The notes beneath the pieces are model-generated. The model had not been told where the DNA came from, did not search any database, and was given only the letters and a program-made list of their open reading frames with translations. From Escherichia coli (GTDB lineage: Bacteria > Pseudomonadota > Gammaproteobacteria > Enterobacterales > Enterobacteriaceae), in NCBI RefSeq assembly GCF_029227855.1, contig NZ_CP074356.1: a DNA stretch of 64,000 nucleotides. One strand, given 5' to 3'. The number at the start of each line of letters is the position of its first letter. Position 1 is the first letter of the stretch. Below are positions 1 to 64,000 of the stretch, piece by piece. The position numbers and the translations under genes were made by a program.

Positions 1-1593
1 GGCAGCTATGCGCACGATTTTACCGTCTGGAAAGGCGTTTCTGCTGTTGTTGAACTGGCCGCCACCGTACTGGTGACCTTCTTTTTACTACGTCTTCTAT
101 CGCTGTTTGGCCGCCGCAGCTGGCGTATTCTGGCGTCGCTGGTGGTGCTCTTTTCCGCAGGTGCCAGCTATTACATGACCTTCCTTAATGTGGTCATTGG
201 TTATGGCATCATCGCTTCCGTCATGACCACCGATATCGACCTGTCAAAAGAAGTTGTTGGTCTGAACTTTATTCTCTGGTTAATCGCCGTTAGTGCATTG
301 CCTCTTATCCTTATCTGGAATAACCGCTGTCGCTACACCTTGCTCCGACAACTGCGAACCCCAGGGCAGCGTATTCGCAGCCTGGCGGTCGTCGTACTGG
401 CGGGTATTATGGTTTGGGCACCGATTCGTTTGCTGGATATCCAGCAGAAGAAAGTGGAGAGGGCGACCGGCGTTGATTTGCCGAGTTATGGCGGTGTCGT
501 AGCGAACTCTTATCTGCCATCAAACTGGCTTTCTGCGTTGGGGCTGTATGCCTGGGCGCGGGTCGATGAATCTTCCGATAATAATTCATTGCTTAATCCG
601 GCGAAGAAATTCACTTATCAGGCACCGCAAAACGTTGATGACACTTATGTCGTGTTTATCATCGGTGAAACCACGCGTTGGGACCATATGGGCATTTTCG
701 GCTATGAGCGTAATACCACGCCGAAACTGGCCCAGGAGAAAAATCTGGCGGCGTTCCGTGGTTACTCCTGTGATACCGCAACCAAACTCTCACTGCGTTG
801 CATGTTTGTACGTCAGGGGGGCGCGGAAGATAATCCGCAGCGCACATTAAAAGAACAGAACATTTTCGCGGTTCTGAAGCAGTTAGGATTCAGTTCTGAC
901 CTCTACGCTATGCAGAGCGAAATGTGGTTCTACAGCAACACGATGGCGGACAACATTGCTTATCGTGAGCAGATTGGTGCGGAGCCACGTAATCGTGGCA
1001 AGCCGGTAGATGATATGTTGCTGGTAGACGAAATGCAGCAATCGCTAGGGCGCAACCCGGATGGTAAGCATCTGATCATTCTGCATACCAAAGGTTCGCA
1101 TTTTAACTACACCCAGCGTTATCCGCGTAGCTTCGCGCAGTGGAAGCCGGAATGTATTGGTGTTGATAGCGGCTGTACCAAAGCGCAGATGATCAACTCC
1201 TATGACAACTCGGTGACCTATGTGGATCACTTTATCTCCAGCGTGATTGATCAGGTTCGCGATAAGAAAGCGATTGTGTTCTACGCAGCTGACCACGGTG
1301 AGTCAATTAATGAACGCGAGCACCTGCACGGCACGCCGCGTGAACTGGCACCGCCGGAGCAGTTCCGCGTACCGATGATGGTCTGGATGTCAGATAAATA
1401 TCTGGAAAATCCGGCCAATGCTCAGGCATTTGCGCAGCTGAAAAAAGAAGCCGACATGAAAGTGCCACGCCGTCATGTAGAGCTGTACGACACCATCATG
1501 GGTTGTCTTGGCTATACTTCACCGGATGGTGGAATTAACGAAAACAACAACTGGTGTCACATCCCGCAGACAAAAGTGGCAGCGGCTAACTAA
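1..1593 (+). CDS. eptB: Kdo2-lipid A phosphoethanolamine transferase EptB (YhjW), N-terminally truncated by window start
   Basis: Frame 1 is open from base 1 and the translation matches the EptB sulfatase-family protein as recalled; the ORF track calls only from the internal GTG at 73. Stop at 1591-1593. Confidence 0.9.
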
Positions 1594-1684
1594 GCGGCCT
1601 GCTGACTTTCTCGCCGATCAAAAGGCATTTTGCTATTAAGGGATTGACGAGGGCGTATCTGCGCAGTAAGATGCGCCCCGCATT

Positions 1685-2018
<334 letters not shown>

Positions 2019-2019
2019 C

Positions 2020-2110
2020 GTAGGCCTGATAAGACGCGTCAGCGTCGCATCAGGCAACGGCACCGCACTTATTGTCGGATGCGGCGTGAACGCCTTATTC
2101 GACCTACACG
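2020..2110. repeat. REP (repetitive extragenic palindromic) elements
   Basis: Inverted copies of the GCCTGATAAGACGCG...CGCATCAGGC and GCCGGATGCGGCGTGAACGCCTTATTCGACCTAC motifs typical of E. coli REP units. Confidence 0.6.
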
Positions 2111-2639
2111 CCACACATTTCCCTGCCAAATTTGCGCCCCATATCTCACTATCCATTAACGGATTTGTGACAGAAACCATTGTCTTTTTTTATATTTGCT
2201 TAAATCTTTTTTTTCGTAACTTATGGCTGGCGCTGGCATTTTCCGCTGTGCGTTTTAGCGTTCATGGTATTAATCGCTCAGATATCCACCTTTTCCTCAG
2301 ATTTTTTTCACTAAATGCATAAAACTTAATCACCAAATGTTGCTAAATATTAAGCTGATTGTTCTGGTCATGTTGGAGTAGCACAAATTTCTCTGCTGCA
2401 AATAGCTGTTTGAAGTTTTTTTAATCTTTGTTTGTGGATTCTCACCGTTGGTGTAAATCCCGGTTGGCTGTATTGACGTTTTCACATTCTGTTGACAGAT
2501 TGTAGGTCACGAGGGGCATTTTATGGAGGATCCGCACTGTTACACTGATGTTAATTAGTACGGCATCCCCACCTCATAACGTTGACCCGACCGGGCAAAA
2601 AACAAAAAAGGTCAGGCAGCGACAACCCACTGCAAAGGG

Positions 2640-2673
2640 TTAAAACAACAAACATCACAATTGGAGCAGAATA
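2640..2673 (+). promoter_or_regulatory. dppA 5-prime UTR with CA-rich GcvB sRNA target region and RBS
   Basis: CA-rich tract AACAACAAACATCACAATTGGAGCAGA immediately upstream of the dppA ATG; GcvB targeting of dppA is established knowledge. Confidence 0.45.
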
Positions 2674-4281
2674 ATGCGTATTTCCTTGAAAAAGTCAGGG
2701 ATGCTGAAGCTTGGTCTCAGCCTGGTGGCTATGACCGTCGCAGCAAGTGTTCAGGCTAAAACTCTGGTTTATTGCTCAGAAGGATCTCCGGAAGGGTTTA
2801 ACCCGCAGCTGTTTACCTCCGGTACCACCTATGACGCCTCTTCCGTACCGCTTTATAACCGCCTGGTTGAATTTAAAATCGGCACCACCGAAGTGATTCC
2901 GGGCCTCGCTGAAAAGTGGGAAGTCAGCGAAGACGGTAAAACCTATACCTTCCATCTGCGTAAAGGTGTGAAGTGGCACGACAATAAAGAATTCAAACCG
3001 ACGCGTGAACTGAACGCCGATGACGTGGTGTTCTCGTTCGATCGTCAGAAAAACGCGCAAAACCCGTACCATAAAGTTTCTGGCGGCAGCTACGAATACT
3101 TCGAAGGCATGGGCTTGCCGGAGCTGATCAGCGAAGTGAAAAAGGTGGACGACAACACAGTTCAGTTTGTGCTGACTCGCCCGGAAGCGCCGTTCCTCGC
3201 TGACCTGGCAATGGACTTCGCCTCTATTCTGTCAAAAGAATATGCTGATGCGATGATGAAAGCCGGTACACCGGAAAAACTGGACCTCAACCCAATCGGC
3301 ACCGGTCCGTTCCAGTTACAGCAGTATCAAAAAGATTCCCGTATCCGCTACAAAGCGTTTGATGGCTACTGGGGCACCAAACCGCAGATCGATACGCTGG
3401 TCTTCTCTATTACCCCTGACGCTTCCGTGCGTTACGCGAAATTGCAGAAGAATGAATGCCAGGTGATGCCGTACCCGAACCCGGCAGATATCGCTCGCAT
3501 GAAGCAGGATAAATCCATCAATCTGATGGAAATGCCGGGGCTGAACGTCGGCTATCTTTCATATAACGTGCAGAAAAAACCACTCGATGACGTAAAAGTT
3601 CGCCAGGCTCTGACCTACGCGGTGAACAAAGACGCGATCATCAAAGCGGTTTATCAGGGCGCGGGTGTATCAGCGAAAAACCTGATCCCGCCAACCATGT
3701 GGGGCTATAACGACGACGTTCAGGACTACACCTACGATCCTGAAAAAGCGAAAGCCTTGCTGAAAGAAGCGGGTCTGGAAAAAGGTTTCTCCATCGACCT
3801 GTGGGCGATGCCGGTACAACGTCCGTATAACCCGAACGCTCGCCGCATGGCGGAGATGATTCAGGCAGACTGGGCGAAAGTCGGCGTGCAGGCCAAAATT
3901 GTCACCTACGAATGGGGTGAGTACCTCAAGCGTGCGAAAGATGGCGAGCACCAGACGGTAATGATGGGCTGGACTGGCGATAACGGGGATCCGGATAACT
4001 TCTTCGCCACCCTGTTCAGCTGCGCCGCCTCTGAACAAGGCTCCAACTACTCAAAATGGTGCTACAAACCGTTTGAAGATCTGATTCAACCGGCGCGTGC
4101 TACCGACGACCATAACAAACGCGTTGAACTGTACAAACAAGCACAGGTGGTGATGCACGATCAGGCTCCGGCACTGATCATCGCTCACTCCACCGTGTTT
4201 GAACCGGTACGTAAAGAAGTTAAAGGCTATGTGGTTGATCCATTAGGCAAACATCACTTCGAAAACGTCTCTATCGAATAA
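2674..4281 (+). CDS. dppA: Dipeptide ABC transporter periplasmic binding protein
   Basis: 535-aa ORF with signal peptide, family 5 solute-binding protein; first gene of the conserved dppABCDF order. Confidence 0.95.
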   Translation: MRISLKKSGMLKLGLSLVAMTVAASVQAKTLVYCSEGSPEGFNPQLFTSGTTYDASSVPLYNRLVEFKIGTTEVIPGLAEKWEVSEDGKTYTFHLRKGVKWHDNKEFKPTRELNADDVVFSFDRQKNAQNPYHKVSGGSYEYFEGMGLPELISEVKKVDDNTVQFVLTRPEAPFLADLAMDFASILSKEYADAMMKAGTPEKLDLNPIGTGPFQLQQYQKDSRIRYKAFDGYWGTKPQIDTLVFSITPDASVRYAKLQKNECQVMPYPNPADIARMKQDKSINLMEMPGLNVGYLSYNVQKKPLDDVKVRQALTYAVNKDAIIKAVYQGAGVSAKNLIPPTMWGYNDDVQDYTYDPEKAKALLKEAGLEKGFSIDLWAMPVQRPYNPNARRMAEMIQADWAKVGVQAKIVTYEWGEYLKRAKDGEHQTVMMGWTGDNGDPDNFFATLFSCAASEQGSNYSKWCYKPFEDLIQPARATDDHNKRVELYKQAQVVMHDQAPALIIAHSTVFEPVRKEVKGYVVDPLGKHHFENVSIE

Positions 4282-4431
4282 TTAAAAGCCATACCCGGTG
4301 GCGCTGTGCCTCTGCGTGCAGCGCCATCCGGCAGCAATACTTCATTCTCTGTCCGACAAGGGCGGGAATTGATTTGTGAGCAATACAGACACGCAGTTCC
4401 AGGCTGCGGGTCATTATAGAGAATCCGGGTT

Positions 4432-5451
4432 ATGTTGCAGTTTATTCTCCGACGTTTGGGACTCGTCATCCCCACGTTTATCGGTATTACCCTTCTCACA
4501 TTTGCCTTTGTCCACATGATCCCGGGCGATCCGGTGATGATCATGGCGGGCGAACGTGGGATCTCCCCTGAGCGTCACGCGCAGCTGCTGGCTGAACTCG
4601 GCTTAGATAAACCGATGTGGCAGCAGTATCTCCATTACATTTGGGGCGTAATGCACGGCGATCTAGGCATTTCAATGAAAAGCCGAATTCCAGTATGGGA
4701 AGAGTTCGTGCCGCGCTTTCAGGCCACGCTGGAACTTGGCGTCTGCGCGATGATTTTTGCTACGGCAGTCGGTATTCCGGTTGGTGTGCTGGCTGCGGTT
4801 AAACGCGGTTCCATTTTCGATCACACTGCAGTTGGCCTGGCGCTGACCGGCTACTCGATGCCGATCTTCTGGTGGGGCATGATGCTGATCATGCTGGTTT
4901 CGGTGCACTGGAACCTGACGCCCGTCTCCGGTCGCGTGAGCGATATGGTGTTCCTCGATGACTCCAATCCGTTAACCGGTTTTATGCTAATCGACACCGC
5001 CATCTGGGGTGAAGACGGCAACTTTATCGATGCCGTCGCCCATATGATCTTGCCTGCCATTGTGCTGGGTACTATTCCGCTGGCGGTCATTGTGCGTATG
5101 ACACGCTCCTCGATGCTGGAAGTGCTGGGCGAGGATTACATCCGCACCGCGCGCGCCAAAGGGCTAACCCGCATGCGGGTGATTATCGTCCATGCGCTGC
5201 GTAACGCGATGCTGCCGGTGGTGACCGTTATCGGCCTGCAGGTGGGAACATTGCTGGCGGGGGCGATTCTGACCGAAACCATCTTCTCGTGGCCCGGTCT
5301 GGGACGCTGGTTGATTGACGCACTGCAACGCCGCGACTATCCGGTAGTGCAGGGCGGCGTATTGCTGGTGGCGACGATGATTATCCTCGTCAACTTGCTG
5401 GTCGATCTGCTGTACGGCGTGGTGAACCCGCGTATTCGTCATAAGAAGTAA
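4432..5451 (+). CDS. dppB: Dipeptide ABC transporter permease
   Basis: 339-aa polytopic membrane ORF, ABC permease family; position in dpp operon. Confidence 0.93.
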   Translation: MLQFILRRLGLVIPTFIGITLLTFAFVHMIPGDPVMIMAGERGISPERHAQLLAELGLDKPMWQQYLHYIWGVMHGDLGISMKSRIPVWEEFVPRFQATLELGVCAMIFATAVGIPVGVLAAVKRGSIFDHTAVGLALTGYSMPIFWWGMMLIMLVSVHWNLTPVSGRVSDMVFLDDSNPLTGFMLIDTAIWGEDGNFIDAVAHMILPAIVLGTIPLAVIVRMTRSSMLEVLGEDYIRTARAKGLTRMRVIIVHALRNAMLPVVTVIGLQVGTLLAGAILTETIFSWPGLGRWLIDALQRRDYPVVQGGVLLVATMIILVNLLVDLLYGVVNPRIRHKK

Positions 5452-5460
5452 GGGGACATC

Positions 5461-6363
5461 ATGTCACAGGTTACTGAAAATAAAGTGATTAGCGCACCGG
5501 TGCCGATGACCCCGTTACAGGAGTTCTGGCACTATTTTAAACGCAACAAAGGCGCGGTCGTCGGGCTGGTTTACGTCGTCATCGTGCTGTTCATCGCGAT
5601 CTTTGCCAACTGGATTGCACCCTATAACCCGGCGGAACAGTTCCGCGATGCACTGCTCGCCCCGCCAGCCTGGCAGGAAGGCGGCAGCATGGCGCACTTG
5701 CTGGGCACCGATGACGTAGGCCGTGATGTGCTGTCGCGCCTGATGTACGGTGCGCGCCTGTCGCTGCTGGTTGGCTGTCTGGTAGTTGTGTTATCGCTGA
5801 TTATGGGCGTTATTCTCGGCCTGATCGCCGGTTACTTTGGCGGCCTGGTCGATAACATCATTATGCGCGTGGTCGATATCATGCTGGCGCTGCCAAGTCT
5901 GCTGCTGGCGCTGGTGCTGGTGGCAATTTTCGGCCCGTCGATTGGTAACGCCGCGCTGGCACTGACCTTCGTTGCCTTGCCGCACTATGTGCGCTTAACC
6001 CGCGCCGCCGTGCTGGTGGAAGTTAACCGCGATTACGTCACCGCGTCTCGCGTGGCGGGTGCCGGGGCGATGCGTCAGATGTTTATTAACATCTTCCCGA
6101 ACTGCCTTGCGCCGCTGATTGTTCAGGCGTCGCTCGGTTTCTCTAACGCCATTCTCGATATGGCTGCTCTTGGTTTCCTCGGCATGGGGGCACAGCCGCC
6201 AACGCCTGAGTGGGGCACCATGCTCTCCGACGTGTTGCAGTTCGCGCAAAGCGCCTGGTGGGTCGTGACCTTCCCGGGTCTGGCGATCCTGCTGACGGTG
6301 CTGGCATTTAACCTGATGGGTGACGGTCTGCGTGACGCGCTCGATCCCAAACTGAAGCAGTAA
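5461..6363 (+). CDS. dppC: Dipeptide ABC transporter permease
   Basis: 300-aa membrane ORF, ABC permease; operon context. Confidence 0.93.
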
Positions 6364-6373
6364 GAGGTTCGAG

Positions 6374-7357
6374 ATGGCGTTATTAAATGTAGATAAATTA
6401 TCGGTGCATTTCGGCGACGAAAGCGCGCCGTTCCGCGCCGTAGACCGCATCAGCTACAGCGTAAAACAGGGCGAAGTGGTCGGGATTGTGGGTGAGTCCG
6501 GCTCCGGTAAGTCGGTCAGTTCACTGGCGATTATGGGGCTGATTGATTATCCGGGCCGCGTAATGGCAGAAAAACTGGAGTTTAACGGCCAGGATTTGCA
6601 GCGTATCTCAGAAAAAGAGCGCCGCAACCTGGTGGGTGCCGAAGTGGCGATGATCTTCCAGGACCCGATGACCAGCCTTAACCCGTGCTACACCGTGGGT
6701 TTCCAGATTATGGAAGCGATTAAGGTGCATCAGGGCGGCAACAAAAGTACCCGCCGTCAGCGAGCGATTGACCTGCTGAATCAGGTCGGTATTCCCGATC
6801 CGGCATCGCGTCTGGATGTTTACCCGCATCAGCTTTCCGGCGGCATGAGCCAGCGCGTGATGATCGCCATGGCGATTGCCTGTCGGCCAAAACTGCTGAT
6901 TGCCGATGAACCGACCACCGCGCTGGACGTGACCATTCAGGCGCAAATCATCGAACTACTGCTGGAGCTACAGCAGCAAGAGAACATGGCGCTGGTGTTA
7001 ATTACCCATGACCTGGCGCTGGTGGCGGAAGCGGCACATAAAATCATCGTGATGTATGCAGGCCAGGTGGTGGAAACCGGTGATGCGCACGCCATCTTCC
7101 ATGCGCCGCGTCACCCGTATACTCAGGCATTGCTGCGTGCGCTGCCAGAATTTGCTCAGGACAAAGAACGTCTGGCGTCGTTGCCAGGTGTCGTTCCCGG
7201 TAAGTACGACCGCCCGAACGGCTGCCTGCTTAACCCGCGCTGCCCCTATGCCACTGACAGATGTCGCGCTGAAGAACCGGCGCTGAATATGCTCGCTGAT
7301 GGGCGTCAGTCCAAATGCCATTACCCACTTGATGATGCCGGGAGGCCGACACTATGA
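6374..7357 (+). CDS. dppD: Dipeptide ABC transporter ATP-binding protein
   Basis: 327-aa ORF with Walker A GESGSGKS and ABC signature LSGGMSQR; 4-bp ATGA overlap with dppF. Confidence 0.93.
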
Positions 7358-8358
7358 GTACGCAAGAGGCCACCTCGCAACAACCGCTGTTGCAGGCTAT
7401 CGACCTGAAAAAACATTATCCGGTGAAGAAAGGCATGTTCGCGCCGGAACGTCTGGTTAAAGCGCTGGATGGCGTTTCGTTTAACCTTGAACGTGGCAAA
7501 ACGCTGGCAGTAGTGGGCGAATCTGGCTGCGGTAAATCGACCCTCGGTCGGTTGCTGACGATGATTGAAATGCCCACCGGTGGCGAGCTGTATTACCAGG
7601 GGCAGGATCTGCTTAAGCACGATCCGCAGGCGCAGAAGCTGCGTCGGCAGAAAATCCAGATCGTCTTCCAGAACCCTTACGGTTCGCTGAATCCGCGTAA
7701 AAAAGTTGGGCAAATTCTCGAAGAGCCGCTGCTTATTAACACCAGCTTCAGCAAAGAACAGCGTCGGGAAAAAGCCCTGTCGATGATGGCGAAAGTCGGC
7801 CTGAAAACCGAGCACTATGACCGCTATCCGCATATGTTCTCCGGCGGACAACGTCAGCGTATCGCTATTGCCCGTGGTCTGATGCTCGACCCGGATGTGG
7901 TGATTGCCGATGAGCCGGTTTCTGCGCTGGACGTCTCAGTGCGTGCGCAAGTGCTGAATCTGATGATGGATTTACAGCAGGAACTGGGGCTTTCTTATGT
8001 CTTTATCTCCCACGACCTGTCGGTTGTGGAGCACATTGCTGATGAAGTGATGGTGATGTACCTGGGCCGCTGCGTGGAGAAGGGAACGAAAGACCAAATC
8101 TTCAATAACCCGCGCCATCCGTACACTCAGGCGCTACTCTCCGCGACGCCACGCCTGAACCCGGACGATCGCCGCGAACGCATCAAACTCACCGGTGAAC
8201 TGCCAAGCCCGCTGAATCCACCGCCGGGTTGCGCCTTCAACGCCCGCTGTCGTCGGCGCTTCGGCCCCTGCACCCAGTTGCAGCCGCAGCTAAAAGACTA
8301 CGGCGGTCAACTGGTAGCTTGTTTTGCTGTTGATCAGGATGAAAATCCGCAGCGTTAA
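7354..8358 (+). CDS. dppF: Dipeptide ABC transporter ATP-binding protein
   Basis: 334-aa ORF with Walker A GESGCGKS and signature FSGGQRQR. Confidence 0.93.
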
Positions 8359-8387
8359 CTCACAAAACCGGGGCCATGCGCTCCGGT

Positions 8388-9659
8388 TTACTCAATCAGC
8401 TTCAACAGTGGCGACAAGCATAGCAAAATGCCGTAAAGCAGAATTAGCCAGGCTTTAAATCCGCGAAGTTTTTCCAGTTGTGCGACTTTATAGATCAGGA
8501 AAAACGGAATGAGGCACGACACAATGCCATATAACGGGCTTCCCAACTGAAAGAACACCAGCACCGATACACGAAACGAAACCCAAATCGTCAATGTAAT
8601 GACGATAAAAGCGCAGATCGCCAGAGTCAGCATGCGTGAGTTAATTTTCTTGGTATCAATAATTCGGCTTAACAGATTGAGAATAATGCCTTTAATAGCC
8701 TCGTGGAAACCGAGATAAATGCCAAAGAATGCGGTCAGTACGGCAAAGATATTCAGCACCGTAGAGGTGATATGAATGATATGTCCAGGGATCACCTGCG
8801 CGGCCAGCGCCAGTGCCGAGATATTTTGTTCAAAGGCAGAAACGGCTTCTTCGTGGCTAATTGAGAAGGTAAACGAAAAGGCAAAAAACAGGATCACCGC
8901 GATGAGCGTGATATAACTAATTCGGTGGGTACGCAGCGCGAGCCGGGTTGCCAGTACTTTATCCGCTTCCCGTTTACGATAGGCAATATTCATTGGGTTA
9001 AGTACCTGAATAAATACTGCAGAAAAGAAGCAAAATGGAATGGTAAGCAAGACATCGCGGAAAAAGACGGAGGCTTGCGGGAAGGCGGTTATATTGGCGA
9101 AATTCCAGTGCGGGATCATCGCAAAACCGAACACGACAATAATCCCTACTTTGACCACCACCATTGGCCCGGAAATCTTAAACAGTAATCGTTCACCACC
9201 AGACGCAATCGCCACCAGTACGGCGAAAATAGCGACTTTATAAAGTAGAGATTGTGAAAGATCGGCATCGGTTAAACCGAAGGTTTTCAGGTACGAGGCG
9301 CTGTCGAAAACCACGGAGAGAGAGTAGATAAAAATCCCGTGGATAATCATCAAAAAGTAGATAACCCCGAGGAAAATTCCCCAGTTCTTCCCCAGGTAAT
9401 GACTGATAATATCGGTGTAGTCATTACAGGAATCGCTTTCAGAAAGGGTTTTTAAATAAATGTCCTGCACTACCCAGGTGGCAGGATAAGCAATGATCGC
9501 TGCGGTAATAAATACCCAAATTCCCTTCAAGCCAATTTGTACTGGCATCAGCACGGTTCCGGCACCAATCGCCATGCCTATGCATAATAAAACCCAGCCG
9601 AAGTCGTAGCGTGTAAACGGCAATTTCTGATTGTGTTTCGATAGTGTGTTGTGCTGCAT
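8388..9659 (-). CDS. yhjV: Putative amino acid permease (HAAAP/aromatic amino acid permease-like)
   Basis: Polytopic membrane ORF convergent with dppF. The ORF track extends to 9722; I chose the internal ATG giving 423 aa to match the recalled YhjV length, so the start is uncertain. Confidence 0.75.
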
Positions 9660-10018
9660 AAAGTCCTGTCCAGAAAGAAGTCGGCCTCGCAAAAATGAAT
9701 AAACCCAGTTTCTCTTGCGCAACAGGTGGAGAAGTCGAATACGCAGTATGTAAAAAATGAGGCAACAGATTCACTGGGGAGGTCGCGAGGAGGCGCAATT
9801 CTACAAAATTGCGCATTTCACTACCAGTCTGGAGTCAGCCCGGATATGAACTGCAACTATTGCAAATAAAGAAATTAAGCTGGAAGGCATCGCGCAATGA
9901 GGAAGATTGCCGGGTGCTGACAGTAAAAAGCAATCGTAAAATCAGCGGCAAGCCGAAAGGGTTCCGGTGAGGCGCAATGTTGCGGGGGCTTTATCCCTGG
10001 TGGCATTGGTTGCTGGAG

Positions 10019-10084
10019 AGAGAAAACCCCCGCACGTTGCAGGTATGTACCTGACAACATAACGGGGGCTAATCTTGAACCTAG
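10019..10084 (-). ncRNA. rdl: Rdl antisense RNA (antitoxin) for ldr copy 1; boundaries approximate
   Basis: The minus strand reads GTCTAGGTTCAAGATTAGCCCCCGTTATGTTGTCAGGTACATACCTGCAACGTGCGGGGGTTTTCTCTC, which matches the Rdl sRNA as recalled. It lies in the ldr leader on the opposite strand. Confidence 0.5.
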
Positions 10085-10134
10085 ACCACTCAAGAATAGC
10101 CGCGAAACGTTGTCATTACAACACAGGCGGCTAT

Positions 10135-10242
10135 ATGACGCTCGCAGAGCTGGGCATGGCCTTCTGGCATGATTTAGCGGCTCCGGTCATTGCTGGCATT
10201 CTTGCCAGTATGATCGTGAACTGGCTGAACAAGCGGAAGTAG
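10135..10242 (+). CDS. ldr: Ldr-family type I toxin peptide (35 aa), copy 1
   Basis: Encodes MTLAELGMAFWHDLAAPVIAGILASMIVNWLNKRK; matches the Ldr small hydrophobic toxin family. Confidence 0.8.
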   Translation: MTLAELGMAFWHDLAAPVIAGILASMIVNWLNKRK

Positions 10243-10501
10243 CGTGTCATGTGGGCGTCAGGCTGCCGTAATGGCAATTTGCGCCCGGACCAGGCCGCAG
10301 GAGTGAAACTCTGCGGCCTTTTTCGTAAGAAAAATGCAACGGTTGCAAGCGGATAATATTCTGCGGAATGCGCAGCACAGAGTGAAGATGAGACGGATTC
10401 CGGAACAGAAAAACAGTCGTAGAATCAGCGTCAAGCCGGAAGGATTCCGGTGAGGCGCAATGTTGCGGGGGCTTAATCCCTGGTGGCATTGGTTGCTGGA
10501 G

Positions 10502-10567
10502 AGAGAAAACCCCCGCACGTTGCAGGTATGCACCTGACAACACCACGGGGGCTATTCTTGCATCCAA
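10502..10567 (-). ncRNA. rdl: Rdl-like antisense RNA for ldr copy 2; boundaries approximate, 5-prime half diverged
   Basis: Placed by the 483-bp periodicity; the terminator-proximal half is conserved, the 5-prime half differs from copy 1. Confidence 0.4.
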
Positions 10568-10617
10568 ACAATACAAGAATAGCCGCGAAACGTTGTCATT
10601 ACAATACAGGCGGCTAT

Positions 10618-10725
10618 ATGACGCTCGCAGAACTGGGCATGGCCTTCTGGCATGATTTAGCGGCTCCGGTCATTGCTGGTATTCTTGCCAGTATGATCGT
10701 GAACTGGCTGAACAAGCGGAAGTAA
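10618..10725 (+). CDS. ldr: Ldr-family type I toxin peptide (35 aa), copy 2
   Basis: Identical peptide to copy 1; only synonymous nucleotide differences. Confidence 0.8.
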   Translation: MTLAELGMAFWHDLAAPVIAGILASMIVNWLNKRK

Positions 10726-10984
10726 CGTGCCATGCGGGCGTCAGGCTGCCGTAATGGCAATTTGCGCCCGGATCAGGCCGCAGGGGTGAAACTCTGCGGC
10801 CTTTTTCGTAAGAAAAATGCAACGGTTGCAAGCGGATAATATTCTGCGGAATGCGCAGCACAGAGTGAAGACGTGACGGATTCCGGAACAGAAAAACAGT
10901 CGTAGAATCAGCGGCAAGCCGGAAGGGTTCCGGTGAGGCGCAATGTTGCGGGGGCTTTATCCCTGGTGGCATTGGTTGCTGGAG

Positions 10985-11050
10985 AGAGAAAACCCCCGCA
11001 CGTTGCAGGTATGCACCTGACAACATCACGGGGGCCATTCTTGAACCTGA
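10985..11050 (-). ncRNA. rdl: Rdl-like antisense RNA for ldr copy 3; boundaries approximate
   Basis: Placed by the 483-bp periodicity; sequence close to copy 1. Confidence 0.45.
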
Positions 11051-11100
11051 ACAACTCAAGAATAGCCGCGAAACGTTGTCATTACAACACAGGCGGCTAT

Positions 11101-11208
11101 ATGACGCTCGCAGAACTGGGCATGGCCTTCTGGCATGATTTAGCGGCTCCGGTCATTGCTGGCATTCTTGCCAGTATGATCGTGAACTGGCTGAACAAGC
11201 GGAAGTAA
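11101..11208 (+). CDS. ldr: Ldr-family type I toxin peptide (35 aa), copy 3
   Basis: Identical peptide to copies 1 and 2. Confidence 0.8.
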   Translation: MTLAELGMAFWHDLAAPVIAGILASMIVNWLNKRK

Positions 11209-11294
11209 CGTGTCATGCGGGCGTCAGGCTGCCGTAATGGCAATTTGCGCCCGGACCAGGCCGCAGGGGTGAAACTCTGCGGCCTTTTTCGTGC

Positions 11295-22033: not shown

Positions 22034-25000
22034 ACATATTCACGCTTTCCCTCGGTCTGGCCGTCATGCCGATGGTCGAGGCAGCACCAACCGCTCAGCA
22101 ACAGTTGCTGGAGCAAGTTCGGTTAGGCGAAGCGACCCATCGTGAAGATCTGGTGCAACAGTCGTTATATCGGCTGGAACTTATTGATCCGAATAACCCG
22201 GACGTCGTTGCCGCCCGTTTCCGTTCTTTGTTACGTCAGGGCGATATTGATGGCGCGCAAAAACAGCTCGATCGGCTGTCGCAGTTAGCGCCGAGTTCGA
22301 ATGCGTATAAATCGTCGCGGACTACGATGCTACTTTCCACGCCGGATGGTCGTCAGGCACTGCAACAGGCACGATTGCAGGCGACGACCGGTCATGCAGA
22401 AGAAGCTGTGGCGAGTTACAACAAACTGTTCAACGGTGCGCCGCCGGAAGGTGACATTGCCGTCGAGTACTGGAGTACGGTGGCGAAAATTCCGGCTCGC
22501 CGTGGCGAAGCGATTAATCAGCTAAAACGCATTAATGCGGATACGCCGGGCAATACGGGCCTGCAAAACAATCTGGCGCTATTGCTGTTTAGTAGCGATC
22601 GGCGTGACGAAGGTTTTGCCGTCCTGGAACAGATGGCAAAATCGAACGCCGGGCGCGAAGGGGCCTCTAAAATCTGGTACGGGCAGATTAAAGACATGCC
22701 CGTCAGTGATGCCAGTGTGTCGGCGCTGAAAAAATATCTCTCGATCTTTAGTGATGGCGATAGCGTGGCGGCTGCGCAATCGCAACTGGCAGAACAGCAA
22801 AAACAGCTGGCCGATCCTGCTTTCCGCGCTCGTGCGCAAGGTTTAGCGGCGGTGGACTCTGGTATGGCGGGTAAAGCCATTCCCGAACTACAACAGGCGG
22901 TGCGGGCGAACCCGAAAGACAGTGAAGCTCTGGGGGCGCTGGGCCAGGCGTATTCTCAGAAAGGCGATCGCGCCAATGCAGTGGCGAATCTGGAAAAAGC
23001 CCTCGCACTGGACCCGCACAGCAGCAACAACGACAAATGGAACAGTCTGCTGAAAGTAAACCGCTACTGGCTGGCGATCCAGCAGGGCGATGCTGCGCTG
23101 AAAGCCAATAATCCTGACCGGGCAGAACGCCTGTTCCAGCAGGCGCGTAATGTCGATAACACCGACAGTTATGCAGTGCTGGGGCTGGGCGATGTGGCGA
23201 TGGCGCGAAAAGATTATCCCGCCGCCGAACGTTATTATCAGCAGACCTTGCGTATGGACAGCGGCAATACTAACGCCGTGCGCGGGCTGGCAAATATTTA
23301 CCGCCAGCAATCGCCAGAAAAAGCTGAAGCGTTTATCGCCTCGCTCTCTGCCAGTCAGCGGCGTAGCATTGATGATATCGAACGCAGCCTGCAAAACGAC
23401 CGTCTGGCACAGCAGGCAGAGGCACTGGAAAACCAGGGCAAATGGGCGCAGGCGGCAGCACTTCAGCGGCAACGACTGGCGCTGGACCCCGGCAGCGTAT
23501 GGATTACTTACCGACTTTCGCAGGATCTCTGGCAGGCCGGACAACGCAGCCAGGCCGATACGTTAATGCGCAATCTGGCGCAGCATAAGCCGAACGACCC
23601 GGAGCAGGTTTACGCTTACGGGCTGTACCTCTCTGGTCATGACCAGGACAGAGCGGCGCTGGCGCATATCAACAGCCTGCCGCGCGCGCAGTGGAACAGC
23701 AATATTCAGGAGCTGGTTAATCGACTGCAAAGCGATCAGGTGATGGAAACCGCTAATCGCCTGCGAGAAAGCGGCAAAGAAGCTGAAGCGGAAGCGATGC
23801 TGCGTCAGCAACCACCTTCCACGCGTATTGACCTCACGCTGGCTGACTGGGCGCAGCAGCGACGTGATTACACCGCCGCCCGCGCTGCATATCAGAATGT
23901 CCTGACGCTGGAGCCAACTAACGCCGATGCCATTCTGGGGCTGACGGAAGTGGATATTGCTGCCGGTGACACAGCGGCGGCACGTAGCCAGCTGGCGAAA
24001 CTGCCCGCTACCGATAACGCCTCGCTGAACACACAGCGGCGCGTGGCGCTGGCGCAGGCGCAGCTTGGAGATACCGCAGCGGCGCAGCAGACGTTTAATA
24101 AGTTGATCCCGCAGGCAAAATCTCAGCCACCGTCGATGGAAAGCGCGATGGTGCTGCGCGACGGTGCGAAGTTTGAAGCGCAGGCGGGCGATCCAAAGCA
24201 GGCGCTGGAAACCTACAAAGACGCCATGGTCGCATCCGGTGTGACCACGACGCGTCCGCAGGATAACGACACATTCACCCGACTGACCCGTAACGACGAG
24301 AAAGATGACTGGCTGAAACGCGGCGTGCGCAGCGATGCGGCGGACCTCTATCGCCAGCAGGATCTTAACGTCACCCTCGAGCACGATTACTGGGGTTCGA
24401 GCGGCACCGGTGGTTACTCCGATCTGAAAGCGCACACTACCATGTTGCAGGTGGATGCGCCGTATTCTGACGGGCGGATGTTCTTTCGCAGTGATTTCGT
24501 CAATATGAACGTCGGCAGTTTCTCCACTAATGCCGATGGCAAATGGGATGACAACTGGGGCACCTGTACATTACAGGACTGTAGCGGCAACCGCAGCCAG
24601 TCGGATTCCGGTGCCAGCGTGGCGGTCGGCTGGCGAAATGACGTCTGGAGCTGGGATATCGGTACCACGCCGATGGGCTTCAACGTGGTGGATGTGGTCG
24701 GCGGCATCAGTTACAGCGATGATATCGGGCCGCTGGGTTACACCGTTAACGCCCACCGTCGGCCCATCTCCAGTTCTTTGCTGGCCTTTGGTGGGCAAAA
24801 AGACTCCCCGAGCAATACCGGGAAAAAATGGGGTGGCGTACGTGCCGACGGTGTGGGGCTAAGTCTGAGCTACGATAAAGGTGAAGCAAACGGCGTCTGG
24901 GCATCGCTTAGTGGCGACCAGTTAACCGGTAAAAATGTCGAAGATAACTGGCGCGTGCGCTGGATGACGGGCTATTACTATAAGGTCATTAACCAGAACA

Positions 25001-25488
25001 ATCGCCGCGTCACAATCGGCCTGAACAACATGATCTGGCATTACGACAAAGATCTGAGTGGCTACTCACTCGGTCAGGGCGGTTACTACAGTCCGCAGGA
25101 ATACCTGTCGTTTGCCATACCGGTGATGTGGCGGGAGCGCACGGAAAACTGGTCGTGGGAGCTGGGGGCGTCTGGCTCGTGGTCGCATTCACGCACCAAA
25201 ACCATGCCGCGTTATCCGCTGATGAATCTGATCCCGACCGACTGGCAGGAAGAAGCTGCGCGGCAATCCAACGATGGCGGCAGCAGTCAGGGCTTCGGCT
25301 ACACGGCGCGGGCATTACTTGAACGACGTGTTACTTCCAACTGGTTTGTTGGCACGGCAATTGATATCCAGCAGGCGAAAGATTACGCACCCAGCCATTT
25401 CCTGCTCTACGTACGTTATTCCGCCGCCGGATGGCAGGGTGACATGGATTTACCGCCGCAGCCGCTGATACCTTACGCCGACTGGTAA
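22015..25488 (+). CDS. bcsC: Cellulose synthase outer-membrane export subunit BcsC (TPR repeats plus beta-barrel)
   Basis: 1157-aa ORF with signal peptide, long TPR region and C-terminal beta-barrel; 19-bp overlap with bcsZ. Confidence 0.93.
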
Positions 25489-25569
25489 GTTTTCAGATAG
25501 CGCCTCTCTTAATGCCGCTGCGATCGGGTATACTCGGGCGGCAATCTGGGATTTCCGGGGGGAGACAAT

Positions 25570-27558
25570 TTGCGCGTAAGTCGCTCGTTAACAATCAAGC
25601 AGATGGCAATGGTGGCAGCCGTTGTCCTGGTGTTCGTTTTTATTTTTTGCACCGTTTTGCTGTTCCATCTGGTCCAGCAGAATCGCTATAACACGGCTAC
25701 GCAACTGGAAAGCATTGCTCGCTCTGTCCGCGAACCCTTATCTTCAGCTATTTTGAAAGGCGATATTCCCGAAGCGGAAGCTATTCTTGCCAGCATTAAA
25801 CCGGCAGGCGTGGTCAGCCGTGCCGATGTAGTGCTGCCTAACCAGTTCCAGGCGCTGCGTAAAAGTTTTATTCCAGAGCGCCCGGTGCCGGTAATGGTTA
25901 CTCGCCTGTTTGAGCTACCGGTTCAAATCTCGCTGGGCGTTTACTCGCTCGAACGTCCGGCAAACCCGCAGCCAATTGCCTATCTGGTACTACAGGCGGA
26001 TTCCTTCCGTATGTATAAGTTCGTGATGAGCACCCTCTCAACGTTAGTGACCATTTACTTACTTTTGTCGCTTATCCTGACCGTCGCCATCAGCTGGTGC
26101 ATTAACCGCCTGATTTTGCATCCGTTACGCAATATTGCTCGCGAACTTAACGCCATCCCAGCCCAGGAGCTTGTTGGTCACCAACTGGCATTACCGCGTC
26201 TGCATCAGGACGATGAAATCGGTATGTTGGTGCGCAGTTACAACCTCAACCAGCAATTGCTGCAGCGCCATTATGAAGAACAGAACGAAAATGCGATGCG
26301 CTTCCCGGTGTCGGATTTGCCGAACAAAGCCTTGCTGATGGAGATGCTGGAGCAGGTTGTCGCGCGTAAACAAACCACCGCGCTGATGATCATCACCTGT
26401 GAAACCCTGCGTGATACTGCGGGCGTGCTGAAAGAGGCGCAACGAGAAATTCTGCTGCTGACGCTGGTGGAAAAACTCAAATCGGTACTGTCGCCACGTA
26501 TGATCCTCGCGCAGATTAGCGGTTATGACTTTGCTGTCATTGCCAACGGTGTACAGGAACCGTGGCACGCAATCACCTTAGGTCAGCAAGTGCTCACTAT
26601 CATGAGCGAGCGCCTGCCGATTGAACGTATTCAACTCCGTCCGCACTGTAGCATTGGCGTGGCGATGTTCTACGGCGATCTCACCGCCGAACAGCTTTAC
26701 AGTCGCGCTATTTCTGCGGCATTTACCGCTCGCCATAAAGGCAAGAATCAGATTCAGTTCTTTGATCCGCAGCAGATGGAAGCCGCCCAGAAGCGGTTGA
26801 CGGAAGAGAGCGATATCCTTAATGCACTGGAAAATCATCAGTTTGCAATTTGGTTACAGCCACAGGTCGAGATGAGCAGCGGTAAACTGGTCAGTGCGGA
26901 AGTGTTACTGCGTATCCAGCAACCGGATGGCAGTTGGGACCTGCCGGATGGCTTAATCGATCGCATTGAGTGCTGTGGGCTCATGGTTACCGTCGGTCAC
27001 TGGGTGCTGGAAGAGTCCTGTCGATTGCTTGCAGCCTGGCAAGAGCGCGGCATTATGCTGCCCTTGTCGGTAAACCTCTCTGCGCTGCAACTGATGCACC
27101 CGAATATGGTGGCGGATATGCTGGAACTGTTAACCCGCTATCGCATTCAGCCGGGAACACTGATTCTGGAAGTGACAGAAAGCCGACGTATTGACGACCC
27201 TCATGCTGCGGTGGCAATCCTCCGTCCGCTGCGCAATGCCGGAGTTCGGGTGGCGCTGGATGATTTCGGCATGGGCTACGCAGGGCTGCGTCAGCTGCAG
27301 CATATGAAATCGTTGCCAATCGACGTACTGAAAATCGACAAAATGTTTGTTGAAGGCTTGCCGGAAGATAGCAGCATGATTGCTGCAATTATCATGCTGG
27401 CGCAGAGCCTGAACTTACAAATGATTGCCGAAGGCGTGGAGACTGAAGCACAACGCGACTGGCTGGCAAAAGCGGGCGTTGGTATTGCCCAGGGCTTCCT
27501 TTTTGCTCGCCCACTCCCTATTGAAATCTTCGAAGAGAGTTACCTGGAAGAAAAGTAG
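25570..27558 (+). CDS. pdeK: c-di-GMP phosphodiesterase PdeK (YhjK; HAMP, degenerate GGDEF and EAL domains)
   Basis: 662-aa ORF with two N-terminal TM segments and a C-terminal EAL domain. The TTG start at 25570 follows a GGGGAGA RBS; an alternative ATG is at 25603. Confidence 0.85.
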
Positions 27559-27704
27559 CTACCCCAAACTGATTACAAAACTTTAAAAAGTGCTGGTTTG
27601 TGCGAGCCAGCTCAAACTTTTTAACCTTTTTGTTTCAATTATGATCCAGGTACATTTCTGTGATGTTGTCTGGGTGTTATTTTAAGGCCGCAGGTACCCC
27701 ATAA

Positions 27705-29239
<1,535 letters not shown>

Positions 29240-29389
29240 TCTTTCATCGGATTCTGAAAACGGGTGGCAATGGCTGCCCGTTTTTATTTTCTCCGCACAT
29301 TGTGTGAGCTTTTGCGATATTCTGAAAAAATGAGAATTCAGGCATAACGTCTTTCTCAGATCATAAAAAACATCGCAAACAGGGAACGC

Positions 29390-31038
29390 ATGGAAATCTC
29401 TTCACCATACTGATAATGACCCTCGTGGTCTCGCTGTCCGGGGTGGTCACTCGTGTCATGCCCTTTCAGATCCCGCTTCCGCTTATGCAAATCGCCATCG
29501 GTGCGCTACTGGCGTGGCCGACGTTTGGTTTGCATGTGGAGTTTGATCCTGAACTCTTTTTAGTCTTGTTTATCCCGCCGTTGCTGTTCGCTGATGGCTG
29601 GAAAACGCCGACCCGTGAATTTCTCGAACATGGTCGAGAGATTTTTGGCCTCGCGCTGGCGCTGGTGGTGGTCACCGTGGTCGGCATTGGCTTCCTTATT
29701 TACTGGGTGGTGCCGGGCATTCCGCTGATCCCCGCCTTTGCGCTGGCGGCGGTACTTTCTCCGACCGATGCTGTGGCGCTCTCCGGATTGTTGGCGAAGG
29801 GCGTATCCCGAAAAAAATCATGGGCATTTTGCAGGGCGAAGCGTTGATGAATGACGCTTCCGGCCTGGTGTCGTTGAAGTTTGCCGTAGCAGTGGCGATG
29901 GGGACGATGATCTTCACCGTCGGCGGTGCGACGGTCGAATTTATGAAAGTAGCCATTGGCGGTATTCTCGCCGGTTTTGTGGTTAGCTGGCTGTACGGTC
30001 GCTCGCTGCGATTCCTCAGCCGCTGGGGCGGTGATGAACCCGCGACGCAGATCGTCCTGCTGTTCCTGCTGCCATTCGCTTCTTATCTGATTGCCGAACA
30101 TATTGGCGTTTCCGGCATCCTCGCTGCGGTTGCCGCCGGGATGACCATCACCCGCTCCGGTGTGATGCGCCGTGCGCCGCTGGCAATGCGCCTGCGTGCA
30201 AACAGCACCTGGGCGATGCTGGAATTTGTCTTTAACGGCATGGTGTTCCTGCTGTTAGGTCTGCAGCTGCCGGGTATTCTGGAGACGTCGCTGATGGCAG
30301 CAGAAATCGACCCTAACGTCGAAATCTGGATGCTGTTTACCGATATTATTCTGATATATGCGGCGCTGATGCTGGTCCGTTTTCGGCTGGCTGTGGACGA
30401 TGAAAAAGTTCAGCAACCGCTTCCTGAAGAAGAAGCCGATGGAGTTTGGTTCGTGGACCACACGAGAAATCCTGATCGCGTCTTTCGCCGGGGTGCGTGG
30501 GGCGATCACTCTGGCCGGTGTGCTCTCTATCCCGCTGCTCTTGCCGGATGGTAACGTCTTCCCGGCGCGCTATGAGCTGGTGTTCCTGGCGGCTGGCGTC
30601 ATTCTCTTCTCGCTGTTTGTCGGCGTGGTGATGTTGCCTATTCTGCTACAACACATTGAAGTCGCGGACCATTCGCAACAATTGAAAGAGGAACGTATTG
30701 CGCGAGCGGCAACGGCAGAAGTGGCGATTGTGGCGATCCAGAAAATGGAGGAGCGTCTGGCGGCGGATACCGAAGAGAATATCGATAACCAGCTGCTTAC
30801 GGAGGTCAGTTCTCGCGTCATTGGTAACCTGCGTCGTCGCGCCGATGGACGTAACGACGTTGAAAGTTCCGTGCAGGAAGAGAACCTTGAGCGTCGCTTC
30901 CGTCTGGCGGCATTGCGTTCTGAACGTGCTGAACTTTACCACCTGCGCGCCACGCGGGAGATCAGCAACGAAACGCTGCAAAAATTACTGCACGATCTCG
31001 ATTTGCTTGAAGCGTTGCTAATTGAGGAAAATCAGTAA
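29390..31038 (+). pseudogene. yjcE: CPA1-family Na+/H+ exchanger YjcE interrupted by three single-base indels (or sequencing errors)
   Basis: ATG at 29390 reads MEI then shifts. Three ORFs (29416-29847, 29820-30554, 30400-31038) together reconstruct a protein of about 549 aa; shifts are near 29400, 29780 and 30383. Confidence 0.8.
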
Positions 31039-31073
31039 GCCGAAAGCGACGTAACCAGGCCCGAGGTAATCTG

Positions 31074-31099
31074 AAAAAGGTGCAATCTTTTGCACCTTT
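31074..31099. terminator. Bidirectional hairpin terminator between convergent yjcE and yjcF
   Basis: AAAAAGGTGCAATCTTTTGCACCTTT, a perfect stem flanked by A and T runs. Confidence 0.55.
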
Positions 31100-31226
31100 A
31101 ACAGGTTAGCTCGGGCTAACATTCATGATTCTAAAAAAAATAAGTTATCTCTCTTGTAAAGTCAATTCATTGGCTGTTCTTCGACTTAACCTCAATCTGC
31201 GTGTTGCATAATATCTGCAGTAATCT

Positions 31227-32482
31227 TCATAGCGACTGCATTAATATTATCCTCAGTTTTTGTGACATGCCAGTATGAGAGGTACAATCTTCTTCAAAGA
31301 ATTTCTGTAGTGTTACCAGGGTATCACTATCAATGGGGATATTTTCCTCCCCACGGAGAATGGAAATGCCCATTCCCTGGACGCTAGCCTCATCAAAATT
31401 AACCCGATAGAGACGGGTATTAAACATACAGGCTTTTGTTAAAATAGAACAGTTGAAATGGCAGTTGCTTAAATTGGCATTATTAAAATTAACATTAGCC
31501 ATATTAGAGCCGGTACATATAACCATTTCGAGGAATGTATTTGTCAGCCACGTACAAAAGAGTTTGCTATCAATTAAGTTTATATTCTGGAGGATTGCTT
31601 TGTTCAGATTGACGCGAGACAGATCAGCATGTTCAAAGTTAATTAAATCGAGTTTAGAGAAACTAAGGTCGGCTTTAAATAAATTAACATATGGCGCTAT
31701 TACTTTATAAAGATTTACCTCAGCCATGTACGCCATATAAAATTTGAATAGTCAAGGAAGGTGTTTTTAATATTGGCTCTATTCATTGCTGCATTGTAGA
31801 ATTGAACATGCATAGCGGAGCATGCATTTAGAGTTCCGTCGGCCATTTTTATCTGAGCGAAATTTGAGTCATCGAGAATACAATTATCAAAAAGTATTTT
31901 TTCCATTATGGCGTAATAAAAATTCGTTTTATACATATTACAGTCCTGGAAAATAGCGTTTTGTAGTCTGCAACCTGCAAAATTCGAATTGGATAAATCT
32001 TCATCTTTAATCACGATACCTTTCAGGCTAAGGTGTGAAAAATCGTAACCACCATTTACTGTCTGTGGAATTTCGATAGTATTATTATGGGCGGCGACAT
32101 TATTTATAAAATACCACCTTAATGGATACTTCCTTTTCTTTACTAAGGTAACTCTTCTCGTAATTCTATCGTCACATTTATTATTTGCATATAAAGCTAT
32201 ATCTATAAAATGTTTATGTATTTTCCTGTCCGTTTCCTTCGTGATTTTTCCTGATGGTAAACTATCATAAATTCTTTTCATTTTCTGAATCAAACCTATC
32301 ACTTTTTCATGATCATCCATTTTGAAAAGAGAGAGGGCTTTATTGTCAATTAACGTGTTTTTATGATGTTTGCTGTAATTATATGATTTTGTTTTCTTTG
32401 TATGTGATGAACTTGTGAGAGAGTGGTTATCGTTAATCTGGCAAAGAGAGAAAAACATATTATTTAAACCATTATAGCGCAT
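31227..32482 (-). pseudogene. yjcF: Pentapeptide-repeat protein YjcF, split by one frameshift near 31725 (or sequencing error)
   Basis: Two overlapping minus-strand ORFs (31715-32482 N-terminal, 31227-31736 C-terminal) with A(D/N)LxxxNL-type pentapeptide repeats. Confidence 0.65.
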
Positions 32483-32658
32483 AAAATATCCTTATAATTA
32501 ACAAGAAAGAAAGGCATATTCTCTGCATTATCATTTTCTACGACTGTCAAAAATCGCTCATTTTTTAATGAGTTTATTTGTTTAATATTTTGGGAAAAGG
32601 TGATGCATGCTGGAGAGGAAGAGTATTCCCCGGTCAGGCGACCGGGGAAGGGGAGAGA

Positions 32659-34620
<1,962 letters not shown>

Positions 34621-34689
34621 AGATTCTCCAGAGGTAATGTAGGGATTGTTTTAATTCCCGCTCCCTTATGGGAGAAGGTTAACGCTCGG

Positions 34690-34800
<111 letters not shown>

Positions 34801-34816
34801 ATCCGGCAATTGTGGG

Positions 34817-36774
34817 TTACGATGGCATCGCGATAGCCTGCTTCTCTTCAAGCAGCTTCTCGACTACGCCAGGATCGGCAAGCGTCGAGGTATCGCCCAG
34901 GTTGCTGGTATCGCCCGCCGCAATTTTGCGCAGAATACGGCGCATAATTTTGCCGGAGCGGGTTTTAGGCAGGGAGTCGGTCCAGTGCAGCACGTCTGGC
35001 GTCGCCAGCGGGCCAATCTCTTTACGCACCCAGTTGCGGACTTCTGCGTACAGTTCTGGTGACGGTTCCTCCCCGTGATTAAGCGTGACGTAGGCGTAGA
35101 TCGCCTGACCTTTAATATTGTGCGGAATACCTACTACGGCGGCTTCGGCAATCTTCGGATGCGCCACCAGCGCCGACTCAATCTCTGCCGTCCCCAGACG
35201 GTGACCGGAGACGTTCAGCACGTCGTCCACACGCCCGGTGATCCAGTAATAGCCATCTTCATCGCGACGCGCGCCGTCGCCGCTGAAATACATATTTTTG
35301 AAGGTGGAGAAGTAGGTCTGTTCAAAACGTTCGTGATCGCCAAACAGCGTACGCGCCTGACCCGGCCAGGAGTCGGTGATCACCAGGCTGCCTTCGGTAG
35401 CGCCTTCCAGCGGGTTACCTTCGTTATCGACCAGCGCCGGTTGCACGCCGAAGAACGGACGTGTTGCCGAACCGGCTTTCAGCTCGGTAGCGCCAGGCAG
35501 CGGCGTGATCATGAAACCGCCAGTTTCGGTCTGCCACCAGGTATCGACCACCGGACATTTCTCGTTGCCGATTTTTTTCCAGTACCACTCCCACGCTTCC
35601 GGGTTAATTGGCTCGCCCACGGAACCGAGAATGCGCAGCGACGAACGGTCGGTACCCTCGATCGCTTTATCGCCTTCCGCCATCAGCGCGCGGATCGCCG
35701 TGGTGCGGTATAGAGAATATTGACCTGATGCTTGTCCACCACCTGCGCCATACGGGCAGGCGTCGGCCAGTTGGGTACGCCTTCAAACATCAGCGTGGTC
35801 GCACCGCAGGCCAGCGGGCCGTACAGCAAGTAACTGTGTCCGGTCACCCAGCCCACATCGGCGGTGCACCAGTAGATATCACCCGGATGATAATCAAAGA
35901 CATATTTAAAGGTCAGCGCCGCGTACACCAGATAACCGCCGGTAGTATGCAGCACACCTTTTGGCTTACCGGTAGAACCGGAGGTGTAGAGAATAAACAG
36001 CGGATCTTCGGCGTTCATCTCTTCCGCCTGGTGCTGATCGCTCGCTTGCTCAACCAGGTCGTGCCACCACAGGTCGCGCCCTTCCTGCCAGTCAATTTTC
36101 CCGCCAGTACGCTTCAGTACCACCACATGCTCTACGCTGGTGACGTTCGGGTTTTTCAGCGCGTCATCAACGTTTTTCTTCAGCGGAATACTGCGCCCGG
36201 CACGCACACCTTCGTCGGAAGTGATCACCAGTCGTGAGTTGGAATCAATAATGCGCCCGGCAACGGCTTCCGGCGAGAAGCCGCCGAAAATCACCGAATG
36301 CACCGCGCCAATGCGGGCGCAGGCCAGCATCGCAACCGCGGCTTCCGGCACCATCGGCATATAAATCGCCACCACATCACCTTTTTTAATGCCCAGCTCG
36401 AGCAGGGTATTGGCGAAGCGGCAGACGTCGCGGTGCAGCTCTTTATAGCTGATATGTTTGCTCTGGCTGGCGTCGTCGCCTTCCCAGATGATGGCGGTGC
36501 GATCGCCGTTTTCTTGCAGATGGCGGTCAAGGCAGTTTGCCGCCAGATTCAGCGTGCCGTCCTCGTACCATTTAATGGACACATTACCGGGGGCAAAGGA
36601 GGTATTTTTCACCTTCTGGTAAGGTTTGATCCAGTCGAGAATTTTTCCCTGTTCGCCCCAGAAGGTATCAGGTACGTTAATAGATTGTTGATACATCGCC
36701 TCGTACTGCTGAGGGTTTATCAGGCAACGGTCTGCGATGTTGGCAGGAATGGTGTGTTTGTGAATTTGGCTCAT
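34817..36774 (-). pseudogene. acs: Acetyl-CoA synthetase Acs with a single-base deletion near 35695 (or sequencing error)
   Basis: Minus-strand ORFs 35683-36774 (N-terminal 363 aa) and 34817-35683 (C-terminal 288 aa) together give about 652 aa. The break is in a C-run where the window has CC for an expected CCC. Confidence 0.88.
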
Positions 36775-38827
<2,053 letters not shown>

Positions 38828-39313
38828 TAACGCGCATATCGCATTGTTTATTGTTTTTTCTAACATCTAATGCCGGGTTTCACAATGTTGTCATGACGAA
38901 TGTGGCGATTTCTCAGCAGGAAAAGGGCGGAATAGCTTTCTGAGAAAGGTGAATCCCCCTAAACAGAGCGTATTTTTCAGCGATTCCCTTTAAAGTGAAT
39001 AGAGGACGTGTTGGCTATTTGTGCTTATTTTTGTCTCATTGCCGTTTGTTATTTTTGCTTGTGGTCGCGGAGTTTCATTTTTAATTGCATGCGTACTAAC
39101 CACCAATATAAGGAAATCCTCAAAATTGTTTTAAATAGTGCCCTCGACATGTAATTTCAGGCGTTTAGCTGTAACTATTTATATCGGTAACTATTTTCTA
39201 CGCGTCATCTCTGTAGAATGGCCACCGCCAAATGGCGAATTCTTATTTTTTCTCGCGGGTAATACCCTTCCACTACTTAAGTCTTTTTAACGTATTCAGG
39301 TGGAGATTCAGTT

Positions 39314-39916
39314 ATGCAAATAGTCATGTTTGACAGGCAGTCAATATTTATTCATGGAATGAAAATCAGTTTACAGCAGCGTATTCCAGGAGTGAGTATT
39401 CAGGGGGCCAGTCAGGCAGACGAGTTATGGCAAAAGCTGGAAAGTTACCCTGAAGCCTTAGTTATGCTCGATGGCGATCAGGATGGTGAGTTTTGCTACT
39501 GGTTGCTGCAAAAAACCGTGGTGCAGTTTCCTGAGGTTAAGGTGTTAATCACGGCGACGGATTGCAATAAACGGTGGTTACAGGAAGTTATTCATTTTAA
39601 TGTGCTGGCCATTGTGCCTCGTGATTCAACCGTCGAGACATTTGCGTTGGCGGTAAATAGTGCGGCGATGGGGATGATGTTTCTGTCTGGAGACTGGCGG
39701 ACGACGCCGGAAAAGGACATTAAAGATCTCAAATCGTTAAGCGCCCGCCAGCGGGAGATTTTAACCATGTTAGCGGCGGGCGAATCAAATAAGGAGATCG
39801 GCAGAGCGCTGAATATCAGTACCGGAACGGTAAAAGCGCATCTGGAATCCCTGTATCGCCGTCTGGAAGTGAAAAATCGCACCCAGGCGGCAATGATGTT
39901 AAATATCTCCTCCTGA
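39314..39916 (+). CDS. yhjB: LuxR/FixJ-family transcriptional regulator YhjB
   Basis: 200-aa ORF with C-terminal LuxR-type HTH (REILTMLAAGESNKEIGRALNISTGTVKAH); divergent from yhjC. Confidence 0.85.
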   Translation: MQIVMFDRQSIFIHGMKISLQQRIPGVSIQGASQADELWQKLESYPEALVMLDGDQDGEFCYWLLQKTVVQFPEVKVLITATDCNKRWLQEVIHFNVLAIVPRDSTVETFALAVNSAAMGMMFLSGDWRTTPEKDIKDLKSLSARQREILTMLAAGESNKEIGRALNISTGTVKAHLESLYRRLEVKNRTQAAMMLNISS

Positions 39917-39966
39917 AGAGGATAATTTTACAGCCAGCAGGAAGTTAGCGGCTGGCTGTAAAAATA

Positions 39967-41646
<1,680 letters not shown>

Positions 41647-42020
41647 TTATCGGGCTTTTCTTTAAGGGTAGTCATTCGCTCCGCCTGGTGGGCGACAAAG
41701 CGTGCGGTGGATCACGTTTATTAACCTGTCAAAAAATATAACGCACTAATATCCATGGAATTTATAAAAATACGGATTTCGTGTTGTTTTTCATTTTCAG
41801 AACATTCAATCCTGCTCTCGCCGCAATCATGATATGCCATTCCTGATCTGGGTAATAGGCACAGGCTATCTTATTGATAGTTTATATTCATGTAATTGAT
41901 TGATTCCTATCAAAAAGCGTATCTCCCTGTTTTTTATGATGGCTTTGTCTCGCAGAGACGTTTGCAGCATTCTGGAAAATTTTCTGGGTCACAATAACTC
42001 ACCACCGTGAGGGAAGAATA

Positions 42021-43418
42021 ATGAAAATGGTCTCACGTATTACCGCGATCGGCCTGGCTGGCGTCGCGATTTGCTATTTAGGGTTATCTGGTTATGTGTG
42101 GTACCACGATAATAAACGCAGTAAACAGGCCGATGTTCAGGCATCTGCTGTCAGTGAAAATAATAAGGTTTTAGGCTTTCTCCGCGAAAAAGGATGCGAC
42201 TATTGCCACACACCTTCGGCAGAATTACCCGCCTATTATTATATTCCTGGCGCGAAACAGTTGATGGATTACGACATTAAGCTTGGATATAAATCTTTTA
42301 ACCTCGAGGCCGTGCGTGCGGCACTGCTGGCTGATAAACCCGTTTCGCAAAGCGATCTGAATAAGATTGAATGGGTGATGCAGTATGAAACTATGCCACC
42401 AACGCGTTATACCGCGCTACACTGGGCGGGTAAGGTGAGTGATGAAGAGCGGGCGGAAATACTGGCCTGGATTGCAAAACAGCGCGCGGAATATTACGCC
42501 AGCAATGATACTGCTCCGGAGCATCGCAATGAACCGGTGCAGCCCATCCCGCAAAAACTGCCTACCGATGCGCAAAAAGTGGCGTTGGGCTTTGCGCTGT
42601 ATCACGATCCCCGTTTATCGGCTGATAGCACCATTTCATGCGCTCATTGCCATGCGTTGAATGCGGGGGGCGTCGATGGCAGAAAAACATCGATTGGTGT
42701 TGGTGGCGCAGTTGGGCCGATTAACGCGCCGACGGTATTTAACTCAGTATTTAACGTTGAGCAGTTCTGGGATGGTCGTGCGGCAACATTGCAGGATCAG
42801 GCAGGTGGACCGCCGTTGAACCCGATTGAAATGGCGTCGAAATCCTGGGACGAAATTATTGCTAAGCTGGAAAAAGATCCGCAGCTTAAAGCGCAGTTCC
42901 TCGAAGTTTATCCGCAAGGTTTCAGTGGCGAAAATATTACTGATGCCATTGCTGAATTTGAGAAAACATTAATTACGCCGGATTCCCCATTTGATAAATG
43001 GTTGCGTGGAGATGAAAATGCGCTGACGGCGCAACAGAAAAAAGGCTATCAATTATTTAAAGATAATAAATGTGCAACTTGTCATGGTGGTATTATTCTC
43101 GGCGGACGTTCCTTTGAACCGTTGGGGCTGAAAAAAGACTTTAACTTTGGGGAAATTACGGCGGCGGATATTGGTCGTATGAATGTGACTAAAGAAGAGC
43201 GTGATAAATTGCGTCAGAAAGTACCCGGTTTACGTAACGTTGCTTTAACGGCACCGTACTTCCATCGCGGTGACGTGCCGACGCTGGACGGGGCGGTGAA
43301 ACTGATGCTGCGCTATCAGGTAGGCAAAGAGCTGCCGCAGGAGGATGTGGATGATATCGTAGCTTTCCTGCACAGTCTGAACGGGGTGTACACGCCGTAT
43401 ATGCAGGATAAACAATAA
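42021..43418 (+). CDS. ccp: Cytochrome c peroxidase Ccp (YhjA)
   Basis: 465-aa ORF with N-terminal TM anchor and three CxxCH haem-binding motifs (CDYCH, CAHCH, CATCH). Confidence 0.9.
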   Translation: MKMVSRITAIGLAGVAICYLGLSGYVWYHDNKRSKQADVQASAVSENNKVLGFLREKGCDYCHTPSAELPAYYYIPGAKQLMDYDIKLGYKSFNLEAVRAALLADKPVSQSDLNKIEWVMQYETMPPTRYTALHWAGKVSDEERAEILAWIAKQRAEYYASNDTAPEHRNEPVQPIPQKLPTDAQKVALGFALYHDPRLSADSTISCAHCHALNAGGVDGRKTSIGVGGAVGPINAPTVFNSVFNVEQFWDGRAATLQDQAGGPPLNPIEMASKSWDEIIAKLEKDPQLKAQFLEVYPQGFSGENITDAIAEFEKTLITPDSPFDKWLRGDENALTAQQKKGYQLFKDNKCATCHGGIILGGRSFEPLGLKKDFNFGEITAADIGRMNVTKEERDKLRQKVPGLRNVALTAPYFHRGDVPTLDGAVKLMLRYQVGKELPQEDVDDIVAFLHSLNGVYTPYMQDKQ

Positions 43419-43529
43419 TTAATTTGATCGCCCGAACAGGAATGTTTGGGCGATTTTTATTACGATAATAAAGTCTGTTTTTAATATTATCATGTTAAAT
43501 GTTTATATTATAAAAAGTCGTTTTTCTGC

Positions 43530-43549
43530 TTAGGATTTTGTTATTTAAA
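43530..43549 (+). promoter_or_regulatory. GAD box (GadE binding site) upstream of gadA
   Basis: Exact 20-bp TTAGGATTTTGTTATTTAAA about 80 bp upstream of the gadA ATG. Confidence 0.75.
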
Positions 43550-43628
43550 TTAAGCCTGTAATGCCTTGCTTCCATTGCGGATAAATCCTACTTTTTTATT
43601 GCCTTCAAATAAATTTAAGGAGTTCGAA

Positions 43629-45029
43629 ATGGACCAGAAGCTGTTAACGGATTTCCGCTCAGAACTACTCGATTCACGTTTTGGCGCAAAGGCCATTTCT
43701 ACTATCGCGGAGTCAAAACGATTTCCGCTGCACGAAATGCGCGATGATGTCGCATTCCAGATTATCAATGATGAATTATATCTTGATGGCAACGCTCGTC
43801 AGAACCTGGCCACTTTCTGCCAGACCTGGGACGACGAAAACGTCCATAAATTGATGGATTTGTCGATCAATAAAAACTGGATCGACAAAGAAGAATATCC
43901 GCAATCCGCAGCCATCGACCTGCGTTGCGTAAATATGGTTGCCGATCTGTGGCATGCGCCTGCGCCGAAAAATGGTCAGGCCGTTGGCACCAACACCATT
44001 GGTTCTTCCGAGGCCTGTATGCTTGGCGGGATGGCGATGAAATGGCGTTGGCGCAAGCGTATGGAAGCTGCAGGCAAACCAACGGATAAACCAAACCTGG
44101 TGTGCGGTCCGGTACAAATCTGCTGGCATAAATTCGCCCGCTACTGGGATGTGGAGCTGCGTGAGATCCCTATGCGCCCCGGTCAGTTGTTTATGGACCC
44201 GAAACGCATGATTGAAGCCTGTGACGAAAACACCATCGGCGTGGTGCCGACTTTCGGCGTGACCTACACCGGTAACTATGAGTTCCCACAACCGCTGCAC
44301 GATGCGCTGGATAAATTCCAGGCCGACACTGGTATCGACATCGACATGCACATCGACGCTGCCAGCGGTGGCTTCCTGGCACCGTTCGTCGCCCCGGATA
44401 TCGTCTGGGACTTCCGCCTGCCGCGTGTGAAATCGATCAGTGCTTCAGGCCATAAATTCGGTCTGGCTCCGCTGGGCTGCGGCTGGGTTATCTGGCGTGA
44501 CGAAGAAGCGCTGCCGCAGGAACTGGTGTTCAACGTTGACTACCTGGGTGGTCAAATTGGTACTTTTGCCATCAACTTCTCCCGCCCGGCGGGTCAGGTA
44601 ATTGCACAGTACTATGAATTCCTGCGCCTCGGTCGTGAAGGCTATACCAAAGTACAGAACGCCTCTTACCAGGTTGCCGCTTATCTGGCGGATGAAATCG
44701 CCAAACTGGGGCCGTATGAGTTCATCTGTACGGGTCGCCCGGACGAAGGCATCCCGGCGGTTTGCTTCAAACTGAAAGATGGTGAAGATCCGGGATACAC
44801 CCTGTACGACCTCTCTGAACGTCTGCGTCTGCGCGGCTGGCAGGTTCCGGCCTTCACTCTCGGCGGTGAAGCCACCGACATCGTGGTGATGCGCATTATG
44901 TGTCGTCGCGGCTTCGAAATGGACTTTGCTGAACTGTTGCTGGAAGACTACAAAGCCTCCCTGAAATATCTCAGCGATCACCCGAAACTGCAGGGTATTG
45001 CCCAGCAGAACAGCTTTAAACACACCTGA
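43629..45029 (+). CDS. gadA: Glutamate decarboxylase alpha (PLP-dependent)
   Basis: 466-aa ORF starting [19 protein letters not shown]...; assigned gadA rather than gadB by the gadXW neighbourhood. Confidence 0.93.
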
Positions 45030-45045
45030 TAACATAACGTTGTAA

Positions 45046-45090
45046 AAACCGAATGCCCAGCCTTTAAAAAAACAGCTGGGCATTCGGTTG
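45046..45090. terminator. Hairpin terminator downstream of gadA
   Basis: CCGAATGCCCAGC...GCTGGGCATTCGG inverted repeat flanked by A/T runs. Confidence 0.6.
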
Positions 45091-45398
45091 CTTATTAATC
45101 GCAATAATATATTGGCTGTCTATTCATCGTGTTGATAAGATATATGTTATATGAATGTTTATTAAATGTAGCGATTGCCTTTAATGTCACGAAAAGGGAT
45201 TATTTGCTTGCTATTAATTTCACTGCGTTCTTAAACACGTTTTTGTATTATAAATCCAGTCATCCTGCCCGTAGAACATCACACATTATCATCCTGTTCT
45301 CCCGCTTCGTTTAAATTTATTTATCAATCAATTTGACTTAAGAGGGCGTCGTGCTACATTAATTAACAGTAATATGTTTATGTAATATTAAGTCAACT

Positions 45399-46223
45399 AT
45401 GCAATCATTACATGGGAATTGTCTAATTGCGTACGCAAGACATAAATATATTCTCACCATGGTTAATGGTGAATATCGCTATTTTAATGGCGGTGACCTG
45501 GTTTTTGCGGATGCAAGCCAAATTCGAGTAGATAAGTGTGTTGAAAATTTTGTATTAGTATCAAGGGATACGCTTTCATTATTTCTGCCGATGCTCAAGG
45601 AGGAGGCATTAAATCTTCATGCACATAAAAAAATTTCTTCATTACTCGTTCATCACTGTAGCAGAGATATTCCTGTTTTTCAGGAAGTTGCGCAACTATC
45701 GCAGAATAAGAATCTTCGCTATGCAGAAATGCTACGTAAAAGAGCATTAATCTTTGCGTTGTTATCTGTTTTTCTTGAGGATGAGCACTTTATACCGCTG
45801 CTTTTGAACGTTTTGCAACCGAACATGCGAACACGAGTTTGTACGGTTATCAATAATAATATCGCCCATGAGTGGACACTAGCTCGAATCGCCAGCGAGC
45901 TGTTGATGAGTCCAAGCCTGTTAAAGAAAAAATTGCGCGAAGAAGAGACATCATATTCACAGTTGCTTACTGAGTGTAGAATGCAACGTGCTTTGCAACT
46001 TATTGTTATACATGGCTTTTCAATTAAGCGAGTCGCAGTGTCCTGTGGATATCACAGCGTGTCGTATTTCATTTACGTCTTTCGAAATTATTATGGGATG
46101 ACGCCCACAGAGTATCAGGAGCGATCGGCGCAGGGATTGCCGAACCGTGACTCGGCGGCAAGTATTGTTGCGCAAGGAAATTTTTACGGCACTGACCGTT
46201 CTGCGGAAGGAATAAGATTATAG
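45399..46223 (+). CDS. gadX: AraC-family acid resistance regulator GadX
   Basis: 274-aa ORF with C-terminal AraC-type HTH; position between gadA and gadW. Confidence 0.92.
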   Translation: MQSLHGNCLIAYARHKYILTMVNGEYRYFNGGDLVFADASQIRVDKCVENFVLVSRDTLSLFLPMLKEEALNLHAHKKISSLLVHHCSRDIPVFQEVAQLSQNKNLRYAEMLRKRALIFALLSVFLEDEHFIPLLLNVLQPNMRTRVCTVINNNIAHEWTLARIASELLMSPSLLKKKLREEETSYSQLLTECRMQRALQLIVIHGFSIKRVAVSCGYHSVSYFIYVFRNYYGMTPTEYQERSAQGLPNRDSAASIVAQGNFYGTDRSAEGIRL

Positions 46224-46240
46224 AATTTTACTCAGACATA

Positions 46241-46345
46241 AAAAAAACCCGGCATAGGGGACCGGGAAGAGGATAGTCTGCCGTCTCCAGACTAATAAAC
46301 CGTTATAACACTCCCTGTTGGCACGGGAAACTTTGTGCTCTCAGT
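46241..46345 (-). ncRNA. gadY: GadY small RNA (antisense to the gadX 3-prime UTR)
   Basis: The minus strand reads ACTGAGAGCACAAAGTTTCCCGTGCCAACAGGGAGTGTTATAACGGTTTATTAGTCTGGAGACGGCAGACTATCCTCTTCCCGGTCCCCTATGCCGGGTTTTTTTT, matching GadY as recalled with a terminal hairpin and U tract. Confidence 0.8.
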
Positions 46346-46590
46346 AAGTTAAATATAACTTTTACTGGAAATAAGATCAGCCATTTTTTTATAAACATAA
46401 GCTATACGCTGTGCGAAAATATATTCGTGCTGCATTTACTTATTATCAATTAACTGTTATGCAAAACTACTTTGTGGATAAATTTTGGTCCTACCAAATC
46501 TGGCAGTTTTTTCGCTAAGAAACAGTCTGGCAACATTTCATTAGTATACTGAAATTGAAATAATCGCAGTATGAAATATAAGGGATAATC

Positions 46591-47319
46591 ATGACTCATG
46601 TCTGCTCGGTGATCCTCATTCGTCGTTCATTCGATATTTATCATGAACAGCATAAAATATCGCTGCATAACGAGAGTATCGTGCTGCTGGAGAAAAATTT
46701 GGCAGACGATTTTGCGTTTTGTTCACCGGATACGCGACGACTGGATATCGATGAGCTGACAGTTTGCCATTACTTACAAAATATTCGTCAGCTACCACGC
46801 AATTTAGGGTTACATAGCAAAGACCGTCTATTAATTAACCAGTCACCCCCCATGCCGCTGGTGACGGCGATTTTTGATAGCTTCAATGAATCCGGGGTAA
46901 ATTCACCGATACTGAGCAATATGCTCTACCTTTCCTGTTTATCGATGTTTTCTCATAAGAAAGAACTGATCCCCTTACTTTTCAATAGCATCAGCACTGT
47001 TTCAGGAAAAGTTGAACGCCTTATTAGCTTTGATATCGCCAAACGTTGGTATCTGCGCGATATCGCGGAAAGAATGTATACCAGCGAGAGTCTCATCAAA
47101 AAAAAGTTGCAGGATGAAAATACCTGTTTCAGTAAAATATTACTCGCTTCCAGGATGTCGATGGCCAGACGATTACTCGAGTTACGTCAAATTCCTCTGC
47201 ATACTATTGCAGAAAAATGTGGCTATAGCAGTACGTCGTACTTTATAAACACATTTCGACAATATTATGGTGTAACGCCACATCAGTTTGCGCAACATTC
47301 GCCAGGTACCTTTTCCTGA
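46591..47319 (+). CDS. gadW: AraC-family acid resistance regulator GadW
   Basis: 242-aa ORF with AraC-type HTH. Confidence 0.9.
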   Translation: MTHVCSVILIRRSFDIYHEQHKISLHNESIVLLEKNLADDFAFCSPDTRRLDIDELTVCHYLQNIRQLPRNLGLHSKDRLLINQSPPMPLVTAIFDSFNESGVNSPILSNMLYLSCLSMFSHKKELIPLLFNSISTVSGKVERLISFDIAKRWYLRDIAERMYTSESLIKKKLQDENTCFSKILLASRMSMARRLLELRQIPLHTIAEKCGYSSTSYFINTFRQYYGVTPHQFAQHSPGTFS

Positions 47320-47681
47320 CATATTTTGCATTTGAATATTGGTCAGGATCTCACACCTGCTTCATGTGAAACTCTTCCCTGATGATTTCTGCCGGGCTAC
47401 CGGCTAGTTCTCTTTCGCAGTTTGCCAGGCGGTATAGGTATTTTCAGGAGGAAAAGACTCGGCATGTTTGGGATTATTAAGCTGACAATTCATACGATTA
47501 CGGGAATGTGGGTCAGTATTGTGCTGTTCAAATTGATGACGAATGGCTGGAGTGGTTTCTACTTTCAGTGCTGTGTACTAAGCCTGGTATTCCTGACGGT
47601 TAGCTGGTTGTTGAGTGGTGAATGGTTAGCAGGAAAGAGTAAGGCTGAACCTTCACGTTCAACCTTACTCTCATTTACACG

Positions 47682-50600
47682 TTACGCTTTTTTAAAGCGG
47701 GCAAAGAGATGTTCCACTACAACGAAAAAGACCGGAACGAAGTAAATTGCCAGCACTGTTGCGGCAAACATCCCGCCCATCACGCCGGTACCTACCGCGT
47801 TTTGCGCGCCAGAACCGGCACCATGACTGATAACCAGCGGCAGCACGCCGAGAATAAAGGCCAGAGAGGTCATCAGGATTGGGCGTAAACGCATCCGCGC
47901 CGCTTCGATGATTGCCTCTATCGGCGTTTTCCCTTCTTTCTGCATCATCTCAACGGCAAATTCGACAATCAGGATGGCGTTCTTGGCGGAAAGCCCGATG
48001 GTGGTCAGCAAACCAACCTGGAAGTAGACGTCATTACTTAAGCCGCGCAGATCGGTGGCCAGTAATGCGCCAACGACGCCTAACGGAACAACCAACATCA
48101 CCGAGAACGGAATTGACCAGCTCTCATAGAGTGCGGCGAGGGCGAGGAACACCACGACCAGTGAAATGGCATACAGTGCAGGAGCCTGGTTTGAGGATAA
48201 CGCTTCCTGATACGACAGTCCGGTCCATGAGTAGCCGACGCCTGCCGGAAGTTTAGCGACCAGGTCTGCCATAAATTTCATAGCGTCACCGGTACTTTTC
48301 CCGGCCGCCGCTTCACCTAAAATCTCCATTGACGGGATGCCGTTGTAGCGTTCCAATCGCGGTGAACCATAGGTCCATTCGGTAGACGAGTAGGCAGAAA
48401 GCGGTGCCATCGTGCCAGAGGCGTTGCGTACATACCATTGGTTGATGTTATCCGGCAACATACGGAACGGCGTGCCTGCCTGGACATACACTTTTTTCAC
48501 CCGCCCCTGGTTGAGGAAGTCGTTCACGTAGCTGCTGCCGAAGGCGGTGGAAATTGTCTGGTTGATATCAGACAGCGCCACACCCATGGCCTCAGCTTTC
48601 GCGGCGTTGACGTTCACTTTGAACATCGGCGTATCTTCCAGGCCGTTCGGGCGTACCCCGGTGACCTGGTCAGGCGATTGCGCTGCCAGTGATAACAGCT
48701 CGTTTCGTGCCTGGGTTAGTTTTTCGTGCCCCAGGTTACCGTTGTCCAGCAGTTCCATATCAAAACCTGACGCGGTACCCAGTTCAGCCACCGCGGGTAA
48801 GTTGAACGGGAAGACGACGGCTTTATTGATACTGCTTAACGCAATCATTGCCCGCTGAATGATCGCGGTAACCGAGTTTTCCTCACCGACACGTTCAGAC
48901 CACGGCTTGAGACTGATAAACGCCAGGCCGTTGTTTTGCCCCTGGCCGCTGAAGCCAAAGCCGCCAACGGTAAACACCGACTGAACATTATCTTTCTCTT
49001 TTGTAAGATAATAATCCGTCACCTGTTGCAGCACTTTCGTGGTGTTAACCATGGTGGCACCGGAAGGTAACTGCGCGGTGGTCATAAATACCCCCTGATC
49101 CTCTTCTGGTAAGAAAGAGGTCGGTGTACGCAGGAACAGCACCGCCATCCCGGCGCAAATCAGCAGGTAGACCACCATGTAGCGACCGGTACAACGCAAC
49201 AGCGAGCGGGTGCTATCGGTATAGTGCTGAGTTGATTTTTCAAACAGCGTGTTGAAGCGTGCGAACAGGGCGTTAGGTTTGTGACCGCCTTCCGGCGCGG
49301 CTTTCAGAATGGTGGCGCACAGGGCAGGGGTCAGGCTCATTGCCACAAATACTGAAAGCAGCATGGAGGAGATCAGCGTGATGGAGAACTGGCGGTAGAT
49401 CTCCCCGGTTGCGCCGCTCATAAAGGCCATCGGCATAAACACTGCGGAAAGAACAACAGCAATACCGACCAGCGCACGTTGGATCTGCCCCATCGATTTA
49501 TGCGTCGCTTCCTTCGGTGGTAGCTTATCTTCCGCAATGACACGCTCGACGTTCTCCACCACCACGATGGCGTCATCCACCAGTAGCCCTATCGCCAGCA
49601 CCATCCCGAACATAGTTAACGTGTTGATGGTGAAACCGACCGCCGACAAGATCGCAAACGTCCCGAGAATAACCACCGGTACGGCAATCGTCGGGATGAT
49701 TGTGGCACGGAAATTCTGCAAAAACAGATACATGACCAGGAAGACGAGGATGATAGCCTCAACCAGTGTTTTAAAAACTTCCTGAATAGAAATTTCGATA
49801 AACGGCGTGGTGTCGTAAGGATAAACCGTCTTCAGACTTGCGGGGAAATAGGCTGATAAGCGGTTCAGCTCCTCTTTGACTGCCCGCGAGGTATCCAGGG
49901 CGTTTGCTCCGGTAGCCAGTTTGATGGCGATCCCGGCAGCAGGTTTGCCGTTATAGCGCGCCACGGTGGAATAATCTTCCGCTCCAAGTTCGACGCGGGC
50001 GACATCACGCAGCAGCACTTGCGAACCATCTTGCTGAACTTTCAACAGGATTTTGCCAAATTCTTCCGGCGTTTGCAGACGCGTCTGCACAATGATCGAG
50101 GCGTTTAGTTGCTGGTCTGCCGCCTGTGGCATGCCACCCAGTTGACCACCGGAAATCTGGTTGTTTTGCACCTTAATCTGGGAAATAACATCGGAAGGTA
50201 CCAGATTGTATTTATTGAGTTTTTGCGGGTCCAGCCAGATACGCATGGCGTACTCGGAACCAAAGAGCTGTACGCTACCAACGCCCGCGGTACGGCTTAG
50301 CGGGTCTTTGATATTAGACGCTACATAGTCCGCGATATCGTACTGGTTGAGGCTGCCGTTATCAGAAATAAACGCCGCTACCATCAGAATATTACTGCTC
50401 GACTTATCAACGCTAATCCCCTGCTGCTGCACCGCTTCAGGTAATGAAGGCATAGCGAGTTGCAGTTTATTTTGCACCTGAACCTGTGCGATATCAGGAG
50501 ATGTCCCAGTCTCGAAGGTCAGAGTGATAGAGGCATTACCCGCCGCATCACTGGTTGAAGACATGTACATCAGGCCATCAAGCCCATTCATATTTTGCTC

Positions 50601-50795
50601 AATCACCTGAGTGACCGAGTCTTCTACCGTTTGCGCATCGGCACCTGGATAGGTAGCGCTGACGGTAATGGTCGGTGGCGCAATCTGCGGATACTGCGCA
50701 ACCGGTAAGTTCATGATCGCCAGACCACCTGCAAGCATCATAATAATGGCAAGTACCCAGGCAAAAACCGGGCGATCAATAAAATAGTTAGCCAT
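47682..50795 (-). CDS. mdtF: RND multidrug efflux pump inner membrane transporter MdtF
   Basis: 1037-aa ORF, AcrB-like 12-TM RND transporter; follows mdtE. Confidence 0.93.
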
Positions 50796-50819
50796 GAAAG
50801 TCCCCTTAAGCCTGCAACG

Positions 50820-51977
50820 TTATTGTTTCGATTCGGTGCTGGCGTTTTCCTGGCTGGAGGAAATTGCTCGTGCTTTGATACCCGGACGAATGCGTTGCAA
50901 ACCGGAAACGATCACCCGATCGCCAGCCTGCAAGCCAGAGGTGACAACCCACTGGTCGCCGATGGCTTTGCTGGCTTCAATTTCGCGTAGCTGCACAACA
51001 TCGTCTTTATCCAGAATGAGCGCCGTTGCTTTACCCTGGGCGTTGTGGGTGACGCCTTCCTGCGGCACCAGTAATACATTCTGGCGGCTACCTTCATCCA
51101 CTAATGCCGTGACGTACATGCCAGGCAGCAAGTCACCATTTGGGTTGGGGAAAATCGCCCGTAACGTCACGGAGCCCGTGGTTTCATCCACCGTCGGGTC
51201 GGAGAATTTCAGCGTGCCGGTCTGGCTGTAGCGTTTACCATTTTCCAGATTGAGCTGTACTGGCGTACTGCCCTGAACCTGTTTGATTTGCCCACTGGCG
51301 ACCTCTTCTTTCATGCGTAAGAAATCTTGCACCGACTGCGTGAGATCGACATAAATCGGGTCCAGACGTTGTACGGTAACCAGCGAATCTGCCTGATTAG
51401 CGGTAACGAGTGCGCCGACGGTCACCGACGATTTCCCGCTGACGCCCGTAATCGGCGAGGTGACATTCGCGTATTGCAGATTGATCGTCGCCTGTTCAAC
51501 AGCCGCTTTGGCGACGGTGACATTGGCTTCTGCTTCATTCAACTGGGTGCGCGCGGTGTCGTAATCCTGACGGCTAACGTAGTTGGTCTTCAGCAACGAT
51601 GCCTGGCGGTTAAAGGTGATGCGGGCATTGCTGGCGGTAGAGAGCGCTTTCGCCAGCGAGCCTTTGGCGGAGTTTAGCTCGGCCTGTAAAGGTGCAGGAT
51701 CAATCTGATACAGCGAATCGCCCTGGTTCACTTTATCGCCTTCGATAAAGTTGCGTTTAATGATAATACCGCCCACCTGGGGACGTATCTCGGCAACTTC
51801 ATAAGGAACGGTTCTACCGGGCAATTCGCTCAACACATTGACCGAACCGGGGGAGAGTGTGACTACACCGACCTCAGGCGTCATGGCGGCGGCGTTTTCC
51901 GCCGATTTGTCATCGCAGGCGGTGAGCATCGCGCCGCAGAATAACAACGGTATTAACAGCTTTCTTCTTCTGTTCAT
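50820..51977 (-). CDS. mdtE: RND efflux membrane fusion (periplasmic adaptor) protein MdtE
   Basis: 385-aa ORF with lipoprotein signal (LTAC) and AcrA-like adaptor domains. Confidence 0.93.
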   Translation of the reverse strand: MNRRRKLLIPLLFCGAMLTACDDKSAENAAAMTPEVGVVTLSPGSVNVLSELPGRTVPYEVAEIRPQVGGIIIKRNFIEGDKVNQGDSLYQIDPAPLQAELNSAKGSLAKALSTASNARITFNRQASLLKTNYVSRQDYDTARTQLNEAEANVTVAKAAVEQATINLQYANVTSPITGVSGKSSVTVGALVTANQADSLVTVQRLDPIYVDLTQSVQDFLRMKEEVASGQIKQVQGSTPVQLNLENGKRYSQTGTLKFSDPTVDETTGSVTLRAIFPNPNGDLLPGMYVTALVDEGSRQNVLLVPQEGVTHNAQGKATALILDKDDVVQLREIEASKAIGDQWVVTSGLQAGDRVIVSGLQRIRPGIKARAISSSQENASTESKQ

Positions 51978-52315
51978 TTTAGTCCCTGAAAATTCTTGAG
52001 AAATAACGGTTCTTTAAATTGCGCGCGAGGAGAGATATGAGGGATTTACAGACCAGCGGCATAGTGGGGTTGTCAGCCAGTAAGGTGGGATACAGGTATA
52101 GTGATCGACATGGTGAGGTCAACGACAAAAAAAATGTTGCCGTTCTGCCAACAGTTCCTGCCAGCATTCGGGCAACGAAGGGTTCTACTGGTGGATACAC
52201 ATACCAGGGGAATAAAGTCGTTTTAGCCTCTCCTTTAGTAATCACCGGGGGTAATGAAATCAGCATCTGCATCCCTCGTCATGCCAGCCATCAATTTCAG
52301 TTGCTTATGTCCTGA

Positions 52316-52843
52316 CTAAAAATAAGATGTGATACCCAGGGTGACGATGTCGCTCATACGTCTTAGTTTCAGCTTGTACATAATGTTGAATTTCTGAATC
52401 TTTAATGTTTGTTGCGAAATATTGAGCGTCGACGTGATATTGCTTTCATTTTTATTTTTCAGAATCAGTTGCATAATTTTGAACTGATTATGTGAAAAAC
52501 ATAATTGTGAATTCTTATGGGGCAAGTGTTTACCATAAGTAATCTCAAGAAGATTTTTGATACTTTCTTTGCGGCTAACAAAATAAATAGGCGCTTTAGC
52601 TTTTAGTTTACTGATGTGATAAGGTGCCAAAACAATAATTCTCTCGGCATCTAATTTCTCCAGAAATTTAATCGCTTCTTCATCAAGGATATGATTGTGA
52701 TAGGTATCAATGATAACCTTGAAGGGTTTATTGCCTACTTTTTTGATCTCTGACAGGGAATTGATTTTTATCATTTCGTGATTATCTTTCAACTGCCAAA
52801 AGCCCTGTAAAAGAAAAGAATCTTTCGTCATGAGAAAAATCAT
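52316..52843 (-). CDS. gadE: LuxR-family acid resistance activator GadE
   Basis: 175-aa product from the internal ATG (MIFLMTKDSF...) with C-terminal LuxR HTH. The track ORF extends 26 codons upstream to 52921. Confidence 0.88.
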   Translation of the reverse strand: MIFLMTKDSFLLQGFWQLKDNHEMIKINSLSEIKKVGNKPFKVIIDTYHNHILDEEAIKFLEKLDAERIIVLAPYHISKLKAKAPIYFVSRKESIKNLLEITYGKHLPHKNSQLCFSHNQFKIMQLILKNKNESNITSTLNISQQTLKIQKFNIMYKLKLRRMSDIVTLGITSYF

Positions 52844-53641
52844 AACTTGCTCCTTAGCCGTTATCGTTTCGAACATGTCATCCTTTTCATTATTTACATC
52901 CTTGTCCGAATCGTTGTTCAATATAGTAAACGCCTATAAGAACTTTGCCCTTCGTGAACTAATACGTCTATTAACACTAATCAATACTTCAGATTTATCC
53001 ATCACGCACTCCATATATTGATCCTAAGTAAGATTCCTGGTTGTTATCAGTTTGTAAACAGTAAACAAAAAGTTAACGTTTGCGGATTACTGCCCAAGAA
53101 TAAGTTATCAATAACCAGTTTGTGATCTCTGAAGAATATTACTAAAGTTAAAATGTAATCCGATTTAAATATCGAGTCTCCTTGTTTCGACTTAAGCTGG
53201 CAATTGGATTGCCAGCTTTCTTTTAACGCATTGAAATTACCTGAGTAAATAACGCATTCATGTCTTCAGGTTTTTATATAGCGTCTGGAGACACGGATAT
53301 TTATGCAATGTAATCAATGCCAGTTGCAAAAAAATGAACCCGGATTACTTATTTAACCGCCCATAGCATCAACGCTTACGGAACTCTTTGTTCACTTTCC
53401 CACTGCACTTTTAAAACATTAAACCTGACTACGGAAAATATCAGCCATGATAATGTTTGAAATGGCTAATTTGCCATGGAGTGAAAAAAATTAGATGAAA
53501 TTCAGTAGGTTGAAATAATCACTAGCAGGTAATTATTTCAATGATAGTGCGCAATTGATCTACAACGCTGCGTAGCGGTGAGAGTATTAATCGGATCATA
53601 GTCACATCAAGTGACTATGATCCGGGTGACATCCGGGATAA
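52844..53641. promoter_or_regulatory. Long AT-rich gadE upstream control region
   Basis: About 800-bp AT-rich non-coding stretch upstream of gadE. gadE is known to have an unusually large multi-promoter regulatory region; individual binding sites not mapped here. Confidence 0.5.
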
Positions 53642-54214
53642 TTATTGCTGCTTAACGAACAAACTGGCGAAGCTGAACAGGCTGGCGGCGCTAAATATCA
53701 GTTCAATTCCCACCAGTGTGGAAACCAGCGTTACAGACACCATCGGCGTTGCACCAAGGAATATCCAGGCAATGACGATATCCAGCACACCAATAACGAG
53801 CTGTAGCCAGCTGCCTTTCATTGAACGCTGACGATACCAACTCATCAGGCGAATAACCCCTGCAACACAGAACAAACCGGCAATAAATGCCGCAATGGCA
53901 AAAATGCCCAGCTCCGGTGCGCGGATGAAGAAATAGCCGATCAATAAATAGGCGACTGCGACGAGGAAACCGGATAATACCGGCCAGAAATTATGACTGC
54001 GGTTGCTGAATAACCCGACAATAAGCGCAATGCCCGAGCAGATTAATAATGCACCCACTACTGTGCTTAAAATATCGCCAGAGACGAACGGGAAACTGAT
54101 ACACAGCAACCCGACGATAAACAACAGCACGGCAATAAACTGGATTGCTCTGCGATGTTTTTTAAGCATCTCCAGATCAAACTTCAAAATTGTTGCCTTA
54201 TCTATATATAACAT
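53642..54214 (-). CDS. hdeD: Acid-resistance inner membrane protein HdeD
   Basis: 190-aa polytopic membrane ORF divergent from hdeAB. Confidence 0.9.
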   Translation of the reverse strand: MLYIDKATILKFDLEMLKKHRRAIQFIAVLLFIVGLLCISFPFVSGDILSTVVGALLICSGIALIVGLFSNRSHNFWPVLSGFLVAVAYLLIGYFFIRAPELGIFAIAAFIAGLFCVAGVIRLMSWYRQRSMKGSWLQLVIGVLDIVIAWIFLGATPMVSVTLVSTLVGIELIFSAASLFSFASLFVKQQ

Positions 54215-54468
54215 AGAACCACCCTATAAAATTAAGAAGAAAATCCCCTGCTATCAATCTATGCCAAAAACGCGTCTAAGAATGCAGTCGATTTAATAAA
54301 AATTTCCTAATTACAGTATCTGATGCATCTGTAACTCATTGTATTGAAATAAAAATATCTGATTTTGATATTTTCTATCAACATGACATATACAGAAAAC
54401 CAGGTTATAACCTCAGTGTCGAAATTGATTCGTGACGGCTCTTTCACTTTATAGTTGAGGATATTACG

Positions 54469-64000: not shown

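Follow-up and report, generated by a model that had tools for sequence, protein, structure and literature searches.

GcvB pairs with an upstream C/A-rich enhancer of gltI, ChiX-chiPQ is a case of Rho-dependent polarity, and in the isc operon the RyhB site overlaps the ribosome-binding region of iscS. That operon, iscRSUA, is among the closest described relatives of the arrangement analyzed here: in the account of Desnoyers 2009 as summarized in PMC12533949, RyhB triggers the loss of iscSUA, and iscR is spared by a strong structure between iscR and iscS. The second point of reference is the REP/BIME elements, one of which, REP266, is named for dppA in K-12 (PMC10100675).

We analyzed a 64,000-nt stretch of DNA (hereafter the window) that carries the E. 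coli dppABCDF operon on the + strand. The dppA stop codon is TAA at 4279-4281 and dppB starts with ATG at 4432, so the gap between them comprises 4282-4431, the 150 nt given by the original prediction for this region; its features are collected in Table 1. On balance, we favor reading this spacer as a composite post-transcriptional control region for different DppA and DppBCDF levels, in which a REP-relic hairpin, Rho attenuation and a candidate RyhB site are combined. A hairpin, a predicted RyhB site and a link to iron make the spacer look like an iscRSUA-type device that splits the control of an operon.

Table 1. Features in and around the dppA-dppB spacer (window coordinates)
Feature	Position	Strand	Basis
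dppA CDS (periplasmic dipeptide-binding protein)	2674..4281	+	ORF list; RefSeq annotation of identical DNA
Hairpin 1, the inverted repeat noted earlier	4295..4331	+	Fold, repeat search, Term-seq 3′ end
Hairpin 2 (4348-4366, 7 bp) and tail AAUUGAUUUG	4348..4376	+	Terminator-like pattern; 5′ flank of the candidate RyhB site
Candidate RyhB pairing site TGTGAGCAAT	4375..4384	+	Perfect reverse complement of RyhB nt 41-50 (AUUGCUCACA)
Hairpin 3	4388..4412	+	Covariance model R1; directly 3′ of the candidate RyhB site
Conserved block ATAGAGAATCCGGGTT, ribosome-binding region, weak Shine-Dalgarno	4416..4431	+	Columns at least 90% conserved
Predicted start-codon helix	4426..4451	+	RNAalifold consensus, 25 genera; conservation-only
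dppB CDS	4432..5451	+	ORF list

Structure and descent of the hairpin behind dppA

RNA folding of the full 150-nt spacer gave a minimum free energy (MFE) of -57.8 kcal/mol (z -2.78) and three hairpins. Hairpin 1 corresponds to the GC-rich inverted repeat of the original prediction, whose arms were placed by a repeat search at 4294-4306 and 4319-4331. It comprises 15 bp within 37 nt, with a single bulged T at 4327 and the loop CTCTGC at 4310-4315, and its MFE of -27.3 kcal/mol compares with a shuffle mean of -17.3 (z -3.51), 1 of 200 shuffles folding equally well; the repeat is thereby borne out, and the folding of 4282-4431 that had been proposed as a check does yield a stable hairpin. The sequence of hairpin 1 is identical in K-12, and the variants found in Escherichia lie in the loop or are wobble-compatible (C4302T, giving G-U), with the exception of one A-C mismatch in E. 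albertii.

The minus strand of hairpin 1 opens with the REP head GCCGGATG, a head GCCGGATGGCGC lies at 4332-4321 (-), and the opposite arm, CCCGGTGGCGC, is likewise head-like; at 37 nt, the element is an extragenic imperfect palindrome within the ~35-40 nt usual for REP units, to which it is homologous. The GTAG/CTAC foot is absent from hairpin 1, and orthologues in Leclercia, Superficieibacter and RIT691 carry GGCCTAC...GTAGGCC; we take the orthologous units in those genera to be REPs on the strength of these GTAGGCC feet. Both arms and both flanks of hairpin 1 align to an inverted REP-like pair at the same post-dppA position in Leclercia, Superficieibacter and RIT691, and the Citrobacter orthologue is intermediate between the inverted pair and hairpin 1. 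Because it aligns with the outer arms of the sister-genus inverted REP pair, hairpin 1 is, judged from these alignments, a relic of such a pair whose inner halves were lost, with the deletion presumably on the E. coli side: the inner ~27 nt, among them the GGCCTAC/GTAGGCC feet, are missing in E. coli, so that two REP heads now pair together. By itself, hairpin 1 is an ordinary REP-derived element. In other genera, different strong hairpins, or terminator-like hairpins with U-runs, occupy the same post-dppA position, which suggests that structure at this position is under selection.

As a dispersed repeat, hairpin 1 was rejected: within the limited sensitivity of BLAST for short degenerate copies, it is single-copy, a 53-nt query matching one place per genome across 5421 E. 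coli genomes and the K-12 BIME query matching a median of 7 places per genome. That BIME, of 157 bp, is an extra element between the dppA stop codon and hairpin 1 in E. albertii, K-12 and the GTDB representative E. coli. Two REPs in inverted orientation, with a spacer between them, make up this element, which is flanked by the short direct repeat (C)ATAC and lies at the position of window 4294/4295 (~2950-3085 of the K-12 locus L002). We take the spacer inside it to be the IHF-binding L motif. Of 5426 complete E. coli genomes, 3250 have the long form with the BIME; the window belongs to the short form, in which hairpin 1 begins only 13 nt past the dppA stop codon. Liang, Rudd and Deutscher reportedly found in 2015 that a distance of this kind below 15 nt lowers translation of the upstream gene.

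Curated Rfam covariance models gave no match in 4282-4431 at E values up to 1, and Rfam scans of orthologous dppA-dppB loci returned no known family at the spacer position. The matches at dpp loci were naRNA4 upstream of dppA, together with ES036 (RF02751, 56.7 bits) and part of naRNA4 within the K-12-specific BIME, and no others. The naRNA4 match of the window (RF02564, 72.3 bits, above the gathering score) lies at 2023-2104 and marks a BIME upstream of dppA. An antisense ORF of 96 aa at 4254-4544 (-) crosses the spacer, and the same ORF is found at 945-1172 (-) of locus L001. The ORF overlaps the hairpins and the BIME and, although some RefSeq genomes list it as a 'hypothetical protein', probably represents a spurious gene call.

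The RyhB-complementary block and its flanking hairpins

Conservation in the 3′ half of the spacer far exceeds that of hairpin 1. In 32 Enterobacterales spacers fetched via DppB, the consensus reads TTGTGAGCAAT, ACAGAC, a hairpin of variable sequence, CAYTAnAGAGAATCCGGGTT and the ATG. The invariant 10-mer UGUGAGCAAU sits between hairpins 2 and 3 and precedes the dppB AUG by 57 to 48 nt. Its RyhB counterpart, nt 41-50 of a sequence taken from the K-12 ryhB gene, is the central single-stranded seed and the segment that pairs with sodB. The predicted duplex comprises 10 contiguous base pairs (against a criterion of at least 7 nt) in an accessible part of the mRNA, with a mean unpaired probability of 0.54 for 4375-4384. 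Scored as windowed duplexes with opening energies, it has a hybrid energy of -14.9 and opening costs of 3.3 and 1.1, for a net -10.4 kcal/mol, and is the best RyhB-core site in 4232-4500; whole-length RNAduplex runs of RyhB against the spacer returned full-length duplexes, and shuffles scored equally well. As far as the searchable literature shows, a RyhB site in the dppA-dppB spacer is previously undescribed. The original prediction had left out this 10-mer, as well as the REP origin of hairpin 1 and the covarying hairpin 3.

In most of the 32 Enterobacterales spacers, the best RyhB-core site falls at the orthologous position, the RyhB cores outside E. coli being assumed to be conserved. Around the shared core GAGCAAU the duplex varies, reaching 13 bp in Erwinia and 11 in Pectobacterium, and in Pantoea it is shifted to RyhB nt 37-49, with UGUG lost and GU gained. 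In metagenomic leaders chosen by the dppB start alone, 63 of 83 distinct sequences contain the 10-mer unchanged, beside a freely varying hairpin. The motif is missing in the sampled Yersinia, Photorhabdus, Edwardsiella and Arsenophonus. One metagenomic lineage (L109, L113, L115, L121, L134, L190) has GUAAGC, GAUGUAAGCAAUAAC replacing GUGAGCAAU; this G-to-A change falls within the proposed RyhB duplex. Elsewhere in the spacer, 4283-4299 (UAAAAGCCAUACCCGGU) could pair over most of its length with the RyhB terminator stem (nt 73-90; hybrid -24.6, net -4.5 kcal/mol), a match we treat as chance because both partners are structured, GC-rich palindromes.

The hairpins on either side of the 10-mer differ in their evidence. 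At hairpin 2, Escherichia variants change U-G to U-A or C-G, and other genera have a hairpin at this position. Hairpin 2 was also considered as a terminator and rejected, the pattern match being weak and the K-12 Term-seq data showing no 3′ end there (PMC7815308). Hairpin 3 is conserved in structure and variable in sequence, with CCAGG apically in Enterobacteriaceae, and its covariance model matches dppB leaders only, with one match in the 64-kb window. In the genome set, 87.7% of cells were paired against 35-46% in slid controls, with both-side changes in 9 of 9 pairs; in the metagenome set (58 distinct sequences outside model building, from one scan anchored solely on the first 29 nt of dppB), the values were 84.5% against 27-56%, again with 9 of 9 pairs. 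With 15 G-U pairs against 2 A-C pairs, it is the mRNA (sense) strand that folds, and an antisense-strand reading was rejected. RNAalifold on a plain MAFFT alignment did not recover hairpin 3, since the variable stem is misaligned there; the covariance model with stated structure did. A long-range pairing between GUGAGC and the AGAGAGUUCG region appeared in Serratia and Pectobacterium folds and was rejected as impossible in E. coli.

Published data bear on this site from both sides. In an anaerobic comparison of fur with fur ryhB, Beauchene et al. 2015 (PMC4676285) listed dppBCDF, without dppA, among new RyhB-decreased candidate operons; a separate response of dppA and dppBCDF to RyhB is implied there solely by that label, and no RyhB site is given for dppBCDF (PMC4676285). 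A structure by Li et al. 2025 (PMC12136057) has DppD and DppF each binding a [4Fe-4S] cluster that is needed for translocator assembly, which makes DppBCDF, and not DppA, the natural iron-sparing target. In Salmonella exposed to iron-restricting egg white, dppB, dppD and dppF were down at the first time point, with dppA still unchanged (PMC5428311). On the other side, dpp genes are unmentioned among the 80 genes changed more than 2-fold in an aerobic RyhB pulse (PMC4666370); in an aerobic iron-limitation table, dppBCDF is absent and the RyhB term for dppA is non-significant (b3 -0.55, p 0.17; PMC8896160); and no RyhB-dpp chimera is among the Hfq-CLASH entries listed, which come from cells that were not iron-limited.

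These data leave room for a neutral reading, in which hairpin 1 is a REP relic and chance exonuclease stop, the 10-mer serves as a translation enhancer or standby site or is bound by another sRNA or an RNA-binding protein, and the RyhB match is coincidental. Several observations favor it: the window holds 3 ten-nucleotide matches to the RyhB core where ~3.8 are expected by chance; E. coli intergenic DNA is ~98% conserved anyway; the aerobic data sets report no RyhB effect on dpp; and the 10-mer is distant, on the 5′ side, from the ribosome-binding site, with the C/A-rich ACAGACAC after it, a similar upstream enhancer in gltI being a GcvB target. A ten-nucleotide match is not significant alone, and the case for it rests on conservation and one transcriptome study. 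Nevertheless, we judge coincidence unlikely, since the conserved block matches the RyhB seed exactly, the duplex is extended or shifted by lineage with pairing kept, other genera have a different strong hairpin or terminator after dppA, suggesting selection, and the RyhB dependence of dppBCDF was independently reported (PMC4676285).

A further predicted element lies at the dppB start. The RNAalifold consensus of 25 genera predicts a helix in which CGGG (4426-4429) pairs with the CUCCG codons and AUG (4432-4434) with CAU (4443-4445); no covariation was found in it across these genera, and the synonymous sites of dppB codons 4-8 are nearly invariant across Enterobacterales (ATGTTGCAGTTCATnCTCCGACGT, window 4426-4457). 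This predicted helix could sequester the start codon and limit dppB translation. Pairing of RyhB at 4375-4384 might instead activate dppBCDF and raise heme uptake in iron starvation, as for shiA and cirA, a reading in keeping with the possible AUG-sequestering helix, with a site upstream of the ribosome-binding region (a frequent position for activating sRNAs) and with the use of the Dpp translocator in heme acquisition (cited in PMC12136057). We nonetheless regard activation as improbable: the sole direct data set has RyhB decreasing dppBCDF (PMC4676285), and no pairing of the 10-mer with the ribosome-binding region is predicted, which would leave RyhB no inhibitory structure to relieve.

Two other loci carry RyhB-complementary stretches. 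The only other sense-strand RyhB-core 10-mer in the window, GAGCAATGTC at 37075-37084 (+; RyhB nt 38-47), lies upstream of nrfA (ATG ~37166) and is similar to the site in sodB. Judged by an FNR-like box at 37026-37039, the nrfA transcription start would be near 37074, and the candidate site then at the extreme 5′ end of the mRNA. The nrfABCDEF operon is on the same list of RyhB-decreased candidates as dppBCDF (PMC4676285). In the K-12 oppA-oppB spacer (L206, 215-299) of the paralogous opp operon, a GC-rich hairpin and then a U-run follow the binding-protein gene, and at the oppB start GGGCAAUGUU a 7-nt stretch spanning the AUG (GCAAUGU) could pair with RyhB nt 39-45, a match at chance level when taken alone. 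Collinearity of the window with ordinary E. coli genomes (dpp-bcs region) ends at ~27,896, no complete genome covers 80% of 8300-33000, and nrfA normally lies beside acs, far from dpp (strain 503025), so that the source genome is rearranged here or the assembly is chimeric. Many places per genome matched at the ~27,896 junction, which suggests a repeated or IS element there.

The 3′ end of the dppA message and attenuation into dppB

Published Term-seq data (Adams 2021; PMC7815308, supplementary file 1) place an RNA 3′ end at K-12 3705889(-), which by the conversion K-12 coordinate = 3705790 + (4432 - x) is window 4333, 2 nt past the stem of hairpin 1. This end is listed three times in a file of three condition tables, the scores of two rows being 46,345 and 209,104, and no further 3′ end is listed in the K-12 dppA-dppB spacer, canonical BIME included (PMC7815308). 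The Term-seq and Rho data and the E. coli RyhB data are all from K-12, which bears the extra 157-bp BIME upstream of hairpin 1. In these data, dppA messages end at hairpin 1. Further on, a Rho-termination region peaks at K-12 3705667, window ~4555, 124 nt inside dppB, with upstream/downstream coverage of 234/64 without bicyclomycin (-BCM) and 250/141 with it (+BCM; Rho score 2.06, p 3.6e-5; PMC7815308, supplementary file 2). Expression drops ~3.7-fold across the dppB start, partly through Rho. The original prediction had proposed comparing the coverage of dppA with that of the downstream genes and had anticipated higher expression of DppA than of the membrane components; the published K-12 coverage is indeed non-uniform at the dppB start and fits an excess of DppA over DppBCDF.

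How the 3′ end at hairpin 1 arises allows more than one answer. A GC-rich stem, an RNA 3′ end lying 2 nt beyond it and coverage that falls after dppA might mark an intrinsic, Rho-independent partial terminator attenuating between dppA and dppB, which we hold to be improbable. Hairpin 1 has no U-tract, being followed directly by CCGGCAGCAAUACUUC (CAGCAAUACUUC), and therefore is not an intrinsic attenuator; a terminator scan did not call it, and part of the drop is bicyclomycin-sensitive and maps inside dppB. Dar and Sorek are said to have found in 2018 that stable stems without U-tracts typically carry 3′ ends left by trimming after termination further downstream. The most economical reading would accordingly be that transcripts terminate beyond hairpin 1 and are then trimmed back to it, which would give hairpin 1 the classical role of a REP stabilizer, in which it probably raises dppA mRNA stability. 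Of the 'attenuator or mRNA-stabilizing hairpin' first proposed, the stabilizer, or 3′-end marker, is what stands, with the 3′ end at 4333, and the intrinsic attenuator does not.

The elements might also act on DNA, the REP relic as a site for gyrase, IHF or a nucleoid protein (REP and BIME are known to bind gyrase and IHF), or TGTGAGC, in which TGTGA is a CRP half-site and which resembles lacO, as a CRP- or LacI-type half-operator for an internal dppB promoter. This is the least probable of the alternatives: an internal dpp promoter has been noted by genomic SELEX, between dppB and dppC (PMC3946193), but a promoter scan of 4000-4700 found no sigma-70-like site, an operator at TGTGAGC was rejected as no second half-site is conserved, the covariation in hairpin 3 is of the RNA type, and the Pantoea register shift keeps the RNA pairing and not the DNA motif.

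Proposed mechanism and comparison with known systems

Taking the preferred composite reading, we envisage the following course. Hairpin 1 would block 3′-to-5′ exonucleolytic trimming and so set the 3′ end of an abundant dppA-only message, presumably stabilizing it, and transcripts that continue would be reduced, in part by the Rho-dependent termination seen early in dppB in K-12. Hairpins 2 and 3 would hold UGUGAGCAAU accessible for the seed of RyhB, the Fur-controlled iron-starvation sRNA, whose pairing would lower dppBCDF while the dppA segment upstream of hairpin 1 survives. Such repression would spare iron, since a [4Fe-4S] cluster is present in both DppD and DppF and absent from DppA. At 48-57 nt from the AUG, the site is beyond the ribosome footprint, which makes it unlikely that RyhB simply occludes the ribosome-binding site; repression could run through recruitment of RNase E or through reduced dppB translation that exposes the RNA to Rho, and interference with an upstream enhancer may be an additional route.

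A stronger version of this reading is a dedicated intra-operon iron switch, in which RyhB docks ~50 nt before the dppB ribosome-binding site on a 10-nt platform between clamping hairpins, lowers dppB translation and thereby exposes the Rho terminator, shutting off the [4Fe-4S]-bearing DppBCDF translocator, with the REP relic preserving the message for iron-free DppA; we put it forward tentatively and consider it doubtful as a whole. If true, it would be a conserved mechanism of the Enterobacterales in which an sRNA triggers Rho polarity at an internal cistron, and DppA would keep its other roles (chemotaxis, periplasmic binding) while transport is off. More generally, the analysis offers a concrete candidate site and architecture for a RyhB target known so far as a name on a transcriptome list; it would account for the presence of dppBCDF, and not dppA, in an iron-sparing regulon, with two [4Fe-4S] clusters per translocator; and it indicates that a decayed REP pair can come to define an mRNA 3′ end.

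Among known systems, the malE-malF type of REP/BIME stabilizer shares with hairpin 1 an extragenic GC-rich imperfect palindrome directly after a periplasmic binding-protein gene, the minus-strand REP head GCCGGATG with an RNA 3′ end at the base, and a fit with higher expression of the upstream binding protein. Unlike REP/BIME elements, hairpin 1 is single-copy, lacks the GTAG/CTAC foot and joins two heads after loss of the inner halves, and the canonical BIME of K-12 lies upstream of it with no 3′ ends listed at the BIME. The candidate site would use the same RyhB segment (nt 38-50) as sodB, with the shared core AGCAAU, but the sodB site covers the start codon and the dppB site does not. As with GcvB and gltI, an sRNA would act on the mRNA of an ABC transporter ~50 nt ahead of an AUG, and as with ChiX-chiPQ, the Rho region lies early in the coding sequence, where sRNA-reduced translation exposes a Rho site; unlike in both, the link from RyhB to dppB translation or Rho is here a proposal only. 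The isc operon differs in the position of the site, which in dpp is predicted ~50 nt upstream of the dppB AUG and between two hairpins, and in that the dpp link is a transcriptome listing. What the locus would share with iscRSUA is a RyhB site, predicted in dpp, behind the first cistron, a strong spacer structure that protects the cistron upstream of it, downstream cistrons that encode iron-sulfur-related proteins, and operon halves that are regulated separately, as we propose for dpp. The dppA-dppB spacer would then be a second case in which, as in iscRSUA, a protective hairpin together with an sRNA site divides one operon into two expression classes.

Follow-up and report, generated by a model that had tools for sequence, protein, structure and literature searches.

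The closest described relative of this locus is the ldrD/rdlD module of Escherichia coli K-12, in which, according to the passages of PMC4147584 that draw on Kawano et al. (2002), over-expressed Ldr is lethal and translation of ldr is repressed by Rdl. A second K-12 site, between kdsA and chaA, carries three LDR units in tandem (ldrA/B/C-rdlA/B/C). Control of ldr by Rdl is believed to resemble that in hok/sok (PMC4147584, PMC8167048); in hok/sok, known from plasmid R1 and from chromosomal homologues, an 11-nt 5' tail of the Sok RNA recognises a loop of the hok mRNA (PMC1635323). The ibs/sib modules likewise occur as several near-identical copies per genome, and their Sib antitoxin RNAs are set apart by short stretches of high variability, which are target-recognition domains that discriminate cognate ibs mRNAs and prevent cross-talk (PMC2943612). 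Among the papers searched, none tests cross-talk among Rdl RNAs.

We analysed a stretch of E. coli DNA of 64,000 nucleotides (hereafter the window), in which a 483-bp tandem repeat occupies positions 9920-11292 between yhjV and bcsG (Table 1). Tandem Repeats Finder returned one array there, with a period of 483, 2.8 copies, 95% matches and no indels. Each of the three units consists of an ldr ORF, an Rdl RNA and a terminator, so that every module is complete, and the 483-bp period and three terminator hairpins agree with the described LDR repeat unit (~450-530 bp, a ~370-nt mRNA, an intrinsic terminator). The region is thus three complete LDR-D-type ldr/rdl type I toxin-antitoxin modules in tandem. 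An earlier note on this DNA had read it in the same way and had given the ldrD locus of K-12 as single-copy; both points are borne out, the first by the repeat analysis together with three ORFs, three Rfam matches and three terminator hairpins, and the second by MG1655 and BW2952, which carry one copy each.

The locus is that of K-12 ldrD/rdlD: the array occupies the same place between yhjV and bcsG, its units are built alike, and at the nucleotide level they are 96-97% identical to the K-12 unit. LdrD itself shares 34 of 35 residues (L3 in the window, F3 in K-12). K-12 differs in having one unit instead of three, in lacking the 107-nt joining spacer at the D locus, and in its loop sequence, CTCTAGACCAC, which is not among the three patch haplotypes of the window described below. 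In the K-12 ldrA/B/C array, too, leader core and hairpin arms (TCTTGA/TCAAGA) are conserved and the variation falls in the loop, but that array has a period of 535 bp as opposed to 483, another locus, another spacer and an LdrA/B/C-type peptide; for a unit from the kdsA-chaA locus of genome E69, ~128 of 347 non-patch positions differ.

Table 1. Coordinates of the ldr/rdl array and its parts in the window
Feature	Position	Strand	Evidence or remark
yhjV, left flank	8388..9659	-	RefSeq annotation of identical record
Tandem array of three LDR-D-type units	9920..11292	.	Tandem Repeats Finder; three-unit alignment
ldr mRNA 1, predicted ends, ~376 nt	9949..10324	+	putative -10 TAAAAT at 9937-9942; terminator at 3' end
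ldr mRNA 2, predicted ends	10432..10807	+	putative -10 TAGAAT at 10420-10425; unit alignment; terminator scan
ldr mRNA 3, predicted ends	10915..11290	+	putative -10 TAGAAT at 10903-10908; unit alignment; terminator scan
Rdl antitoxin RNA 1, 66 nt	10021..10086	-	Rfam RF01813, 90.7 bits; MFE -31.7 kcal/mol, z -5.95
Rdl antitoxin RNA 2	10504..10569	-	Rfam, 84.5 bits; fold
Rdl antitoxin RNA 3	10987..11052	-	Rfam, 83.7 bits; fold
Hypervariable patch, unit 1	10059..10091	.	pi comparison
Hypervariable patch, unit 2	10542..10574	.	pi comparison; unit and haplotype comparison
Hypervariable patch, unit 3	11025..11057	.	pi comparison; unit and haplotype comparison
Predicted hairpin, ldr leader 1, UCUUGA-ACCUAGACCAC-UCAAGA	10073..10095	+	RNAalifold consensus; RNAfold of isolated segment
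Predicted hairpin, ldr leader 2, loop AUCCAAACAAU, closing pair lost	10556..10578	+	RNAalifold; RNAfold
Predicted hairpin, ldr leader 3, loop ACCUGAACAAC	11039..11061	+	RNAalifold; RNAfold
Putative rdl promoter, unit 1 (-35 TTGTAA, 17-nt spacer, -10 TATTCT)	10093..10121	-	read by eye from the sequence
ldr ORF 1, 35 aa and TAG stop	10135..10242	+	Pfam Ldr_toxin PF13940; RefSeq WP_001295224.1
ldr ORF 2, identical 35-aa peptide	10618..10725	+	translation; RefSeq annotation
ldr ORF 3, identical 35-aa peptide	11101..11208	+	translation; RefSeq annotation
ldr terminator hairpin 1	10292..10319	+	intrinsic-terminator scan
ldr terminator hairpin 2	10775..10802	+	intrinsic-terminator scan
ldr terminator hairpin 3	11258..11285	+	intrinsic-terminator scan
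Inter-unit spacer 1-2	10325..10431	.	not in single-copy genomes; includes upstream promoter region of unit 2
Inter-unit spacer 2-3	10808..10914	.	3 differences from spacer 1-2
bcsG, right flank	11295..12974	-	RefSeq annotation

The predicted 5' end of the unit 1 ldr mRNA was set 7 nt past a -10-like hexamer, and the resulting length of ~376 nt fits the K-12 ldrD mRNA, which Kawano et al. reportedly put at ~370 nt in 2002. All three ldr ORFs encode the same peptide, MTLAELGMAFWHDLAAPVIAGILASMIVNWLNKRK, which matches Pfam Ldr_toxin over positions 1-35 of 35 (E=1e-26, 93 bits). Their nucleotide differences are all silent (GAG/GAA at codon 5, GGC/GGT at codon 21 and the TAG/TAA stop), as the ORF comparison in the earlier note had it. 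Within single arrays of other genomes, however, Ldr peptides do vary (M26L, N29S, V28M, W30S, R34Q, A16V and L3F are examples).

Opposite the 5' leader of each ldr lies an Rdl RNA, antisense to positions -49 to -114 from the ATG and clear of the start codon, the position annotated for K-12 rdlD. All three matches cover positions 1-66 of 66 of the Rfam rdlD model (RF01813, gathering score 50). The upstream antisense RNA that had been proposed is therefore present in every unit, but as a transcript opposite the ldr leader and not as a separate upstream gene. In its predicted fold, Rdl RNA 1 has an unpaired 5' tail joined to a terminator hairpin that is long but imperfect; in the Rfam consensus, with which the minimum free energy folds concur, nt 1-16 are unpaired and nt 26-27 are interior-loop positions. 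Pairwise, the three Rdl copies differ at 5-7 of 28 nt in their 5' part and at 0-1 of 38 nt in their 3' part. Here too the earlier reading stands in part: the differences do fall mainly in the Rdl 5' part, but all three copies differ from one another, and not copy 2 alone. A sigma-70-like promoter scan at a threshold of 9 of 12 consensus positions found no site; the putative rdl promoter of unit 1, also present in units 2 and 3, has 8 of 12.

Comparison of units revealed that they differ mainly in a 33-nt patch, -76 to -44 from the ATG, which comprises Rdl nt 1-28 and the 5 nt upstream of rdl +1. Among 49 units from 17 genomes, mean pi was 0.163 in the patch, 0.046 at third codon positions and 0.029 in the remainder of the unit, which the patch exceeds about sixfold in diversity; sites with pi of at least 0.2 numbered 13 of 33 in the patch as compared to 16 of 342 elsewhere (Fisher p=4e-8). 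In Rdl, the patch takes in the single-stranded 5' tail and the interior loop. On the ldr mRNA, a consensus fold of eight sequences places it in the 11-nt loop and flanks of a predicted hairpin whose arms are invariant and whose loop is variable. RNAalifold found 0 compensatory pairs and, as its arms never vary, the leader hairpin is without covariation support; a mutual-information search between the patch and other variable sites returned linkage only and no convincing base-pair covariation. The putative rdl -10 box shares sequence with the 3' arm of the hairpin, and this overlap alone could explain its conservation.

The best reading of the patch, by analogy with Sok, is that it may be where tail and loop recognise each other, so that every module would have an address of its own. 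In the mechanism we propose, each unit would yield an ldr mRNA with a long structured leader and an ORF for the 35-aa membrane toxin, whose synthesis the opposite-strand Rdl, complementary to that leader, would repress. The Rdl tail would make first contact with the loop of the ldr leader hairpin, as Sok does with hok; the patch haplotype would then be the address, and each Rdl would act preferentially on its own ldr mRNA. Unit number, in turn, would change through unequal homologous recombination between the 483-bp repeats. Predicted duplex energies are consistent with such specificity: Rdl nt 1-16 pair with their own target at about -25 kcal/mol and with the other two targets at -6.6 to -17.6, favouring cognate pairs by 7-18 kcal/mol. 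Across the three units, on the other hand, Rdl nt 29-66 vary at one position at most, so that pairing between units could begin in this segment. Both the tail-to-loop contact and the preference for the cognate mRNA are model-based predictions.

Sok resembles Rdl in length (~65 nt), in its single-stranded 5' tail and in its one long hairpin, and hok mRNA is likewise long, stable and highly structured; the hok/sok toxins, however, are non-homologous to Ldr, and for ldr the tail-to-loop contact is a prediction and both the coupled leader ORF (ldrX) and 3' processing are putative. Sib RNAs span the whole ibs ORF and carry two recognition domains, whereas discrimination by Rdl is a prediction from duplex energies.

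The patch types might instead be kept because they tune expression, through the strength of the rdl promoter or start, the stability of Rdl or the translation of the ldr leader, so that the units would be expressed differently. Several features suit this explanation: the stretch from -48 to -44 falls between the putative rdl -10 box and rdl +1, immediately before the start; the site at -75/-74 determines whether ldr is preceded by an in-frame TAA, leaving unit 1 with an in-frame stop and units 2 and 3 open for 80 and 91 codons; and the sequence upstream of the ldr -10 box differs between first and internal units. Most variable sites, however, fall within Rdl nt 1-17 and not in the promoter, and we regard tuning as rather unlikely.

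Patch sequences fall into few classes, with eight discrete loop haplotypes among 54 units. The exact patch of Rdl RNA 2 occurs in only 56 of 5426 genomes and that of Rdl RNA 3 in 1452; as a point against the address reading, the unit 1 patch with its near variants occurs 1.26 times per carrier genome. The inter-unit spacer is ambiguous as a neutral benchmark, since its first ~60 nt hardly vary and its last ~40 nt vary to the same degree as the patch, and we therefore used other Escherichia genomes instead. These form a small outgroup sample, five units taken from three genomes of Escherichia other than E. coli, and gene flow among Escherichia clades is possible. Private states in them numbered 0 of 165 in the patch as compared to 32 of 1710 in the other positions. 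Of the five patches, four matched an E. coli haplotype exactly; the flanking genes of these genomes diverge by 0.11-0.32 at third codon positions. The comparison extends to close Escherichia clades, the only ones that, chance or contaminant matches apart, a scan of the genome collection with a 20-nt leader word found; the more distant E. albertii, E. fergusonii and Salmonella lie outside it.

That so few haplotypes recur unchanged in three other Escherichia species suggests that the patch is constrained and not drifting. The earlier note had supposed that the antitoxins are diversifying while the toxin is conserved; the toxins of the window are indeed identical and the differences lie mainly in the Rdl 5' part, but the patch types are old and shared across species, which is not ongoing diversification. 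The same data weigh on the idea that the patch is functionless, being the one part of the unit free of constraint, and has just drifted, with redundant modules that cross-repress freely. In its favour, the variable positions are all unpaired in Rdl, a cis-antisense pair keeps its complementarity under any mutation, and other presumably unconstrained stretches, the end of the spacer and the terminator loop, vary as well. Nor do arrays clearly avoid identical types: 2 of 53 pairs within arrays were identical as compared to 7.6% between genomes, which is not significant, and some arrays repeat a type (units 2 and 3 of L012, units 1 and 4 of L014, and L015), which also tells against the address reading. 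An unconstrained stretch would nevertheless be expected to gain ~3-10 changes per 33 nt over the divergence of these species, a figure at odds with the absence of private states and the small number of loop haplotypes, and drift appears quite improbable to us. No concerted evolution was detected, within-array and between-genome distances being 0.169 and 0.162 for the patch and 0.027 and 0.027 for the rest of the unit.

The number of units at this locus is a common E. coli polymorphism, ranging from 1 to 5. The inter-unit spacer is present in 3304 of 5426 complete E. coli genomes (6994 occurrences, median 2 per genome, maximum 4), and among 60 evenly spaced spacer-bearing genomes, a single spacer was seen in 10, two spacers in 31 and three in 19. 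From these counts, three copies are the commonest array size, at about one third of all genomes, and the single copy of K-12 is a minority state (~39% of genomes). Arrays of 2, 3, 4 and 5 units were read directly in other genomes, and two-copy arrays with the same spacer occur in two other Escherichia species-level genomes; RefSeq labels all copies in such arrays as Ldr family toxins and, in a record identical to the window, annotates three. The three-copy array is therefore an ordinary, already annotated form. The suggestion that three copies are unusual does not hold, reference genomes showing them as the norm, the very outcome that the earlier note had named as telling against it. An assembly artefact, with the repeat expanded or wrongly resolved, is hardly credible as the source of the three copies: 483-bp repeats at 94-97% identity can mis-assemble from short reads, and one study speculated as much for the ldrABC locus (PMC7232551), but the units differ at 12-22 positions across the 376-nt transcribed unit and are hence separable, the array is 100% identical over 1901 nt in the complete genome NZ_CP025916 and 99.9% identical in the independent assembly NZ_CM142788, and 2-5 units occur in the 3304 spacer-bearing complete genomes.

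Taken as a whole, the account that combines a three-module array, copy-number polymorphism, old patch haplotypes and Sok-like addresses is probably the best explanation of the locus. Its boldest part we advance tentatively, as something that could well be so but falls somewhat short of probable: that at least eight ancient address types are kept unchanged across Escherichia species even as other parts of the unit diverge and units are gained, lost and reshuffled within arrays, the modules forming orthogonal pairs and strains differing in their sets of addresses. As a finding about copy number, the array matters little, beyond indicating that K-12 is a poor reference for the ldr/rdl D locus. 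The address types are a modest new lead. If they set pairing specificity, ldr/rdl arrays would amount to a naturally occurring collection of orthogonal antisense pairs, which would help explain the persistence of type I toxin-antitoxin modules as multi-copy arrays and would provide ready-made orthogonal RNA regulators.

Several smaller features accompany the leader and the spacer. No unambiguous candidate for ldrX, the coupled leader ORF, was identified in the window sequence, and the only ORF start within the Rdl-complementary segment is an in-frame TTG at 10075 in unit 1. A candidate leader ORF of 25 aa lies at 9977-10054, its end inside the Rdl-paired region, and a candidate 20-aa ORF with a TTG start lies at 10110-10172, overlapping the ldr start; NCBIfam gave no match for either the 25-aa leader ORF or the 35-aa Ldr peptide. 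RNAalifold also predicts pairing between the leader and the 3'UTR (columns 23-32 with 327-338 and 189-198 with 304-313), in which all pairs are invariant, without compensatory change. Finally, spacer 1-2 contains an inverted repeat, TGCAACGGTTGCA, at 10335-10347.

The locus, between yhjV and bcsG, had been read in the earlier note as three tandem ldr/rdl type I toxin-antitoxin modules, and several lines of evidence support that reading: firstly, Tandem Repeats Finder reported a single array (period 483, 2.8 copies, 95% matches, no indels), and the three units are 94–97% identical over their 376-nt transcribed part; secondly, all three ldr ORFs translate to MTLAELGMAFWHDLAAPVIAGILASMIVNWLNKRK, which Pfam Ldr_toxin matches over its full length (E=1e-26); thirdly, the Rfam rdlD model (RF01813) aligns over its full length with every unit (90.7, 84.5 and 83.7 bits in units 1, 2 and 3, against a gathering score of 50), and every unit contains a GC-rich terminator hairpin with a T run behind it. 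In line with the earlier note, K-12 MG1655 and BW2952 each have a single ldrD/rdlD pair between yhjV and bcsG, whereas the window has three; the K-12 peptide differs from the window's by one residue (F3 rather than L3). The toxins are indeed identical within the window, their ORFs differing only in two synonymous codons and a TAG or TAA stop. In other E. coli, non-identical Ldr peptides occur within one array (compared genomes L007, L008, L009, L010, L011, L012, L013, L017, L018 and L019), with the variants L3F, A16V, M26L, V28M, N29S, W30S and R34Q; W30S alters the tryptophan described as a signature of the family (PMC2887945).

Features of the ldr/rdl array and other RNAs in the window
Feature	Coordinates	Strand	Remark
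Tandem array	9920-11292		
ldr ORFs	10135-10242, 10618-10725, 11101-11208		35 aa, one per unit
Rdl	10021-10086, 10504-10569, 10987-11052	opposite ldr	RF01813
Hypervariable patch	10059-10091, 10542-10574, 11025-11057		units 1, 2, 3
Predicted leader hairpin	10073-10095 (unit 1)		UCUUGA-[11-nt loop]-UCAAGA; consensus fold of eight ldr mRNAs; holds patch
25-aa ATG ORF, MLRGLYPWWHWLLERENPRTLQVCT	9977-10054, 10460-10537, 10943-11020	+	every ldr leader; ends within Rdl-paired segment
-75/-74 variable site	10061-10063, 10544-10546, 11027-11029		units 1, 2, 3
ldr mRNA used for folding	9949-10324 (unit 1)		likewise units 2, 3
Perfect inverted repeat	10335-10347, 10818-10830		TGCAAC-G-GTTGCA; in near-invariant spacer part
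Related inverted repeat	9852-9864		TGCAA-CTA-TTGCA; upstream of unit 1
AgrB antisense RNAs	63123-63206, 63354-63437	-	dinQ/agrB type I toxin-antitoxin locus
GadY	46235-46348	-	
RtT	1796-1929	+	tRNA-adjacent
ES205	52127-52198	-	
naRNA4 elements (two)			

Three copies had been thought unusual, a view that did not hold. Of 5426 complete E. coli genomes, 3304 contained an 89-nt probe across the unit-unit junction that single-copy genomes lack (6994 occurrences; median 2 and maximum 4 per genome). Among 60 evenly spaced spacer-bearing genomes, the 107-nt inter-unit spacer occurred once in 10, twice in 31 and three times in 19; proportions were similar in a 30-row sample, which also included one genome with four spacers. 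From these spacer counts and samples we estimate one unit in ~39% of genomes, two in 10–14%, three in about one third, four in 12–19% and five in a few, so that three copies belong to the norm at this locus. Direct reading of 15 other genomes showed arrays of every size from two to five units. A 1901-nt region is 100% identical to the complete genome NZ_CP025916 (strain 120899), whose RefSeq annotation has three Ldr family toxins in the matching region, and 99.9% identical to an independent assembly. Clustered ldr loci in strain-dependent number have been described previously (four in K-12, three in CFT073, three in O157:H7, four in EDL933; PMC1635323; cf. PMC2887945). The array is a real, correctly identified feature, yet it is an ordinary version of a known locus and has been annotated before.

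Scanning one genome per species revealed two-unit arrays with the same spacer and yhjV/bcsG context in two Escherichia genomes outside E. coli proper, and a one-unit locus in E. whittamii. Since yhjV and bcsG of these three genomes differ from the window's at 11–32% of third codon positions, the tandem arrangement predates E. coli itself, barring a transfer between these species. A 503-nt low-coverage contig labelled Bacillus sp. (L027, NZ_JABWSY010000055.1) is an LDR-D array fragment including the spacer, at 95–98% identity, and is almost certainly contamination; BL21(RP) (L015, NZ_CP084683.1) has a two-unit array, with the same patch type in both units, flanked by an IS1 element and RHS and tuf fragments rather than yhjV/bcsG, reflecting either rearrangement or mis-assembly. 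An IS621 element splits the array-adjacent bcsG of NZ_CP041996.1 (L016), and bcsG of L019 has an internal stop. Ldr-like units are found on plasmids too, with 29 such places across the E. coli collection; an example on plasmid NZ_CP195449.1 (H40) shares 81% identity with the units of the window.

Aligning 49 units (39 distinct) from 17 E. coli genomes revealed a hypervariable patch of 33 nt, from -76 to -44 relative to the ldr ATG, that covers Rdl nt 1–28 and 5 nt upstream of rdl +1. Mean pi was 0.163 in the patch, 0.029 outside it and 0.046 at third codon positions, and pi reached at least 0.2 at 13 of 33 patch sites as compared to 16 of 342 elsewhere (Fisher p=4e-8). Between the window's units, 5–7 of 28 Rdl patch positions differ, against 0–1 of the 38 others; the divergence that the earlier note ascribed to copy 2 does lie in the 5' part of Rdl, but all three RNAs differ mutually. 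The patches of units 1 and 3 recur exactly in 1392 and 1452 genomes, and that of unit 2 in only 56; the latter is one base from a common type, which our search missed because it required a 28-base seed word. Mapped onto the Rfam consensus structure, the sites that vary fall in the unpaired 5' tail (nt 1–16), at the start of the stem (nt 17) and in an interior loop (nt 26–27), with a less variable site in the apical loop (nt 39); minimum-energy folds of the three RNAs agree, each having a free 5' tail of at least 11 nt and one long hairpin.

On the mRNA side, the arms of the predicted leader hairpin are invariant while 7 of 11 loop positions vary, and K-12 ldrA, B and C have the same arms as the window's units but different loops. 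No compensatory changes were found in the hairpin's pairs, and its 3' arm overlaps the putative rdl -10 box. The first eight bases of the predicted loop, counted from its 5' side, are complementary to Rdl nt 1–8, the geometry described for Sok, a ~64-nt antisense RNA whose single-stranded 5' tail recognises a loop in hok mRNA (PMC1635323), although the ldr hairpin is predicted only. Predicted duplex energies between Rdl nt 1–16 and the leader were ~-25 kcal/mol for the three cognate pairs and -6.6 to -17.6 for the six non-cognate ones; between Rdl nt 1–9 and the loop they were ~-13 and -1.4 to -6.9. If pairing begins at the tail, each Rdl would favour its own ldr mRNA. Sib RNAs likewise have recognition domains in variable regions, with cognate preference shown experimentally (PMC2943612), whereas for Rdl the preference is predicted from duplex energies only. 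The reading of patch types as addresses is a modest, testable lead rather than an established result. Three observations speak against a strict address system: Rdl nt 29–66 show at most one difference between units, some arrays hold identical patch types together, and carrier genomes average 1.26 occurrences of the unit-1 patch and its near variants. Our literature search found no paper testing cross-talk among Rdl RNAs.

That the patch is merely unconstrained seemed possible at first, since the terminator loop and the final ~40 nt of the spacer vary to a similar extent and distances within arrays equal those between genomes. Against this, in five units of the three other Escherichia genomes none of 165 patch bases was unseen in E. 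coli, as compared to 32 of 1710 bases outside the patch. Four of these five units have a patch that matches an E. coli haplotype exactly, and the remaining patch is one base off, where an unconstrained 33-nt stretch at the flanking third-codon divergence (0.11–0.32) should show about 3–10 changes. Outside the patch, none of these units is closer to E. coli units of matching patch type than to those of other types. Only eight loop haplotypes occur among 54 units, the window's being ACCTAGACCAC, ATCCAAACAAT and ACCTGAACAAC and that of K-12 a fourth, CTCTAGACCAC. The patch is thus a limited repertoire of old, conserved types inside an otherwise homogenised unit, judged from a small sample of five outgroup units and with gene flow among Escherichia clades possible. 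The earlier proposal of diversifying antitoxins beside a conserved toxin was right to place variation in the antitoxin's 5' part; that variation, however, is made up of ancient conserved types rather than continuing diversification, and toxins do vary within arrays of other strains.

Other features of leader and spacer were apparent. In the inter-unit spacer, at 10325-10431 and 10808-10914, the first ~60 nt are almost invariant (pi about 0.01 among 32 spacers). Their perfect inverted repeat has a related repeat upstream of unit 1, and CAACAG/CTGTTG lies upstream of K-12 ldrA/B/C; each ldr -10 box may thus have a conserved operator or hairpin some 75–85 nt upstream. The spacer itself resembles a diverged version of the stretch upstream of unit 1. 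The 25-aa leader ORF, in leader sequence that is also conserved in K-12 ldrA-D, may be translated and may be the proposed ldrX. At the variable -75/-74 site, unit 1 alone has an in-frame TAA upstream of ldr; without this stop, the ldr frame of units 2 and 3 runs on upstream as mechanical ORFs of 80 and 91 codons, starting at GTG. In the consensus fold of the ldr mRNA, leader GGCGCAAUGU is predicted to pair long-range with 3'UTR GCAAUUUGCGCC, and the start-codon region likewise with the 3'UTR; this arrangement resembles the hok mRNA fold-back, and as all pairs are invariant it gains no covariation support. Rfam matches elsewhere in the window are listed in the table.
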